DNA of 64,000 bases. Source: Nitrospirota bacterium. GTDB taxonomy: Bacteria > Nitrospirota > Thermodesulfovibrionia > Thermodesulfovibrionales > Dissulfurispiraceae. The stretch is taken from assembly GCA_963710375.1 (NCBI GenBank), contig CAVPZX010000008.1:1-64000 (forward strand), given 5' to 3'. Positions 1 through 64,000 of this stretch are shown here, piece by piece (position 1 is the first letter of the stretch; each line of letters starts with the position of its first letter). A program made the translations under genes and the position numbers. The notes under the pieces are model-generated. The model saw only the letters and a list, made by a program, of their open reading frames with translations. It made no database searches and was not told the origin of the DNA.

Positions 1-5
1 TTGAT

Positions 6-1649
6 TTATGCTGATCGTACCTGTGAAGTTTGCCGCGTATCTTTCCATCGGGAAGGAAATATCATTTTAAACGTGGTGCCCTTTCCCAATTCGCTTTCGA
101 CCTTTATCTCTCCAAGATGCTCGGTAACGATTTGTTTCACCAGCGGCAGTCCCATTCCGAATCGTTTGCTTTTTGTGCTGTAAAAACTATCAAAAATCCT
201 CTCCATATCTTCACTCTTGATACCTGTGCCTTGATCAGAAATGGTAAGCACCGCATTTTCGTTTTCGAGTGAAGTGTTGAGTTGAATCTGGCCGCCGTTG
301 GAAGTCGCGTCAATGGCGTTTCTAAGGACATGAAATACGGCAACCCTCATCAAGCCTTTTTGCATATTGATGTTTATCGGCTTGTCAAAAAGATTGACCG
401 AAATGTGCATGTCCCTGCCCTCGGTTTCTTTGGACACTAAAGAAGTTACATCCTTTACGATGTCGTTGAGGTTCTCAAAAGTAAACTGAGACCTTTTGCT
501 TTTAAGCATGTTTTCAAAATCACCCACCACGTTTTGCAACTTTTCGCATTCAAAGATCACATCCTGAAGGTCTTCATCAAGCTTGTCTCCTCGTTCTTTC
601 TTCCTGAGCACGCGCCTGCATGCAATGCCTATTGTGGCAGCAGGGTTCCGCACCTTGTCAGCAATCGACAGTGCCATAAGACTCATTGTGCGTTCAGCAA
701 CAATGTCTTCAAGTTCCAGGGTCAATTCCGATAATTCCAGATTGATGTTTTCTATCTCTTTCTTGTCATCGAGCATGCTCAGGTGAATATCGTAAATCCT
801 GATGAAAAATATGCTGATCGAACCTACAATAAAAAAACTTATGATATTTATACTGCCGCTGACGGGTTCAATGATGTTCCAGGTATCGCGTGATCCAGAC
901 GCTATCAGGATATGCTGCAGAACATGACCTATCGAACGCGAAACAGAATAGAGAACAAACGCTGATGAGAGCCATATCATGTAATGCCATAAAATGTTTT
1001 TCCTGTTCCTCGTGTAAAGTTTCAGACTCGCACCCAGGCTGAATAACGACAGCACTACGAATACAGCGGCCCCGATGAAGGAGACCGTAAATACCGGCCA
1101 CAGAGGCAGTACAACGGACGCGGCTGTTACGTGCGACGGCCTGTCTTCTTCAGGCAAATGCTCTCTTAACCCTAAATAGAACAGAAGCATTGCAATATCG
1201 ATCAGCACATAGTCAAAGCTTGCGAAATAGTAGAAATAATCACTGTAATGAAGCAGTATACTTCTCTTAAAGTATTCGAGACCTTCGTTGCCTCCGATAA
1301 ATTGAGAGTGGTCTATTTTCGAAGCTGATATCTGACCGAAAAACACTACAACGTCCCATATAATGAAACAAATCAGTGAGAAGAAAGTATAACGCCAGCC
1401 TTTTTCTTTTTGCAGCCCGTTCAGGAGCATGGCCCACAGCACAAGGACGCAGGCGATAAGGAAATATATACGTGCGGCCTCATTTACAAAAGTCGCCGGA
1501 TAGTCGTGAGTCACAAAAGCCCCGGCATCAGAAGGCGCCAAAAGGATGCACAGGCAGGTGACAGCTCCAATAAAAGTCAGTGGAACAACATTAGGCGGTA
1601 TTTTCCAGACGGGTGCAGCGCGACTTTCCAATTTAATCATGTTCTCCAC
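6..1649 (-). CDS. Multi-TM sensor histidine kinase-like protein with atypical H-box
   Basis: Many hydrophobic helices, then a coiled coil and a HATPase_c domain (N box HVLRNAIDA, G1 DQGTGI, F box FDSFYSTK, G2 GMGL). The H-box reads ADKVRNP with no His. Confidence 0.85.
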   Translation of the reverse strand: MENMIKLESRAAPVWKIPPNVVPLTFIGAVTCLCILLAPSDAGAFVTHDYPATFVNEAARIYFLIACVLVLWAMLLNGLQKEKGWRYTFFSLICFIIWDVVVFFGQISASKIDHSQFIGGNEGLEYFKRSILLHYSDYFYYFASFDYVLIDIAMLLFYLGLREHLPEEDRPSHVTAASVVLPLWPVFTVSFIGAAVFVVLSLFSLGASLKLYTRNRKNILWHYMIWLSSAFVLYSVSRSIGHVLQHILIASGSRDTWNIIEPVSGSINIISFFIVGSISIFFIRIYDIHLSMLDDKKEIENINLELSELTLELEDIVAERTMSLMALSIADKVRNPAATIGIACRRVLRKKERGDKLDEDLQDVIFECEKLQNVVGDFENMLKSKRSQFTFENLNDIVKDVTSLVSKETEGRDMHISVNLFDKPININMQKGLMRVAVFHVLRNAIDATSNGGQIQLNTSLENENAVLTISDQGTGIKSEDMERIFDSFYSTKSKRFGMGLPLVKQIVTEHLGEIKVESELGKGTTFKMIFPSRWKDTRQTSQVRSA

Positions 1650-1694
1650 GATATTAAATATAACAGACTTTGTAACTTTTGTGGTTCACTATAA

Positions 1695-1873
1695 GGGCTC
1701 GCGAATAAATAACTTGCACATTGATGCATCCCGGATTTAGCCATCTTTGCCCGATCCTCGGTCGCAAAATCCTCAACGTAGCTGTGCTACGCCTGCGGTT
1801 TCGCTCATTCGGATCAGCCAAATCTGATCCAAATCCGAGCGCCTGAATGCACAAGTTATTTATTCACGAGCCC
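1695..1873. mobile_element. MITE family A copy 1 (179 bp)
   Basis: TIRs GGGCTCGCGAATAAATAACTTG...CAAGTTATTTATTCACGAGCCC, flanked by TAA on both sides. Four more copies occur in the window. Confidence 0.9.
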
Positions 1874-1885
1874 TAAGCCTTATAA

Positions 1886-1925
1886 AAAAACCGCCAGCTC
1901 ACGATGAAACAGAAACTGGCGGTTT
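1886..1925 (-). terminator. Probable intrinsic terminator
   Basis: Stem AAACCGCCAG...CTGGCGGTTT followed by a U-tract on the minus strand, downstream of the 1961..3025 gene. Confidence 0.6.
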
Positions 1926-1960
1926 GATGTCATGGAGCGCCTCGTACGAGATGCATGTAT

Positions 1961-3025
1961 TCAGAATGAATAACGCATGCCTAAAGATGTCGTGGCGCGC
2001 GGCGCAAGTTGTATTCCTATAACATCCTGATAAACAGGCACTTGAACAAAGCCGTAAATTGAAACATTGTTGCCGACCGATACGGAGACACCCGGGCTAA
2101 CATACAACAATGTTCCACCAGTGTTGAGCATATCCGCCTGGGCCCCTGTATCGTGCAGAACATGACGGAAGTTAAACTGAACCTGGGGTTCAAAACCGGA
2201 AAAGCCCAGGTAGCGCAAGCCCAGGTTGAGGTTGAGTCCCTCACCTGGCGTGTACTCATCTTCTGAATAAAGCGCTCTCTGGAAAAGCACCTGGGCAAAA
2301 TAACCTAAGTTCTGAGTTATGGAATTGGTGTAATACGCGCCAAATATGACATCTGTTGTGCCGGTGCCGGGTTGCAAACCGCGGTCAACCGGAACCAGCC
2401 CGGGCGCGGTCGGGTCAGTCGATATGCCTGTTTCAGTATGGCTGCCGGTCGGCAGCTTGACTCCGAAAAGAAGGCCAAGGGTACTGCACCCAGGAATAAA
2501 TCCTTGATAGCGTCCTACTATCTTTACATCGCCAAAACTTTCAGTATGCGAGTCGTATTGCCCTCCGCCCGGGCCGGCGTAGGTCCCGTCCGAGGCCGTT
2601 CCCAGTGTACTATGACTTCGATCAATAAACGGGATTTGAACATTGACTCCCCAGTCAGGGGTTTTGCTGTAATCGATGCCCAAAGTATAATAGTTGTTCC
2701 TGGTGTACTTCTCGACTTCCGCAGGACTGCCGTTTTCCATGACCTGGCTGGCAGCAGATGGAGAAATCGTTCCGGTCCCCCTGCGCAGTTGATTCTGATC
2801 GATAAAGTCCCAACGCATATCCACTCTTAGTCCCGGCGTGTAGGCAAACTGCTGGTTCGACCAATCGGAGCTCAATGTGCAACCGCAACTTGCGCAGGCC
2901 AATACATCTGCTGAATTCAGCAGCCCGATGATTGAGGCCAGACCAAGTACGGCAGCGCTTTTAAGCATTTTGCGCATAAATTTATCATCAAAGAGCAAAT
3001 TAGCGAAGACTCTCTTTACTTGCAT
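1961..3025 (-). CDS. Outer-membrane beta-barrel transporter-like protein with N-terminal CASCGC motif (putative metal uptake)
   Basis: AGGAGG RBS, signal peptide, CxxCxC at the mature N-terminus, GDVK and LQPGTGTTD barrel-family motifs, C-terminal YSF. Confidence 0.75.
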   Translation of the reverse strand: MQVKRVFANLLFDDKFMRKMLKSAAVLGLASIIGLLNSADVLACASCGCTLSSDWSNQQFAYTPGLRVDMRWDFIDQNQLRRGTGTISPSAASQVMENGSPAEVEKYTRNNYYTLGIDYSKTPDWGVNVQIPFIDRSHSTLGTASDGTYAGPGGGQYDSHTESFGDVKIVGRYQGFIPGCSTLGLLFGVKLPTGSHTETGISTDPTAPGLVPVDRGLQPGTGTTDVIFGAYYTNSITQNLGYFAQVLFQRALYSEDEYTPGEGLNLNLGLRYLGFSGFEPQVQFNFRHVLHDTGAQADMLNTGGTLLYVSPGVSVSVGNNVSIYGFVQVPVYQDVIGIQLAPRATTSLGMRYSF

Positions 3026-3130
3026 GGTTAAGCCTCCTCTTTTGGAAAGGACATGTTATAAAGTCCTTGGTTGTTGTTAGTTAAAAACTCAGGGCTGCCC
3101 TGCCCGCATAATTAAAAATCATCAACACTT

Positions 3131-3469
3131 TCAGGCTGTCGGGAACAGGCACGCGCTAACCGCTTCTAGGGAGGCCTTAGGCTCTGGGGGTCTATCTTTT
3201 TGGAATGGAATCAACGAGGACTTGAACAAGGGCCACAAAGCTATATGAAAGCCTGCAAATCCTGGAGCAGAAAGACAACAGCAGATTTGTTCAGGAAAAA
3301 ATGGCATTCCGGCATTCGCGGGCTGAAACGGACTGGATGAGTGGCACGCATCAAATGTAACGAGCACTTTATTATTGCACGAGTGACGAGTAAGGGTAAG
3401 GGTTACAGGGGATATTAGGGATAAAAGCACTGCGCATAGAATCAATAAACTGCTTACTTTCCCAAACAT
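3131..3469 (-). CDS. DUF2946/CutF/CruR-like exported leader protein
   Basis: Start adjusted to ATG 3469. Signal-like N-terminus, DACH and CCC motifs, C-terminal PFQKDRPP, directly upstream of the barrel gene. Confidence 0.6.
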   Translation of the reverse strand: MFGKVSSLLILCAVLLSLISPVTLTLTRHSCNNKVLVTFDACHSSSPFQPANAGMPFFPEQICCCLSAPGFAGFHIALWPLFKSSLIPFQKDRPPEPKASLEAVSACLFPTA

Positions 3470-3563
3470 AAAGCATTTTAATCGATAAATTGCTGCGGTG
3501 TCAAACACCGCTAAAGCAGGCAGCAAAAAAGCATTCTGTGTTAAAATAAATTTTCTGTAGCCG

Positions 3564-3660
3564 GGGGCTGGCCCTGCGCAGCAGGCAAGTGTGAACTCCG
3601 CCAGGTCCGGAAGGAAGCACCGGTAAGCATTCTGTCTGGGTGCCGCAGCAAGCCGGCCCT
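3564..3660 (+). ncRNA. ffs: Small signal recognition particle RNA (4.5S)
   Basis: Domain IV motif CCAGGTCCGGAAGGAAGCA, terminal stem GGGCTGGC/GCCGGCCC, classic position upstream of dnaX, TGtTAAAAT extended -10 upstream. Confidence 0.92.
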
Positions 3661-3715
3661 ATAAATATTTTTAGGCGCCTGTCCCCGGGTACAGAAAAAC
3701 ATGTATACAAAAATA

Positions 3716-3835
3716 GGTTTCGTAAAAAGCTCCAGAGACAAGGCGCGCAAATCCTGAGGAATGAGGCGTACTTCCGGGTACGCCGCAGTGACGTGGGATG
3801 CAGCGTAACGCAGTATATGGACTTTTTACGAGACC
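3716..3835. mobile_element. MITE-like palindromic element family B
   Basis: TIRs GGTTTCGTAAAAAG / CTTTTTACGAGACC, internal hairpin GCGTAC-ttccgg-GTACGC, non-coding, single copy in this window. Confidence 0.7.
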
Positions 3836-3849
3836 GTTTGTGAGGTTTT

Positions 3850-5454
3850 ATGTCATACCTGGTATTAGCAAGGAAATGGAGGCCGCAAACTTTCGATGAT
3901 TTGACCGGCCAGGAACCAGTTGCTCATATCTTAAGAAACGCCCTTGCTCACAATAAAGTAGCGCACGCCTATATCTTTTCAGGACCAAGAGGGGTTGGTA
4001 AAACTACAACTGCCAGGATATTGGCAAAGGCGTTGAACTGCGAAAACGGACCAACACCGGACCCATGTGGAAAATGTCCATCATGCCTTGATGTTGCTGA
4101 GGGCTCTTCAATCGATGTTTCTGAAATAGATGGCGCCTCGAACACGGGGGTAGACAATATAAGAGACCTCAGGGAAAAAGTCCGGTACGCACCGTCGGCG
4201 GGCCGGTATAAAGTATACATAATTGATGAGTCGCATATGCTTTCCACATCAGCCTTCAATGCCCTTTTGAAAACACTTGAGGAACCTCCACCCCATGTTA
4301 TCTTTGTGCTTGCCACTACCGAGCCAAAAAAGATTCCTCCAACAGTGATCTCCCGCTGCCAACACCTTCCATTCTCAAGAATGAGCGGCCATAAGATCAA
4401 GGAACGGCTTAAGACAATTGCCGATGCGGAAGGTATAAAAATTACGTCGTCTCCGCTTGATATGATCGCACGCGCCGCAGATGGAAGCATGAGAGATGCG
4501 CTGACGCTCCTTGATCAGTTGACTTCATTCTCCGATGATATTTCTGCTTCCGACGTAAAGGATCTCCTTGGTATTACCGATTCCGAAACCCTTGCAGGAC
4601 TTGCAGCTTCGGTCATCGAAGGCAACAGTAAAGCGATCATTACACTAATCGCGACACTTACGGACACCGGTACAGATCTGAAGCCTTTCACGAGGGACTT
4701 CCTGCAATTCATCCGAAATCTTCTGGTATCAAAAATCACCGGGGAGACAGAGGGCATTCTCGACATCGGCGAGGAGGAATCGAGGGCCATAGCCGCTATC
4801 AGGGATAGCGTTGGTGAAGAATATCTCGCCTTGATACTTTCAGAACTCATCAGGGCCGAACCAGGCATAAGAAACGCGTTTTATCCTCGAATCGCTCTCG
4901 AAATGACACTTATTAAGTTGAGTATGCTCAGCCGCTTCAAATCCATAAGCGAGGCGCTGCAGGCACTGCAGAACCCGGATTCTCCGTTGCCCAAAAAGCA
5001 TGACTCTCCGCAAATAGCCTCTTCAGGAGCACAGCACTCTGCCGGAGTTGCGGGGCCTCCTGAAAATATAGCAGTAAAGGTCATGGAGGGCGTGTCCATC
5101 TCAGATGTTTGGGATGCCGTGATCAAGAGAGTGGACACAGTGAATCACCCGCTTGCCAGCAAGCTTAGAGAGGGTGATATTACATTTGGACCCAATACGG
5201 TTAAAATCGTTTTTAGCGGCGGTTGCGCAATCCACTCGGAGTCGGTCGGGGAAAACCTGCCGGTGATAAAAAAAATGTTGGATGAACTCAGCGGCATGAG
5301 CATAGCGATTTCGATTGAAACCACACCGTCAACAACAGTGACTAAAAAGGATCTCAAAGAGAGAGCGCTCCGGGACCCTGTCGTCCAGGACGCTCTTAAA
5401 CTGTTTGAAGGAAGGATTGTAGATGTGTTACCAATAAAAAACGAAACAAAATAA
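3850..5454 (+). CDS. dnaX: DNA polymerase III subunit gamma/tau
   Basis: YLVLARKWRPQTF, Walker A GPRGVGKT, Zn-binding Cys, DGSMRDA. Confidence 0.97.
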   Translation: MSYLVLARKWRPQTFDDLTGQEPVAHILRNALAHNKVAHAYIFSGPRGVGKTTTARILAKALNCENGPTPDPCGKCPSCLDVAEGSSIDVSEIDGASNTGVDNIRDLREKVRYAPSAGRYKVYIIDESHMLSTSAFNALLKTLEEPPPHVIFVLATTEPKKIPPTVISRCQHLPFSRMSGHKIKERLKTIADAEGIKITSSPLDMIARAADGSMRDALTLLDQLTSFSDDISASDVKDLLGITDSETLAGLAASVIEGNSKAIITLIATLTDTGTDLKPFTRDFLQFIRNLLVSKITGETEGILDIGEEESRAIAAIRDSVGEEYLALILSELIRAEPGIRNAFYPRIALEMTLIKLSMLSRFKSISEALQALQNPDSPLPKKHDSPQIASSGAQHSAGVAGPPENIAVKVMEGVSISDVWDAVIKRVDTVNHPLASKLREGDITFGPNTVKIVFSGGCAIHSESVGENLPVIKKMLDELSGMSIAISIETTPSTTVTKKDLKERALRDPVVQDALKLFEGRIVDVLPIKNETK

Positions 5455-5462
5455 AATACTGA

Positions 5463-5530
5463 AAGGTTAAGGCTGAGGCTGAGGTTAAGAAAGCATAAAA
5501 TTCTAAACCTTGACCTAAACCTCAACCTTT
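5463..5530. repeat. Inverted hexamer array (AGGTTR)n-spacer-(YAACCT)n
   Basis: aggttaaggctgaggctgaggttaag ... ctaaaccttgacctaaacctcaacct. Confidence 0.85.
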
Positions 5531-5549
5531 ATTTTAAAGGGAGGGAATA

Positions 5550-5891
5550 ATGTCTAAGAAAATGCTCGGCGACATAATGCGCGAGGCCCAGAAGTTGCAA
5601 GGCGAGATGCAGCGTATGCAAGATGAAGCAAAAAAGCGGACTGTTGAGGCCACTTCAGGCGGCGGCATGATAACCGTAGTGGCAAATGGCGGGGGGGAGC
5701 TTGTCTCGATAAAAATAGAAAAAGATGTGGTCAACCCCGACGATGTCGAGATGCTTCAGGACCTCATACTGGCAGCCACAAACGAGGCATTGCGAAGAGC
5801 ACAGCAGATGGTGAACGAGGACATGTCGAAGCTTACCATGGGCCTGCAGCTACCCGGCATGGGCGGGTTGGGTAACCTTTTCGGTAAATAG
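5550..5891 (+). CDS. ybaB: YbaB/EbfC nucleoid-associated protein
   Basis: AQKLQ..VEATSGGGMITV..DVEMLQDLILAA, located between dnaX and recR. Confidence 0.95.
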   Translation: MSKKMLGDIMREAQKLQGEMQRMQDEAKKRTVEATSGGGMITVVANGGGELVSIKIEKDVVNPDDVEMLQDLILAATNEALRRAQQMVNEDMSKLTMGLQLPGMGGLGNLFGK

Positions 5892-5892
5892 C

Positions 5893-6486
5893 TTGGCACA
5901 GGGGATTATCGAAAATCTCGTCTCACAGCTTACCAAATTGCCGGGCATTGGAAGGAAGAGCGCCCAGCGACTGGCATTCTTCATACTCACTATGCCTGCT
6001 TCCGAGGCAAAGGGCATTGCCGATGCTATCACAGACGTTAAGGACAACGCCCGGTTCTGTTCAATATGCTTCAATATAACTGCCCTCGACCCTTGTGAAA
6101 TATGCAGCGACCCGTCGCGGGACAGGAGCAGAATTTGTGTGGTTGAGGAGCCAAGCAATATACTTGCCATAGAGAGGACGAAAAGCTACCATGGCCTCTA
6201 CCATGTCCTGCTCGGTGCTCTCTCGCCGCTGGACGGAATCACTCCGGACAGGCTGAAGATAGAGGAGCTTTCCGCAAGGATACGGGCCGGGGGAGTTGAT
6301 GAAATAATACTGGCCACCAATCCTAACACAAAAGGCGAAATGACAGCACAATATATTGCTGAAATAGTCAAGCAGTCCGGGGTAAACATTTCAAGGATTG
6401 CCTATGGTCTGCCCATAGGCAGCGACATAGAATTCGCGGATGAAGTAACTCTCTCAAAAGCGCTGGAAGGAAGACGCTCGCTATAA
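5893..6486 (+). CDS. recR: Recombination mediator RecR
   Basis: LPGIGRKSAQRLAF helix-hairpin-helix, C4 zinc finger, TOPRIM domain. Confidence 0.97.
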   Translation: MAQGIIENLVSQLTKLPGIGRKSAQRLAFFILTMPASEAKGIADAITDVKDNARFCSICFNITALDPCEICSDPSRDRSRICVVEEPSNILAIERTKSYHGLYHVLLGALSPLDGITPDRLKIEELSARIRAGGVDEIILATNPNTKGEMTAQYIAEIVKQSGVNISRIAYGLPIGSDIEFADEVTLSKALEGRRSL

Positions 6487-6488
6487 AC

Positions 6489-6785
6489 TCACGGCTGATC
6501 CTCAATCTTTGTGGTTCCCCTTATTTTCTTTCTTCGGTCAAGCACCTCGGCAAGAAGAGGCAGCAATAAGGATCCTAATGGCAGGAGGAAAATAATCACT
6601 GCCGGAACGACCAGCGATATGCGGAGAAAATGCAATCTGAGCTGTCTGAGCTCGCTCCTTGTCCATGGCTCACCAGTGTTACGGTTCTTCATCAGCAGTT
6701 GCATGATGCCTTTACCTGCAAGCACCTCTTGAAGTATAAACTCCCTGTTGGCCATAAATAGACGCCTCAGGTATCGTCCAACCAT
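6489..6785 (-). CDS. Small hypothetical membrane protein (LETM1-like C-terminal segment)
   Basis: Start adjusted to ATG 6785. Hydrophobic FLLPLGSLLLPLLA segment followed by LDRR. Confidence 0.6.
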   Translation of the reverse strand: MVGRYLRRLFMANREFILQEVLAGKGIMQLLMKNRNTGEPWTRSELRQLRLHFLRISLVVPAVIIFLLPLGSLLLPLLAEVLDRRKKIRGTTKIEDQP

Positions 6786-6844
6786 ATGGCCCCCGGAGCA
6801 AAATCGTGCTATCAATCGCTTGAACATAACAACAAGCACCCCTG

Positions 6845-8476
6845 CTACCCGATACCCAATGCCTCTCTGGTAATATGCTCCGCGGCTTCAAAAATGGCCT
6901 TCTTGCCTTCCATTGTACGCGCTTCTATATAAAATCTGACCTTGGGTTCTGTTCCAGACGGTCTTATCATCAGCCATGAGCCGTCATCAAAAACGACCTT
7001 TGTACCGTCTACAGTTATCAAGTCCATGACCGTCCTGGTTTCGCCGCCTATGCTCGTGACCGTTCCCTTCTTATATCGGTCCTTTATTACCGACAGCTTA
7101 CGGACCAGTGGCTCACCTACCAGCGAGCGGTCTACAGCAATTCCCGAGCGGTCCGGATAAAAGTGCCCGAACTCGTTCATAAGTTCATCAAGGTATACGC
7201 TCAAATTCTTACCTGTTACAGCCATCATCTCAATGGCGAGTAGCAGTCCGAACAGCGCATCCTTTTCCAAAGTATTATTGTATCCGGATATGCCGTCGGA
7301 TTCTTCAAAAGCAACTACCGCTCTTTCTTTGGCATTTTGAAGCAAATAGGGTCTGAAGTTTTTAAATCCAACTTTTGTCTCTCTTACCGGAATGCCGAGT
7401 TTTTTCGCGATGGCATTAACTAAATTGCTCGTGCCCACCGACTTTGCAGCAACGCCACGTATGCCTTTATACACATGCAAAAAGTGCAGGGCCATGGCGC
7501 CAAAGTAATTCATCGGTATTTGCATCGATCCGTCGCTGTACCTGATACGGTCACCATCAGGGTCCATAATAACACCCAATTTCAAATCAGTGCAGCCTTC
7601 CCTCAAAACACGTTCCACTCCTTCCATATTTTTCTCCGATGGTTCCGGAGCGATACCCCCGAAAAGCACATTATCTGCGGTCCTCAGGTAAACAATCCTG
7701 CTGGAAGGGCCAAGTATCTTTTCCATGCGGCCACGCGTTGCCCCGTGCACATTGTCAATGCAGATGGTACAGTCAACTCTTTTTATAAAATCATGTATCT
7801 TGTCGATATCTAGTGTTTTACGTCCGGTGATAAAGGAAAGGTATAAGCTTGTGAGATCCACATTCTCAATATGTCCGGCAGTTAACGAAGGAAGCAGAGT
7901 TGATTCCCGCATCATTCTGTTGGCAATCTCTTCTATCTTCGAGGTGATCTCGGACCCTGCAGGCCCTCCATCCGAAGGATTGAATTTAAAGCCTGAGTAA
8001 TTGGCAGGATTGTGGGACGGCGTCAGATTGATCGAGCATGCAGCATGCAACATTACAACCCCGGCCGAGAACTCAGGCGTCGCAGCCTCCCCTGAATACC
8101 ATGTTCTGATCCCTTCCTTCTGAAGGTACCCGAGGACTTCCATGGCGAATTCCGGGCCCAGCAGTCTGTTATCGTGCCCTACAATTATTCCACGTTTTCT
8201 CACCTCATCAAAATCCTTGACCCCCAACGCCTGCATAACAGACTCATCGCTGTTCTTAAACATTTCTATAATTGCCGCTGTTACGATGCGCACATTATTG
8301 AATGTAAAGTCGCTGCCTATCTCCCCTCTCCATCCCGACGTGCCAAAAACTATCTGAGCGGGGCGCGGATTTTCTCTCGCAAAGCGTTCAACTTCTGCAA
8401 GCAACTCCACGTCTGCGGACGGATTCGCCAGCAGTTCCTTCCAACATGCCGCCGCGTCAGTAAATGTATGTGCCAT
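6845..8476 (-). CDS. Phosphoglucomutase/phosphomannomutase family protein
   Basis: FGTSGWRG, catalytic TPSHNP, DPDGDR, FEESDG, RPSGTEPK. Confidence 0.93.
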   Translation of the reverse strand: MAHTFTDAAACWKELLANPSADVELLAEVERFARENPRPAQIVFGTSGWRGEIGSDFTFNNVRIVTAAIIEMFKNSDESVMQALGVKDFDEVRKRGIIVGHDNRLLGPEFAMEVLGYLQKEGIRTWYSGEAATPEFSAGVVMLHAACSINLTPSHNPANYSGFKFNPSDGGPAGSEITSKIEEIANRMMRESTLLPSLTAGHIENVDLTSLYLSFITGRKTLDIDKIHDFIKRVDCTICIDNVHGATRGRMEKILGPSSRIVYLRTADNVLFGGIAPEPSEKNMEGVERVLREGCTDLKLGVIMDPDGDRIRYSDGSMQIPMNYFGAMALHFLHVYKGIRGVAAKSVGTSNLVNAIAKKLGIPVRETKVGFKNFRPYLLQNAKERAVVAFEESDGISGYNNTLEKDALFGLLLAIEMMAVTGKNLSVYLDELMNEFGHFYPDRSGIAVDRSLVGEPLVRKLSVIKDRYKKGTVTSIGGETRTVMDLITVDGTKVVFDDGSWLMIRPSGTEPKVRFYIEARTMEGKKAIFEAAEHITREALGIG

Positions 8477-8511
8477 GGACACCCCCATAGTTTCTTGATA
8501 AAATTATTCTA

Positions 8512-9274
8512 ATGAACGCTGTCGAAATTTACAAGAAACTTCCAGGGTACCAACTGCGGCCAATGTAAGCAAAAGGCATGCATGCCATTCGCGTTTGCAG
8601 TGTTGAAAGGGGAAACTGATATTGCAGAGTGTCCATGGGTAACTGACAAAGAAAAAGGTGAGTTGGCATCATCAGTAAGGCAAAATGATTGGCGGGAGGC
8701 TCTGATAACAAATCTGAAAGAGGAAATAAAAAATGTTGACTTTCATGAGGCGTCCGGCACTCTGGGCGCCAAATTGCGTGAGGGAAAGCTGTTTATCCGA
8801 TGTTTCGGGAGAGACGTCATTGTTCGTCCTGATGGTGAGATGCAGCCGCAGGACAACCTTACGCCATGGATGAGGATACTTGTGCTGTTTTACATCAGGA
8901 ATAGAGGTGGGCATGGCATCTCCGGCAAATGGGTCATGCATAGCGAACTGATGGGCGGGTTGATGAAATATAAGGCCTTCCAGAGGGAGTGTGAAGAGCC
9001 TTTGAGGGAATTATTTGACAGACATCTTGAAAAAGCAGCCTTGGTCCTGGACGCGTATGGATCAGTTCATCCATCTGGATTCGCGACTCCAAACGCATGG
9101 CTGCTGAACGTATTTCCCATGCTGCCGGTAGTTTTTCTTTATTGGCCGCAAGAAGATGAATTTGAATCAAAAGTGACCATACGCTTCGACTCCACGGCAG
9201 ACAAATACTTTGATGTCGAGCAGCTGATATTTCTAACAAAAGAAATCGTTAAGGACATCGAAGAAAAAATCTGA
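8512..9274 (+). CDS. Fe-S-binding N-terminal domain + DUF3786-like protein, with apparent +1 frameshift near 8545
   Basis: Removing one G from CCAGGGTACC gives MNAVEIYKKLPGTNCGQCKQKACMPFA, a typical LPxTNCxxCxxxxC motif, in frame with ORF 8582..9274. Confidence 0.8.
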
Positions 9275-9337
9275 GGGCTCGCGAATAAATAACTTGTGCA
9301 TTCAGGCGCTAAGATTTGGCCGGACTTGGCTGATCCG
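9275..9337. mobile_element. MITE family A copy 2 (truncated, opposite orientation)
   Basis: Starts immediately after the TGA stop. GGGCTCGCGAATAAATAACTTGTGCATTCAGGCGCT matches the reverse complement of the right end of copy 1. No second TIR. Confidence 0.85.
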
Positions 9338-9477
9338 GGAGAGATCCTATCCTATTTAATGTCGAGTGTAAGTGAGCAATATGTAGAATAAATGAGAAAA
9401 AAATAGAAAAGAGTGATCATTTAAGCAGTACTGTCGGCATTTGGCTGTGATATAGCACTAATCGGAAATTTGAATAG

Positions 9478-9506
9478 TTGCAAAGGTTAGAATATTAGTA
9501 TATGCT
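9478..9506 (+). promoter_or_regulatory. Sigma70-type promoter
   Basis: TTGCAA-17 nt-TATGCT upstream of the GGAGGTG RBS of 9557..10000. Confidence 0.55.
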
Positions 9507-9556
9507 TAAATTAAGAAGGTTAGTGAGGATGGTTGTCCTTCTGGGAGGTGACGTAG

Positions 9557-10000
9557 ATGAAAACAATTCTAACTATAGTTCTGTCGGTGCTGCTGACAGT
9601 TTTTCTTGCCGGTATCGCTATTGCTGGTGATAATTCGATTGTCGCGGGAGGACAGGTGATTACTGGACATTCGCTATTTCCTTTCTATGATCCTTCAGAA
9701 CCAGTTGTGACAGAAGGGTCTTCCGCATCTACCATGGCTTCTAGCGGTCAGGCAGAGTATCCGTATCTAGCTGGTGGTGAGGTGATTACCGGACATTCAC
9801 TATTTCCTTTCAACGATCCTTCGGAACCTATTGTGACAGCAGAGTCTGCTATGTCTCACATGGCTTCTACTACTGGTAGTGAGCCGGCTAAATTCTTTGT
9901 CGCTGGAGGGCAAGTGATTAATGAGCATTCGCTATTTCCTTTCAGTGATCCATCAGAGATCAGACTGTGCCTGTTAAACGGCATGACACAGCGGTGTTGA
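9557..10000 (+). CDS. Secreted protein with three ~20-aa repeats (AGGxVIxxHSLFPFxDPSE)
   Basis: Strong RBS, signal peptide ending AIA, three conserved repeats, own terminator. Confidence 0.8.
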   Translation: MKTILTIVLSVLLTVFLAGIAIAGDNSIVAGGQVITGHSLFPFYDPSEPVVTEGSSASTMASSGQAEYPYLAGGEVITGHSLFPFNDPSEPIVTAESAMSHMASTTGSEPAKFFVAGGQVINEHSLFPFSDPSEIRLCLLNGMTQRC

Positions 10001-10024
10001 GTGGAACCTTTAGGCAGAGGAGAC

Positions 10025-10054
10025 AAGGCGCCGAAACCTTCGGCGCCTTTTTTT
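10025..10054 (+). terminator. Intrinsic terminator
   Basis: AAGGCGCCGAA-acc-TTCGGCGCCTT followed by a T-run. Confidence 0.85.
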
Positions 10055-10071
10055 CGTGTTTGCGCTGTCTG

Positions 10072-11031
10072 CTACCACTGAACACCCCGTCTGATCAGCA
10101 AGTCCTGAGCGTCTTTGTGCCCCAACCTGGCCGCCATCTTGAAATCAGCCATGGCCTGCTCATAATTGCCTAATACGACATTTGAGAGCCCACGACCATA
10201 ATAAGCCTCTACGAAATCAGGCTTGAGTTCTATCGCCCTGGTGCAATCATTAATCGCCTGCTGATAGTCGCCTAATCCGACATATGAGAGCCCACGACTA
10301 TAATAAGCCTCTACGAAATCAGGCTTGAGCTCTATCGCTTTGGAATAATCTCCAATCGCCTGCTGATAGTTACCTAAGTCGAGATAAGCTTCTCCCCGAC
10401 TATAATAAACCATTGCATAATCGTCTTCGAGCTCTATGGCCTTGGTAAATGCGTCCCGTGCTTCCTCCGAATGCCCGGTGACACCGGCCTTGTAACCCTT
10501 TTCAAGCCAGTCAACAGCATTAAGTCCCCTTATTGTCTTTTCAAATGCCTCGGTATTTTTTGCCTCTGACCCAATCTCTCTCCTGAGCTTTGAATTCTCT
10601 TTGGTTAGCTCCTCTGCTCTCTTTCTTGTCTCTTCAAGTTCTTGTGTCTTATATTTGTCTTCAACAAGCTTCTCAAGGTTTTTTTCTGCTTCTTTCAAGT
10701 CGGCTGATACTTTTGCCTTTAGCCAATAAGACTTACCGTCCCATTTTTCATCTATTATTTCCGCAGAAACAATGCCAGCCGAGTACGTAGTGACCTGGTC
10801 TTTTGTGAGCCTCATATCTTTGACCGGGGTATCGCCGGCGAGATAAGTTCCCAGATCCTCAAACAATAACCTCTTTACCATTTCAAAGGCAAGAGTACGG
10901 CTTGAGTGTTCGCTGTCCAATTCGCTTGCCTGATAGGTATATTCCCTGGTAAAAGTGACTGTTTCGGCAAGGACCGGAGAAACAATAAAAAACAAGAAGG
11001 CCAATAATGCAACACCAAAATAACGTCTCAT
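10072..11031 (-). CDS. Secreted tetratricopeptide-repeat protein
   Basis: Signal peptide, coiled coil, 34-aa TPRs (AIELKPDFVEAYY twice). Confidence 0.88.
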   Translation of the reverse strand: MRRYFGVALLAFLFFIVSPVLAETVTFTREYTYQASELDSEHSSRTLAFEMVKRLLFEDLGTYLAGDTPVKDMRLTKDQVTTYSAGIVSAEIIDEKWDGKSYWLKAKVSADLKEAEKNLEKLVEDKYKTQELEETRKRAEELTKENSKLRREIGSEAKNTEAFEKTIRGLNAVDWLEKGYKAGVTGHSEEARDAFTKAIELEDDYAMVYYSRGEAYLDLGNYQQAIGDYSKAIELKPDFVEAYYSRGLSYVGLGDYQQAINDCTRAIELKPDFVEAYYGRGLSNVVLGNYEQAMADFKMAARLGHKDAQDLLIRRGVQW

Positions 11032-11064
11032 AGGCTACCCTCATGGCAATTAACATTCACGTTC

Positions 11065-11502
11065 TTATTCGCTTTTCACTTCAAAGCTATGCGTAATCTT
11101 CGTTACGCCGCGGATTGTGGCCGCGACAGAGCAATACTTGTTTTGCGAGAGCTCAATAGCCTTTTCCGTTTTTTGAGCGGAAATGTTCCTTCCTGTAATA
11201 ACATAATGCAAATGGATTTTTGTGAACTGGTACGGAGGCCCGGATGCCTGTTCGGCATCCGCACTTATGTACAGGCCGGTCAGGTCCTGACGCTGCTTCT
11301 TCATTATTTCCACTACGTCGTAAGCCGAGCAGGAGCAGAGGCTGATAACAAGCAAGTCCGAAGGCTTGAGACCTTTCCACTCTTCTGATTGTTTGCCGCC
11401 TTCCTTAGGCCAGGAGCCTGCCACAACCGTGGAGCCGTTGCTGTCCCTCCCGATAAACATCCTGCTGTCTTCACCAACCCATTGCACATTTATCCGTCCC
11501 AT
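11065..11502 (-). CDS. OsmC/YhfA family protein
   Basis: [18 protein letters not shown] and KYCSVAAT conserved Cys motifs. Confidence 0.88.
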
Positions 11503-11534
11503 ATAACATTATATCGCATAAAAAGGAATACAGG

Positions 11535-11716
11535 ATAAGGGGAGCGCTTGTTTTTCGACGCGCTGAAACTACCTTTGCCGGCAAATTCCAACGTTTCTAT
11601 AGCAGCGATACCCGGCTCAGTTCTCAGCTGGGGCTACTACGATAACTTGTCTCTTGGCATTAAGAGTAGTTTCAGCGCTCCGATAAACAGCCTGCCCTGC
11701 CGCTCCCTTCCTTATG
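11535..11716. other. Long imperfect rod-like inverted repeat (candidate ncRNA or MITE)
   Basis: Nested complementary segments: GGGAGCG/CGCTCCC, a 13-bp perfect pair GCGCTGAAACTAC/GTAGTTTCAGCGC, and inner stems. Confidence 0.55.
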
Positions 11717-11736
11717 ACTATGGCTGTTTGACAAAC

Positions 11737-12826
11737 TAAAAAAGTTACGATACATTTTCGACATTGACGTTTGATGGATCATTATGCACGGGCATATCCT
11801 ATCTTCAGCTGGATACGTGGCTGGAGGAGGCTACAGGATATGCTCAGGGGTCTTCAGAGGTTTGATAAAAACGAAGTGGCAAAACAGCGACATAAGATCA
11901 TTCAGTTCTACGATCAATATGGTGAGGCAGCCACTAAAGAAGCTTTTGGAGCAGATCGCAAGGTGATTTATACCTGGAAGAAAAAGCTCATGCAGTCTGG
12001 AGGAAGGCTGGAAGCTCTTGTGCCTGTCAGTACAAAACCCTATAACGTAAGGACCATGTCTGTTGATCAGCGTATCGTAGAGTTCATTCGTGCCTACAGA
12101 CGCAAGTACGGAAGAATCGGCAAAGAGAAACTTAAACCTTTGCTGGATGCATATTGCAAAGAAATGGGCATTACTACTATCTCTGAGTCTAAAATAGGCA
12201 AGATCATCAAGAGATACAAGTTCTTTTCCCAGGGCAGCCCAGGCAGAGTGTACCACAACCCCGACAGAAAACAGCCTGAGAAATGCAAAAGACAACGTGT
12301 AAAAAAATCACCCAAACCCCTTGAACCAGGTTACCTTCTGGCCGATAGTTCAGTTGTTCACGATGCCGGTGTTACCCGGTACCTGATTTCAGCAATAGAT
12401 GTTGTGACTAAGTTTGCCCTGACTGGTTGCTACGGCTCGCTTTCAAGCCGCTCGGCAACAGACTTCCTGAAACGCCTTATGCTTGTTTGCCCGCTCCCAG
12501 TGCTGTCTGTGCAAAGTGATAACGGCTCTGAATTCCTCGGTGACTTTGATAAGGAACTCCAAAAACACAAAATACCGCATCTCTTTAGTTATCCTCGTTG
12601 CCCTAAGATAAATAGTTTCATTGAACGATACAACAGAACAATTAAAGATGAGTTCGTCGCTCAAAACCTCGACTCAATACATGACATCAAACTTTTTAGA
12701 ATGCGATTGGCTGAGTATCTTGTCTTCTATAACTGCATTCGACCACACAAAAGTCTTGGCCAAAAATCGCCATCACAGTCACTCATAGAAAAAGGGGCAA
12801 TGTCGAAAATGTTTGCAACTCGTACA
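11737..12826 (+). mobile_element. IS481-like insertion sequence
   Basis: Inverted repeats share ACATTTTCGACATTG/CAATGTCGAAAATGT. The right end terminates in ACA, and CAAAC flanks both sides. The left end lacks the canonical TGT. Confidence 0.7.
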
Positions 12827-12835
12827 CAAACTTGA
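11771..12835 (+). CDS. DDE transposase (rve integrase core, IS481-like)
   Basis: N-terminal HTH, QSDNGSEF, IERYNRTIKDEF, YNCIRPHKSL. Confidence 0.9.
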   Translation: MMDHYARAYPIFSWIRGWRRLQDMLRGLQRFDKNEVAKQRHKIIQFYDQYGEAATKEAFGADRKVIYTWKKKLMQSGGRLEALVPVSTKPYNVRTMSVDQRIVEFIRAYRRKYGRIGKEKLKPLLDAYCKEMGITTISESKIGKIIKRYKFFSQGSPGRVYHNPDRKQPEKCKRQRVKKSPKPLEPGYLLADSSVVHDAGVTRYLISAIDVVTKFALTGCYGSLSSRSATDFLKRLMLVCPLPVLSVQSDNGSEFLGDFDKELQKHKIPHLFSYPRCPKINSFIERYNRTIKDEFVAQNLDSIHDIKLFRMRLAEYLVFYNCIRPHKSLGQKSPSQSLIEKGAMSKMFATRTQT

Positions 12836-12865
12836 CAATCGCGGTAAAAAGCGCAAAATTAGACT

Positions 12866-14125
12866 ATGCCGTCAAATAAGGGCTTGATCGTTCTCATGGG
12901 GTCCGGTGAACTCACAGCGACAATGGTCGAGGTTCACAAAGAAATCCTTGCGCGTTTCGGCGGCTTTCCCAGGGCATTTTTTCTCGATACGCCTGCAGGG
13001 TTCCAGCTGAATGCCGACCAGTTGTCTCAAAGGGCTGTAGAGTACTTCCGCCTCAATGTCGGCTATATGATGGAGGTCATCTCGTTCAAGTCCAAAGGCG
13101 TGCCGCCCATAGAGCGGGAACTGGCATTCAGCCAGATGAAAGAGGCTGATTATATCCTGGTCGGACCGGGTAGCCCCACATATGCCATCCGCCAGTGGAA
13201 GGAAACTCCGATTCCGGAAATACTCGAACTAAGGATCAAAGGAGGCGCGTGTCTTGTCGCTGCCAGCGCGGCTGCTCTCACAGTCGGGCGTTTTGCACTG
13301 CCTGTGTACGAGATATACAAGGTCGGTGAGGAGTTGCATTGGGTGGAAGGCCTCGACATTCTGGGTCATTTCGGACTGAATACCGTTGTAGTTCCTCACT
13401 GGAATAACGCCGAAGGCGGGACCCACGATACCGGCTTCTGCTTCATGGGAGAGAGCCGCTTCAGAAAGCTTGAATCAATGCTGCCAGATGATGTGAGTAT
13501 ACTCGGTCTCGACGAACATACGGCCTGCATTATAGACCTCGACAGTGAGGAAATATCGATAAAGGGCATCGGCTCTGTGACATTCCGGTATCAGGCAATC
13601 GAGAGGACATTTCACAGGGGTGAAAAGTTCCCGCTTAGGGTGCTTTCAGAGGGGAAGAGTAGCGTCGCTCCTGCGGTGCAAGCGATGGATATGCCTGAGT
13701 CTGGAGCAACGCCCGTCCCTCTTGAAGAGACAGGCTTCTGGGACTCTGTGCATGCGCTCGAAGTCGCTTATTATAAAGGCCTCGAAGATGACGCCCGCGA
13801 TGCTGCGAACGCCCTTTTAAATCTTGACAGAATCATATGGCAGGCCAATCAGGACAAGGAGAGTCCGGAGCTTATCTCCCAGGCAAGAGAGCTTTTTCAT
13901 GAATTAATTGCTATTCTAGGAATGCGTTTGTCTTCTGCACCGAAAAACTGTTATAAGTGTCTTGAGCCGCTCGTGGAAGAATTACTTGCATCAAGGGCCT
14001 TGTACAAGGAAAATAAACAATGGCATGAGGCGGATGTTATCCGCGACTGCCTGAAGCGGGCAAGAATCGAAGTGGACGATACTCATAACGGGTACCGCTG
14101 GCGGTTAGGGTCTGCGGACAAATAA
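12866..14125 (+). CDS. Peptidase S51/cyanophycinase-like hydrolase fused to a CysRS C-terminal-like domain
   Basis: GPGSPTY, nucleophile elbow ASAAA, VVPHWNN, GLDEHTA. The C-terminal LLASRALYKENKQWHEADVIRDCL..IEVDDT...RW resembles the CysRS anticodon-binding tail. Confidence 0.75.
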   Translation: MPSNKGLIVLMGSGELTATMVEVHKEILARFGGFPRAFFLDTPAGFQLNADQLSQRAVEYFRLNVGYMMEVISFKSKGVPPIERELAFSQMKEADYILVGPGSPTYAIRQWKETPIPEILELRIKGGACLVAASAAALTVGRFALPVYEIYKVGEELHWVEGLDILGHFGLNTVVVPHWNNAEGGTHDTGFCFMGESRFRKLESMLPDDVSILGLDEHTACIIDLDSEEISIKGIGSVTFRYQAIERTFHRGEKFPLRVLSEGKSSVAPAVQAMDMPESGATPVPLEETGFWDSVHALEVAYYKGLEDDARDAANALLNLDRIIWQANQDKESPELISQARELFHELIAILGMRLSSAPKNCYKCLEPLVEELLASRALYKENKQWHEADVIRDCLKRARIEVDDTHNGYRWRLGSADK

Positions 14126-14145
14126 CTTGTGCTTCGAGGTAGGAC

Positions 14146-15162
14146 ATGGCTGTACAGAAAGACCGGCCCGAAACCTTTGGCTGCGGAAAAACGGTAACCG
14201 TCGAGCCGCTGCATCGTATGAAGTGCTACCGTCCGGATAACGGAAGCCGGCTGGAGTGGGATTGTTTGTTCATGCTTCCTCAATGGCTCGGTCCCTGGTG
14301 GTCATATTTCGGAGGGGACGCGCAAACGCACCTCTACGTTGTGAAACAGAACGATGAACTCCTCGGTGTGGCGCCGCTTGCCGTCACCGGAGACACAGCG
14401 CGTCTAATCGGAGACAGCGATCTGATCGATTACAGTGACTTCATCGTTGCGCCTTCAAGGGAAATGGAGTTTTTCTCAACTCTTTTTGACCATCTAAGAC
14501 GCGAAGGCATAAGCCGTTTACACACGGAACGCGTCCGCGCCGATTCAAAGACATTCTCCTGTTTCCATGCTTACTCCGCGCCCCTCTGCTGCGATGTGTC
14601 CTGCAGCGCTGTGGATGTCCTATATGAGATGGATCTGGCAGACACATGGGAAGGATACCTCGATATCCTGTCGGCAAAAGAGCGCCACGAGACGCGCCGC
14701 AAGTTCAGCCGCTTGGAGAGCGCAGGCCGTGTCGGGCTGCGCGTCATAGAGGACAAGCAATACGTTTTAGATGCAATGGAGACCTTCATATCGCTTTTTC
14801 GGTCCAACAGTACAGAAAAGGCGCAGTTCATGGCCGGCGATGTCGAGTCATTCTTCAGGTCTCTGGCAGTTGAGATGGCTGATGCAGGACTGTTGATGCT
14901 TTTTTTCCTCGACTTGAACGACAGGCCGGTAGCCACGACAATGTGTTTCGACTACCGCTCAACTGTTTACCTTTACAACAACGGCTATGACCGGCACTTT
15001 GGCCACCTCAGTGTCGGGCTCCTGAGCAAGGTCTTGAGCATACAGGAAGGCATAAAACGCGGCAGAAAAAAGTATAATTTCCTTCGGGGCAGCGAGGCGT
15101 ACAAAAGCCGCCTTGGCGGCCATCCGGTCACACTGTATCACTGCGAGGTAATCCTGAAATGA
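14146..15162 (+). CDS. GNAT-fold acyltransferase (CelD/BcsL, FemAB-like double domain)
   Basis: TWEGYLDILSAKERHETRRK, YLYNNGYD, SVGLL, NFLRGSEAYKSRLGG. Confidence 0.85.
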   Translation: MAVQKDRPETFGCGKTVTVEPLHRMKCYRPDNGSRLEWDCLFMLPQWLGPWWSYFGGDAQTHLYVVKQNDELLGVAPLAVTGDTARLIGDSDLIDYSDFIVAPSREMEFFSTLFDHLRREGISRLHTERVRADSKTFSCFHAYSAPLCCDVSCSAVDVLYEMDLADTWEGYLDILSAKERHETRRKFSRLESAGRVGLRVIEDKQYVLDAMETFISLFRSNSTEKAQFMAGDVESFFRSLAVEMADAGLLMLFFLDLNDRPVATTMCFDYRSTVYLYNNGYDRHFGHLSVGLLSKVLSIQEGIKRGRKKYNFLRGSEAYKSRLGGHPVTLYHCEVILK

Positions 15163-16447
15163 AGCCATTTCCGGTCATCTTACCGTATCCCAGGCCAAAA
15201 GTGCCGGGAACATACTATAATGTCCGGCCATTGAAAATAGCCGCGCTCAGTATCCATTCGAGCCCTCTCGGTGAACTTGGGACCGAGGACACCGGCGGAA
15301 TGAGCGTTTATATTCGTGAACTTTCCCTCGAACTGGGCAGGGCCGGCCACAGCGTCGATATATATACCTGCGCCGACAGCGGAGGACGGGCCTCCAGGCT
15401 GTTCTTGTCCGACAACGTACGCCTCATCCATCTCGGAATCGGACAGAAGGGACATATCACAAAGAGCATGCTTTCCGGACACCTGCCGGAAGTTTTCCAT
15501 TCTCTGAGGCATACATTACCAGTAACGACGTATGTTATGACCTTATCCACAGCCACTATTGGCTGTCAGGCGAAGTGGGGGGGCTTGCCAAGAACAGGTG
15601 GTATATGCCTCATGTCGTGATGTTCCACACGACCGGCATCGCCAAGCGGGTGGCCTGCAGCGGGGAAAGAGAACCCACTATGCGTCTGATAGCCGAAAAA
15701 AGACTGGCCATCAAAAGCGACAGGATACTTGCAGCAACCGAGAATGAGAAGAATCTGCTCGTGAAATACTATAACGTGCCTGTTGAAAAGATTGGGACAG
15801 TGCCCTGTGGTGTCAACCTGGAACGGTTTCACCCCGTGGCGAAGGACCTGGCTCGAAAAGAACTGGGGCTTCAGGATGCCGGGTTTCTGGTCCTTTACGT
15901 TGGGAGGTTTGCCCCTGTAAAAGGCGTAAGCAGACTTGTTGCTGCAGCCGCGCATCTTCGCTCAAGGCGCGGACTCATGTTCATGATCGTAGGCGGCGAC
16001 AACCGGAAGACGCAGGCGTTCTCCGAACTTGGCCGGCTTGCAAACAGGGGATCTGTCGGGGACATCGTGAAATTTCAGGGCCGGGTTGACCACGACCTGC
16101 TCCCTTTATATTACAGCGCTGCCGATGTGCTGGTCGTGCCGTCTTACTACGAAAGTTTCGGCCTTGTGGCGCTTGAATCGCTGGCGTGCGGAACTCCTGT
16201 CATCGCCGCACGGGTGGGCGCTATGGACTCCCTTATAAAAGACGGCAAAACAGGGCTTCTTGTAGACAGCCTGAGTCCACGTTCCCTCGCATCGGCTATC
16301 GAAAGGTTAATGGCACTTTCGTCGAACGGTGGACTGTCCGTCAATGAAATCCGCGCTTCTGTCCTCAGGTATGCATGGTCCAATATTGCATCTGCAGTTG
16401 CGCGGGAATATGCAGCCGCTCTCAGACCTTGCCTTAAGTCGCACTAA
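15159..16447 (+). CDS. MshA-like GT4 glycosyltransferase split by an apparent -1 frameshift near 15506
   Basis: HSSPLGELGTEDTGGMSVY in the first ORF. The second frame reads YDLIHSHYWLSG and continues to PSYYESFGLVALESLACGTPV. Confidence 0.85.
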
Positions 16448-16462
16448 CAGGAACAATAGATT

Positions 16463-17158
16463 ATGAATACATTTGCCGATATACTCGTCATAGCAGCCCA
16501 TCCCGACGACGCAGAATTCGGAGCCGCAGGAACGATAGCGCGCTGGGGCAAAGAAGGCAGGCAGGTGGTCTATGTTGTATGCACGAGCGGCGAGAAGGGT
16601 ACTGCAGACAGGACCATGAAACCCGAACTATTGGCCCGGATAAGGGAAAGAGAGCAGGACTCCGCTGCACGAGTACTGGGCGTGCGGGAAGTAGTTTTTC
16701 TCAGGCTTCCTGATCAGGGACTTGAAGACACTTCAGAATTCAGGAAGACGATCGTCCGGGCGATCAGGGTATATCGTCCCGGAACTGTTGTGACCTCAGA
16801 TCCATACCGCCGCTACCTCTGGCACAGAGACCACAGGATTACCGGGCAGGTTACGCTCGACGCCGTATTCCCTTTCGCAAGGGACCATCTGGCATATCCG
16901 GACCTCCTGGAAGAAGGTCTGGAACCTCACAAGGTCAGGGAGATGCTCCTCTTTGGTTCAGAGGATATTAACTATCGCTCCGATATAACGTTGACATTCG
17001 ATCTGAAAATCGCGGCGCTCCGCTGTCACGAGAGCCAGATCAAAGAGGCTCGAAATACCGGATTTAGAGACCTGGGTGCGGGAATGGTCATGCTCCATGG
17101 CCGAAGGTGCGGACTGCGACTCGCTGAGGCGTTTCACCGGATCGAGATCACCAGATAA
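16463..17158 (+). CDS. PIG-L/LmbE family deacetylase (MshB/BshB-like)
   Basis: AHPDDAEFG, TSGEKG, HRDH, HESQ, AEAF. Confidence 0.9.
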   Translation: MNTFADILVIAAHPDDAEFGAAGTIARWGKEGRQVVYVVCTSGEKGTADRTMKPELLARIREREQDSAARVLGVREVVFLRLPDQGLEDTSEFRKTIVRAIRVYRPGTVVTSDPYRRYLWHRDHRITGQVTLDAVFPFARDHLAYPDLLEEGLEPHKVREMLLFGSEDINYRSDITLTFDLKIAALRCHESQIKEARNTGFRDLGAGMVMLHGRRCGLRLAEAFHRIEITR

Positions 17159-17166
17159 TCCTTTCA

Positions 17167-19572
17167 TTATTTGCCGGCAACTACATTCAATAATTTATCA
17201 GGAACAAAAATTACTTTTTTAATGTTATTTCCGTGGATGTACTTGCTAAACTTTTCGTCATTGGTTACAAGCTCAAATAAATTATCCTGAGAAATTCCCT
17301 TTTCAACCTGAACAGTGCCCCGCAATTTACCGTTCACCTGGACTGCAATGGTCACACTCTCCTCGGTTATCAGGCTGCTGTCATATTCAGGCCATCCCTG
17401 GTCCATGACGCGGGCATCTTTACTTATAGTCATTTCCCACATTTCAGAGGTCAAATGCGGAGCAAAGGGATACAAAAGAACGCACAGCAGTTCAAACATC
17501 TTTTTCGGAATTGCGGACATTGCCGAAATTTCATTGGTATAAGACATTATTTCAGCTACCGCTGTATTGAAACGCATTTTCTCAATTCTTTCCGAGACAT
17601 TCTTGATTGTTTTATGCATGAGCCTCAGGTTCTTTTCATCAGGTGAAATATCATCGCTGATTTTTTCCATGCTGCTCCACACGCGGTTTAAAAACCGGGA
17701 AATACCCACAAGGCCGTCAGTATTCCACATCACCGCAAGATCAAAGGCTCCGATAAACATAAGGTATACCCTGAAAACATCAGCGCCATATTCATCAGCG
17801 ATGTCATCAGGATTTACGACATTGCCGCGCGATTTCGACATCTTTTCGCCATCCGCCCCAAGAATCATGCCGTGCGAGGTCCGTTTTTTGTACGGCTCCT
17901 TGCAAGGTACAAGACCTTCGTCATACAAAAATTTATGCCAGAACCTGGAGTATAACAAGTGCAAAGTTGTGTGCTCCATCCCGCCGTTATACCAGTCAAC
18001 CGGAAGCCAATAATCGAGATTTTCCCTTGAGGCAAACTCTCTATTATTACCGGGATCAATATACCTGAGAAAGTACCAGGATGAACCAGCCCACTGAGGC
18101 ATTGTGTCTGTTTCACGCTTCGCAGATCCGCCACACCTGGGGCATTTGGTATTCACCCAATCGGTCAGCCCCTCGAGTACGGATTTCCCGTCTTCCCCGG
18201 ATATAAAGGATCTTACTTCAGGGAGCAACACAGGCAGTTCCTGTTCCGGCACCGGGACCCACCCGCATTTTTCACACAGGACCATTGGAATTACTTCACC
18301 CCAGTACCTTTGGCGAGAAAAAACCCAGTCCCTCAGCTTATAATTTATTTTACTTTCGCCGCATTTTTGCATGGAGAGCCAGTCAACTATTCTCTTTTTC
18401 GCTTCCTGCACAGATAAACCATTCAGGAAATCGGAATTAATTAACTGACCGTCTCCTTCATATGCCCCTAGTGATATATCGCCGCCGGATATGACCTGAT
18501 CAACAGGAAGCCGATATTTTTTTGCAAACTCGTAATCTCTCTTATCGTGGGCAGGCACAGCCATAATAGCTCCGGTGCCATAGCCCATAAGCACATAATC
18601 AGACACCCAAATTGGAATTTTTTGTTTCGTAGCGGGATTTACAGCGCTGACTCCCTCCAATTTCACACCGGTCTTTTCTTTTGCAAGGTCCATCCTTTCG
18701 ATTTCCGACTTGTGAGAAGCCTGTTCACAATAATTTTTAACCTCCTCACTATTGCTTATCAGTCGCATCAGTTCTGCCAGTATCGGATGTTCCGGAGAAA
18801 GCACCAAATAAGTTGCTCCGAAAATAGTATCAGGCCTTGTAGTGAACACTCTTATGCTGACCTTTGAGTCAGCAGGAAAATCAATCTCGGCTCCGTAGCT
18901 TTTGCCTATCCAGTTAATTTGCTGTGCTTTAATTTTTTCGAGATAGTCAACATCTTCCAGGTCGCTGATCAGCCTATCGGCATACCTAGTAATTTTCAAC
19001 ATCCACTGATTTTTATTTTTCTTGATGACAGGAGAACCGCATCTTTCACATGTGCCGTCAATTACTTCCTCATTTGCAAGACCGACCTTGCAGGAAGTAC
19101 ACCAATTAATCGGAATATCCGCCTTATAGGCCAAGCCCATATTAAATAATCGCAAAAAAATCCATTGGGTCCATTTGTAATAACCAGGGTCAGTTGTGTT
19201 TATCTCGCGGTCCCAGTCAAAAGAGAATCCCAGCATTTTTAACTGTCTTTTAAAATTTGCAATATTTCTCCTTGTCGATTCAAGCGGATGCACACCATGT
19301 TTAATGGCAAAGTTTTCTGCGGGAAGACCAAAGGCGTCCCAGCCTATGGGAAACAGGACATTATAACCCTCCATGCGTCTTTTTCTCGCAATAATATCCA
19401 TAGCGGTAAAGCTCCTGGGGTGCCCGACATGGAGTCCTTCTGCAGAGGGATATGGAAATTCAATTAACACATAATATTTGGTCTTGCTGCTGTTATTAGC
19501 GCCAGTGAACGACTTATTTTCGAGCCAAATGTTTTGCCATTTATTTTCTATTTCCTTAAAAGGATAAGACAT
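17167..19572 (-). CDS. leuS: Leucine--tRNA ligase
   Basis: HVGH, FTTRPDT editing domain, GTGAIMAVPAHD, KMSKS, VQVNGKLRG. Confidence 0.97.
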   Translation of the reverse strand: MSYPFKEIENKWQNIWLENKSFTGANNSSKTKYYVLIEFPYPSAEGLHVGHPRSFTAMDIIARKRRMEGYNVLFPIGWDAFGLPAENFAIKHGVHPLESTRRNIANFKRQLKMLGFSFDWDREINTTDPGYYKWTQWIFLRLFNMGLAYKADIPINWCTSCKVGLANEEVIDGTCERCGSPVIKKNKNQWMLKITRYADRLISDLEDVDYLEKIKAQQINWIGKSYGAEIDFPADSKVSIRVFTTRPDTIFGATYLVLSPEHPILAELMRLISNSEEVKNYCEQASHKSEIERMDLAKEKTGVKLEGVSAVNPATKQKIPIWVSDYVLMGYGTGAIMAVPAHDKRDYEFAKKYRLPVDQVISGGDISLGAYEGDGQLINSDFLNGLSVQEAKKRIVDWLSMQKCGESKINYKLRDWVFSRQRYWGEVIPMVLCEKCGWVPVPEQELPVLLPEVRSFISGEDGKSVLEGLTDWVNTKCPRCGGSAKRETDTMPQWAGSSWYFLRYIDPGNNREFASRENLDYWLPVDWYNGGMEHTTLHLLYSRFWHKFLYDEGLVPCKEPYKKRTSHGMILGADGEKMSKSRGNVVNPDDIADEYGADVFRVYLMFIGAFDLAVMWNTDGLVGISRFLNRVWSSMEKISDDISPDEKNLRLMHKTIKNVSERIEKMRFNTAVAEIMSYTNEISAMSAIPKKMFELLCVLLYPFAPHLTSEMWEMTISKDARVMDQGWPEYDSSLITEESVTIAVQVNGKLRGTVQVEKGISQDNLFELVTNDEKFSKYIHGNNIKKVIFVPDKLLNVVAGK

Positions 19573-19586
19573 TCAATCCTCCATTT

Positions 19587-19680
19587 CAGTATGCAGTATG
19601 CAGTAAGCAGAAAAAAAGTTTTCTTTGCTGCCTGCTTCTCGCTGTCGTGCTGTCTAGTGCCTACTGCTTACTGCCTGCTG
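19587..19680. repeat. Inverted heptamer array (CAGTAWG)n...(CYTACTG)n
   Basis: cagtatgcagtatgcagtaagcag ... cctactgcttactgcctgctg. Confidence 0.75.
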
Positions 19681-20937
19681 TTAATTAGTCCGGACGAGGC
19701 GAAAGCCGTCATTGCTGTCACGGTAGTCGGGAATGATCGATAGACGCTTCTCTGTACGCGTGTACCCCGCGCCATTGAACCAGGACCCTCCGCGCAACAC
19801 GTGATTCGTTCCGCTCTCCGGCCCTAAGGGATTATTTTTCGGGCTGCTCTTGTAATAGTTTGCATCATAGAAATCCAGACACCACTCCCACACATTGCCG
19901 CTCATGTCGTACAATCCCAACCCATTAGGTTTCCTCTTTCCTACAGGATGTGTTTTATCACCCGAATTGGCATTATACCATGCATATCTCCCAAGTTCCG
20001 ATTCAGTGCTCGTGCCCGCCCACTTCTCCTTCCTTCCACCGCTACTCGCAGCATACTCCCACTCCGCCTCTGTGGGTAAGCGATAATTCTTTCCTATCAT
20101 CTGTTTTAACTTCTCTATGAATGCCTGCGCGTCATTCCAGCTTATATTTTCAACAGGGCAACTATCGCCGCAAAGATCGAATTGTGACGGGTTATAGCCC
20201 ATAATCTCTTTCCACTGCTTCTGTGTTACATCATACGTCCCCAAATAAAAATCGTTAACGCAGACTTCGTGAACTGGCCGCTCATCAGCGTAACCATCGC
20301 CGAAACTGTCCCCCATCTGGTAACACCCGCCTTTGACAAAGACAAATTCCATATTAACGGCTGATGCTTCTCCCCCTGTCTTTGCAGGCATTGAAGGTGC
20401 AGCCATCATCTCAGGGTGATCTTCTGCCAGCCTTTGACCCATTAATCTTTTTGTAACCCTTTTGCTTGACTCTATCAGATCATCAACTTCGCATTTGCAC
20501 TTGTCTTCAGAAATCCGTTCAACATTGCCTGTCTTAACGTCTATCAGGGACAGCGAAAGAAAATATGTCTTGCCAACCATGTTGATCGAACCTATGACGA
20601 TTTTCCCGACGTCTAAAAGACGCCCAGCCTCAACTATGCCTGTACATGGGCCGGAAACGCAGGCGGACATTTGGAACATCTGCTCACCCAATTTCTCGTT
20701 CATGTCCCCCCTGTTGATCACCTTATATTTGCCGGACCCCACAAGCTCGCGCCGTATGCTTTCTGAAAGGGGACGTAAAATATTATTATCCACGTTCTGA
20801 GTTGTGAGGTCAAAAACCGCAATGTAGTTGTCCCTGAGCTCTTGCATTTTCGCCGGCTTCCCGGCTGCCGACAATGCTGTTGTAAATACAAGCAAGGACA
20901 TAAGAAACAAACTAATTGATAAAATTATGGTTTTCAT
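19681..20937 (-). CDS. Secreted FGE-sulfatase (SUMF1/CLec) domain protein with an N-terminal CsgG-like domain
   Basis: Signal peptide, RLPTEAEWEYAA, GLYDMSGNVWEWC, RGGSW, GFRLVR. Confidence 0.88.
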   Translation of the reverse strand: MKTIILSISLFLMSLLVFTTALSAAGKPAKMQELRDNYIAVFDLTTQNVDNNILRPLSESIRRELVGSGKYKVINRGDMNEKLGEQMFQMSACVSGPCTGIVEAGRLLDVGKIVIGSINMVGKTYFLSLSLIDVKTGNVERISEDKCKCEVDDLIESSKRVTKRLMGQRLAEDHPEMMAAPSMPAKTGGEASAVNMEFVFVKGGCYQMGDSFGDGYADERPVHEVCVNDFYLGTYDVTQKQWKEIMGYNPSQFDLCGDSCPVENISWNDAQAFIEKLKQMIGKNYRLPTEAEWEYAASSGGRKEKWAGTSTESELGRYAWYNANSGDKTHPVGKRKPNGLGLYDMSGNVWEWCLDFYDANYYKSSPKNNPLGPESGTNHVLRGGSWFNGAGYTRTEKRLSIIPDYRDSNDGFRLVRTN

Positions 20938-20984
20938 ACGTATAAAAATACTATAACCAAATGAAACAAATCAAGGCAAAAAAA

Positions 20985-21061
20985 AGGTTGAGGTTGAGGT
21001 ACAGGAAAAAGATAACCAATGCTTTTTTGTCTATTCTTAACCTTGACCTTAACCTCTACCT
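20985..21061. repeat. Inverted hexamer array
   Basis: aggttgaggttgaggt ... ttaaccttgaccttaacctctacct. Confidence 0.85.
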
Positions 21062-22378
21062 GCCTTTTCCTGCCACCCTCCTGCTCCACTCGTACGCCTT
21101 TTGCAGTATTGATTCCTCATCTCCTGTGACCAGTGCCCTGCCCAGGATAACCGGCCTGCCGTCAATCATTACATCTTCTATATCCGATGCCATTGCCGCA
21201 TAGACAATAAGTGAATAAAGATCATAGGCCGGCACCAGATGGGGGCGTCGCATGTTCAGGGTGATTATGTCAGCTCGCTTCCCGGGTTGTATGCTCCCGA
21301 TCTGCTCATCAAGACCCAGCGCCCCCGCGCCCCATCGTGTTGCCATAAGCAGGGCGGTTTTCGAGTCTACAACAGTAGGATCGTTTGCTGCCGCCTTGTG
21401 GACTTTTGCGGCCGTCGCCATTTCACTAAGGATATTCATGTCATTGTTGCTCGCTGCGCCGTCGGTGCCCAGAGCGACCCGCACTCCAGCGGCAAGCATT
21501 TTTGTAACAGGAGCAATACCTGCTGCAAGTTTGAGGTTGCTTTCGATGCAGTGAGAAACCGCAACTCCCCTTTGTGCAAGAAGGTCTATTTCCCTGTCAT
21601 CAAGCCACACGCAGTGAGCGGCAAGCAGCCTATCGCTGAGAAGGCCTATGCTTTCCAGGTACTCGACAGGCCTTTTGCCATAGCGGTGCATAATCTCGGA
21701 GACCTCCCAGGCTGTTTCAGACAGATGTATGGTGGTCAGAACTCCCCTCCGGTCTGCCAATTCTTTCACCCGCTCTAATGTTTGAGTGCCGCAGGTATAT
21801 GCAGAATGAGGAGCTACGCAGGGAGTAATCAGGGGATCTCCCTGCCATGAATCGATGAAACGGTCGGCATTGCCGAGATACTCGTCAACAGTATTCGCGG
21901 TCATGGTAGGAAAGTCGAGGACACCCACGCCCAGGAGCGCACGCATGCCGAGCTGCTTAGATGCTGCGGCAGAACTATCACCGAAGAAATACATATCATT
22001 ATAGGTAGTTATTCCCGACTTCAGCATCTCCAGGCAGGCGAGCAGGACGGCATCGTACACGAATTCAGCACTCAGAAGCCTGTTCTCGGCAGGCCATATG
22101 TGTTTTTCGAGCCAGTCCTTCAGCGGAAGATCATCCGCCAACCCTCTGAAATATACCATTGCCGCATGTGTGTGGGTGTTGATAAACCCGGGCAGCACCA
22201 GCCTTCCCTGCCCCCCGATACTATGTGCCGACGAATATTTCTTAAGGATATTCTCTGCAGCGGCAACATCTGCGATCATGCCGCCCTTTACAGCAACAGC
22301 TCCGTTATGAACGATGTCCAGACGGTCGTTCATCGTAAGTATATCCTCTCCGAAAACAATGTAGTCTACTTGTTCCAT
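21056..22378 (-). CDS. mtaD: Metal-dependent amidohydrolase, MTA/SAH deaminase-like
   Basis: PGFINTHTH, APHSAYT, IHLSET, SNLKLAAG, GTDGAASNN. Confidence 0.8.
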   Translation of the reverse strand: MEQVDYIVFGEDILTMNDRLDIVHNGAVAVKGGMIADVAAAENILKKYSSAHSIGGQGRLVLPGFINTHTHAAMVYFRGLADDLPLKDWLEKHIWPAENRLLSAEFVYDAVLLACLEMLKSGITTYNDMYFFGDSSAAASKQLGMRALLGVGVLDFPTMTANTVDEYLGNADRFIDSWQGDPLITPCVAPHSAYTCGTQTLERVKELADRRGVLTTIHLSETAWEVSEIMHRYGKRPVEYLESIGLLSDRLLAAHCVWLDDREIDLLAQRGVAVSHCIESNLKLAAGIAPVTKMLAAGVRVALGTDGAASNNDMNILSEMATAAKVHKAAANDPTVVDSKTALLMATRWGAGALGLDEQIGSIQPGKRADIITLNMRRPHLVPAYDLYSLIVYAAMASDIEDVMIDGRPVILGRALVTGDEESILQKAYEWSRRVAGKGR

Positions 22379-22382
22379 TTTC

Positions 22383-23294
22383 CTATAGCCTGTTGCCTGT
22401 ACTTATGGCGATCACCGTAAACACAAGGATCGCAATGCTTATATAACCATTCATGTTGAAAAAAGCCATATCGAGGCGGCTAAGGTCATCAGCTTTCACA
22501 AGCGAATGTTCGTATATAAGAAGTCCGGCAACAATGATCATCCCGATCCAATAAACGATATTCAGCCCAAATATGACTCCGGTTGCGGCCAAGAGGAGCC
22601 AGGTAGTGAAATGGAAGAGCTTTGAAAAGACAAGTGACCCTTTTATGCCGAACCTCTGTGGAATTGAATGAAGCCCGTAGCCCCTGTCAAACTCGATGTC
22701 CTGCAGAGCATATAGCACATCGAACCCGGCAAGCCAAAAAACAACGGCTAAGCTCATGGGTAGAATCTCTTTGTCAAGGCTCCCCCGAACAGCGATCCAT
22801 GCCCCCAGAGGCGCTGCGGCAATTGCAATGCCGAGGACAAAATGCGCCATCCAGGTAAAACGCTTGGTATAGGAGTAAAGGGCCAGGACCAGAATTGCCA
22901 GGGGAGAGAGCTTAAAGCACAACGGATTAAGCCGGTACGCAGCAAAAATCAGCAACGAAAGAGCAACAGAGGTAAAGATAGCTGCATCAAGCACTCGTAT
23001 CTTACCCGACGGAAGCTCCCTGCCGGCTGTCCGTGGGTTTGCCGCGTCAATCTTTCTGTCGATGATCCTGTTAAGCCCCATCGCTCCGGAGCGGGCCCCG
23101 ATCATGGCAACGGTAATCCAGAAAAGCTTTTCAGCAGGAGGGAATCCCACTAAACCCAAAAAAGTCACAGCCTTCCCATTCCCCCACGCTGATGCCAGAA
23201 TGGCCCCTGTAAAAGCAAAAGGCAGCGCAAATACCGAATGGGAAAATTTTATCATTCTTAAAAAAAGAAACGCCTTATTTTTCACCATTTCCAT
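22383..23294 (-). CDS. ubiA: UbiA-family prenyltransferase (MqnP-like)
   Basis: MIKFSHSVFALPFA, NRIIDRKIDAANPRT, YSYTKRF, YALQDIEFD. Start adjusted to exclude MITE-derived codons. Confidence 0.88.
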   Translation of the reverse strand: MEMVKNKAFLFLRMIKFSHSVFALPFAFTGAILASAWGNGKAVTFLGLVGFPPAEKLFWITVAMIGARSGAMGLNRIIDRKIDAANPRTAGRELPSGKIRVLDAAIFTSVALSLLIFAAYRLNPLCFKLSPLAILVLALYSYTKRFTWMAHFVLGIAIAAAPLGAWIAVRGSLDKEILPMSLAVVFWLAGFDVLYALQDIEFDRGYGLHSIPQRFGIKGSLVFSKLFHFTTWLLLAATGVIFGLNIVYWIGMIIVAGLLIYEHSLVKADDLSRLDMAFFNMNGYISIAILVFTVIAISTGNRL

Positions 23295-23317
23295 GAATTT
23301 TATGATAGCACACTTAA

Positions 23318-23393
23318 GGGCTCGCGAATAAATAGCTTGCACATTGATGCATCTCGGAGTTCATGAATGCACAAGTTAATTATTCGCGAGCCC
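23318..23393. mobile_element. MITE family A copy 3 (76 bp, internally deleted)
   Basis: Both TIRs are present and TAA flanks both sides. About 100 bp of the centre is missing. Confidence 0.88.
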
Positions 23394-23459
23394 TAACAAT
23401 TAGTTTTTCTTGACAAAGGACTAAAACTATGTTAAGAATTTCTCATTCCGTGAAACAAA

Positions 23460-23546
23460 TGGTATATGGATAATAGGTAATTAGTTGTTGATTTTTTCTG
23501 TCTTCAAACTATAGCCTATAACCCATGACCCTTAACCTACAACCTG
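23460..23546. repeat. Degenerate inverted heptamer array
   Basis: G-rich 7-mers, then ctatagc-ctataac-ccatgac-ccttaac-ctacaac. Confidence 0.55.
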
Positions 23547-23566
23547 TATAATGAGGAGGTACTATA

Positions 23567-23953
23567 ATGAATCTGGATGATCTCAAGTATCACAAAGAGC
23601 ACACGTGGGTGATGGTATCGGGGAAAAAGGCCACGATAGGCATCACCGATTATGCACAGGACGCACTGGGAGATATAGTTTACATTGACCTCCCGGAGGT
23701 AGGGTCATCTGCTGAAGCAGGTACCGAAATCGCAGAAATCGAGTCAACAAAAGCAACGTCATCAGTAATCACGCCGGTAAGTGGAACAGTTGTCGAAGTC
23801 AACGAAAAACTGGCAGACTCTCCTGAGATCATAAACGAGGACCCATACGGCAAGGGATGGGTCGCAATAATTGAAATGGATGATGCTTCCGAACTCGATG
23901 AGCTTATGGATAGTGGCGATTATGACAAGTATATCGAAGAGGAAGCCAAGTGA
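23567..23953 (+). CDS. gcvH: Glycine cleavage H / lipoyl carrier protein
   Basis: GITDYAQDALGDIVY, lipoyl motif IESTKA, NEDPYGKGW. Confidence 0.95.
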   Translation: MNLDDLKYHKEHTWVMVSGKKATIGITDYAQDALGDIVYIDLPEVGSSAEAGTEIAEIESTKATSSVITPVSGTVVEVNEKLADSPEIINEDPYGKGWVAIIEMDDASELDELMDSGDYDKYIEEEAK

Positions 23954-25335
23954 AATTAACGATCATCGGTGCTGGACCTGGAGGATACGTAGCTGCCTTA
24001 AAAGCTGCCAGGCTCGGTGCACAGGTAACCGTGATAGAAGACACGGAAGTAGGGGGGACATGTCTCAACCGCGGCTGTATCCCTACCAAATCACTAGTCG
24101 CCTCCGTCGAGGCGCTTCGGACTGCAAAACGACTCAATGAATACGGAATAGATATACAGGGAGAGATACTCCCCAACCTATCCAGGATAATGGAGAGGAA
24201 GAATAAGATCGTTGCGACACAGGTAAAAGGCATCAAATCTCTCTTTAAAAGCTGGGGCGTAACACTTATTGAAGGCAGGGGAACGATTCTCACCCCTGCA
24301 AAAGTTGAAGCGCGGAAAAAAGACGGCCCAACAGAGGTAATTGAGACCGATAAAATAATAATCGCCACCGGCTCCCGCCCCGCAGAATTACCGATGTTCC
24401 ATCTTGATGGTGAACATATCCTTTCAAGCGATCACGCCGTGGCAATCGACTCCATACCAAAAAGTCTGATCGTTATCGGCGCAGGGGTAATCGGCTGTGA
24501 ATTCGCATGCATATTCAGGGAACTCGGTACCGAAATAACAATGGTCGAGATGATGCCGGGGGCCCTTTCTACAGAGGACCACGAAATAGCAGCATTGCTT
24601 CAAAGAGAATTAATAAAGAAAAAAATCAAGTTGTTCTCCGGCGTCAGGGTAGACAGGGTCGAGCGCAACCACAACGGTATTCATGCATACCTCAACAACG
24701 GTGAGGAACTTGTTGCTGAAAAGCTTCTTGTTTCCATAGGAAGGGCATTTAATGTCGAAAATATCGGGCTGGAGGCACTGGGCATCCTGAAAGGCCCTCG
24801 CGGAGAAATAGCGGTAAACGAGAGAATGGAGACCAACATAAGCAGCATCTACGCAATAGGAGACGTTACCGGAGGCCCTCTCCTCGCCCATGTGGCTTCG
24901 AAGGAAGGGCTGGTGGCCGCCTGCAATTGCTGCGGTATAGATACCAGTATGGATTATTCAGTAGTGCCTGCAGGGACATTTACTTCGCCGGAGATAGGAT
25001 CTGTAGGCCTCAGAGAACAAGAGGCAACTGCAAAGGGAATGAATGTTAAAGTGGGACGTTTTCAGTTCAGGATGCTGGGCAAAGCCCATGTCATAGGAGA
25101 GATAACCGGTATGGTCAAGATAATTGCCGACGCAGGTTCAGACAGAGTTTTAGGCGTGCATATTATCGGCCCCCATGCAGCGGAGCTTGTTCATGAAGGA
25201 GCCCTTGCCATGCAGGCCGGCCTGACCGCGGAAGCGATAGCCGGTATGATGCATGCCCACCCCACCCTTGCAGAATGCGTGATGGAAACCGCTGCGGATG
25301 TGTATGGTGAGGCAATACATAAAATGAAAGGTTGA
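23950..25335 (+). CDS. lpdA: Dihydrolipoyl dehydrogenase
   Basis: GAGPGGYVAA, GGTCLNRGCIPTK, HAHPTLAE. Confidence 0.96.
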   Translation: MKLTIIGAGPGGYVAALKAARLGAQVTVIEDTEVGGTCLNRGCIPTKSLVASVEALRTAKRLNEYGIDIQGEILPNLSRIMERKNKIVATQVKGIKSLFKSWGVTLIEGRGTILTPAKVEARKKDGPTEVIETDKIIIATGSRPAELPMFHLDGEHILSSDHAVAIDSIPKSLIVIGAGVIGCEFACIFRELGTEITMVEMMPGALSTEDHEIAALLQRELIKKKIKLFSGVRVDRVERNHNGIHAYLNNGEELVAEKLLVSIGRAFNVENIGLEALGILKGPRGEIAVNERMETNISSIYAIGDVTGGPLLAHVASKEGLVAACNCCGIDTSMDYSVVPAGTFTSPEIGSVGLREQEATAKGMNVKVGRFQFRMLGKAHVIGEITGMVKIIADAGSDRVLGVHIIGPHAAELVHEGALAMQAGLTAEAIAGMMHAHPTLAECVMETAADVYGEAIHKMKG

Positions 25336-25419
25336 GGTTGAGGTTGAGGTTAAGGTTAAGAAACGGCAAAAAAATATTTTGCCTTTGTATTGTCTCAACC
25401 TTAACCTTAGCCTTAACCT
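25329..25419. repeat. Inverted hexamer array
   Basis: (aggttg)3 aggtta aggtta ... ctcaaccttaaccttagccttaacct. Contains the lpdA stop codon. Confidence 0.88.
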
Positions 25420-25443
25420 GATTCTAAATTAGGAGGTTTTTTT

Positions 25444-26736
25444 ATGGGTGAGATTCTGGACATACTTGCATCAGAGGTGCTTGATTCAAGGGGCAACCCT
25501 ACAGTGGCAGTAGATGTGCTGCTTGACAGCGGCGCAACAGGAGGTTCAATTGTCCCTTCAGGCGCATCTACCGGCCAGAGGGAGGCCCTTGAGTTGAGAG
25601 ATGGCGACAAAAAGCGGTATCACGGTAAAGGGGTCCTCAAGGCAGTCAAGAACATAATGGAAAAGATAGCGCCGCAACTTATTGGTCTTGAATCGCTGGA
25701 CCAGAGCCTCGTGGATATGGCTATGATAGAACTCGATGGGACCGAGAATAAGTCTAAACTCGGCGCCAACGCCATTCTTGGGGTATCTATGGCCACATGC
25801 CGTGCGTCAGCAAATGAACTGGGACTTCCGCTGTATCAATATATAGGCGGATGCAATGCAAAAGAACTTCCTGTTCCAATGATGAATATAATCAACGGAG
25901 GTTCACATGCGGACAACAATCTGGATATTCAGGAGTTTATGATCGTGCCCGCGGGTTTTGACACATTTGCTACTGCGCTAAGGGCGAGCGCTGAGATATT
26001 CCATACTCTCAAGTCAATCCTGAAGAAGAAAGGCCTCGATACCGCGGTCGGTGACGAGGGCGGCTTTGCACCAAATCTTAAATCAAATGAAGAAGCCCTT
26101 TCAATAATCATTCAGGCAATAAAAGAGAGCGGATATACCCCGGGCAAAGATGTCTTTCTCGCGCTCGATGTCGCATCATCGGAATTATTTGATAAGGGCA
26201 AATACACTTTTGAAGGTAAGAAAATATCGTCTGATGAACTGACGGCATACTACGAGAAGATAGTTAAGAAATACCCTATCCTTTCTATCGAAGACGGCAT
26301 GGCTGAAAACGATTGGGAGGGCTGGAAACACCATACAAAGAGCCTCGGCGGAAAAATACAGTTGGTCGGCGATGACATTTTTGTAACAAATACGAAAATT
26401 TTAAAAGAGGGTATTGCAAAGGGGATCGCAAACTCCATCCTGATAAAGCTGAACCAGATAGGCACTGTTACCGAAACTCTCGATGCAATCGAAATGGCAA
26501 AAAAGGCGCGCTACACTGCGGTAATATCTCACCGTTCAGGCGAGACGGAAGATACCACTATCGCAGATCTTGCCGTGGCCTGCAATACCGGATTTATCAA
26601 AACAGGCTCTTTGTCGAGGACAGAAAGGACCGCAAAATATAACAGGCTGCTCGGCATTGAAGAAGAACTGGGCAGGGCTGCTCAATTTAAAGGACTGCGC
26701 AATTTTTACAATGTCCCTTCTTTAGGCGGGGCATAG
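25444..26736 (+). CDS. eno: Enolase
   Basis: [33 protein letters not shown]. Confidence 0.98.
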
Positions 26737-26743
26737 TAAAGAC

Positions 26744-26835
26744 AGGCAGAGGTTTAGGTTGAGGTTAAGATTAAGAAAAGACAACAAATCACGTTTTATC
26801 TTTTACCTTAACCTTGACCTTAACCTCCACCTGCC
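26744..26835. repeat. Inverted hexamer array
   Basis: ggcagaggtttaggttgaggttaag ... accttaaccttgaccttaacctccacctgcc. Confidence 0.85.
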
Positions 26836-26898
26836 GTTGATTTTATGCCATCGTAGTGATAACATAACCCTATATCAGTATATAGAGAGGGTCGGGTT

Positions 26899-27240
26899 AT
26901 GAGAGGCAGATTACAGCCGAGAAATCTCAGGCAGCAGGTTACCTTTGAGCGCAGGAGAAGAGACATCATATTCTTCACCGTCGTCACTCTCGCCTTCTTA
27001 TACATGCTCATAGCGCTTGTCTTGGGCAACATGGGGTTCCTTAAATACACCGCTCTTACAAAAACAAGGAACATGCTGGATACCGAAATAAGCTCGCTTG
27101 AGAAGGAAAACAAAGCCTTAAAAGCTCGCGTCGGTGCTCTCAAAGAGGATAGTTTTTATATAGAAAAATATGCCCGTGAGGAATACGGTCTGGCAAAGCC
27201 CGGCGAATATATCTTCCAGTTCAAAGACGATGGCCGCTAA
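26899..27240 (+). CDS. ftsB: Septum formation initiator FtsB/DivIC
   Basis: Single TM, coiled coil, IEKYAREEYGLAKPGE, located downstream of eno. Confidence 0.88.
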   Translation: MRGRLQPRNLRQQVTFERRRRDIIFFTVVTLAFLYMLIALVLGNMGFLKYTALTKTRNMLDTEISSLEKENKALKARVGALKEDSFYIEKYAREEYGLAKPGEYIFQFKDDGR

Positions 27241-29410
27241 GCCTCTCTCCGTTGCCTTCCTCTGGCACATGCATCAGCCTTATTACAAAGATCCCTTTAC
27301 CGGCGTCTACAGGCTCCCATGGGTGCGATTGCATGGCGTAAAAGATTACCTGGACATGGCGTCGATCCTTTCAGATTTTCCCGATATCCGTCAAACTTTT
27401 AACCTGGTGCCATCGTTGCTGGAACAACTTGTCGATTACACGGATAACAATGCGACAGATACATATCTTGAGTTGTCATTGAAGAGTCCTTCGGATCTTA
27501 CCGAGGCAGAGAGGCGGTTTATCATCGAAAACTTTTTTTATGCAAACTGGGACACAATGATAAAGCCTCTTCCCCGCTATTATGAGCTGCTTATTAAAAG
27601 AGGGGTCAGGGTCACAAAAAGCGATATTGAGCGTGCCTCCAGGTATTATGATGACCGCGACATCAGGGACCTCCAGGTGCTGTTCAACCTTGCATGGATT
27701 GACCCGATGTTCAGGAATGAGGGCGACCCGTTTCTGCATGGTCTGATTGAAAAAGGAAAAGATTTCACCGAAGAAGAAAAAAAGATTCTTATCGGAAAGC
27801 AAATGGAGATTTTAAGGAAAATAATCCCTGAGTATAAAAGAATGAGTGAGAGCGGTCAGATCGAACTTTCGGTTACCCCCTTCTATCACCCTATACTTCC
27901 CTTGCTGTGGGACACCAACAGCGCAAAGATAGGAATGCCTCACGTGAACCTTCCCAAAAAACGCTTCTCCCATCCGGAAGATGCGGTAAAGCAGATCGAA
28001 ATGGCAATTGGGTATTTTGAACGGCTTTTCGGGAAAAAGCCGGCCGGCATGTGGCCCTCCGAGGGATCGGTGAGCGAAGATGTTGTCAGGGCGATAAGCA
28101 ATGCCGGGATCAAGTGGATCGCAACAGATGAAGAAGTGCTGGCCCGTTCTCTGCAGAGATCTTTCAGAACTCCCGAAGGCAATCTCATTGATGCAGCCAC
28201 CCTTTACAGGATGCATCAATTCAGCGGAGTATCCATGCTCTTCAGAGACCATAAACTGTCGGACCTCATAGGCTTTACCTATTCCGGCTGGAAAGCCGAA
28301 AAAGCGGTTGCGGACTTTATAGGCAAATTAGCGGAGATTCGGAACACACTCCCCAGTGACAGGGCATACATAGTGCCGGTAATCCTGGATGGGGAAAACG
28401 CCTGGGAATATTTTGCCAATGACGGCCATGATTTCCTGGCTGCCCTCTACCGTGCCCTGAGCAGCGATGACCGTTTCAAGGCAGTAACCATTTCTGATTT
28501 TATCAGGGAAAACGGGGCCGGTGAGCCACTCCAGCGCCTGCATGCCGGTTCATGGATAAACGCGAACTTCGGTATCTGGATCGGACATGAAGAGGACAAC
28601 ATGGCGTGGGACTATCTTTCGCAGGCAAGAGATGATCTTGAAGCGTTCGCCGCTGCTAATCCCGGCAAGGACCTCTCCGAAGCATGGAACTGCATCTACG
28701 CTGCCGAAGGCAGTGACTGGAACTGGTGGTATGGAGACGACCACTCCACCGAAACACAGGAAGACTTTGATGAACTATTCAGAAGCTATTTAATGAAGGT
28801 GTATAAAGTCATGGGAAAGGACATTCCCTCTCACTTGTATGTGCCTATACTCATGGAAGACAGGAGCGTTGAGCCTGTCACGCGGGCGCGCGGCTTCGTA
28901 CAGCCGCGGATAGATGGGTATGTAACCAGTTACTACGAATGGAACCAGGCCGCTTTCATGGATGTCAAGCGTTCAGGCGGCAGCATGCATAAATCGGAGA
29001 GCATGATTTCATCAATCCATTACGGCTTTAATAAGGACAATTTTTATCTTCGTATCGATCCCAAAGTCCCGTTCACCGAAATGACCGAAAAAATAATTAT
29101 CCGCATAGATATCGTCAAGCCTTCTGTCTTTAGAATTATTTTTGATGCCCGGAAGGACCAGAACAACGCGGCACTTTACGAACAGGCAATTGAAGATTGG
29201 AAGGAAATAAAGACACTTCCGGATGTTGCTGCCAAAGACATATTTGAGCTGGGGGTTTTGTTCTCAGACCTTAAAGCGGAAGAAAATGATGAAATGCAGT
29301 TCTCAGTAGAGATAATGCGGAATGGTGAGGAAGTTGAACGATGCCCGTGGCGGGGGCATATTACAGTTACCGTTCCTTCACCCTATTACGAAACGCTTAT
29401 GTGGTATTAA
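27230..29410 (+). CDS. Glycoside hydrolase family 57 (amylopullulanase-like)
   Basis: LWHMHQPYY, PFYHPILPLL, GMWPSEGSVS, ILDGENAWE, AEGSDWNWW. Start adjusted to MAAKP. Confidence 0.93.
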   Translation: MAAKPLSVAFLWHMHQPYYKDPFTGVYRLPWVRLHGVKDYLDMASILSDFPDIRQTFNLVPSLLEQLVDYTDNNATDTYLELSLKSPSDLTEAERRFIIENFFYANWDTMIKPLPRYYELLIKRGVRVTKSDIERASRYYDDRDIRDLQVLFNLAWIDPMFRNEGDPFLHGLIEKGKDFTEEEKKILIGKQMEILRKIIPEYKRMSESGQIELSVTPFYHPILPLLWDTNSAKIGMPHVNLPKKRFSHPEDAVKQIEMAIGYFERLFGKKPAGMWPSEGSVSEDVVRAISNAGIKWIATDEEVLARSLQRSFRTPEGNLIDAATLYRMHQFSGVSMLFRDHKLSDLIGFTYSGWKAEKAVADFIGKLAEIRNTLPSDRAYIVPVILDGENAWEYFANDGHDFLAALYRALSSDDRFKAVTISDFIRENGAGEPLQRLHAGSWINANFGIWIGHEEDNMAWDYLSQARDDLEAFAAANPGKDLSEAWNCIYAAEGSDWNWWYGDDHSTETQEDFDELFRSYLMKVYKVMGKDIPSHLYVPILMEDRSVEPVTRARGFVQPRIDGYVTSYYEWNQAAFMDVKRSGGSMHKSESMISSIHYGFNKDNFYLRIDPKVPFTEMTEKIIIRIDIVKPSVFRIIFDARKDQNNAALYEQAIEDWKEIKTLPDVAAKDIFELGVLFSDLKAEENDEMQFSVEIMRNGEEVERCPWRGHITVTVPSPYYETLMWY

Positions 29411-29473
29411 ACAATAACCCATAACTGATTACCTGCCACCTGTCTGAATTACAGATTACCTGTATAATAGTCC

Positions 29474-30793
29474 ATGCACATGCTCCTAGATCTATTTAAA
29501 GAGTTTGCCAAAAAAAAGGGCATTGCCGGCAATACTTATATTGTCGGAGGCGCAGTGCGCGATATGCTCTCGGGCCTTGAGACAAAGGACATCGACCTGG
29601 TTGTGCCGGGGGATGCCCTCGAAATCTCCAAAGAGTTCGCGCAGGCTACCGGCAGCTCCTTCGTCCTCCTCGACAGCGAGTTTGGTATCGCGCGGGTGGT
29701 GAAAGAGTCGGTCTTTCTCGACATATCGGCAATGAAGGGAGAGTCGATTACCGCCGACCTGGCGGGACGTGATATAACCATTAATGCAATGGCCCAGCCC
29801 TTGTGTGAATGGCAGTCAACACTCCATGTAATTGATCCTTTTGGCGGTAAGGAAGATCTTCAGTCCGGAGTGATCAGGATGGTTTCTGAGAGAAATCTTG
29901 TCAGCGATCCGCTTCGGATACTCAGAATCTACCGGTTCTCGGCTGCAATGCATGCCGATATCGAAATAAACACACGCCGTGCCCTCAACCCGCATAGGGC
30001 ATTACTCGACGCTGTTGCTATAGAGAGAATAGCCGATGAATTGCGCCATCTGATGGAGCTCACGGATTCATATGAAAGCATGAAAGACATGGAAGAAGAT
30101 TACATTATGCCAGTGCTGTTTCCTGAATTTCTGACTGCCCCCGGCGTCAGCATAAAAAAGGGCCTTGCTTGCTACGGGCAGTGCGAGGCCGTGCTTGGCG
30201 ACCCGGCCCATTATTTTCCTCTTCATGAAGAGCGCATCCTTGACTACTTTGAACTTCCCGCTAGACAGATATGCCTTAAGCTGACAGCACTTTTTTCTGG
30301 GGAGACAAATGCACTGGAAGCCGCATTAAGGCTGAAGATGTCAAAAAAAGAGGCTGCTCTCATTGCATCGATCTCATCCGGATGCAAAAACATTCTATCG
30401 TTCTGCAGCCTTGCCGCACACAGATCCGAAATGCTCAGATTTTTGAAAAACGTTCAGGACGATATCTATCCGATGGTGATCCTTGCCGTCGCAGCCGGGC
30501 AGAAAGATCAGGGACCTTCCGGATCTTCTACGCCCGAGACACCTGACCCAGGAGACCGGGTACTCTCTTTCTGCAACAAAATCCTTTCGCTATACGTTGA
30601 TGAGGTCTTGCCGCGGATGGGTATCCTCAGAATGATTACCGGTGACGACCTTATAAGGGAGTTCTACCTGCCCCCTTCCCCTCAGTTCAAACTTATATTA
30701 TCCGAGTTGGAAGATGATATATTGGAGGGCAAGGTGAACACAAAGGATGAGGCGCTGAAAACTGTGAGAGATATTCTTGCAAGAGGTGTATGA
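29474..30793 (+). CDS. Class II tRNA nucleotidyltransferase, probably CC-adding type
   Basis: VGGAVRD, DIDL, DLAGRDITINAMA, DPLRILRIYRF. The loop before motif B is short. Confidence 0.85.
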   Translation: MHMLLDLFKEFAKKKGIAGNTYIVGGAVRDMLSGLETKDIDLVVPGDALEISKEFAQATGSSFVLLDSEFGIARVVKESVFLDISAMKGESITADLAGRDITINAMAQPLCEWQSTLHVIDPFGGKEDLQSGVIRMVSERNLVSDPLRILRIYRFSAAMHADIEINTRRALNPHRALLDAVAIERIADELRHLMELTDSYESMKDMEEDYIMPVLFPEFLTAPGVSIKKGLACYGQCEAVLGDPAHYFPLHEERILDYFELPARQICLKLTALFSGETNALEAALRLKMSKKEAALIASISSGCKNILSFCSLAAHRSEMLRFLKNVQDDIYPMVILAVAAGQKDQGPSGSSTPETPDPGDRVLSFCNKILSLYVDEVLPRMGILRMITGDDLIREFYLPPSPQFKLILSELEDDILEGKVNTKDEALKTVRDILARGV

Positions 30794-30990
30794 TGGTTAT
30801 GCAATTCAGACAGTACAGGGTAATTTTTCTTTGCGAGCGATTAGCCCTTTGCGCCAGTCCTGCTGTCTATATGGAAAATCATCCCTGATCCAGTTGAATA
30901 TGTGGGCTCGGCGTTACTCGCCCACTGCAGATAACCCAGGCGCTCGACTGCAGAAAAACAACCCAGTACTATCTGAATTGCAGATTATGG

Positions 30991-31686
30991 TTACCTCGTG
31001 TGCTCCCACTGTATCGCTTTAGCATAATCTTTGAAAAGCCGTTCCCGCTCTCTGAAAGCCCGCGTGTGAACAGAGCGCCTGCCGTCCTTTTCCCCGATAC
31101 CCATAGCTGCATGGAGCATTTCATGGTAAACCACAAATTCAACATAATAGTCAGGCACCGTCTTCTTATCAAGGACCGGATTGATCCGTATGGTATTGCT
31201 GTTATTACTGTAGCTGCCCAATGTCCGCTTCCGCACCGCTTTCCTAGATGTCCCGGTCCCCCATGTTATGACAGAAGTAAGCCTTGAGTCGAAATATTCC
31301 CTGTTAAGCCGTTCAAATATTGAGTACAGATCATAGCACTTGCCCTGCGTCCTAACAGGAAAGCATCTCGCCGGTTTCCGCCGGACCACACTGCTCATTT
31401 TATTCAGAAAGGCCCTGAACCTTGTCATGCTTCCACTGCCGTGCTTAATAAATAAACCTATTTCTTTGAGCGTAGCTTCGTCAGCGCAGAGAAACATCCG
31501 ATGCAGTCTTACACAAGACAGAGCCCCTTTTTTTCTAATAGAAAGCATGCTGGTTGAATTATCTGTCAACACGAGCGAAACAGACCTCCCCGAGGCCTTT
31601 TCAAAGGTGCGGACAAGAAACCCCGGGTCATGTTCGAAAGGAAAAGAAAGTTGTGCCTGACGAGCGCTCATTCTGTTATAGTCCAT
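30991..31686 (-). CDS. SprT/M48-like zinc metalloprotease domain protein
   Basis: HEMLH zincin motif, TLGSY, IRINPVLD. Start uncertain. Confidence 0.8.
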   Translation of the reverse strand: MDYNRMSARQAQLSFPFEHDPGFLVRTFEKASGRSVSLVLTDNSTSMLSIRKKGALSCVRLHRMFLCADEATLKEIGLFIKHGSGSMTRFRAFLNKMSSVVRRKPARCFPVRTQGKCYDLYSIFERLNREYFDSRLTSVITWGTGTSRKAVRKRTLGSYSNNSNTIRINPVLDKKTVPDYYVEFVVYHEMLHAAMGIGEKDGRRSVHTRAFRERERLFKDYAKAIQWEHTR

Positions 31687-31742
31687 TATTGTTAAATATA
31701 CCATGAACAGATCATCTGGCTGATATGATAATATTAAATATT

Positions 31743-32525
31743 ATGAAAACAGCTTTGATACAACTTAACAGTGTCTGGGAATCAAAGAAGGCCAACCTTG
31801 AACGGGCGGCCTTCTTCACCGGGAAAGCGGCACAGGAGAAATGCGATGTAATCATTTTTCCGGAATTATTCTCCACCGGCTTTTCGATGAACATACCTGT
31901 CATAGCCGAAGATGGATACGGGGAGACGGCCTCGTATTTATCATCAATTGCACGGGAAAACGCAATCAATCTCATTGCCGGTTTTGCTATGAAAACACCC
32001 GGAGAAGAGCGCGCCAGAAACATGGCAGTTGTTTACGACAGAAAAGGCCGTCCGGATGCGACTTATACAAAAACGCACTCTTTTCCCCTGTCCCAGGAGG
32101 TTGAGCGGTTTATTGAAGGGACAGAGAGGGTCGTCTTTAATATTGATGCAATGCCTTCCAGCGTCTTTATCTGCTATGATTTGAGGTTCCCTGAGCTTTT
32201 CAGGGATGTTGCAGGACGGGTAAAGGCGATATTTGTAATAGCCAACTGGCCTTCCAAAAGAAAGGACCACTGGGAAACACTGCTCAAAGCGCGTGCGATA
32301 GAGAACCAATGTTTTGTGATAGGAGTAAACCGCACCGGAGTTGACGGCAACGGTATCGTGTATCCAGGCGCTTCCCGAATTTTTGGTCCATTTGGAAATA
32401 CCGTCTGTTCCGGCGATGATACCGAAGAATTCATAACCTGCGAGTTCGATCCCGTCGAGACAGACCGTGTACGGTCTGCATTTCCTTTCCTTTTGGCCCG
32501 TGAACAATCACAAAAGGAGAAATGA
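31743..32525 (+). CDS. Carbon-nitrogen hydrolase (nitrilase/omega-amidase family)
   Basis: FPELFSTGF, YTKTH, ICYDLRFPE, ARAIENQ (E-K-C triad). Confidence 0.92.
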   Translation: MKTALIQLNSVWESKKANLERAAFFTGKAAQEKCDVIIFPELFSTGFSMNIPVIAEDGYGETASYLSSIARENAINLIAGFAMKTPGEERARNMAVVYDRKGRPDATYTKTHSFPLSQEVERFIEGTERVVFNIDAMPSSVFICYDLRFPELFRDVAGRVKAIFVIANWPSKRKDHWETLLKARAIENQCFVIGVNRTGVDGNGIVYPGASRIFGPFGNTVCSGDDTEEFITCEFDPVETDRVRSAFPFLLAREQSQKEK

Positions 32526-32532
32526 CCTGCGT

Positions 32533-33225
32533 ATGACGACCCAAAAAAATATTAATAAGATAGCGATATTGGCTGTAATCATATTACTGATCGCCGCATT
32601 TAAGATCTTTGGGCTTGAACAATATCTCAGCCTTTCCTACCTGAAGGCCTCTCAGGAAAAGTTCGCGCTTCTGTATGCTGAACATAAGATACTTGTAATA
32701 GCCGGTTATATGATTATTTATATTATTGTCACGTCGTTATCATTGCCGGGAGCAGCAGTGCTCACCCTGGTGGGAGGGGCGCTCTTTGGTTTAGTGGCCG
32801 GGACACTTATCGTATCTTTCGCCAGCACCATAGGTGCGACCTTTGCATGCCTTGCCTCACGGTTCGTATTAAGGGATTGGGTACAGTTGAAATTCGGCGA
32901 CAAACTGTCGGCTGTTAACAAAGGCATAGAAAGGGAAGGCGCCTTTTATCTCTTCACGCTTAGATTAATTCCGATCTTTCCTTTCTTTGTCATCAATCTT
33001 GTCATGGGTCTGACAAAATTACCTTTGCTGACATTTTATTGGGTATCGCAATTGGGGATGCTTCCGGGTACTATGGTTTACGTGAATGCGGGGAAAGAGC
33101 TTGCAAAGGTCAATTCTCTATCCGGCATTCTGTCTCCCGGATTGATCTTTTCATTTGCGCTCCTCGGATTATTTCCGATAGCAGTCAAAAAGATAATGGC
33201 GTTTTATAAACGGGATAAAAGTTAA
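32533..33225 (+). CDS. TVP38/TMEM64 (DedA/SNARE-associated) membrane protein
   Basis: SLSLPGA, LRLIPIFPFFVINL, GMLPGT. Confidence 0.9.
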   Translation: MTTQKNINKIAILAVIILLIAAFKIFGLEQYLSLSYLKASQEKFALLYAEHKILVIAGYMIIYIIVTSLSLPGAAVLTLVGGALFGLVAGTLIVSFASTIGATFACLASRFVLRDWVQLKFGDKLSAVNKGIEREGAFYLFTLRLIPIFPFFVINLVMGLTKLPLLTFYWVSQLGMLPGTMVYVNAGKELAKVNSLSGILSPGLIFSFALLGLFPIAVKKIMAFYKRDKS

Positions 33226-33236
33226 AAAAATATTGA

Positions 33237-33416
33237 GGGCTCGCGAATAAATAACTTGCACATTGATGCATCTCAGATTTAGGCCATCTTTGCCAGATCC
33301 TCAGTCGCAAAATCCTCAACGTAGCTATGCTACGCCTGCGGTTTTGCTCAGTCGGATCATCCAAATCTGACCCAAATCTGTGCGCCTGAATGCACAAGTT
33401 ATTTATTCGAGAGCCC
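33237..33416. mobile_element. MITE family A copy 4 (180 bp)
   Basis: Full-length copy between convergent genes. Flanks are TGA/TAC (imperfect). Confidence 0.9.
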
Positions 33417-34649
33417 TACGGAGAGATCAAAGGTCCTGAGAGCGTCTTCATAAATGCCTCGATCTGTAAAAGTTCTTCATCAGTCAGGTCCTGATGCTCC
33501 ACTTGAGTGCTTGAACTCATCCTGTAGAAAAACATTACATCTTCCAGGGACTTGGATTGCCCCGCATGCATATAGGGTGGCCGCTCTGCAACATTTCGTA
33601 ACGTTGGGGTCTTGAATGCTCCTATATATTTGCTTTTGTCCTTGTCTATGAACCTCAGTTCGCTGCATTGATCAGGCTTGGCATCGCTGTATTTACCGAG
33701 ACAGTTGAACTCATCAGAAAGCACCTTGCCAATGCCCTCTGCCCTGCCCTTATCCTTTCCATTGTCCAGCCCAATGTCGTGAAACTCGCCGTTCGTAAAA
33801 AGCGGACCCATGTGGCAGGTGATACATTTGGCTTTTCCGATGAATAGTCGCAATCCTTCGACTGCATCGCGGCCCATTGCCTTGTCCGCAGCCGCCTGGT
33901 CGTTCCTGAGTACTGCATCGGCATACAGGTCGAACGGCGCGGGAGAAGGCACTATCCTCCTCACATAAGCTTCGATCGCCTTGCCGATATTCGCGTAGAC
34001 CCTGTTGACAGCGTACCGGTCAGCCGGTTTCATCGCCTTCCAGAGCTTGAGCGCAACTGGATTACCTGTTCCAGGGCTTGCCTTCGGAGGACAGACTCTT
34101 GTGGGTTATCTTCGGGAGACTGCCGAATATCTCAGTGTATTCGTTCTTGTATTTGTCGATTATCAGGTGTGCGCAGTAAGAACGGGTAATGCCATGCTCA
34201 GGAACGCTCTCGATCGGTCCAATGGCCTGAGACCATAAGCTGTCCTTCCTGCCATCCCAGAAGAACCAGGACTGATAGGCTACACCGATGAGCGGCATGG
34301 TCCTTCGAGTATTGGTGCCCATGCCCCTGGCAAGGGCAAATCTGTCAGTGAATGAATATTCCGGAATATGACAGGTGGCGCATGATATCTTCCCGTTGGC
34401 GCTGAAACTTTTATCGAAGAAAAGCTTCTTCCCAAATTCTATCGCCTTGGGGTTATCTGCATAAGCGTTCGACGGGTCAGGGGGCAGCGGCGGAAGCGAG
34501 GCAAGAGAGAGGGAGCGTATCACATTCTTGTCTTCCTCGCTCCACTGATGAATCTGTTGGAGGTCCTTGTCCGCGGCCATGCCAGTGCTGCCTGCGCCCA
34601 TAATCGTAAAAGAAATGAGGACAAGCGTCAGAAAAGTAAACCGGGCCAT
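33416..34649 (-). CDS. Diheme cytochrome c peroxidase superfamily enzyme (MauG/MbnH-like), split by an apparent frameshift near 34097
   Basis: CATCH and FFWDGRK in the 5' ORF. CITCH and FKTPTLRNVAERPPYMHAG in the 3' ORF. The alternative frame VCPPKASPGTGNPVALKLWKAMKP bridges the two. Confidence 0.85.
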
Positions 34650-34679
34650 GATAACCTCCAACTCCGCTTTTGCATAAAA

Positions 34680-35459
34680 TTACTTCAACATGAGGTTGAA
34701 GGAAGTATTGTCGGTTTTTCCGCCAGCGTTGACACTGACGTTGACCACCCACCATCCGGACATACTGAACTTCATTCCTTCCACAAGGTAGGTACCATCG
34801 CCGTAGTTCTTTGTGACCTTGGGCTGTGTAGGCATACCATGACCGTGTTCCGGCATGGTCCCGCTAACTGTAATCTTCGCATCCTTGACCGGTTTGCCGT
34901 CAGCAGTCTCAACCTTGAGTTTCCAGGACTGGAGCTTGTTAACCGGCACAGTCTGGAGATCACTTGTGTATGTTACCTTGAATGTTCCTGCCTTCGAAAC
35001 CATCGTCTTTGCGTAAGCAGCATCAGAGGTCGGCTTTACCATAGCGCTTGCGGAGCAGTGCTTGCATTTGCAGTCTTTACCACAATTGCAGCCACCCTTG
35101 CCGTCACTCTTGCAGTTGCACTTTCCCTTGCCTGTTTTGCAATGTTCGCACTTGCAGTCCTTGCCGCACTTGCAGCCCTTGCCGTCACTCATACAATTAC
35201 AGCCTTTGTCCCCTGCTTTGCAGTCGCAGTTTCCCTTGCTGCACTTTCCGCACTTGCAATCTTTCCCGCACTGGCAACCATTTCCGTTTTTACCGTTCTT
35301 GCAGTTGCAATCACCCTTGTCTGTCGTGCAGTTAGCGCATTTACAATCCTTACCGCAGTCGCATTTTGCGGCGGCATCGACCGTTCCTATTATCGGCGCA
35401 CATGTCATGGACCCGATAAAGAGAACGGCAAGAAGAATGACTCCAAATTTTTTCAGCAT
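34680..35459 (-). CDS. Secreted metallothionein-like Cys-rich repeat protein fused to a YtkA/FixH-like domain
   Basis: Signal peptide, 4x CxCGKDCKCxxC, C-terminal MPEHGHGM and FSMSGWW motifs. Confidence 0.8.
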   Translation of the reverse strand: MLKKFGVILLAVLFIGSMTCAPIIGTVDAAAKCDCGKDCKCANCTTDKGDCNCKNGKNGNGCQCGKDCKCGKCSKGNCDCKAGDKGCNCMSDGKGCKCGKDCKCEHCKTGKGKCNCKSDGKGGCNCGKDCKCKHCSASAMVKPTSDAAYAKTMVSKAGTFKVTYTSDLQTVPVNKLQSWKLKVETADGKPVKDAKITVSGTMPEHGHGMPTQPKVTKNYGDGTYLVEGMKFSMSGWWVVNVSVNAGGKTDNTSFNLMLK

Positions 35460-35914
35460 AATTACCCCCCTTTAATTATGATTGTATAATTGTAAAACAG
35501 GACACCTTATTTATAGGTAGAAGTATACTCTACAACAACAAATATTGCAATAAACTGGGTGTATGCAAGTCAGACATTACGGGGTTGTTTTTCTGCAGGG
35601 GGTGCCCAAGAAGTCGGCAGACTTATTGAGGAAGAGGTGAGCGCCGGGATTAGATCTGTCTCAGCCCATCCCGGCGTTAGCTATATTGACGGTTATCGCA
35701 ATATCTGACGCAAAGGTGCCTGAAGGTGTGATTATATCTTATATGTAATTTATTTCCCAGGAAATTGGAATTAATCCACATACATGCTGTTTAATAACCC
35801 TCGGAAATCCCAATAAACCAAGAAGATAACACATTGTCTTGCCTAGTATAATTCTTGCATGATAGTCAGTTGAGGATAAGACATGCGACCACAGAAAAAT
35901 AGGAGGGAATACTG

Positions 35915-36073
35915 ATGAGCTGGTTATGGCGTTTATGGTTTTGGCTGATGTGCGAGGGCGATAAGGTTACACCGGCAACCACAAGCATAGCGCTGGACGA
36001 CGACTATTCGCCCGTTCCGGTACCGCTCAGCGCTGAGTATAATTACTACTTTGTCGAGGACAAGGACTTATAG
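35915..36073 (+). CDS. Small Trp-rich ORF, 52 aa (below the ORF-track cutoff)
   Basis: AGGAGG 8 nt before ATG. Reads MSWLWRLWFWLMCEGDKVTPATTSIALDDDYSPVPVPLSAEYNYYFVEDKDL. Confidence 0.45.
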   Translation: MSWLWRLWFWLMCEGDKVTPATTSIALDDDYSPVPVPLSAEYNYYFVEDKDL

Positions 36074-37435
36074 CGCGCCCTTACCAGTAAGAACGATCCG
36101 GATCGTCCGAAGTAATATGACGAGATCAAGGGTCAGGCTCCTGTTCTTGATATAGTAGAAATCGTACATTAGCTTCTGACGTGCATCATCGATCGAATTG
36201 CCGTAGCGGTGATTGATCTGCGCCCATCCCGTGATCCCGGGCGAGACCATGTGGCGTTCAGAGTAATAAGGGATCGCTTTCACGTACTTCTCAACCAGGC
36301 TCACCGCCTCCGGCCGCGGCCCGATCAGACTCATATCTCCTTTTAACACATTGATCAGTTGGGGTACTTCGTCGATCCGCATTTTACGAATCAGTTTTCC
36401 AACCCGCGTTATACGATTATCTTTGTTGGTTGTCCAGTGGACATTGTTCTTGTCTGCATCCTCGATCATGGTCCTCAGTTTCCAGACGAGAAAAGGTTTG
36501 TTCCCCCTGCCGATCCGATACTGGGCATAAAATACCGGCCCCCCTGAATCGAGCTTGATCAGAAGAGCGACGAGGGGAAGCAGGGGCAGGGTCAGACATA
36601 AACCGGCGCTGGCGAGTGCAATATCTATCGAGCGCTTGGCATACCAGAAGTAGCGCTTACCTTTAAGGCTTAGTTCCAGGATGAACCAGTTGTCAGTCAA
36701 GTAATCAATAGGTACCTTGCCGGTAATCTCCTCTATCACGTTTATGAAATTGAAAACCCGGACCTTTATCTGCATGCATTGGAGCAGGAGGTTCATCAAA
36801 TCATCATCGATGGAAGCGGTTGCAACAATGACATGATCAACATCCCTCTGCTGGGCGATCGATACAAGGTCCTGTATGCTCCCGAGATGCGGCATCCTGT
36901 TCTTTGCATAGGTCCCCGGTCTATCAGACACATAGCCCACGACTTCGGCACGAAGATATACCCGTGAAGTTATAAGCTGTGCAACTTCTGTACTTCGTTT
37001 GCCATCGCCAACAATGAGGACCCGCCAAAGCGTGGACGAACGAATGTTCTTAGTGATGATATAACGAAAAAGGACAATAATGATGAAAGAAAAAAGATAA
37101 AAAAGAATAAATACAGCACGTGGCACCATCTCCCGGAAAAAAAAGAATGTGAATGTCAACAGAATTGAACTTAGCAAAAGGCCGAACCCTATGGTTGCTA
37201 TCTGATATAGAAACTGGAACGGCGTCTTGTGCAGGGTGTAAGCGTCGAGAATAAAAAAAAGTGTGACTGTGCCTGCCACAAGGATAGAAAAACCCCAGTG
37301 ATAGTTCCAGACGAGACTGAAAGTGAATGGAGCTTTGTGGCCGACAAGGACCGCGATGATGAAAGATACGAGCATCGCCGCGATATCGCTTATCAACAGC
37401 AATGCTCCCTTTTCTTTGATATATGTCTGCAGCAC
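36068..37435 (-). CDS. Undecaprenyl-phosphate sugar phosphotransferase (priming GT)
   Basis: N-terminal TMs, KLRTM, RIDEVPQLINVLKGDMSLIGPRPE, PGITGWAQIN. Confidence 0.93.
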   Translation of the reverse strand: MLQTYIKEKGALLLISDIAAMLVSFIIAVLVGHKAPFTFSLVWNYHWGFSILVAGTVTLFFILDAYTLHKTPFQFLYQIATIGFGLLLSSILLTFTFFFFREMVPRAVFILFYLFSFIIIVLFRYIITKNIRSSTLWRVLIVGDGKRSTEVAQLITSRVYLRAEVVGYVSDRPGTYAKNRMPHLGSIQDLVSIAQQRDVDHVIVATASIDDDLMNLLLQCMQIKVRVFNFINVIEEITGKVPIDYLTDNWFILELSLKGKRYFWYAKRSIDIALASAGLCLTLPLLPLVALLIKLDSGGPVFYAQYRIGRGNKPFLVWKLRTMIEDADKNNVHWTTNKDNRITRVGKLIRKMRIDEVPQLINVLKGDMSLIGPRPEAVSLVEKYVKAIPYYSERHMVSPGITGWAQINHRYGNSIDDARQKLMYDFYYIKNRSLTLDLVILLRTIRIVLTGKGAL

Positions 37436-38380
37436 TTAAGTAATATCTCCAGGTCTGTAGTGCTCACTGAACCATGCGTAGGTCATCGCAAGACCATCAC
37501 GGAAAACTATTGAATGGCGCCATCCGAGGGCCCGAATTTTAGTGACATCGAGTGGACGACGGGGGGTCCCATCAGGCTTGGTAGCGTCCCAAACGATTTC
37601 GCCTCCATAACCACTGATCTCTTTTATCAAAAGAGCAAGATCCCTAATGGAAATATCATCACCCGTGCCGACATTGATCAACTCCCTGCCATCATAATGT
37701 TCCATTAAAAACACAGCTGCATCCGCCGCATCGTCCGCATGAAGAAACTCCCTCATCGGGTTCCCTGTTCCCCACAGGGTAACGGATTTTGCACCTTTTA
37801 TCTTTGCCTCATGAAATTTATGTATTAACGCCGGGATAACATGAGAATTTTCAAGGTCAAAATTATCATAGGAACCATAGAGATTAGCAGGCATGCACGA
37901 AATCGCATTAAACCCGTATTGATCACGCATCGCCTCGCACAATTTTATTCCCGCGATCTTTGCGATTGCATAAGGTTCATTGGTAGGCTCGAGCGAACCG
38001 GTCAGCAAGTATTCCTCTTTGACAGGAACAGGCGCGAACTTTGGATAAATACATACGCTGCCCAGGAAAAGTAATTTCTTTACGCCACATCGAAAGGCTG
38101 AATTAATGACATTGTTCTGCACTTGCAGATTCTCGTAGATAAAGTCGGCGCGATACGTATTATTCGCATTTATACCTCCGACCTTAGCTGCTGCCAGAAA
38201 AACATAATCAGGCCGTTCCAGCTCAAAAAATACCTCGACATCAGCCTGCCGTATCAGATCAAGTTCTCCGTGTGTTCTGCCGATTATATTTTCATAACCG
38301 GACTTCCGGAGTTTTCTGACTATCGCGGAACCAACCAGTCCTTTATGCCCCGCAACATAAATCTTTGAATTCCTATTCAT
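37436..38380 (-). CDS. fcl: GDP-L-fucose synthase
   Basis: AGHKGLVGSAI, AAAKVGGI, EPTNEPYAIAKIAG. Start adjusted. Confidence 0.95.
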   Translation of the reverse strand: MNRNSKIYVAGHKGLVGSAIVRKLRKSGYENIIGRTHGELDLIRQADVEVFFELERPDYVFLAAAKVGGINANNTYRADFIYENLQVQNNVINSAFRCGVKKLLFLGSVCIYPKFAPVPVKEEYLLTGSLEPTNEPYAIAKIAGIKLCEAMRDQYGFNAISCMPANLYGSYDNFDLENSHVIPALIHKFHEAKIKGAKSVTLWGTGNPMREFLHADDAADAAVFLMEHYDGRELINVGTGDDISIRDLALLIKEISGYGGEIVWDATKPDGTPRRPLDVTKIRALGWRHSIVFRDGLAMTYAWFSEHYRPGDIT

Positions 38381-38405
38381 ACCTTCCGCCTTATTCAAAA
38401 TACCC

Positions 38406-39458
38406 TCATCTATTTGCTCTTTTCTCCATTTCAGCAAGCCTCATGTCCGCGTCAGCCATCATATTGACCAGGCCCTCAAAGTCGGTCTTTGTTTTCCATC
38501 CCAATTTTGTACAGGCCTTTGAAGCATCCCCAATCAGGAAATCCACCTCGGCAGGCCTGAAATACTTTGGGTCAACCTCAATAACAATTTTGCCTGTTTT
38601 TGAGTCAATCCCCTTTTCATGGACCCCGTTGCCTTTCCATTCCAGCGGCATATCGAGCCTCGCAAAAACCTTTTCAGCGAACTCCCTGACCGAATGGGTC
38701 TCGCCGGTGGCAATAACATAATCATCGGGCTCAAGCTGCTGGAGCATCAGCCACATGGCCTCCACGTAATCACCGGCAAACCCCCAGTCCCTTTTCGCAT
38801 CCAGGTTACCGAGATACAGGCTCGACTGGAGCCCCAACTTTATCCTGGCGGCTGCTCGGGTGATCTTCCTGGTGACAAATGTTTCTCCACGGCGCGGGGA
38901 TTCGTGATTAAAGAGAATTCCGTTACAAGCGAAAAGGCCGTAACTCTCTCTGTAATTGACGGTGATATAATGAGAATATGCCTTTGCGCAGGCGTATGGC
39001 GATCTTGGATGAAATGGGGTCGTTTCCTTCTGTGGTGTTTCAACTACCTTCCCGAACATTTCCGAGGAAGATGCTTGATAGAACTTTGCACTTAATTCAG
39101 CTTCCCTGATTGCCTCTAAAATCCTGGTGGTCCCCAGGGCAACAATTTCACCAGTATACTCCGGCACGTCAAAAGATACCCTTACATGGCTCTGTGCTCC
39201 CAGATTATATATCTCCTGGGGGTGCACATTCCTGAGGATTTTATTTATTGAACTGCCGTCATTGAGGTCGGCGTAGTGGAGGAAGAGTGGCAGGCCCGAT
39301 TCATGGATGTCGTGATACAGGTGATCAATCCTTGCTGTATTGAAGGATGAAGAGCGGCGGATGAGACCGTGTACTTCGTATCCTTTGTCCAGAAGCATTT
39401 CAGTCAGATATGAGCCGTCCTGGCCGGTGATGCCTGTGATCAAGGCACGTCTTTTCAA
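38406..39458 (-). CDS. gmd: GDP-mannose 4,6-dehydratase
   Basis: [38 protein letters not shown]. Confidence 0.97.
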
Positions 39459-39595
39459 GTTGACACCTCCAAAATGCTTAAAAGTTCTCTTTCAAATATT
39501 TCCAGCACTGTTTTTTATCTAGTTTAAGGGAGAAGATAAAAGAGCAGTGTCTTTCGGTGACCTTTCCAGAAACTTGCAATATCCTCTTGTATTCC

Positions 39596-42007
39596 TCACT
39601 CTTTTTTGAATGTCAGCGCATCCAGCCTGTTGCGTGCATCGAGGTTAGCAGGGTCTATGAGCAGCACTTTTCTATATTCCTCTATTGCCCGGTACGTGAT
39701 CCCGAGCTGCTCATACAATGCTGCGCAGACCAATTGCATTTCCGTGTCATCCGGGAAGTGAACAAGTCCCTTCTGTATAATGTCAAGGGCAGTATCGTAA
39801 TCTTTCTGTCCCCTAAAGAAGTCGGAAATCGCGTAAACATATGATTTACTCGCAGACTTATCACTGTCTATGAAATTAAGGGCTTTGAGATAGGCCTGTT
39901 CAGCCAATGAGTCGTTGCCGGTCCGGTGAAGATACGATCCGAAAGTAATATACGGAAACATCCTTTGCGGCAGTGCCTTTTGTATTTCTTCGTCATTGTA
40001 ACCATTAAGCACCAGAAGCGTTATATACTCACGTGTTTGTTCAGGTACAAGGCTCATCGAGAGCGCTATATTCTTAAGCGCTTCTTCTCTTCTGCCTTGC
40101 GAAATCAGCCATACGGCATATGTCCTGTGTCGCAAAGCATTCCTGCTGTCATACTCGGTTCCCAGACGAAGCAGACGCTCAGCCTTATCGAAATCCGAGC
40201 GGGCTGCATATGCAAACCCGAGGTCCTGCAAATATCCGCCGTTCATACAATCCTGCTCAAGTGCCTTTGTATAATAGCGGAGCGCACCGTCGTTGTTCGA
40301 CAGCAGCACCTCCATTTTACCGACAGCATCCCGGTATCGCGCATCAAAAGGGTCACATAGAGATGCCCAGTAAGCCCTTTTCTTTATCTTGAGCAATTCA
40401 TTCCGAGTATGTTGTTCATCGAGACTGAAGCTCTTAACTCCGGAGAACAAGATTTCAGCAGCCAATGCGCCTATATTTACGGTTGTTATTACTATCAATA
40501 GCACAACAGCTGCTCTGCGCAGTTTTGACAACGGGAAGGGTTGTATTGTCTCGAGATAAGTTGAATTGAGCTTCTCCCGCATCCGGGTATGCGTCGCCGA
40601 GACGAGTAAGCCGCAGAGAAAAAAGAAATAGAGCCCGTTTGAACCTATATGGAGGTTAAAATCAACAACGCTGTGAATCATGATTGCGAGCAATCCGGCA
40701 GCGCTTCCGATAGAGAGATATATAGAATAGGATTCTTTTCGCTGCAGAAAGGTTTTGTATGAACGATAGAGCACGGAGCAGAGGAACCATCCGGCAAGCA
40801 AAAAGGCAATTATACCCCCCTCAGTCAAAAGCTCAATATAGTCGTTTTCGGCATGGTCGGCAGTAAGTTCCCCGGGGAATGTCCGGTATCTTTGATAGCT
40901 GCTGACAAACGTCCCGAACCCTGTTCCGGTCAGAGGGAAATCCCGTATCAAGCGCGTGCTGTCGTTCCATAGTGTAGGCTTGATTTCAGTAATATTACCT
41001 TGGACATCCCTAATGTTCTCAAAACGCTGCACAATAGGTTCCCACCCTAACCAGGTCACAACGAGGAACAAAGTTATAAAGAATGCGATAATAAACATTC
41101 CATTTTTATAGCGCCCCTTTTTCCGGGCAACCATTAAACTGAAAAAGATCATCGAAAGGCAGAGGCTTACTACACCGCCGCGCGACAGGGATAGGAAAAC
41201 CGAGGCCGCAACAAGTATTGAAAAAAATCCAATAAGTATGTGGCGGTCCGTATCTTTACTGGTAAAGATATTCAAAAGACGCTCACGAAACGAACGGTAT
41301 TTGACCTTCGGTTTGAAATAGACAAAAATGCTCAGTATAATGGGTAGGACCATTTCCATGAAACCCGCATAGTGGTTTTTGTTCACAAAAGGACCAAATG
41401 GGTGGCCCCCCTGCGTTAGATTTCTGATCCAGTAAAGTTTACCGTTATAAAAAAGATACTGGAAAATTCCCAGAAGGGCGAGTCCGGATGAGAACGTGAT
41501 GACCACTTTCACTGTTTTCCTGAGAAGCTCTTTTCCGGCAAGCAGCTGCACCGTAACAATATAAAAAGAGAGATATGCTGTAAACCTGAACCATTCCAGC
41601 ATAGTCGCTTTTTTATTGATCGAAAGTGTCATCCAATTCACGGGTTCGACACTCCCTATAGTTTCGGCATAAACTTTATAAGTATTGGGAGAAATAATGT
41701 GCACTATCCCAGCCGGCAGGGGAATAAGCTGTATAATGCAATATGACCAGAGGGCAAACAATGGGATGATCCCCGGGACCTTGTAGAAAAACTGCAGGCC
41801 TTCGTTACGCTCCCTGCACAATAAAAAAAGCGCCCACAGAGAACACCCCTCCATAACGGTCAACGACCATTGCTCCACTGTCCCAAAGGCAAGCGGAGAA
41901 AAGATCAGTAGAAAAATAAAAAATGCGTAACTCTTAGGGCTTGCGAATAAATAACTTGTACCTTGATGCATCTCAGCTTCGGGGATCAGCTTTGCCCGAT
42001 CCTCCAT
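39596..42007 (-). CDS. O-antigen ligase/Wzy_C family membrane protein with C-terminal TPRs; N-terminus MITE-derived
   Basis: FVNKNHYAGF, SLSRGG, GTGFGTF, HAENDY, HSVVDFNLH, TPR tail. Confidence 0.88.
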   Translation of the reverse strand: MEDRAKLIPEAEMHQGTSYLFASPKSYAFFIFLLIFSPLAFGTVEQWSLTVMEGCSLWALFLLCRERNEGLQFFYKVPGIIPLFALWSYCIIQLIPLPAGIVHIISPNTYKVYAETIGSVEPVNWMTLSINKKATMLEWFRFTAYLSFYIVTVQLLAGKELLRKTVKVVITFSSGLALLGIFQYLFYNGKLYWIRNLTQGGHPFGPFVNKNHYAGFMEMVLPIILSIFVYFKPKVKYRSFRERLLNIFTSKDTDRHILIGFFSILVAASVFLSLSRGGVVSLCLSMIFFSLMVARKKGRYKNGMFIIAFFITLFLVVTWLGWEPIVQRFENIRDVQGNITEIKPTLWNDSTRLIRDFPLTGTGFGTFVSSYQRYRTFPGELTADHAENDYIELLTEGGIIAFLLAGWFLCSVLYRSYKTFLQRKESYSIYLSIGSAAGLLAIMIHSVVDFNLHIGSNGLYFFFLCGLLVSATHTRMREKLNSTYLETIQPFPLSKLRRAAVVLLIVITTVNIGALAAEILFSGVKSFSLDEQHTRNELLKIKKRAYWASLCDPFDARYRDAVGKMEVLLSNNDGALRYYTKALEQDCMNGGYLQDLGFAYAARSDFDKAERLLRLGTEYDSRNALRHRTYAVWLISQGRREEALKNIALSMSLVPEQTREYITLLVLNGYNDEEIQKALPQRMFPYITFGSYLHRTGNDSLAEQAYLKALNFIDSDKSASKSYVYAISDFFRGQKDYDTALDIIQKGLVHFPDDTEMQLVCAALYEQLGITYRAIEEYRKVLLIDPANLDARNRLDALTFKKE

Positions 42008-42118
42008 CACAAAATCCTCAACGTAGCTCTGCTACGCCTCCGGTTTTGCTCAATCGGATCAGCCAAAGCTGACCCAAATCTGAGCGCCTTAATGCACAAC
42101 TTATTTATTCGCAAGCCC
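41937..42118. mobile_element. MITE family A copy 5 (182 bp)
   Basis: GGGCTTGCGAATAAATAA...TTATTTATTCGCAAGCCC, flanked by TTA on both sides. Confidence 0.9.
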
Positions 42119-42826
42119 TTAGACGGCATGAAGCTCCAGTCCTGTTATCACTGCTTCGGGATTTGCGACCACCAGTTGCAATGCACGCTCCCTGCCGATG
42201 ATCTCTTCTGCAATCTTCACACCTTTGGAGAGGATAGGAGGCCTCCATCCGCAGGAATGGGCATCAGTTGCGATACACCCTACTACACCCCTGCGTAAGA
42301 GATATAAAGCGCATTCCCTGACATCGGGTCCGAATTCTCCGGTCAGACTTTCCGCGGTGATCTGCACAGTGACGTTAGCATACAGCAGCTCAAACAAGAA
42401 CTCCGGATTTTTTATTACTGATGCATTGCGCTCAGGATGGGTGATAATAGGAAGCAATCCTTGAAGGCTTATATTAAAGAGAATGTCTTTTGCGTTTTGA
42501 GGAATGTGAGTATGCGGAAATTCGATGAGAATGTAGTTAGTTTCACCAATAGTGTAGTCTTTTATCAGTGAGGGATTGAGGAAGGCATTAACATCAGCAC
42601 CAGGGAGGACCTTCACCGGAATGTCCAAAGCTTGAAGATGCCTGTTCAAGTCGGCCACTCCTTTTTTGATAGCCGATACGGGATGCACGGTGTCCTTTAC
42701 ATGCGGGGTCGCTACTATGGTGGTTATCCCGTCTTCAGCGGCAATCCGTGCCATTTGTATTGACTCCCCTATGCCGGATGGTCCGTCGTCAATCCCGGGA
42801 AGTATGTGACAATGTATATCGATCAC
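42119..42826 (-). CDS. PHP-family tyrosine phosphatase (CpsB/CapC)
   Basis: MIDIHCHILPGIDDG, ATPH, HPERN, TDAH. Confidence 0.93.
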   Translation of the reverse strand: MIDIHCHILPGIDDGPSGIGESIQMARIAAEDGITTIVATPHVKDTVHPVSAIKKGVADLNRHLQALDIPVKVLPGADVNAFLNPSLIKDYTIGETNYILIEFPHTHIPQNAKDILFNISLQGLLPIITHPERNASVIKNPEFLFELLYANVTVQITAESLTGEFGPDVRECALYLLRRGVVGCIATDAHSCGWRPPILSKGVKIAEEIIGRERALQLVVANPEAVITGLELHAV

Positions 42827-44982
42827 TGCTTCAGGCTGCTGCTCTCTTCCTGTGACGAATAATAGTAACGATGATAACGCTGATAGTAATAGGCATTTTT
42901 CTTTATATCAAGCGCGTTGATCACAAGTCCGAGTACATGCGCTTTCAGGTCTGTAAGGGATTTTAGCCCCTCTCTCACTTCATCGTACGTCACCTTGCCG
43001 GCGCGCGCGACAATGATAGTGCCGTCAAGCATCTTGCTAAGGATAAGAGCGTCAACTACGGTGAGAACCGGAGGGGAATCGCAGATGATGACATCGTATT
43101 TGCCGGCCACTTCAGTAAGCATCTCATTCATCCTGCTCGAACTAAGGAGTTCTGTGGGATTAGGCGGCAGAGGACCTGAAGTGAGAATACTGAGGTTAGG
43201 AAGCGGTCCCTCCTGGATAATGCTAAAATCCGATGCCCCGGCCAGGTAAGTGGAAAGGCCCTTTGCATTATTCAATCCGAAGATTTTATGGATACGCGGC
43301 TTCCTTAGGTCGGCATCTATCATTAGGACCGTGTATTCAGCCTGTGCAATAGCCATTGCGAGATTAACTGCCGTGGCAGTCTTGCCTTCTTCAGGACTCA
43401 TACTGGTAATAAGGATTGTTTTGGGAGGCTTTTCTGCGGATGAAAGGAGCATGGCCGTCCTTATACCTTTATAGCTCTCGGTAATGATCGAGGACGGCTC
43501 GCTCAGCACAATCCCCTCGATGGGGTTTGCCACAGAGGAATTCAACGATATCAACCCGAAAACAGGGATACCCAACTTTGTCTCCGCCTCTTCAGGAGAT
43601 TTAACCGTATTGTCAAGATAATCTACAAAGAAGGCCATGCCCACGCCTCCTAACAAACCGCCAATGAACCCCAGGAAAATGTTAAACATCTTGCGCGGTT
43701 TGGCAGGCGACTTAGGCGCTTCAGCCTTTTCAACTACCAGAACATTTACCGTCTGGACCCTTTCGGTGATGCTCTCTTCCTTGATTTTTTTCATCAGGGC
43801 CTCATAAAGCTGCCTGTTCGTCTCCAACTCTCTGTTAAGGGTGCTATATTCCACAAATTTTTCATTGGAGATCTGGGCTTCAGACTTCGCCTCCCCCAAA
43901 AACCGGTTGAGCGTTGCCACACTTGACGCTGCCAGATCGTAATCATTCTTTACGGAGTCAATGATCCTTAATATCTCAGTCTCTCTCTTCGCCTTGAGTA
44001 TTTTAAGATCTTCCAGTGCACGGATCATGGCCGGATGCTTACTGCCATATTTCTGAGAGAGTGCATTGATATTCTGCTCACTCAGGAGCACCTGCTGGTT
44101 CAGTGCCTGCAGGAAAGGATCTGAAGCGATGACCGACATGGATTCCGCCTTTTCCAGATTCTTCGATACATCCTTCACCTTGTTGTACAGGGTTTCGAGC
44201 TGCTTCTTTTTCGTCTCAGCCAGTACCAACTGCGTGTTCAACTCATAAAGCTTCTGGGGCACTATTGCAGAAGCCTTGTCTTCGAGTGTTACGATATTTC
44301 GGTTCTTCACATATTCCTGAAGCGCCTTCTCTGAACGGTCCAGCCTGTCGCGTTCGTCCTCGGCTTTTTTAGTCATCCACTCAATAGCATAACGGGTGGA
44401 GCTCGTGTTTAATTCAAGGAGTTCTTCGATGTATGCACGAGCCAACGTGTTAGTAATAGTGCTGGCAAACCCGGGATCGGAAGAAGAAAACCGAATCTCT
44501 ACTATCTTGCTGTTCTTGACCGGCCTGACCTCTATATTGCCGGAGATAGCCTTTGCTATCCTATCCACCTTGGCTTGAGCGGCATCCTCAACGGAAACGG
44601 CTATCTGCTGTTGTGATGAAAAAAGTGTCCTAAACCAATTGGCTATTTCACCGAAAAAAGAAAACCCCGGCCTCTTTGCAGGATCGTACCCTTTATCCAG
44701 ATTGAGCAACTCCACCACTTTACGGGAAACCGCCGTACTCTTTATGAGCTCGTATTGTGTTTCGTAAAATGAAGGATCATATGGAGCAAAAGAAGCATTA
44801 GTCAGGTACCGTGACTCCTCTTTTTCAATAAGTATTTTTGTACTGGCCACATAGATAGACTTAGTTGTGAGAGTCCCGATAGCTACAGTAAGAAAAACAA
44901 TGACAAAAAAGGTAATAACGGTCTGTCTTCTCTTCTGCAAGACTTTAACATAGTCGCGTAAATGAATCTCTTTCTCTTGCAT
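42823..44982 (-). CDS. wzc: Polysaccharide co-polymerase / BY tyrosine autokinase
   Basis: Two TMs, Walker A PEEGKT, DADLRKP, DSPP, Tyr-rich C-terminal tail. Confidence 0.93.
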   Translation of the reverse strand: MQEKEIHLRDYVKVLQKRRQTVITFFVIVFLTVAIGTLTTKSIYVASTKILIEKEESRYLTNASFAPYDPSFYETQYELIKSTAVSRKVVELLNLDKGYDPAKRPGFSFFGEIANWFRTLFSSQQQIAVSVEDAAQAKVDRIAKAISGNIEVRPVKNSKIVEIRFSSSDPGFASTITNTLARAYIEELLELNTSSTRYAIEWMTKKAEDERDRLDRSEKALQEYVKNRNIVTLEDKASAIVPQKLYELNTQLVLAETKKKQLETLYNKVKDVSKNLEKAESMSVIASDPFLQALNQQVLLSEQNINALSQKYGSKHPAMIRALEDLKILKAKRETEILRIIDSVKNDYDLAASSVATLNRFLGEAKSEAQISNEKFVEYSTLNRELETNRQLYEALMKKIKEESITERVQTVNVLVVEKAEAPKSPAKPRKMFNIFLGFIGGLLGGVGMAFFVDYLDNTVKSPEEAETKLGIPVFGLISLNSSVANPIEGIVLSEPSSIITESYKGIRTAMLLSSAEKPPKTILITSMSPEEGKTATAVNLAMAIAQAEYTVLMIDADLRKPRIHKIFGLNNAKGLSTYLAGASDFSIIQEGPLPNLSILTSGPLPPNPTELLSSSRMNEMLTEVAGKYDVIICDSPPVLTVVDALILSKMLDGTIIVARAGKVTYDEVREGLKSLTDLKAHVLGLVINALDIKKNAYYYQRYHRYYYSSQEESSSLKQ

Positions 44983-44997
44983 AAAATCTCCTGTCCG

Positions 44998-45795
44998 TTA
45001 AAAGAAACTTTCGGGCACTACGATTATATCATCAGGCAGTATAGTCTCGTCCATCTTGACCCTTTCCAGCTTTTCTTCCTTGCCATTGATCTTTCTGATT
45101 ATTCTGACCCTTGACGGCGATGCCTTATCAGTAAATCCCCCTGCAATTGTAATCGCCTTGATCACTGTGGTGCCATCTTCCAATTTATACGCATCAGGCT
45201 TTCTTACCTCGCCATTGAGATAATAAAGTGCCGCTTTGACAACAAAGATGCTGTCGCCGTCAATAATCGGGATGTCTTGGGAAGTATCGCCATGCTCGAT
45301 AAGCCGCTTCAGGTCGATGGTAATTATGGTTTCTTTTTTATCCGGTGAGACGGGCTTCCTTTTAATGATTGCCTTATCTCCTGCGTCTTTGGCCAGATCG
45401 CCGGCATTTGAGAGTACCTGCAGAAGTGTTGTATAGCCATTAAGCTCATACAGACCCGGCCTGTTCACCTGTCCGATGACAGTCACCTTCTGGCTTCTGA
45501 ACTCTTCAATGAATATAGTAACCTGGGGTGAGACAAGATAACCGTCTGACAGCAGTGACGCTATCTTTTCAGACACCTGCGAGATGGTAAGGCCTGCAAC
45601 CTTTACTTGCCCGATTAGGGGGAAAAGGATTGTTCCATTGCCGCCTATTCTTACGAGTGTAGTCAGATCAGGTTGATCATAGATCGTGATTCGTAAAACA
45701 TCACCTTCTCCCACGATATAGTCCTGTGCGGCAAACACACAAAAGCTGCTGCAAAGGACTATGAGCTGCGCTATAATAATTAAATACTTTTTCAT
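44998..45795 (-). CDS. wza: Polysaccharide export protein (Poly_export + SLBB domains)
   Basis: GDVLRITIY, FPLIGQVKVAGLT, GQVNRPGLY. Confidence 0.88.
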   Translation of the reverse strand: MKKYLIIIAQLIVLCSSFCVFAAQDYIVGEGDVLRITIYDQPDLTTLVRIGGNGTILFPLIGQVKVAGLTISQVSEKIASLLSDGYLVSPQVTIFIEEFRSQKVTVIGQVNRPGLYELNGYTTLLQVLSNAGDLAKDAGDKAIIKRKPVSPDKKETIITIDLKRLIEHGDTSQDIPIIDGDSIFVVKAALYYLNGEVRKPDAYKLEDGTTVIKAITIAGGFTDKASPSRVRIIRKINGKEEKLERVKMDETILPDDIIVVPESFF

Positions 45796-45902
45796 TGATA
45801 GTTATTTGGCTTTTTTAAGTTTGAGGAGCGGAAAAAACATGAACCTCGCAACCTGACACCTTTAAACGATTCGGATAAAAAATATCCACCTATGGCAAAA
45901 CG

Positions 45903-47217
45903 CTAAAAACCTCCCGTAATATTAAAAGTTACCATGTTGCTGTCAAAGCCATACGCCGAGAAATTCGAGTTTTTCTTCGTATAGACATACCCGAGTTGAG
46001 TACTTAACCACTTCCTGAAAGCATAAACTAACGCAACGCCGCCACTGTAATATCCGTCTTCCCTATTCTTGGTTTCGCTTCCGACAGTGACAGCGCCCCC
46101 CTTGTACTGGTCATCAGTAAACGCAGCATTTAGGCTACCCGTTAATTTATCAGTAAATTTATGATTAAACTGTGCACTGGCAGAGGCTGGAAAGGACATA
46201 CCCAGTCCCGATAATATCGGTCTCCTCGGTTTTTCGTGAAATAACAAGACCTATAGAAGATTTCGGGGTAAATACATATTGTATCTGCGATTCAATAGTC
46301 ATATCACCCGCATTGCTCACATTAGAACTTGTAAAGTTTTTTATTTGGTAACCCAGTTTTACCATGATCATCGTTTTTGCCGATACTGCCTTCAGGAACC
46401 CCATAAACACACGATCTTCCTCACTGCCCGGAAGAATATTTTTATCATACCTTACATTAGCAAAATCATACTCGCCAAATAACTCGGTCCTCGATGCGAT
46501 TTTATAAAAAACATATCCTGATGCGGAGTTATCGGTGCGGTTTCTATAAATGTTGTTAGTCAACAAATAGTGAACAGGATAGTTTGAATAGTCGGCCCTA
46601 ACCGCAAAACTATCGTTCACCTCATAGCTCAAAAGAGTATTAAAGGAATTCGTTTCATATTTATCAAGAGTTGCCGAGGCCCCGATACCCTGTATAGTGT
46701 GATATTTCAAATATTGCTCCGTCACATTAAGCAGCAACCCTCCGGGGAAGATGCACTGAAACATCCCCTCGACTTTTTGGTTATCCGAATCTTCAGACGT
46801 GTACTTCGCATACCTCTCAAAATCTCCTCTGTATAAGATATAACCCTGAAAGTTGCGCTGACCAGCTGAGACAAACCTGGTCAATGGTAAACCACCGGGG
46901 CTGACGTACGATGTCGAGACAGTATATGCCTGCTCGACCAGGCCCGGCAGGGCCACCCATATGCCGGGAGAAATAACCGTATCGAAATCCGGCTTCTTGT
47001 TGGTATTGGTGGCCGAAGGATTATCATTGTAAGTTTCCGAAAGGGAAAGGGACGGGTGAATATACCCCCCCAAAGATTCAAGAACATTAGACGTTGTCGG
47101 TCTGACTCCTATCGGCATTTCTTCGACTGCGACAGATGCGGCATATAGCACGGCAGGCATAAGGGTATATGCAACCGCAAGTAACAGAAACAACTTGGCT
47201 GCTCCCGGCATTTTCAC
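45903..47217 (-). CDS. EPS-associated outer-membrane beta-barrel, apparent frameshift near 46186
   Basis: Signal peptide and YNDN barrel start. A shifted frame continues SASAQFNHKF... to a C-terminal Phe. Confidence 0.75.
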
Positions 47218-47229
47218 CTACGTTATACT

Positions 47230-47724
47230 TCAGAACCCATGCCGGCTTATGAAGGGCTGAACCTGATTGGGATCGTTAGTCGGAGAACTAAAACTGCGGT
47301 TTACATATGGCAGAGCCGTCCCCGTCGTCCCGCCTGCCGGTGTATACGCAAAGCCCGTGCCGCCCCGTCCCATCACACCGGCAACCTGCTGGGGATTTGC
47401 CCCTGAAGAGGTCGCGCTTCTGGCAATAACATCGGTAGTCATGCCGGAAGCAATAGCTCCTTTAATAGCGCTATCGAGAGTAATACCGACGGAAAAAGCA
47501 GCCTGGAATACCTCTGTGACGCTGTATCCGGCATCAATAGCGCTTTTAACCACCTCTATTGGGCTCCTGCCTTCCTGCAAAGCGGTTTTAATTGCCGCTG
47601 CAAGCTCAGCCTCATTGAGTAGTCCCCCATCCGCTGCTCTAAGGCCGGCTATCTGAGCAAAAACCTGACCCCCAAACATTAAGATTAAACCTAATATCAG
47701 AATGATCACCATCTTGCTTTTCAT
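47230..47724 (-). CDS. Secreted Ala/Gly-rich hypothetical protein
   Basis: Signal peptide ending VFA, helical repeats, first gene of the export block. Confidence 0.7.
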   Translation of the reverse strand: MKSKMVIILILGLILMFGGQVFAQIAGLRAADGGLLNEAELAAAIKTALQEGRSPIEVVKSAIDAGYSVTEVFQAAFSVGITLDSAIKGAIASGMTTDVIARSATSSGANPQQVAGVMGRGGTGFAYTPAGGTTGTALPYVNRSFSSPTNDPNQVQPFISRHGF

Positions 47725-47869
47725 AGGTCGCCCCCATTAATTATGCCTAATTTTTAAATAAACAGCTGCTTAAAGTCAAGTATTGCATTGCTTTTTGTCA
47801 TTGTTTTTATGCTGTCTGCACATTGATTTTGTCAAATCCCCGACTTGCGGCCCGACGACCGGGAAGCAG

Positions 47870-48624
47870 CTAACTTTTGCCTGCCTTTTTCTCTGAGCAC
47901 CCGCAAAATGAAGGAGGGGCTGGAAATAAAATTGCGTCGCCACAGGCGGCGGGGCTGGCGGAGCAGTCGCGGAAGCCATTCAAGACCGAATTCCTGGAAA
48001 AATGGATGAGATCTTTTGACATTACCGCTATAAAAATCGAAAACAAGCTCCTATCGCTCCGACAAACTTAACATTTAATTTATTTCTATTCTCGTAAATC
48101 CATTTCTCCTGCTTTGGTGCAGTCATCCCTACCCATAGGACATCAGGTTGAGCTTTATTGACCGCCTCAATCATCAATCGATTGTCTTCATCGCTAAATT
48201 GATGTTTGAAGGGAGGACAATACATTCCGCCAATTCTTATCTCAGGATATTCTACACTCATTTTTTCCCTGATCTTCCGGAGGGTTTCTTCAGTTGAACC
48301 TAAAAAAAACACGCTAAAGCCTTTTTTCTGATTGAGCATATGGTTAAGTCCCCCAAATATATCACTGCCTGTGACCCTGTTTTTTATTGACCCTCCAAGT
48401 ATCTTTGAGGCAATTACAATACCGACACCATCCGGCGTCACAAGATCGGCATTCCTGATTGCCTCATCCAAGATAGAATCATTTTTTGCAACCTGCAGGG
48501 TGTGTGGATTGGCGCAGACAAAATATTTTCTCTTTGCACCATCCTCCAACCAGCGAATGATTCTATAAATGCAATCTTCTTTTGATCTTGCCGATATTCT
48601 ATAACCAAGTATGAATTCAGCCAT
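47870..48624 (-). CDS. WecB/TagA/CpsF glycosyltransferase, apparent frameshift near 48045
   Basis: PDGVGIV, GMTAPKQEKW. Removing one T gives GAVFDFYSGNVKRSHPFFQEFGLEWLPRLLRQPRRLWRR up to TAG at 47870. Confidence 0.88.
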
Positions 48625-48626
48625 TG

Positions 48627-49829
48627 TTATCGTCCTCTATTACTGTTTTCAATTGCCTTTTGATAAATATGCATCAACATATCATAATTTTTTTCTGAAG
48701 TATACTTTGCCTCAAATTCTGTTCTGGCATTCCTACCCATTTGAATACAGGCATCCTCATTCTCAAGCATCCATTTTATTTTTGCCGCAAGGTCTTCAGG
48801 ATTTCCAGGCTCGAAGAGAAGCCCGGTTTTACCATCTTCAACAATGGCCGCCATTGCGCCGAGATCAGATGCAATCACCGGTTTCCCGCAGGAAAAAGAC
48901 TCTCTTATCACCATAGGGAAATTCTCATAGCATACTGCGGGCATTATTATGAACTTTGCCTTGACAAGTATTTGCATGCATTCACTAAAAGTCCTTTTCC
49001 CTAAAAACTCTATAGCAGCTATTCCCTCTGTTTGCACTCTATTTTCAAGGGGCTTTCTTAACGGCCCGTCACCTGCGATTTTCAGGGGTAAGGAGATATG
49101 TAGTTTAGAGCGCAATATAGTGAAAGCGTTTAATAGTATATCGGCACCCTTTTCACGGGACAGCCGCCCGAGAAATACTGCACAATCTCCGATTGAATAA
49201 TCCGGGTCCGGCGGATTATCAAGAAAATTAGGTTTTATAAAAATCTTTTCTTCAGGCAAACCGCATTCGATAAATTTCTTCTTGCCGAATTCGGTAAGAG
49301 CTACATATGCATCAATCCTCTGAGACCATGTCTCTTTGAATTTGTGAATAGCCTCTGCAAGAGCAACAGGAATTGAATAAATCCTTGAACCCCTATAGCA
49401 ACCATATTTAACACTCCTCCACGGGATTTTCCCAATACACTCTTCACAAATTTCTCCATTTCTCAATAAAAGGCCGTTAGAGCAATAAATTCTGAAGTTG
49501 TGAAGGGTCTGCACAACCGGTACTCCTGCATCCTCGCAAGCGTAATAACCAGAAGGTGAGATTTGGTACCATATATTGTGGAAATGTGCTATATCAGGCC
49601 TTTCTATCTTTAAAAGAGTTTTCAAGTCATTATAGCTGTTATTGGACCATATAGTATTCAAAGCTAATTTAAGTTTATTCGAATCATCCGCAATATCATC
49701 GTTATATTTTTCATAAGTTACAACCTCGACACCCCTCGCCCGTAAAAGCCCGGTTTCAGCTCTAAACACTGCATCCTCTCCGGATGGAGATGATGATTGA
49801 TAAAAGTTATGTAAACATAATACTTTCAA
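48627..49829 (-). CDS. Glycosyltransferase family 4
   Basis: SGEDAVF, HFHN, GRLSREKG, YENFPMVIRES. Confidence 0.9.
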   Translation of the reverse strand: MKVLCLHNFYQSSSPSGEDAVFRAETGLLRARGVEVVTYEKYNDDIADDSNKLKLALNTIWSNNSYNDLKTLLKIERPDIAHFHNIWYQISPSGYYACEDAGVPVVQTLHNFRIYCSNGLLLRNGEICEECIGKIPWRSVKYGCYRGSRIYSIPVALAEAIHKFKETWSQRIDAYVALTEFGKKKFIECGLPEEKIFIKPNFLDNPPDPDYSIGDCAVFLGRLSREKGADILLNAFTILRSKLHISLPLKIAGDGPLRKPLENRVQTEGIAAIEFLGKRTFSECMQILVKAKFIIMPAVCYENFPMVIRESFSCGKPVIASDLGAMAAIVEDGKTGLLFEPGNPEDLAAKIKWMLENEDACIQMGRNARTEFEAKYTSEKNYDMLMHIYQKAIENSNRGR

Positions 49830-49857
49830 AGGATTATCAAAAAAATATTTTTTTAGG

Positions 49858-52269
49858 CTAATTCACCCTGACATGGCCTTTCCAAAAGCTCGTAAGCACG
49901 CGGGTTATCAGCCCGACCGGAACCTGCCTGCGGGGAATGTTCAACGCCTTGATCGCACCGTCGGCAAATTTTTGGAGGGACCATTCCGATATGATGTCGA
50001 GAGACTTTTCTCCCATCTTCCGTCGCGCTTCCTCCCCGGTTTCCGACAAACGCAGCATGATATCCGAAAGGGCGGCAGCATCTCCGGGGTCAAAGGTCCA
50101 GCCGTTTACTCCCTCTTTCACCAGGCTCATCGACGAGCCGCATCCGCGGCTTACCACAACAGGCAGCCCCGATGCCATGCCTTCATTCACCACCAATCCC
50201 CAGGGGTCCGACAGGCTGGGGACGATCAACGCCTCAGCAAGACCATAGTAGGCACAGAGTCCATCCCCGGTCTGAGAACCGGCAAAAAGCACTCCTTCCC
50301 TACCAGAATCCTCCTGTCTGATCCTTCCACGATAGGGGCCGTCGCCCACGAGTACCAGACCCCATGGAGTTACGGCAGTTTGAGAGCGATAGCTACGGTA
50401 CGCTTCCAACAACGTATCTATCCCTTTTCTAGCGAGGAATCTGCCCACAAAAAGAAAATATGATGCCGGCAAATGCAACGAGTTACGTATTTCCTCGGCT
50501 CTGCCCCTCGCTCTCCCGGCCCTCTGGCGGTAGTAATCGTTGTCTACCACATCCACGCCATAGACTACTCTCTCATCTGGGAAGCCCAGTGCCCCGTAAT
50601 AGTTATGGTGAGATACAGCCGGAATGAATACCCCTTCTATGTTTTTATGTATCTCCCTTTTCATTCTCTTTGTCGTAACGCTTCTCCTGTCAGTACGTTC
50701 CCAGGCGTCGTCCATCATAATCACCCTCTTACGGTATTTCGTCCTGTACGCTATCGCGGCCATGCCTTCCGGGAACGGTGTGGCAGGACAAAACACAATA
50801 TCGGGGTTGAATTCTTCCAGGGTCCTGAAGACCTCTGCATGTATCTGCCGGGCGCTCTGGTCATGATACGAAGAGTTCCGGAAGCAGCAGACCCAGTCAA
50901 ATCCTTCATAACCTGCCTTGTCATCCGAGACAATATCATAGGCCACATCATGAGATGCCACTTCTATGGCAGTCAGCCGGCAGCCTTTCTCCTCCAGCCG
51001 CTTTTTCAGGCAGGACAACCGCGCCTTGTGATATGGAAGAAAACGCTGCCATATAACGGCAACATGTCTTGTCACGGGAACGTTGCCGCCGGCGACGCGT
51101 CCCGAACCCAATACCGCAACTCTCTTTTGCGGCGCGCTCAGTGCGGCCTCAATACCGTCGCAGAAACGATCCGACATCTTCTCAAGAGAATAGAGTCGAG
51201 CGCTTTCACGGCAATTATCGCTCATCCTGCTTCTTGAAGCCCCGTCCAACATGATACCGGCGACCGTATCGACAAAGCATGATACATCGTCCTTCGTCAT
51301 GATCCCATTACGGCCGTATCGCATATACGCAATTTCGGGAGAATGCAGTTTGCAGTCGGTAGTGATCATGGGTACACCAAGAGCAAAACTGTCGAGTATA
51401 GAAAGTCCCACGAGACCGGGATTCAGCAATACCTTTCCAAGGGCCAGGAAGAGCACCTTTTCACGACCTCGCTTATGACCCACCCACTTGACCCATGGGC
51501 GCTCGCTGGAAAAGCGCACGACCTCTGCTCGCAGAGGGCCGTCCCCGATGATGATCAACTCGAAATCAGGGATCTTCCGCTTCAGAGCGTCAACCGCCTG
51601 AAAAAGAAAGTCCAACCTTTTATCTCTCGAAAAACTTCCTACAAATGCCGCGGTATTCGCACCGCTTATGCGGAGCTCGTTCCGCACCTGTGAGAGTTCT
51701 TCATCAGATATTTCTTTGCGCCATTTCAACAGGTTCGTCGTATCGACTGCGTTATTCAGGCAGGTGATTCTTTCTTCCGGGAACCCGTATGAAACCACCT
51801 TGCGAACTGAAATATCCGTGTAAGCAAACCACCAATCAACCTTTGTCGAGGTATAGGCTTTCAACTTCCTCCCGATGATGTTCTCTTTTATTCTTTGAAA
51901 GTTTGATCCGTGCCCCCAAAAAGCGAGTCTGTCGTGGTATAGTTCCTGGGAAAAGAGGATGTAATAGTTGATAAGAAGAGAGTTTTCCTGTGGCAGGATG
52001 AGCAGGTCCTGGTCCTTTAAAAGTTCTTTGGGCAGGCTCTCCCAGAAGAGCCTTGTGCGACCGACTTTAAGGCACCTGCATGGGACTTCAATACCCCACG
52101 CCAGGAAACCCGTGTCGTTCCTTTCCGCGTCCTCTTTCGTAGGATGGCTGTATACTACCTTCAGTTCAATCCCCTTTTCTGCGAGGCGCTCGCGCATGCC
52201 ATCGAAGAGAGGGACGCGGTACTCGGTCATGCGTCGCTGGATTATGAGGACTTTTTTATTCATATGCAT
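49858..52269 (-). CDS. Tandem double GT4 glycosyltransferase
   Basis: Two GT-B modules (PGLVGLSILDSF and DPWGLVVNEGMASG). Confidence 0.85.
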   Translation of the reverse strand: MHMNKKVLIIQRRMTEYRVPLFDGMRERLAEKGIELKVVYSHPTKEDAERNDTGFLAWGIEVPCRCLKVGRTRLFWESLPKELLKDQDLLILPQENSLLINYYILFSQELYHDRLAFWGHGSNFQRIKENIIGRKLKAYTSTKVDWWFAYTDISVRKVVSYGFPEERITCLNNAVDTTNLLKWRKEISDEELSQVRNELRISGANTAAFVGSFSRDKRLDFLFQAVDALKRKIPDFELIIIGDGPLRAEVVRFSSERPWVKWVGHKRGREKVLFLALGKVLLNPGLVGLSILDSFALGVPMITTDCKLHSPEIAYMRYGRNGIMTKDDVSCFVDTVAGIMLDGASRSRMSDNCRESARLYSLEKMSDRFCDGIEAALSAPQKRVAVLGSGRVAGGNVPVTRHVAVIWQRFLPYHKARLSCLKKRLEEKGCRLTAIEVASHDVAYDIVSDDKAGYEGFDWVCCFRNSSYHDQSARQIHAEVFRTLEEFNPDIVFCPATPFPEGMAAIAYRTKYRKRVIMMDDAWERTDRRSVTTKRMKREIHKNIEGVFIPAVSHHNYYGALGFPDERVVYGVDVVDNDYYRQRAGRARGRAEEIRNSLHLPASYFLFVGRFLARKGIDTLLEAYRSYRSQTAVTPWGLVLVGDGPYRGRIRQEDSGREGVLFAGSQTGDGLCAYYGLAEALIVPSLSDPWGLVVNEGMASGLPVVVSRGCGSSMSLVKEGVNGWTFDPGDAAALSDIMLRLSETGEEARRKMGEKSLDIISEWSLQKFADGAIKALNIPRRQVPVGLITRVLTSFWKGHVRVN

Positions 52270-53048
52270 TGAGGCTTTTCCAATTCAAGCGCATTTGTCC
52301 TCACAAATAACCAACTGGCGATGCTTTGATATCCATGACACCTGAAACCTCTGCTTTTGAACCACAAAATAACATCAAACGGGTCAAGGCTGTTGCAGGC
52401 ATCACTATCCGAGTGATAATAAACCTCATAATTTGCCCTGAGTTTTTTATAGCGCAGGGGAGCCGGCTTTGAAGATGAGAGAACGTAAAGAATGAGTCCG
52501 ATAAGCCTTCTGAACAACACAATCGGCCATCTCACCAGGATAAAATCTCTAAATGGGATACTAAACTTAATAAATCTGCCTTTGAGGTCCAATTCTGAAT
52601 AACTGCGTACCATATATCCCATGGGAAACCATGTCCTTGTATGCCAGGCAGGAGCAAAAAGGCATGTGCCGCCAGGTTTAAGAATCCTAACGATTTCTTC
52701 CAGTCCCTTTTCAATATCAGGCATATGCTCGTGCGTCGCATAGGTGAATATCACATCGAAGTATTCATCCGGGAAGGGCAATTTAGCGCCGGAAACGGCA
52801 ACATACGGTTTATGATAATAAACTCGAAGACTCTCAGCTATGTCAACACCGGTATAATCGGCAACAATGTCTTGGAAGAGTCCTTTCCCACTTCCTATTT
52901 CCAGACATTTTCTATCTGTGAGATCCCACTTCTTAATAAAAGCTACAAGCGTATCATAAAAAGGATGATTGCAGGTATCATTCTCAGGAGTATAAAGTTG
53001 CGCCCGATCAATGGTCTCGTAAAACTCCCGATTACTCTTGGATCCCAT
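52260..53048 (-). CDS. Class I SAM-dependent methyltransferase
   Basis: LEIGSGKG, LPFPDEYFD, RILKPGG. Confidence 0.88.
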   Translation of the reverse strand: MGSKSNREFYETIDRAQLYTPENDTCNHPFYDTLVAFIKKWDLTDRKCLEIGSGKGLFQDIVADYTGVDIAESLRVYYHKPYVAVSGAKLPFPDEYFDVIFTYATHEHMPDIEKGLEEIVRILKPGGTCLFAPAWHTRTWFPMGYMVRSYSELDLKGRFIKFSIPFRDFILVRWPIVLFRRLIGLILYVLSSSKPAPLRYKKLRANYEVYYHSDSDACNSLDPFDVILWFKSRGFRCHGYQSIASWLFVRTNALELEKPQCI

Positions 53049-54018
53049 AAATATATTTCCTGTAGAGTTTCCTCAGAAAACCATACAAATATTTGTTTCC
53101 GTTGCCCGGGAGATACGCGACAACTGCAAGGGCCATTAATCTCACATTACATCCCGATATCTTTCGTGAAGTATTAAGTTCCAGTCTGGCTTTATTCTTT
53201 TCTCCTGCACGGATAAAAATATTTGCTCTCATTCTATGCCAGAGTCCTCTATAAAGCAAGAAGCTGTCATATTGGTCAGGTTGGATTTCGGTGGTAAGCT
53301 TTTTCAGTCCTATTCCTACAATATCAGGTTGTTGAGGAAGTCTCCCAGGTCGGTCGGAAAGTCTCTCCGGAGCCCAGAAAAATGCCGATGGTTTAGTTGC
53401 GTATGCGATCTTATGTCTCACAGCAAGCCTTGCCCAGGTCAGCAAATCTTCCCCTGCGGTAACTCCCACAGGAAAACCGCCAACTGAGTCTATCGCCCTC
53501 TTCGTTACAGCAACGGCAGAGGACCAGAGCGGAGGATCGGACCGTGCAGCGACTCCAAAGTAATCAGCCAGAATTCCCTCCCTGAAACTTTCCGGCAACC
53601 CTCTTAACACATTGTTTCTATGCGAGCCGTTCTCTCTGCAAAAGAAATACCCTGTGGCAAAAACATCACAGGATAAATATTTTTCTCTTAATCGCAGAAT
53701 GGTTTCAAGAAAATCAGGGGCCCATTCATCATCAGCATCCAGAAAAGCAATGAGGTCAGCCCTTGACTCCTGGGTCCCACGGTTTCGTGCTGCAGAAACA
53801 CCGGCATTCAGCTGATGAAGCAGTATTATTCGTCCATCGTCCAGGCGCTGAACTATTTCAGCCCCCCCGTCAGTAGACCCATCATTGACAACTATCATTT
53901 CCCAGTCGCTCAATGTTTGCGCCTGCGCCGAACGGAGAGCCCTGCCGACCTCTTTCCCCTTATTATAAAGAGGCATGACAACAGATACGACCGGGCTTGT
54001 TATTCGATCTGTTTCCAT
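53032..54018 (-). CDS. Glycosyltransferase family 2
   Basis: VMPLYN, VNDGSTD, FLDADD, GED. Confidence 0.92.
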   Translation of the reverse strand: METDRITSPVVSVVMPLYNKGKEVGRALRSAQAQTLSDWEMIVVNDGSTDGGAEIVQRLDDGRIILLHQLNAGVSAARNRGTQESRADLIAFLDADDEWAPDFLETILRLREKYLSCDVFATGYFFCRENGSHRNNVLRGLPESFREGILADYFGVAARSDPPLWSSAVAVTKRAIDSVGGFPVGVTAGEDLLTWARLAVRHKIAYATKPSAFFWAPERLSDRPGRLPQQPDIVGIGLKKLTTEIQPDQYDSFLLYRGLWHRMRANIFIRAGEKNKARLELNTSRKISGCNVRLMALAVVAYLPGNGNKYLYGFLRKLYRKYIYGIQE

Positions 54019-54052
54019 TTACTTACAGAGTTTCCACAATGTTATAAAGATA

Positions 54053-55039
54053 TCATGTCCTTGCGTCCAACGCACCGCTAAATAACTTCTGTATCCATTT
54101 AGAAGCATTTGCAAGCGCCACAGCCAATACCAGAACAACAAGCCCAAAAACAATAATGTCAACCGGGAAGAAAAGAGATCGAATTAAGTTATTGGTGTAA
54201 ACCGCGTACTGCAGCAGATATATCTCCAGTGTCACACTTCCGATAAGGGTGATAGCAAAATGAATTGGCTTTGACAGACCTATCCTCTCCATTACAAAAT
54301 GAGAGCGTGAAAGAGCCAGGACTAAAAAAACAATAGGAAAAGTAATGATGTGAATTAATGCCTGAACTTCCCCAAAGCCTGATTTTACGGCCATGATAAT
54401 AAGAAAATAACAAGCCAATAAGAAAATCAGATATGCGAAATGAATAATTTTGCCGGCCTTGATCTCTTTATCCTTACTTGCAAGATACCCTCCAAAAAAC
54501 ATTACCTGCAAATAAAAGATCCACTTGAAATAACCCGGACCTTCTATGGAGTATCTTGAAAAGTCGATAAAAGAAAAATAATAATAAAAATAAGGGACGT
54601 AAAGAAACAAAATCCCCAAAATGTAAAATGCCGGCCGCCCGATTTTCATGATCATAAAAAAAACAAGATAGAAAAGCATAATCGCGGAAACAAACCATGC
54701 CGGCGTTGGCCATATAAAGTTTGATACATAATCAGCTAAAGCCCATTTTTGCCATCCCCTGTCCAGCCACATGTTGTATATCGCAACTGTTATGATAAGG
54801 GACGGATAAATTCTTGCAAAGCGCCTTCTATACCACTCTATAAAAGGACGCTGTTGTCTGGTCTCGCTCTTTACAAGTCCATATCCCGAGATCATGAAAA
54901 AGAGAGAGTTCCCGATAGCCCCTCCAGTCGCAAGCTGTGGAAAAGGATAAAGACCGTGAAGATGTGAGTTAGTGATCAATACAATTGCCAAAAACTTAAT
55001 AAAAGATGTATCGAACCTATCCTGCATTATTACCAACAT
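54053..55039 (-). CDS. Acyltransferase-3 family membrane protein
   Basis: LFFMISGYGL, RRFARIYP, WFV, EIYLLQ, many TMs. Confidence 0.85.
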   Translation of the reverse strand: MLVIMQDRFDTSFIKFLAIVLITNSHLHGLYPFPQLATGGAIGNSLFFMISGYGLVKSETRQQRPFIEWYRRRFARIYPSLIITVAIYNMWLDRGWQKWALADYVSNFIWPTPAWFVSAIMLFYLVFFMIMKIGRPAFYILGILFLYVPYFYYYFSFIDFSRYSIEGPGYFKWIFYLQVMFFGGYLASKDKEIKAGKIIHFAYLIFLLACYFLIIMAVKSGFGEVQALIHIITFPIVFLVLALSRSHFVMERIGLSKPIHFAITLIGSVTLEIYLLQYAVYTNNLIRSLFFPVDIIVFGLVVLVLAVALANASKWIQKLFSGALDART

Positions 55040-55060
55040 AGCCCTCGGTAATCATATACG

Positions 55061-56284
55061 CTACCATTTGATTTTTATTTTTTTTGTTTTGACAATTGGA
55101 TCAGTACTTAAGGAGGCATACGCAATGCCAAGAAGAGTAAACTGCAGATTTCCATAAAAAGAGGCATATACCATAATGTTATCTGTAAACATTATTAAGG
55201 CAAAAGGTATAAAAGTAGCCGCACCACTTAAGAACAACATGCGGCTTGCTCCCTGTGTTTTTTGCCCTTTAATAAAGGCATGCAGAGCTGCGAATAGTAA
55301 ACTCGCCGCATATATAACCGTTCCGGCTATTCCATAGTCATATAATGTAAGCAACCAGTCGTTGTGCGGATACCCGGAGTCACCCATCGTAATTTGTCTG
55401 ATATAGTCTTCGCCTCCTCCTGTCCCATGGCCAAACCATGGTTTTTCTTTTATCCCATAGTTCATATACTCCCACATATTGTAACGTCCGCTATCGCCAA
55501 AGTCCTCGGTAAAAATATCAGATATATCCCCTTTACCCGAATAAAACATCTTACCCTGCACACGCGGTGTATAAAATATGGCCACTCCCAAAACACAAAT
55601 TAATGCTATCAGAAGAGCTCTTGTCCGCAGTTTCATCGGCGCAAGAGTTGTCGGCAGAGTGAGGCCTGTGACAGCCATTGCAGTTCTTGTAAGGGCGATT
55701 ACCGGCAGTACCGCTATCATACTCCACCATAAAATGTCTTTTTTCTGATTGATTGCGTATCCGGCGGCAAAGATCGTACAAAGGAGTGCTCCTGTCATAA
55801 CTTCAGAAGCTAAACCGGTAGCCAAAGGCAACGTGCCGGTAAATGCAAGGCCGCTTTTTAAAAAGGTGATTATGACCAGTGCAACAGCAAGGTATTTACA
55901 GAGTTGCAGAAACGCCCCGATTTGCCGTTCTCCAAATTCATATGTCGATACAATAATGCCGATTATAATTGGGCAGATAAGCTGCATAGTCCTCTGCAAG
56001 GAAGCATGGTCCGAAAATAACATGTAAATGAGCGCCACTATAACCCATGGCGTCCAAAGAAAGACCGGAAATTTAATTTTATGCATTCTCAACGGGAATA
56101 GCACCAATGAATATACAAGAGGGATAAACCATCCGTAGCCGGACATATTGTACGTCAAAAACTTTTGACCGCCAATACAGGTTATAATTGTGAACACAAA
56201 CACAAGCCAAACAATGAGTGGCAAGCCGGCACTTGCACCATTACCTTCTTTATTCTTTTCTGTGGCAGACGATTCTTTATTCAT
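55061..56284 (-). CDS. O-antigen polymerase/ligase-like membrane protein (probable Wzy)
   Basis: LTRTA, SGR, PWFGHGTG, PHNDWL. Confidence 0.8.
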   Translation of the reverse strand: MNKESSATEKNKEGNGASAGLPLIVWLVFVFTIITCIGGQKFLTYNMSGYGWFIPLVYSLVLFPLRMHKIKFPVFLWTPWVIVALIYMLFSDHASLQRTMQLICPIIIGIIVSTYEFGERQIGAFLQLCKYLAVALVIITFLKSGLAFTGTLPLATGLASEVMTGALLCTIFAAGYAINQKKDILWWSMIAVLPVIALTRTAMAVTGLTLPTTLAPMKLRTRALLIALICVLGVAIFYTPRVQGKMFYSGKGDISDIFTEDFGDSGRYNMWEYMNYGIKEKPWFGHGTGGGEDYIRQITMGDSGYPHNDWLLTLYDYGIAGTVIYAASLLFAALHAFIKGQKTQGASRMLFLSGAATFIPFALIMFTDNIMVYASFYGNLQFTLLGIAYASLSTDPIVKTKKIKIKW

Positions 56285-56346
56285 GATAAAACCGATATGC
56301 GGCGGTCATGGTATTTTCAATTCCGGGAATATCAGGATCCATACTT

Positions 56347-57171
56347 TTAATCATGTCCTATGTCATTGGCGACAAAGACTGTCGGTCCTATGTATGATTT
56401 ATCTGTGATAACTTTATGCTCCTGAAAATACATATCAAAACACCGGTAATTATGTTCAGCTAAAAATCTCTCAAAATCCTCATTGCCGTGGTAGATATCA
56501 TTCCAGGCGTACGGATGAAATTCACAAAATATTCTGTCAACCTTAGCTATCTCCCAGGGGAACCCGCGAAGCACCTGCAGCTCAACTCCCTCTGCATCAA
56601 TCATTAGCAGATCAACATGCGAGATCTCGTTTTTTTCAAAAATATCTTTAAGAGTCATTACTTTCACCTTGCAGCCGGATTCTTGATTATTTGATATATG
56701 GCTCTCACTACCCTGTAAAAGAAGGACGCAAGTTCCAGCCTTGTCAGATACTGCCGTATGCTCGCATATTACCGTGTCTTGAAGCTCATTTAAACGGATA
56801 TTTTTCTCTAGTATCATGAATGAATGAGGATTCGGTTCTACTGCAATGACCTTTCCTCCCATCTTTTGAGCTATCTTTCCGAGCACGCATGCATATGCTC
56901 CATGATAGGCGCCTACATCAACGATAAGAGGTTGTTTATTTATTGTTTGCATGAAATTAATAATTGCATGAAATTGAACAAAATCTCCATATCGAACAAT
57001 CTCTGAATTCCATTTCCCCCGGGGGAGCCTTAGCCTGCGATAGCTGGGGAAAGCAGTCTCGGCTGAAAAGAATAAAGTTTCTCCAAAAGCAGTAATTTTT
57101 CTTTTCCCCTGAGCGCGCCATAAGAGTTTTATAAGGTTGATACCTATCCGATAAATAAATTTTTTCAACAT
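56347..57171 (-). CDS. FkbM family methyltransferase
   Basis: DVGAYHG, VEPNP, MIDAEGVELQVLRG, EFHP. Start adjusted to 57171. Confidence 0.88.
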   Translation of the reverse strand: MLKKFIYRIGINLIKLLWRAQGKRKITAFGETLFFSAETAFPSYRRLRLPRGKWNSEIVRYGDFVQFHAIINFMQTINKQPLIVDVGAYHGAYACVLGKIAQKMGGKVIAVEPNPHSFMILEKNIRLNELQDTVICEHTAVSDKAGTCVLLLQGSESHISNNQESGCKVKVMTLKDIFEKNEISHVDLLMIDAEGVELQVLRGFPWEIAKVDRIFCEFHPYAWNDIYHGNEDFERFLAEHNYRCFDMYFQEHKVITDKSYIGPTVFVANDIGHD

Positions 57172-57181
57172 TGATGTTTGT

Positions 57182-58352
57182 TTACAGTACCTTTCCTTGC
57201 AAGCTTTTGTAGGATGACACGGTATTCTCAAAAAAAATCTGAAATGAAAATAATTCTTTTGTGCGCCGGCGTCCTTCCTGTCCCATCTTGACTGAATATG
57301 CCGTGTCAGATAAAATGTCGATGATCGAAGAAGCCATTGCATTGTGATCATTGGCCGGGAAGAGGCATCCTGTATTGCCCTCTTCAATTATTTCCGGTAA
57401 TCCGTTCAACTCTTGCCGCCGCAACCGGCACACCTGCAGCCATTGCCTCAATAGCAACAAGTCCGAATCCCTCTAACAGCGACGGCACAGCTACCACATC
57501 CATAATACTGTAAAGCTTATATACTTCATCAGGGCTTTTTGCACCTAACCATATGATATGTTCGTCAAGCCCGGACCTTCTTGAGAGATTTAATAATTTC
57601 TCACGGTCAGGACCATCGCCGACAATAACAAGCATTGTCCCTGGTATTTTTTCTATGATAGCAGGCATAGCCCTTAATAAGAGTTCCTGCCCCTTTTCGT
57701 GTCGCAGCCTCCCCACGACCCCTATAACCTTTTTGTCTGCCAGCCCAAAAGAACTCCTCAGCTTTTCCTTATAACCACCCTCAACCTGTTGTCTGACTTT
57801 ATCCACATCTATAGCATTGTAAATTGTAAAATGCGTTCGGCACTTATTAAAATTTAATGGGTCAAGTAATTCGCTGTTGCCGAACCATGATTCTTCTACA
57901 GACCTGGAAACACAAAAAAAGGCTGTGCAGAGTTGCGCGGCCGTACGTAACAGTAACTTCTCTTTCCATCCATAGATACGCCCGGACTGATGCACAGTGG
58001 CAAAGATGGTTTTAATACCTGACAGTTTTGCAGCAATGATAGGAATGAGGCCCGGGGCTATATACTGCACATGAACAATGTCCGTGTCAAGCTCTCTAAA
58101 AACCCGGTTTAACTCTTTCGCCAAATGCCACATGCCTTCAGACCGTTCATGCTTCAGCAATATAACTTCTGCTCCGGTCTTCTCCATTTCGGAAACCATT
58201 GTCCGATCATATTCATAGTAGCAGCAGACTGTCACTCTATAACCTTCCAAAACCAGAACATTAGCAAGAGTCAATGTCTGCATTTCGGTTCCGCCGATCA
58301 AAAGGACCGGTATACATATGACCACTTGCTGCCGACAGGTTTTCATGTTCAC
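57182..58352 (-). CDS. Glycosyltransferase family 4, apparent frameshift near 57408
   Basis: GGTE, GRLRHEKG, EGFGLVAIEAMAAG. The shifted frame continues NGLPEIIEEGNTGCLFP. Confidence 0.88.
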
Positions 58353-59401
58353 ATGCGCTTCAGCCGGAACAAGCCAAAATCACGTATTTGAATTATCCCG
58401 TGAAGAACTTTGACATATAGCGTAGCAGCCGGACGGCTGCGGCCCTGACCTGTCATCAAGTGCCACAGTAGTCTTGACCACTTGGGAGTGGACCGCTCCA
58501 AAAACCCTGGTTCCATGCTTTCAAATTCGTCCCTCAGTTCAAGTGCCCGCCCTGCCCAGTCATTACGCTCGTGCAGAACACCTTGAAAAAGGAGCAGGTT
58601 TATAAACCTGACAGCCTGCCTGTTTATTTTAATCGTGTCCTCAGGCCCAAGAATGGTGCCTCCATCATTGTAATACCGCACCTGAAAAAGATACGCCTCA
58701 GCCAGTTTAAGAGACAGCAGGTCGAGTCTTCCAGTCACTGAACCCTTGTGCTGCCTGAAGCTTGCTAAAGGTTGCGAAATCCCGACAACATCAGTAAAAG
58801 CACCGACCCTGAGAAAAAAATCATCATCAGCGATATGACCCGCTTCTTTCCTGTATGTGCATTCTTCAAGCAGGAGTTTTCTCGATGTCAATACCCCCGG
58901 ACACCTGTGAATATGCCGGTTGGAGATTACACCGCTCAGATAATTGTGCGCATATTGTTTCCCAGAATAAAGCACGGGATCGGGAGAATGAGGTTCAGGA
59001 GGCATTCCCGTAATGCTGTCGTTTTCATCTATGTAGACGCAGGCGGCATAGAGATGCCTTGCCTCAGGATATCGTCTGACCGCATTTTCCATATGCTCCA
59101 GATATTCCGGATGCAGAACGTCGTCCTGATGAAGTATCGAAACAAAATCACCCGTAGCTTTTAAGACAGCCCTGTTCCATGCGTTAACAAACCCGGAGGC
59201 CTCTTCATTGAAATAATATTTGACTCTGCCGCCAAACTCTGCGGACTTCGCGATTTCAGCAGTCCTGTCCTTTGATGCGTCATCGACCACTATTATTTCA
59301 TCCGCTTGCCGGCTTTGCCGCACGGCGGAAGAAATGGCGGCATGGAGGAAACGCTCTCCGTTGTGAGCAGGTATTACAACTGATAAAGTCGCGTCATTCA
59401 T
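58349..59401 (-). CDS. Glycosyltransferase family 2
   Basis: VIPAHN, VDDASKD, LHQDD. Confidence 0.9.
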   Translation of the reverse strand: MNDATLSVVIPAHNGERFLHAAISSAVRQSRQADEIIVVDDASKDRTAEIAKSAEFGGRVKYYFNEEASGFVNAWNRAVLKATGDFVSILHQDDVLHPEYLEHMENAVRRYPEARHLYAACVYIDENDSITGMPPEPHSPDPVLYSGKQYAHNYLSGVISNRHIHRCPGVLTSRKLLLEECTYRKEAGHIADDDFFLRVGAFTDVVGISQPLASFRQHKGSVTGRLDLLSLKLAEAYLFQVRYYNDGGTILGPEDTIKINRQAVRFINLLLFQGVLHERNDWAGRALELRDEFESMEPGFLERSTPKWSRLLWHLMTGQGRSRPAATLYVKVLHGIIQIRDFGLFRLKRM

Positions 59402-60440
59402 AATGAGAAATCCTAACGCTCGCGTTATTCAACATTTTCTCTACAGCTGCAAGAACTCTCTCAACTGTAATTTCGGCAGCAGATCCGTCTGAATAAACGA
59501 TCTCTGCATGTTCGCCGTACCTGTAAGAACCGCTGAAGGGCAGATATCGTTTAAAACCTAGGTAGCTTCCCATCAAAACAATGCCGTGCGTGTTGACCGC
59601 ATTTGCCAGATGGGCAGGACCGCTGTCAATGCCTATAAAAAGCCGCGCCCTGCGAATTAGCTCGGCACTTTCCAGGATCGACAGCTTACCGCAGAGGCTG
59701 GAGTAAATACCGGAAGAGCTATCAATAAGCGGATTCAGACCTACCTCAATGACTGGCAAAGCGCATCTCTTCTTAATCTCTCCAAGCAAGTATTCCCATT
59801 TCTCTTTCGGCCAGCCCTTTTCGTCAGAATTGGAAGTGCAGTTAATTACAATGAACTCACCGGGAAGTCCGAGTGTATCAACTGCTGCCAATGCATGCTG
59901 AGGAATATATACCCTCGGCCCCTCCTCAAGTGCCGGCAGTCCGGCGCTTTGAGCCATGGCAGATAGAAGACTTCCATAGTGGAAATAATTTCCGAGGTTT
60001 ATCCCCGAAGTGCCCTGGTCTTTTTTTAGCGGTCTGCGGCACAACGAGCAGTACCTATCGACGAAATGAAGATCGACTACCTCATCAAAAAGCCCGCTGT
60101 TCATCAAAAGCAGACGTTCGGAAAGACAATGCACAGGGACGGTCAAATCTATAAGAGGATTGCTGTCGATCAACTCTCTGTAGACCTTCTTGACCCCCCA
60201 GACAATAAACGAACCCGGGGATTTCTCCTTCAGATACCTGACAACAGGTTCACATGCCACGATATCGCCCATGTTCTCAAGAAGCATGACAGCTATGATA
60301 CGCCTCTCATGATTCTCTCTTTTTACCCGATTCCGCAGGCGTTTCAGGAGAAAATAGTTACGGATAAAGTTGAGACGTATACGTGCGCCGTGCCTCATAT
60401 GTCTATATATCATGTTAAACACGGAATACAATACACCCAA
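59394..60440 (-). CDS. Glycosyltransferase family 9 (heptosyltransferase-like)
   Basis: MGDIV, KGWP, FIGIDSGPAHLANA. Confidence 0.88.
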   Translation of the reverse strand: MGVLYSVFNMIYRHMRHGARIRLNFIRNYFLLKRLRNRVKRENHERRIIAVMLLENMGDIVACEPVVRYLKEKSPGSFIVWGVKKVYRELIDSNPLIDLTVPVHCLSERLLLMNSGLFDEVVDLHFVDRYCSLCRRPLKKDQGTSGINLGNYFHYGSLLSAMAQSAGLPALEEGPRVYIPQHALAAVDTLGLPGEFIVINCTSNSDEKGWPKEKWEYLLGEIKKRCALPVIEVGLNPLIDSSSGIYSSLCGKLSILESAELIRRARLFIGIDSGPAHLANAVNTHGIVLMGSYLGFKRYLPFSGSYRYGEHAEIVYSDGSAAEITVERVLAAVEKMLNNASVRISHYE

Positions 60441-60450
60441 TGTTAATCGG

Positions 60451-61353
60451 TCAGGGCTTTCTCACAAAATACATGTAGCTAAGATAGCGATTCGAAAGAC
60501 CGCTGTCAACGAGTCTCTTTCTGCGCCCGGCAGGCTCATAAAACTCGACCTTTCCATTATGATCCCGTTCACAGGAATTTGTGGCTGGCACAGCCTCAAT
60601 AATACATTTCCTTTCCTCGCATATCTTCTGTATATCTTCATGGTGGAGAATATGCATTTCATACCTGAATTCATGATGAAACGATTCCGGCGGGATCAGC
60701 TTTCGCTTTATAGTAACCAAGAAAGGCAGCATTCGCTTCACGCGCTGTTTGATCCTGTGAAAAAAAGGAGGCGTGATAACCCTCTCATTAATGATATCTA
60801 CAGGGACTTGAAATACCGCGAGTCCGCCCGGTCTCAGGATGCGGAGGAATTCATCCATGTAGCGCTTCTGAAAGCTGTTGGGTATGTGTTGGAGCACAAT
60901 ATGGGAATATATAAAATCTATGGAGTCATCCGCGAATTGACTTAGCGAGTCGGCTTGGTTAACGACGAACTTCACATCCTTAACATATGCTTGCGCCAGT
61001 TCTATCATTTTTGGTGAGATATCGACGCCGAATCCGGATTCAAACCGCTTTCTTAAAGCCTTGCTGATGCGGCCGACCCCGCAGCCGAAGTCAAGGAACG
61101 AACCGGACGGCGCAATGATTGATTCCCGATCCATGAATCTGAAGACTCTCCCTACCTCATCTTCCCCTGTTACAAAAAACTCATCGACATTCCATTTTCT
61201 GCCGTAATATTGCGAATCCGTCAAAATCACCCAGAGCGGATCACCCTCTGCATTGCTTTGCCATTCTTTTGCATACTCACCCAATGTTTTGTTCATATCC
61301 CTTTGGTTCATAGTTTTTCCCTCAACTGAGCGCCAATCACCAGTCGTAAACAT
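60451..61353 (-). CDS. Class I SAM-dependent methyltransferase
   Basis: LDFGCGVGR, VDIS, SHIVLQH, RILRPGG. The start may be 61311. Confidence 0.88.
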   Translation of the reverse strand: MFTTGDWRSVEGKTMNQRDMNKTLGEYAKEWQSNAEGDPLWVILTDSQYYGRKWNVDEFFVTGEDEVGRVFRFMDRESIIAPSGSFLDFGCGVGRISKALRKRFESGFGVDISPKMIELAQAYVKDVKFVVNQADSLSQFADDSIDFIYSHIVLQHIPNSFQKRYMDEFLRILRPGGLAVFQVPVDIINERVITPPFFHRIKQRVKRMLPFLVTIKRKLIPPESFHHEFRYEMHILHHEDIQKICEERKCIIEAVPATNSCERDHNGKVEFYEPAGRRKRLVDSGLSNRYLSYMYFVRKP

Positions 61354-61372
61354 GTATACCTGGAAAAAGTCT

Positions 61373-62770
61373 TCACTCGCGCATTCTGTCTTTCAGCTTT
61401 TGCTTCAGTATCTCTTCCATTACCCTCAATTTAGTCCTCACTCCGAATATATTGCGGGGCCTGAAAATGTAATCAATATTAGAGGGCTGAAGGAGCATAC
61501 AGCAGGAGGCGTATCTCTGAAGACTGAGCATATCGTCAGGCGTCAACTCATCAGTCCGTGTAACGCATCGTTCAGCGCCGTATCTATCATAGTCCGCTTC
61601 AAGAAGGTATCCCTTTTCTTTCATTTCATCCCTTAGCGCAGTGCCAGGGAAAGGGATTGCCATAGAAAACCCCGCAACGTACGGCTTCAGCCGTTTCGCA
61701 AGGGCAATGCTGTCGTAAACCGACCGTTTAGTCTCACCCATATTACCTATAAGAAAAGAAGTGGTAGTCTTTATCCCCGCCTCGTGGGTCATCCTGAACG
61801 CCCGCTCGATTTCTGCTATCCTGATATTCTTGCCCATCGCTTTCAACATCTTCTCGTTGCCGTTTTCAGTGCCGTAAAAGATCATCCAGACGTTGGCCCG
61901 TTTTGCAAGCTGAAGAAGTTCAGGGGTCAGCAATGGTTCATTGACTCTGAAACAAAGCCTGTATGATATGTTCCAGTTGAGTTTCTTTTCAATGATCATG
62001 TTCAATACGGTTTCCGCCCACTGCTTGTTGGCATTAAACGTATCATCCTGAAAATAAATTTCCGAGATGCCGTATTTCCTGTGAAGCCATTCGATCTCAT
62101 TTACAATAGCCTCGGGCTTTCTCGACCTGACTTTTGAGCCCCAGAATACCGGCGAGTTGCAGAACTTGCAACGTCCGAAACAGCCGCGTGAGGCCATGAT
62201 GAACATACTCGGCATCGGACCCCTGGGGTACGGGCCATGATATTTTTTCATCCCTTCTTTGCCACCGATCAAATCAAGGTTGGTTAGAGGAATATGACTG
62301 AAATCCTGTATGAATGGACGAGGGGGATTCAGATTATCTTCATAACAAATCCCCTGAATTTCAGACATGGGTGTTCCCTCGACAAGTTCGAAAAAGGTTT
62401 CTTCGCCTTCCCCATAAACAACTACATCGATATCGGGGAAATGTCTGAACGTATCGAGTTTGAGCGCCGAAGGATGAGGTCCGCCGGTCACTACCAATAT
62501 ATTTTTACTGACCTTTTTTATTGCTTCGGAAACCTCCCTCGCTGACCTGGTCTGGTAAGTATTCATCGTAATACCCACGATATCCGGCTTGAATTTTCTT
62601 GCTCTTCCCTCTATGCCGGTGATGTCAACCTTGTCGCTGATCATCTGCACCACGGATACTTCATGGCCTCGTGCCAAAAGCATCGAACCCAAAAGGAGAA
62701 GCGCACCGGAAGGATAGCCTTCAGCCGTTCTTGGTATATTTTCCTGGGGGCATATCAGTAATACTCTCAC
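61373..62770 (-). CDS. Cobalamin-dependent radical SAM enzyme
   Basis: B12-binding N-domain (GGPHPS, GEGE), SRGCFGRCKFC, FQDDTF, PFPGT. Confidence 0.9.
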   Translation of the reverse strand: MRVLLICPQENIPRTAEGYPSGALLLLGSMLLARGHEVSVVQMISDKVDITGIEGRARKFKPDIVGITMNTYQTRSAREVSEAIKKVSKNILVVTGGPHPSALKLDTFRHFPDIDVVVYGEGEETFFELVEGTPMSEIQGICYEDNLNPPRPFIQDFSHIPLTNLDLIGGKEGMKKYHGPYPRGPMPSMFIMASRGCFGRCKFCNSPVFWGSKVRSRKPEAIVNEIEWLHRKYGISEIYFQDDTFNANKQWAETVLNMIIEKKLNWNISYRLCFRVNEPLLTPELLQLAKRANVWMIFYGTENGNEKMLKAMGKNIRIAEIERAFRMTHEAGIKTTTSFLIGNMGETKRSVYDSIALAKRLKPYVAGFSMAIPFPGTALRDEMKEKGYLLEADYDRYGAERCVTRTDELTPDDMLSLQRYASCCMLLQPSNIDYIFRPRNIFGVRTKLRVMEEILKQKLKDRMRE

Positions 62771-62779
62771 AGTTTTACC

Positions 62780-63355
62780 TCATAGGCCCATGCCATATAC
62801 AACAATATAATATGCGAGCTTCATGTACTCGCTCAGTACAAAATCCCTCGATGTCTCATTTTTCCACCAGTTTTTTGCATTCCACCAGGGAGGAGACGTG
62901 GCAACTATGGCATATCCCAAGCCCGACCCATTGAGGACATGACCCCAGGACCAGTTTACGCGTCTTATATGAGGAGGGTTAGTAACGATTATCACATATT
63001 TCCAGCCCCGGGCCTGCATCGTCCGAAGAGAATTCTGGGCTTCTTCAAAAGAGTTTTTTGAAACTGTTTCAAAGAATATGTTTTCCCGGCGTGCACCGAC
63101 GTTCATAAACTCCTGTCTCTCCTGATCACTGCATGGATTAATAATGAGAACATTCGGGGCGTACTTTTCCTTAAGAAGTTCTACTGCCAGTGTGCTCCGC
63201 CAGCAACCTATGTCTCCGCCAAGGACTACAATCGCATCGGCCTTTTGAGGAGCGGAAGCGGGCGACGCCAGAAAATATCCGGCACTAAAGAAAAGATATA
63301 TCGCTGCCGCAAACAAAAACAGAAGAGTTAATAAGAAGTACCTGCCCCTGGTCAT
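62780..63355 (-). CDS. YdcF/DUF218 family protein
   Basis: N-terminal TM, ADAIVVLGG, SKNSFEEA, VTNPPHIRR, EYMK. Confidence 0.85.
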   Translation of the reverse strand: MTRGRYFLLTLLFLFAAAIYLFFSAGYFLASPASAPQKADAIVVLGGDIGCWRSTLAVELLKEKYAPNVLIINPCSDQERQEFMNVGARRENIFFETVSKNSFEEAQNSLRTMQARGWKYVIIVTNPPHIRRVNWSWGHVLNGSGLGYAIVATSPPWWNAKNWWKNETSRDFVLSEYMKLAYYIVVYGMGL

Positions 63356-64000
63356 CGTACAATTTGAGAGTTAGCTACCTCACTTAGAATATTTCCCCAT
63401 CGTTCCTGCCACCGCTTGATGCTGAAGGCTCTCTGTGAAGCTTCCCACCCGGATTTTTGCATCCTGAGCCTTTCTTCAGGGAAGTCTATAAACCTGAGCA
63501 GTGCGTCAAGGATTGCCCCGTGGTCAGGCTCACACAAACGGCCGTTGAAGCCATCGATGATCTGGGTTATGGTTCCACCCATATTTGTTGCGACCACTGC
63601 ACATCCGGCAGCCATCGCTTCAAGCACCGAAAGACAAGTCGCCTCGCCGCATAATGACGGGATAACGGCAATGTCATGTTCGAGGTGAATCTTCAAGGCA
63701 TCCTCTGTTTTGTACGAGGTGACCGTAACGCGCTTCTCGCCTGAAAAGTTGTCTCTCAGAAATCCCTCGTCAGGACCCTCACCGGCAAGCGTTATTTGAA
63801 GGTTGGGGCGAAGCGTCAAAAGCCGCTTAAAGACATCAGCTATGACGCGTGTCCCTTTCTCCGGAACCAATCTCCTGGCAAAGATAATCCTTACAGGCAG
63901 GTCCCCATCTGCATTTTCGCGGCGAGTGTCCCACACGGCCACAGGAGCTGGATTTGGATTGTAGAAAAGACGCCCCTTGACATTAGGCCCCCGAAAGCTC
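63352..64000 (-). CDS. Glycosyltransferase family 4, C-terminal part (starts beyond the window)
   Basis: RRLVPEKG, EATCLSVLEAMAAG. Confidence 0.85.
   Translation of the reverse strand, partial: SFRGPNVKGRLFYNPNPAPVAVWDTRRENADGDLPVRIIFARRLVPEKGTRVIADVFKRLLTLRPNLQITLAGEGPDEGFLRDNFSGEKRVTVTSYKTEDALKIHLEHDIAVIPSLCGEATCLSVLEAMAAGCAVVATNMGGTITQIIDGFNGRLCEPDHGAILDALLRFIDFPEERLRMQKSGWEASQRAFSIKRWQERWGNILSEVANSQIVR

Follow-up and report, generated by a model that had tools for sequence, protein, structure and literature searches.

Diheme enzymes of the MauG type have been characterised as oxidising partner proteins and as performing poorly as dye peroxidases (PMC11892367), and among them MbnH makes kynurenine in MbnP, which provides a precedent for a diheme enzyme combined with a kynurenine-copper partner (PMC11951088). 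For SACCP/MopE and CorB/CorA the same kynurenine scheme has been put forward as a suggestion only in the reports concerned (PMC3621798, PMC3912023). BthA is Tyr-ligated and devoid of Ca, yet is reported to turn over peroxide catalytically (PMC6405878). On the side of the copper proteins, YtkA domains act, according to work on B. subtilis, in CuA assembly (PMC13344008), while for the H. pylori protein CrdA copper binding via a Met-rich loop has been described (PMC9182242).

The window analysed here, a stretch of 64,000 nucleotides from a Nitrospirota bacterium, carries on its minus strand a two-gene unit in which a YtkA-type partner gene comes first and a diheme enzyme gene second (Table 1). 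The original prediction had proposed two exported proteins encoded 30 nt apart, and a leader, 28 Cys, the YtkA domain, the two CxxCH motifs, FFWDGR and EDVMFFY were all located; the gap between the partner stop and the enzyme ATG, which is preceded by GGAGG, is exactly 30 nt. The partner, 259 aa long, is predicted to be exported by the Sec pathway. Anchoring of the partner as a lipoprotein via Cys20 was considered and is unlikely, as a Cys at this position is absent from most homologues.

Table 1. Features of the two-gene unit and its upstream region, in positions of the window
Feature	Position	Strand	Basis
Partner ORF, 259 aa	34680..35459	-	
Predicted Sec signal peptide of partner, residues 1 to ~29, end VDA-AA	35373..35459	-	sequence; cleavage site by eye
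Metallothionein-like arm, residues 33-135, 28 Cys/23 Lys/19 Gly	35055..35363	-	sequence, homologue counts
His-type YtkA/FixH Ig-like domain, residues 147-259	34680..35021	-	PF13115, alignment, model
W179, best candidate for modified Trp	34923..34925	-	Trp in 53/64 enzyme-linked domains
MPEHGH motif M202-H207, predicted copper site with M233	34839..34856	-	conservation in 64 domains; aligns with CrdA Met-rich loop
Diheme bCcP/MauG-superfamily enzyme, ~410 aa, predicted exported	33416..34649	-	sequence, Pfam, alignments, orthologue model
CATCH haem motif	34368..34382	-	
FFWDGR inter-haem Trp codon (Trp131)	34257..34259	-	
Extra base splitting enzyme gene, assembly error	34095..34095		absent in 4/4 public runs
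CITCH haem motif	33812..33826	-	
EDVMFFY Tyr codon (Tyr375, second-haem ligand position)	33524..33526	-	
Sigma-70-like promoter candidate, TTGCAA-17-TATACT	35522..35550	-	weak; 2 sites vs 3.6 in shuffles

The arrangement resembles MbnH/MbnP (TIGR04039/TIGR04052; PDB 6E1C, 7L6G) in the adjacency of an exported enzyme and its partner, the second-haem Tyr, the inter-haem Trp and the candidate His/Met ligands of the partner, which, unlike MbnP, is however YtkA/CrdA-like, has no WxW motif, frequently forms one chain with the enzyme and may carry a Cys arm. With MauG the enzyme has the fold and the ligand position in common, and with the SCO1 and MauG-like pair of methanethiol oxidase clusters, as presented in PMC5739008, it shares an adjacent or fused gene of copper chaperone type; in contrast to these systems, no mau or mtoX gene stands beside the enzyme, mau genes being absent from all neighbours scanned, there is no conserved client and an Arg is found at the Ca-ligand Asn. 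The SACCP/MopE and CorB/CorA systems of methanotrophs likewise pair the gene of a diheme enzyme with that of an exported protein for copper, which has a His-rich site in the published description (PMC3912023), whereas the partner fold here is YtkA/CrdA-like, and the enzymes are set beside SACCP and CorB by description. YtkA/CtaK of B. subtilis and CrdA of H. pylori (PDB 9LL2/9LL4), both copper-linked, share PF13115 and the MP...MxGxW frame with the partner, which differs from them in its MPxHxH loop, the extra Trp179 and its ties to a diheme enzyme in place of Sco or an RND pump. With metallothioneins, finally, the arm has the Cys-rich CxC/CxxC pattern, the Lys/Gly-rich make-up and the lack of aromatic residues in common; unlike them it is exported, fused to a folded domain and built from seven-Cys repeats. 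The pair appears to be an undescribed, widespread variant of the theme of a diheme enzyme with a copper partner; it is undescribed in the literature searched, and network figures or supplements on MbnH/MbnP may already show the cluster.

As deposited, the enzyme gene consists of two ORFs (34062-34661 and 33416-34033) separated by one surplus base, a frameshift that, if real, would have meant a dead gene. This base is missing in all four public runs compared (contigs of 4 of 15 listed runs from two studies, one of the four possibly being the source sample), the entire depth of the contig over this position supporting its absence, and on the listed long contigs of these runs no further difference was seen within the genes. 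Read through the break with an X, the enzyme comprises 410 aa and is stop-free, and the 14 top-ranking orthologue matches from relatives fall in open frames of 408-493 aa. As the base is absent from 4/4 runs and the frames are open in relatives, the break is an assembly error, and both a dead gene and a programmed frameshift are ruled out.

An intact orthologue (L023, identical to L035; 84% identity to the window enzyme over 344 columns) served for searches and folding. PF03150 matches the N-terminal half of the enzyme with 98.6 bits (cut-off 25.6), and the model of the orthologue (pLDDT 88) matches the folds of MacA, MauG and bCcP at E ~1e-12, MauG and bCcP about equally well. In an alignment of query residues 340-388 with the equally long segment 255-303 of 3L4M, the Tyr of the enzyme coincides with MauG residue 294; the same column holds the Met of 1IQC and canonical peroxidases, which in 1IQC we take to be the haem ligand. 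Tyr occupies the second-haem ligand position in 38 of 38 aligned sequences and in 138 of the 150 best representatives, among which the inter-haem Trp is kept in 139, the distal Gln in 147, the Pro in 146 and the distal Glu in 148; the window enzyme possesses all four, the Glu being residue 151. A chemistry like that of MauG/MbnH, with a predicted Tyr/His-ligated second haem, is thus supported by the conserved residues. The clade further shows a Cys pair (Cys316/Cys328 in the window enzyme, kept in 111 and 110 of 150) and three typical extra Trps (L035 numbering: W132 in 136/150, W143 in 143/149, W207 in 129/136), which could relay oxidising equivalents. At the Ca site the window enzyme reads RRTMP for RNxP, with Arg116 at the position of the Ca-ligand Asn; as the column holds Asn in 82, His in 38 and Arg in only 21 of the 150 relatives, loss of the Ca site was rejected as a hallmark of the clade.

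Since Tyr stands in place of the Met column and the clade branches off with an SH-aLRT of 100, the enzyme fails membership of the canonical bCcP peroxidases, as had been anticipated. The branch separates 27 clade rows from 11 reference rows in a rapid IQ-TREE phylogeny built from 38 selected rows, the references being one annotated MauG, two MbnH-family members, one mtoX-linked, two canonical-type and five other enzymes, with BthA, SACCP and CorB absent. The proposed assignment to the MauG/MbnH type holds as far as the Tyr and the MauG-like features are concerned and fails for MbnH or MauG proper. The orthologue scores 144.9 bits with the MauG model TIGR03791 (cut-off 443.85), 134.3 bits with the MbnH model TIGR04039 (cut-off 362.85) and 100 with the NCBIfam His-Xaa-Ser enzyme model (cut-off 340), and an AU test rejects placement of the window enzyme in one clade with the two MbnH-family members (p-AU 0.000345). 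On sequence grounds the clade is therefore distinct from MauG, from MbnH and from the canonical peroxidases; an AtlasESM search with the enzyme returned only automatically named peroxidase clusters.

The association of this clade with a His-type YtkA protein (MPxHxH…MxGxW) is real, as seen in adjacency, co-occurrence and fusion, and the expected conservation of the pair was borne out by a synteny survey. The survey included 56 loci after removal of five duplicates and two fragment matches, of which 50 were assessable, with the distant loci L071-L075 (<=305 bits, without YtkA) and one locus with the gene at a contig edge set aside; the loci were gathered with query-derived patterns and related loci are not independent, within which limits the YtkA gene adjoins the enzyme in 44 of 50, in 41 as an ORF and in 3 by six-frame translation, the match at L076 being weak and divergently oriented. 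The loci are labelled as Nitrospirota, Rokubacteria, Pseudomonadota, Chloroflexota, Aminicenantes, Planctomycetota, Bdellovibrionota and Gemmatimonadota. Of 61 related genomes, 12 contain both the enzyme clade (E < 1e-60) and the His-type YtkA (E < 1e-20) and the other 49 contain neither, whereby the information rests on the absences, as 10 of the 12 positive genomes had fed the YtkA profile. Across the phylum, both proteins stand out in the same 3 of 151 genomes. Single-chain fusions of YtkA and enzyme account for 29 of the 150 best representatives, in addition to one fusion with PCuAC (P0141) and one with an NHL propeller. Conservation across phyla extends to no third gene, with recurrent neighbours limited to close relatives or two to three loci, so that the pair looks self-sufficient. 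While many bCcP/MauG enzymes are without a known substrate, here a whole clade has a partner identified, and what the clade oxidises is testable with two small genes. Hosts with the pair that are in culture and tractable include Polaromonas naphthalenivorans CJ2, Cereibacter azotoformans and Gemmatirosa kalamazoonensis.

Within the partner, PF13115 is recognised at residues 167-241 (58 bits, cut-off 25.9). The top structural match of the all-beta model (pLDDT 96) is H. pylori CrdA, with Z 14.5 and an rmsd of 1.9 for 100 aligned residues, followed by FetP/P19 with Z up to 9.7, a range attained by unrelated Ig folds as well. The candidate metal ligands are kept nearly throughout the 64 domains linked to an enzyme, of which 35 are adjacent and 29 fused (M202 in 62, H205 in 61, H207 in 62, M233 in 61), and together make up a predicted Met/His copper site. 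Judged from the strand order, these four residues, W179 and W237 would all be found at one end of the sandwich.

The partner contains both MPEHGHGM and SGWW, and the WW motif of the latter had been proposed as the substrate of the enzyme, a suggestion that the conservation pattern does not uphold. At position 236, only 28 of the 64 domains (3 of the 29 fusions) have a Trp, and W237, invariant in all 64, is probably structural, as the same MxGxW is present in CrdA and in the enzyme-free YtkA genes of the genome. The latter, two genes upstream of a Cus-type pump, have Met-rich loops, which are also found in CrdA. By eye, the W179 position holds a residue other than Trp both in these two genes and in the N-terminal domains of tandem YtkA proteins. 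W179 is therefore the better candidate for a substrate Trp; as it occupies a core hydrophobic position of other YtkA domains, it may nevertheless be structural.

The Cys arm contains 28 Cys among 103 residues (27%), is free of aromatic residues as well as of Leu, Ile and Val, and consists of four copies of a CxCGKDCxCxxC...CxC repeat with about seven Cys each. Among 100 motif-bearing homologues, the arm region holds no Cys in 48 and at least seven in 47, of which 36 have a multiple of seven, the range extending from one to about six repeats (7 to >40 Cys). Among the loci examined, the arm was seen in Nitrospirota only, its place being taken in other lineages by His-rich linkers or by an additional YtkA domain of Met type. 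No Pfam metallothionein family reaches its cut-off for the arm (best Metallothio_PEC, 14.2 vs 31.8 bits, E 0.057), and an AtlasESM search with the arm gave no usable match; in L078 and L072, separate metallothionein-like ORFs (50 and 57 aa) are located at most ~0.5 kb from the unit. The arm is plausibly an optional module that stores soft metals, and its natural variation offers a ready series for metal-thiolate modules outside the cytoplasm.

How the two proteins work together can be explained in different ways, among which we tentatively prefer, at somewhat less than an even chance, a scheme analogous to MbnH/MbnP in which a peroxide-driven diheme enzyme oxidises a residue of the YtkA partner and thereby completes a copper site. 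With both proteins predicted to be exported, the enzyme would use H2O2 via a high-valent haem state of the MauG type, presumably bis-Fe(IV), and in contact with the partner would oxidise most likely Trp179, perhaps to kynurenine; the oxidised residue would then likely complete the Met/His copper site, in the manner of MbnH with MbnP, while in this lineage the seven-Cys repeats would, when loaded with metal, add soft-metal storage capacity. This scheme is favoured by the published precedents, by the Tyr and the other conserved residues of the enzyme, by the adjacency, co-occurrence and fusion of the pair, by the CrdA-like fold of the partner and by the coincidence of MPxHxH and W179 in the enzyme-linked YtkA subtype, as opposed to the Met-rich loops without such a Trp in enzyme-free copies; metal-related neighbours at some loci, the metallothionein-like ORFs of L072 and L078 and the PCuAC fusion also speak for it. 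If true, kynurenine or another oxidised residue in a YtkA/CrdA fold would stand beside MbnP and MopE/CorA as a further, independent way of binding copper.

Several observations weigh on the other side. The partner shows no likeness to MbnP (hhalign probability 0.5%) and lacks WxW, W179 is absent in 11 of 64 domains, mostly in a Planctomycete-type branch, and four ordinary ligands are on hand without kynurenine. BthA turns over peroxide despite its Tyr, and Arg replaces the Ca-binding Asn of MauG. Moreover, in 6 of 50 loci no partner adjoins the enzyme, in genome G049 the two genes are on separate contigs, and most loci have no copper gene nearby. The enzyme fused to PCuAC suggests that copper delivery matters and not a particular Trp.

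On the other hand, the YtkA protein might be a redox partner and not a substrate to be matured, with Cu(I) gathered by the Cys arm or by Met- or His-rich add-ons, passed to the M-H-H-M site and oxidised by the enzyme with H2O2, which would remove Cu(I) and peroxide without any need for O2. We regard this as possible, but rather unlikely. The 1:1 stoichiometry of the 29 fusions, the way in which metal-binding extensions (Cys arm, an additional YtkA domain of Met type, PCuAC) stand in for one another, the metallothionein-like genes beside two loci, the copper binding of the fold neighbours FetP/P19 and the peroxide turnover reported for Tyr-ligated BthA (PMC6405878) are in line with it, as is the finding that PF07732 multicopper oxidases have no match in the 98.8%-complete genome, the control search being positive in 6 of 14 genomes. 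In contrast, MauG-type enzymes are characterised as generally poor catalytic peroxidases (PMC11892367), and a canonical peroxidase with a Met ligand is already present in the genome (C4:273357-274403). Metal-related neighbours, found in some loci as CopD, NosL, a TonB receptor, oxidase operons or a CsoR/RcnR-family repressor, point both ways, with L048, L049 and L078 resistance-like and L032 and L040 resembling islands for copper uptake, not detoxification. If true, a catalytic oxidation of Cu(I) would constitute a novel activity. A more far-reaching version, to which we assign a low probability, is an O2-independent periplasmic copper machine in which the exported modular metallothionein would take up Cu(I), hand it to the YtkA Met/His site and have it oxidised catalytically by MauG-type bis-Fe(IV) chemistry, possibly after installation of kynurenine; such a machine would extend the bCcP/MauG superfamily by a new activity, give the YtkA fold its first enzymatic partner and offer low-oxygen bacteria an alternative to multicopper oxidases.

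It is improbable that the two genes are merely co-located, the enzyme as a peroxide scavenger and the partner as a sink for Zn, Cd or Ag or as a thiol buffer whose arm is disulfide-bonded, both responding to metal or oxidative stress. Two of the six enzyme loci without partner, L048 and L049, lie amid arsenic-resistance genes, an exported Cys array may become oxidised in the periplasm, and the arm stays below every Pfam metallothionein cut-off, all of which would fit; the fusions and the matched presence and absence in 61 genomes, however, argue for direct coupling, and the odd number of Cys per repeat would suit metal-thiolate clusters better than full disulfide pairing.

About equally improbable is a maturation kit in which YtkA would deliver copper, as CtaK and Sco do, and the enzyme would build a Trp-derived cofactor on an unlinked client, a reading that can draw on the SCO1-MauG pairs and fusions in mtoX clusters, as proposed for methanethiol oxidase (PMC5739008), the support of CuA assembly by CtaK/YtkA (PMC13344008), the haem-copper oxidase operons adjoining L045 and L076, the COX1 and COX2 genes of the window's genome and the NHL or LVIVD propeller genes adjacent or fused at L058, L067, L069, L070 and P0179, but has against it that no client gene is conserved across phyla, that SBP56 and MbnP (PF20243, control positive in 1 of 14 genomes) were not found in the genome and that the flanking genes vary even within the genus.

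With respect to the surroundings of the unit, a composite mobile unit bounded by flanking repeats was considered but found no support: the repeats differ in family between the two ends, and the loci of relatives showed none of them. Promoter and terminator predictions at the unit reach chance level only. Across five aligned upstream regions no conserved operator was seen; TTGC(A/T)AT-like words occur upstream in three of the four close relatives aligned.

Repeated sequences flank the operon of the partner, an exported YtkA protein with a Cys-rich metallothionein-like arm, and the MauG-type diheme enzyme on both sides. The stop codon of the enzyme gene is directly abutted by a MITE-like element of ~182 bp that carries terminal inverted repeats (AGGGCTC.CGAATAAATAACTTG...), which has 26 near-full copies in the genome and was not encountered in the searched loci of relatives.

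Coordinates of features around the unit, in the same genome and in other genomes
Feature	Sequence	Position	Remark
MITE-like element	window	33236-33417	
Dispersed repeat family	window	35564-35598	upstream of operon; ~9 other copies in genome
Second dispersed repeat family	window	35741-35860	upstream of operon; ~23 other copies in genome
MauG-like paralogue	G000 C3	112737-113816	
Tandem YtkA genes	G000 C5	38521-39596	
Met/His-rich protein	L040	3166-3918	
Met/His-rich protein	L032	6513-7313	
Met/His-rich protein	L037	121-924	
Third copy in G037	L102	4041-5809	
Distant enzyme-clade locus with DUF692 gene	L073	3735-4592	
Distant enzyme-clade locus with DUF692 gene	L074	3777-4694	

At three loci of other genomes, an extremely Met/His-rich exported protein of ~250 aa without a Pfam match is encoded near the unit, and CopD-like, NosL or TonB genes lie in the vicinity. 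In the related genome G037, a third copy comprises the Cys-arm YtkA gene and, behind it, a fragment of a truncated enzyme gene and the gene of a further Cys-rich exported protein (126 aa).

The genome itself (G000) also harbours a tandem pair of Met-rich CrdA-like YtkA genes without the enzyme, immediately upstream of an operon recognized by eye as CusCBA-type efflux, an arrangement resembling that of Helicobacter pylori crdA. A second MauG-like paralogue in G000 displays Phe (EVIGFF) at the Met/Tyr ligand position of the second haem and FSDGR where the paired enzyme has FWDGR; its same-order relatives (L013-L020), with Phe or Leu at the ligand position, form a clade of their own.

With respect to other neighbourhoods of the enzyme clade, the enzyme occurs without YtkA amid ArsR, Acr3-type, ArsP, thioredoxin and DsbD genes at loci L048 and L049. 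Two distant members have a DUF2063 gene and one for a DUF692 enzyme (MbnB/TglH/ChrH) as neighbours, a combination that possibly constitutes a RiPP cluster containing a diheme enzyme. NHL-repeat/LVIVD propeller genes, which adjoin or are fused to partner or enzyme (loci L058, L067, L069 and L070; protein P0179), chiefly in the Planctomycete-type branch, might encode clients.

Follow-up and report, generated by a model that had tools for sequence, protein, structure and literature searches.

How can a gene go on being translated once a mobile element has been inserted among its first codons? The question is raised by a junction in the 64,000-nucleotide stretch of DNA analysed here (the window), where a hairpin MITE lies within the start of an O-antigen-ligase-like gene that follows a phosphatase gene (Table 1). 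Genes at this locus are tightly packed, and the TGA of the Wzc-like gene overlaps the GTG of the phosphatase (GTGA). An initial annotation of this DNA had proposed that the MITE split the start of the ligase gene and was then domesticated through a new stop/start overlap, TGATG, which keeps an EPS gene expressed and possibly regulates it. The split start and a restart site inside the element are borne out below; domestication and regulation are not.

Table 1. Features of the phosphatase/ligase junction, with positions in the window
Feature	Positions	Strand	Remarks
Wzc-like chain-length regulator / tyrosine kinase	42823..44982	minus	Wzz, GNVR, AAA_31
CpsB/CapC-type phosphatase	42119..42826	minus	PF19567, E 1e-48
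ORF from old ligase ATG (42129)	42007..42129	minus	40 codons, ends TGA 42009-42007
Left TAA target-site copy	42119..42121	minus	phosphatase stop
Hairpin MITE, +2 subfamily	41937..42118	minus	182 nt, GGGC...GCCC ends
GAGGA Shine-Dalgarno-like (SD) site	42015..42019	minus	part of family consensus
GTGATG overlap	42005..42010	minus	GTG 42010 (-4), TGA 42009-42007, ATG 42007 (-1)
O-antigen-ligase-like (Wzy_C) + TPR protein	39596..42007	minus	PF04932, E 4e-20; TPRs
2 extra nt of subfamily	41982..41983	minus	shift exit frame
Third in-frame start, consensus ATG	41969..41971	minus	weak SD
Right TAA target-site copy	41934..41936	minus	

The inserted element and the ligase gene

The element has been inserted at the TAA stop of the phosphatase, three codons into the overlapping ligase gene, and is flanked by TAA on both sides, the target-site duplication expected of a MITE. 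Its terminal inverted repeats, with arms of about 38 nt that are 84% complementary, surround a short non-coding core. The RNA is predicted to fold into a hairpin of -104.4 kcal/mol (z -13.3), a stability equalled by 0 of 200 shuffled sequences, and in an Rfam scan the element had no match reaching the gathering level; the single hit, of 17 bits, is put down to chance. Excision of the MITE together with one TAA regains the ligase start MPSKSYAF, as had been claimed, and an empty site exists in another genome (G010), whose orthologue starts with MPRKSYAAF, overlaps the phosphatase stop and lacks the insert. The orthologue of a further genome (G007) starts with MLRKPKSY at the same place as the old ligase start. 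A sequencing or assembly error as the source of the junction was ruled out by contigs from the runs of two studies, X2 (41628-42296) and X5 (41702-42900), both of which match the window exactly, with 0 other letters and 0 gaps.

The frame opened by the old ligase ATG (42129) overlaps the phosphatase end by 11 nt, follows the 5' arm and the apex of the hairpin and, as first described, ends after 40 codons at a TGA overlapping the in-frame ATG 42007. This stop falls at element position 110, a second one follows in the old frame at 41988-41986, and an RPE-type open frame across the repeat is not found in this copy. The usual copy of 180 nt is open for 61 codons; the 2 extra nt break that frame at the exit, so the old ATG cannot read through. 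From ATG 42007 to the element end there are 24 codons, the last of them hybrid (about 23 residues in the initial annotation), and the ligase ORF carrying them has 0 internal stops. Absent from the earlier account was GTG 42010, which is also in the ligase frame and forms a GTGA overlap; the ORF from it (42010-39596) encodes 804 aa and has ATG 42007 in the same frame. The earlier account also lacked ATG 41971, the GAGG and the second stop in the old frame. The first in-frame start beyond the element lies at +58 nt, past the conserved segment LIFSPLAFG.

Judged by its substitutions, the ligase is still under purifying selection. Compared with its counterpart on a contig of a sister strain (L031), it shows 43 synonymous and 36 non-synonymous differences in 780 codons (ratio 0.25) and 0 stops; the ratio is higher than in the phosphatase (0.14) and wzc (0.10) and equal to that of gmd (0.26). 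Polarised non-synonymous changes were assigned to the window (15) and sister (16) branches, with 4 unresolved. The window branch has 15 non-synonymous and 13 synonymous changes, which departs from neutrality at p=0.005 and, in the worst case of 19/13, at p=0.019. The test treats the branch as one unit, and expression lost recently would escape it. In the sister strain 128 nt of the MITE have been deleted, which puts the old ATG back in the ligase frame. Its remnant of the element retains the 2 extra nt and shares 49 of 50 letters with the window, so the insertion predates the split of the two strains. The 17 element codons that they share differ once, too few for a test of selection. These data bear on the reading that the ligase is silent or nearly so, a gene inactivated not long ago in which the overlap arose by chance. 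A hairpin covering every candidate start would agree with it, as would dispensability in the genus, where a full-length orthologue was found with this query in only one of nine other genomes. However, the insertion is older than the sister split and the window branch has neither an excess of amino-acid changes nor a stop, and a like layout is kept at the single-copy pyrC described below; we consider silence very improbable.

Restart within the hairpin

On the model favoured here, the ligase is probably still translated, by coupled re-initiation at the stop/start overlap inside the hairpin. Ribosomes leaving the phosphatase would start at the old ATG, their reading of the short ORF would melt the hairpin, and a restart at ATG 42007 (or GTG 42010) would give a ligase with 24-25 element-derived residues. 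The sequence has in silico what such coupling calls for, namely an SD site and a stop/start overlap that lie hidden within structure. GAGG precedes GTG 42010 by 5 nt and ATG 42007 by 8 nt, and its duplex with the genome's own 16S 3' end is put at -5.6 kcal/mol, the same value as for the site of the old start. Opening ATG 42007 is predicted to cost 23.5 kcal/mol in the full hairpin vs 12.4 without the upstream arm, compared with 2-11 kcal/mol at four neighbouring starts and 7.6 at the empty-site start; even without the 5' arm its predicted cost exceeds the 3.6 kcal/mol of the pyrC restart. The proposal of a restart inside the element is supported in its core: the start is split, a restart is required and in-frame GTG and ATG codons with GAGG are at hand, and the gene is under purifying selection.

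The same element-borne start (ATG 42007 or GTG 42010) might instead be used without coupling, ribosomes loading afresh on GAGG, for example after a nuclease cut of the long hairpin or in an unfolded state during transcription. RNases cut the long repeat hairpins of Correia and ERIC elements. Uncoupled loading would be helped by a GAGG as strong as the site of the old start and by the AUG's location in what is predicted to be a 6x6 internal loop, but it would have to meet a predicted opening cost of 23.5-26.9 kcal/mol in the intact hairpin, and a weak scan of 41800-42300 found 0 promoter-like and terminator-like sites, with 0.3 and 0.4 expected. Published precedents, in the parts of the study available, point both ways: of 14 pairs tested with overlaps of this kind, 13 were coupled, whereas one of five E. 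coli pairs was uncoupled despite its overlap, and bioBF shows de novo initiation despite overlap (PMC6728339). Fresh loading seems unlikely to us, coupled re-initiation remaining the preferred reading.

Translation could also begin at the consensus ATG 41971 near the element end, the TGATG then being incidental. Each of the three genes split in the window's genome has this codon in frame; it would add only 12 residues and is retained in the sister remnant, although its retention there is uninformative because the old ATG is in frame. It has no usable SD (-1.3 to -2.0 kcal/mol), lies 35 nt beyond the stop of the short ORF and is buried in the stem, with an opening cost of 24.3 kcal/mol. A start at this position is more doubtful than uncoupled loading, and coupled restart at the overlap is retained.

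Copies of the family and the fate of insertions

The window's genome (G000) holds 26 full and 14 partial copies, and family matches were detected in 8 of 10 genus genomes. Identical flanking 3-mers, all of them TNA, surround 25 of 65 copies (10 of 26 in the window's genome), and empty orthologous sites were recovered both at the ligase (G010) and at pyrC (runs X6 and X7). Among the 65 copies the TGATG variant is unique. A TGA occurs at this spot in 12 and an ATG in 2, the second being L100, a copy that does not split a gene; copies 1 and 4 of the initial annotation read GCGACC and GCGACT there, copy 4 having 180 nt vs 182. The nearest relative of the ligase copy is L095 (167/182 identical, grouped with it at 98/90), in which the 2 extra nt are already present, as are the TGA and the in-frame GTG that overlaps it. 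As worded, the idea that copy-specific changes created the restart site is not supported: the one new feature is the change of ATT, as in L095, to ATG 42007, and the extra 2 nt, the TGA, GTG 42010 and the Shine-Dalgarno site came from the source subfamily (L095, family consensus). The 2 nt in particular are common to five other copies at four other sites and require 2 changes on the copy tree vs 5.9 when shuffled; the +2 of C1:107757 is a different one, and this copy falls among those of 180 nt. No +2 copies beyond these five were found in 68 family genomes. Most of the restart site was ready-made in the +2 subfamily, and the step from ATT to ATG may have improved it.

The other two +2 copies of this genome split gene starts as well. 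At pyrC, a 48-codon ORF ends in a built-in, unmodified ATGA on a 450-aa frame, an overlap confirmed by run X5. The gene is single copy in this genome, where no second dihydroorotase type was found; its next in-frame start is residue 62, and 8 of 9 genus orthologues have the site without the element. The ribD case is less clean: as assembled, the copy is one base short, which ends its short ORF some 30 nt ahead of the ATG, and the gene might use an ATG located 16 nt beyond the element. Starts in this genome are split by 3 of 3 +2 copies and 0 of the 23 others, the latter assessed from their ORFs only; a post hoc Fisher test gives p=4e-4. Two stricter rules failed. L095 and the site shared by L100 and L133 show that the +2 form does not always split starts, and among 36 other copies in the genus, viewed with flanks of about 60 nt, 2 lie in frame within prepilin starts that they split, so that splitting is not confined to the +2 form. 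The 180-nt copies L125 and L126 have an open frame across the whole repeat, and this form adds residues in frame in two prepilin leaders.

An element domesticated in the full sense, its copy-specific mutations selected and the element now tuning EPS expression, would find some support in the uniqueness of TGATG and in the retention of the whole element in the window lineage over about 8% synonymous divergence from the sister. Yet the restart site differs from that of L095 by ATT>ATG only, and L100 has the ATG without a gene split. Nor is the copy kept across lineages: the sister removed the short ORF, the hairpin and the TGATG while its gene stayed under the same selection, and the element has likewise been trimmed in frame at the pyrC of G003 and in prepilin genes. 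Domestication is accordingly given very little credence. With most of the copy deleted and the old ATG restored in frame in the sister strain, the MITE appears tolerated rather than domesticated, and the insertion state looks like a tolerated intermediate that was later resolved by in-frame deletion in some lineages.

A wider reading, possible but held with considerable doubt, is that the family is pre-wired to survive in gene starts by translational self-rescue, if element-level selection maintains its frames. Its TNA target would often be a stop codon, and where operon genes overlap, such a stop falls among the first codons of the next gene. In that phase the 180-nt form would read through its 61 open codons, as seen only in cleavable prepilin leaders, and the +2 form would bring its own SD site and an ATGA or GTGA restart, as seen at the ligase, pyrC and ribD. 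Insertion, relay, in-frame trimming and a 6-nt scar would make up the life cycle. If the coupled restart is right, the junctions are a natural experiment in which a non-coding mobile element enters overlapped operons and the downstream gene, even single-copy pyrC, survives; it would also account for one origin of N-terminal variation and mistaken start calls in these genomes.

Comparison with known elements and couplings

The ends of the MITE may be akin to those of ISAzo13-family elements. The left end of one such element (PF07592) in G089 matches the MITE end in 20 of 25 letters, after TTA, and a second (G084) in 16 of 25. PF07592 was absent from 10 of 10 genus genomes and present in 2 of 68 of the family, and the ISAzo13 transposase is a candidate mobiliser only. 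In the window's genome 33 stray ends were found, and the 13 of them that were inspected had no autonomous partner beside them; the 31 loci listed for an IS5/IS4-type partner (30 of the PF01609 matches, 1 PF13340) gave no convincing end match. In other genomes of the order only core-like matches appeared, in 2 of 200, with 4 candidates scored in each. By eye, the same central palindrome is present in the Geobacter repeats Gmet_R1001-R1024 (PMC2700814 Fig. S1), and R1003, R1015 and R1021 agree with the MITE's reverse strand over their central ~110 nt. Those repeats are described as intergenic RNAs of ~113 nt, and neither terminal repeats nor target duplication, mobility or the splitting of starts is part of the description (PMC2700814); if the present reading is right, a repeat family annotated as short RNAs would gain a mobile-element interpretation.

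Rickettsia palindromic elements and other repeat-ORF fusions add in-frame residues, including at 5' ends (PMC10969869, PMC3184786, PMC2996986), as do the 180-nt prepilin copies. The ligase copy differs in breaking the frame and needing a restart, the cases described in the available portions of those papers being in-frame and not stop/start relays. Another comparison is with ATGA/TGATG termination-reinitiation, which in the available text likewise involves -1 and -4 overlaps, an intragenic SD and inhibitory structure melted by upstream translation (PMC6728339, PMC12548453). Here, unlike there, a mobile element brings the overlap, and the product of the upstream ORF is unlikely to have a function. 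A search of papers open to readers without subscription, some in excerpt, returned no MITE-borne restart at split starts except a passage on MIRUs. Coupling, repeat-ORF fusions and MIRUs are all known, so no new principle is involved.

MIRU is a mobile repeat at a gene start whose short ORF is coupled to the interrupted gene, and its insertion has been proposed to be nearly harmless to expression, according to the accessible section of that work (PMC12548453). The likeness at the ligase and pyrC is an ORF within the repeat that overlaps the beginning of the split gene. As far as that section goes, MIRU goes into start codons, spaced at -4, and the native start continues to be used, whereas the MITE duplicates TNA, lands 3-9 codons into the gene (at the ligase, in the upstream stop that lies inside its first codons) and strands the native start. 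The short ORF then begins at the old ATG of the gene, and the MITE supplies a new start with 18-25 residues. The MITE also comes from a different phylum, and has 180-182 nt with long terminal inverted repeats. The same junctions are represented by filled, empty, trimmed and scar alleles, which makes translation-neutral insertion of the MIRU type testable.

The split start of the ligase gene

The start of the gene encoding the Wzy_C and TPR protein (the ligase) is split by a hairpin MITE, and the first TAA flanking the element is the phosphatase stop. The element folds at -104.4 kcal/mol (z -13.3). Removing it with one TAA restores the start proposed in the initial annotation (MPSKSYAF). When it is present, the old ATG runs for 40 codons to the TGA at 42009-42007, and the ligase-frame starts within the element are GTG 42010, ATG 42007 and ATG 41971. 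The split start and its TGATG overlap, as first described, are borne out by the ORFs, by this deletion and by contigs from sequencing runs X2 and X5 (two studies), which cross the element with zero differences; their identity speaks against a sequencing error as the source of the two extra nucleotides (+2) of this copy.

Features of the ligase locus, with the prepilin gene and the second repeat family
Feature	Coordinates	Strand	Basis or remark
Exopolysaccharide cluster, with export protein	window	minus	ORF and domain calls
Wzc-like kinase	44982-42823	minus	ORF and domain calls
CpsB/CapC phosphatase	42826-42119	minus	ORF and domain calls
MITE	42118-41937, 182 nt	minus	between two TAA triplets
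Wzy_C + TPR protein (ligase)	to 39596	minus	ORF and domain calls
Further sugar-pathway genes	after ligase	minus	ORF and domain calls
Prepilin gene (PF07963), in-frame left-end remnant of the MITE family in leader	L204:999-1772 (G000:C7 about 65000)		overlaps upstream stop by 11 nt
Second, unrelated short-hairpin family of tandem 6-base words	5458-5535, 20979-21067, 25322-25425, 26738-26838		intergenic

Successive genes of the operon overlap: wzc and the phosphatase gene share GTGA, and the phosphatase gene overlaps the old ligase ATG by 11 nt. Orthologues that lack the insert and start with an MPSK-like sequence had been anticipated; one compared genome (G010) has an empty site and a start, MPRKSYAAF, overlapping the phosphatase stop. 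The ligase of G007 starts with MLRKPKSY, those of G033 and G050 start a few residues from the first hydrophobic segment and overlap the phosphatase end, and additional orthologues match the old position. These comparisons indicate that the old start is genuine. Since the next in-frame start 3' of the element lies at +58 nt, beyond the conserved LIFSPLAFG, a full-length ligase must start within the element. The EPS locus is patchy across the genus: one query with the ligase-TPR gene (39596-42010) returned a full-length orthologue in 1/9 other genus genomes, plus one half-length match.

The ligase protein of a sister strain (contig L031) is 97% identical, with 43 synonymous and 36 non-synonymous codon differences among 780 (ratio 0.25). 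Polarised by G007 first and then by the majority among 16 outgroups, amino-acid changes number 15 on the window branch, 16 on the sister branch and 4 unresolved, and synonymous changes 13, 10 and 20. The window branch deviates from neutrality with p=0.005, or p=0.019 when every unresolved amino-acid change is assigned to it. A silent ligase is thus at odds with the substitution pattern, which indicates a living gene unless expression was lost very recently. Downstream, L031 lacks two stretches of the window, 105 nt past the ligase stop (39586-39482) and 33 nt where gmd meets fcl (38405-38373); these gene names are putative, from a reading of the translations. Between window and sister, the gmd-like gene (38406-39458) has 22 non-synonymous and 24 synonymous codon differences (ratio 0.26, unpolarised), which is high for this enzyme.

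Origin and proposed use of the restart site

The window (G000:C8:1-64000) belongs to genome G000, which carries 26 full and 14 partial copies of the family. A set of 65 copies was compiled from these full copies and 39 near-full-length copies fetched from the genus matches listed, leaving out partial matches. Identical flanking triplets occur in 25/65, every one of them TNA. TGA at element positions 110-112 is found in 12 copies and ATG at 112-114 in two; TGATG is found in 1/65, so the rarity on which the initial annotation depended holds. The +2 form is common to the window copy, C3:387043, C8:139005 and the copies L095, L100 and L133. With the indel zone removed, the tree accounts for these six by 2 changes, compared with 5.9 when shuffled, and the window copy groups with L095 at 98/90 (rough bootstrap).

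The claim that copy-specific changes created the site is not supported as stated. L095 has GTGATT at this spot, together with the +2 and an exit frame that is open; the stop, the GTG in four-base overlap with it and the GAGG were therefore inherited, and ATT>ATG alone is new. The window +2 may nevertheless have arisen independently, because four places around it differ from L095. The role given to the +2 is reversed: a 180-nt copy with its duplicated triplet makes 183 nt, open in the ligase phase, and would thus be read straight through, whereas the +2 form stops in that phase and requires a restart. The consensus forms symmetric GA-rich internal loops where element positions 50-51 face 129-130 and where 63-68 face 111-116; the window copy and L095 share two changes that convert one tandem mismatch into Watson-Crick pairs.

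In the folded element, GTG 42010, ATG 42007 and ATG 41971 cost 26.9, 23.5 and 24.3 kcal/mol to open, against 2-11 kcal/mol at four neighbouring native starts. Two rivals to a coupled restart would face that cost: fresh initiation at the overlap codon, where GAGG pairs with the 16S end (-5.6 kcal/mol for both 42010 and 42007), and use of ATG 41971, at a similar cost and with pairing of -2.0 kcal/mol. Removing the upstream arm lowers the cost at ATG 42007 to 12.4 kcal/mol. On the simplest reading, ribosomes translating the 40-codon ORF would unfold the hairpin and then reinitiate at the stop/start overlap.

Other split genes and trimmed copies

At G000:C3:387043 the start of pyrC is split by a +2 copy lying on the TAA of pyrB. 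Reading from the old ATG gives a 48-codon ORF whose end forms an ATGA, confirmed by run X5, with a 450-aa frame that passed TIGR00857. The genome has one copy of pyrC, and the following start in its frame comes at residue 62. Of nine orthologues in the genus, eight are free of any element and begin with MEKIN, MKKNN or the like over the end of pyrB; the empty allele is also present in runs X6 and X7. The opening cost here falls from 14.3 to 3.6 kcal/mol without the upstream arm. In the neighbouring pyrB (L139:1952), 4/4 runs compared have one extra G, so the frameshift that G000 seems to show probably stems from the assembly; single-base gaps are present in this assembly. The +2 copy at G000:C8:139005 lies nine codons into ribD and splits it (native start in 8 genomes: ATG 4, GTG 3, TTG 1). 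This case is weaker than pyrC: as assembled the copy is one base short, so its short ORF ends some 30 nt too soon, and the gene could instead start at an ATG 16 nt past the element.

Within G000, starts are split by 3/3 +2 copies and 0/23 others (Fisher p=4e-4, post hoc, by ORF inspection). The +2 form does not always split starts, as L095 and the site shared by L100 and L133 split nothing. Nor is splitting confined to it: 2/36 other genus copies, both 180 nt, are open 61-codon inserts in prepilin leaders. Type II secretion-like pseudopilin genes are hit twice (L207, L208, in G003:C2 and G008:C2): two leaders each hold a full 180-nt copy in frame, and a trimmed remnant lies at the orthologous site. 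An insert can lie in four combinations of phase and orientation; just one of them, the forward orientation with T at codon position three, yields read-through or a near-stop restart, and every split case seen has it. At G000:C3:233582 a lone element end shares its open frame with a sensor-like ORF of 833 codons, whose native start seems to lie after the element end.

The sister strain has the same ligase insertion, sharing 49/50 letters of the remnant. It has lost 128 nt of the element, a deletion whose joint is identical in runs X6 and X7, so that the final 17 element codons are once more read from the old ATG. In-frame remnants also occur at pyrC in G003, in the prepilin gene at G000:C7 and in a G003 prepilin gene whose G008 orthologue holds a full copy; the ligase site of G007 and the ribD site of G005 each have six additional letters that look like scars. 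Such in-frame trimming argues against the domestication proposed initially; the observations of that annotation stand, and its interpretation is supported in part. Selected regulation of the ligase is an improbable rival to simple restart, as the analysis turned up nothing bearing on regulation. The boldest reading, in which selection on the family acts to keep its target genes translated, is rather unlikely.

Relation to known repeat families

By eye, the core of the element corresponds to the 24-copy family in Fig. S1 of PMC2700814. Core-only matches of 80-86% occur in two other-family genomes (L165, L168, L170 and L172 in G134; L166 in G054), in which the terminal repeats of the window MITE were not matched; these are probably sister families with different ends. 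An element with a PF07592 (ISAzo13-family) transposase in G089 has 20/25 end letters in common with the MITE end. As judged from sequence, a +2 subfamily of a known repeat family appears to bring its restart site along. No paper on a MITE-borne restart was found in a literature search. PMC3184786, PMC10969869 and PMC2996986 describe repeats fused in frame to genes, 5' ends included, and PMC6728339 reports coupling in 13/14 pairs. Mycobacterial interspersed repetitive units (MIRUs), according to PMC12548453, insert at start codons, which places their ORF at -4 spacing for coupling to the gene. The window MITE would work alike, yet it is not a MIRU.
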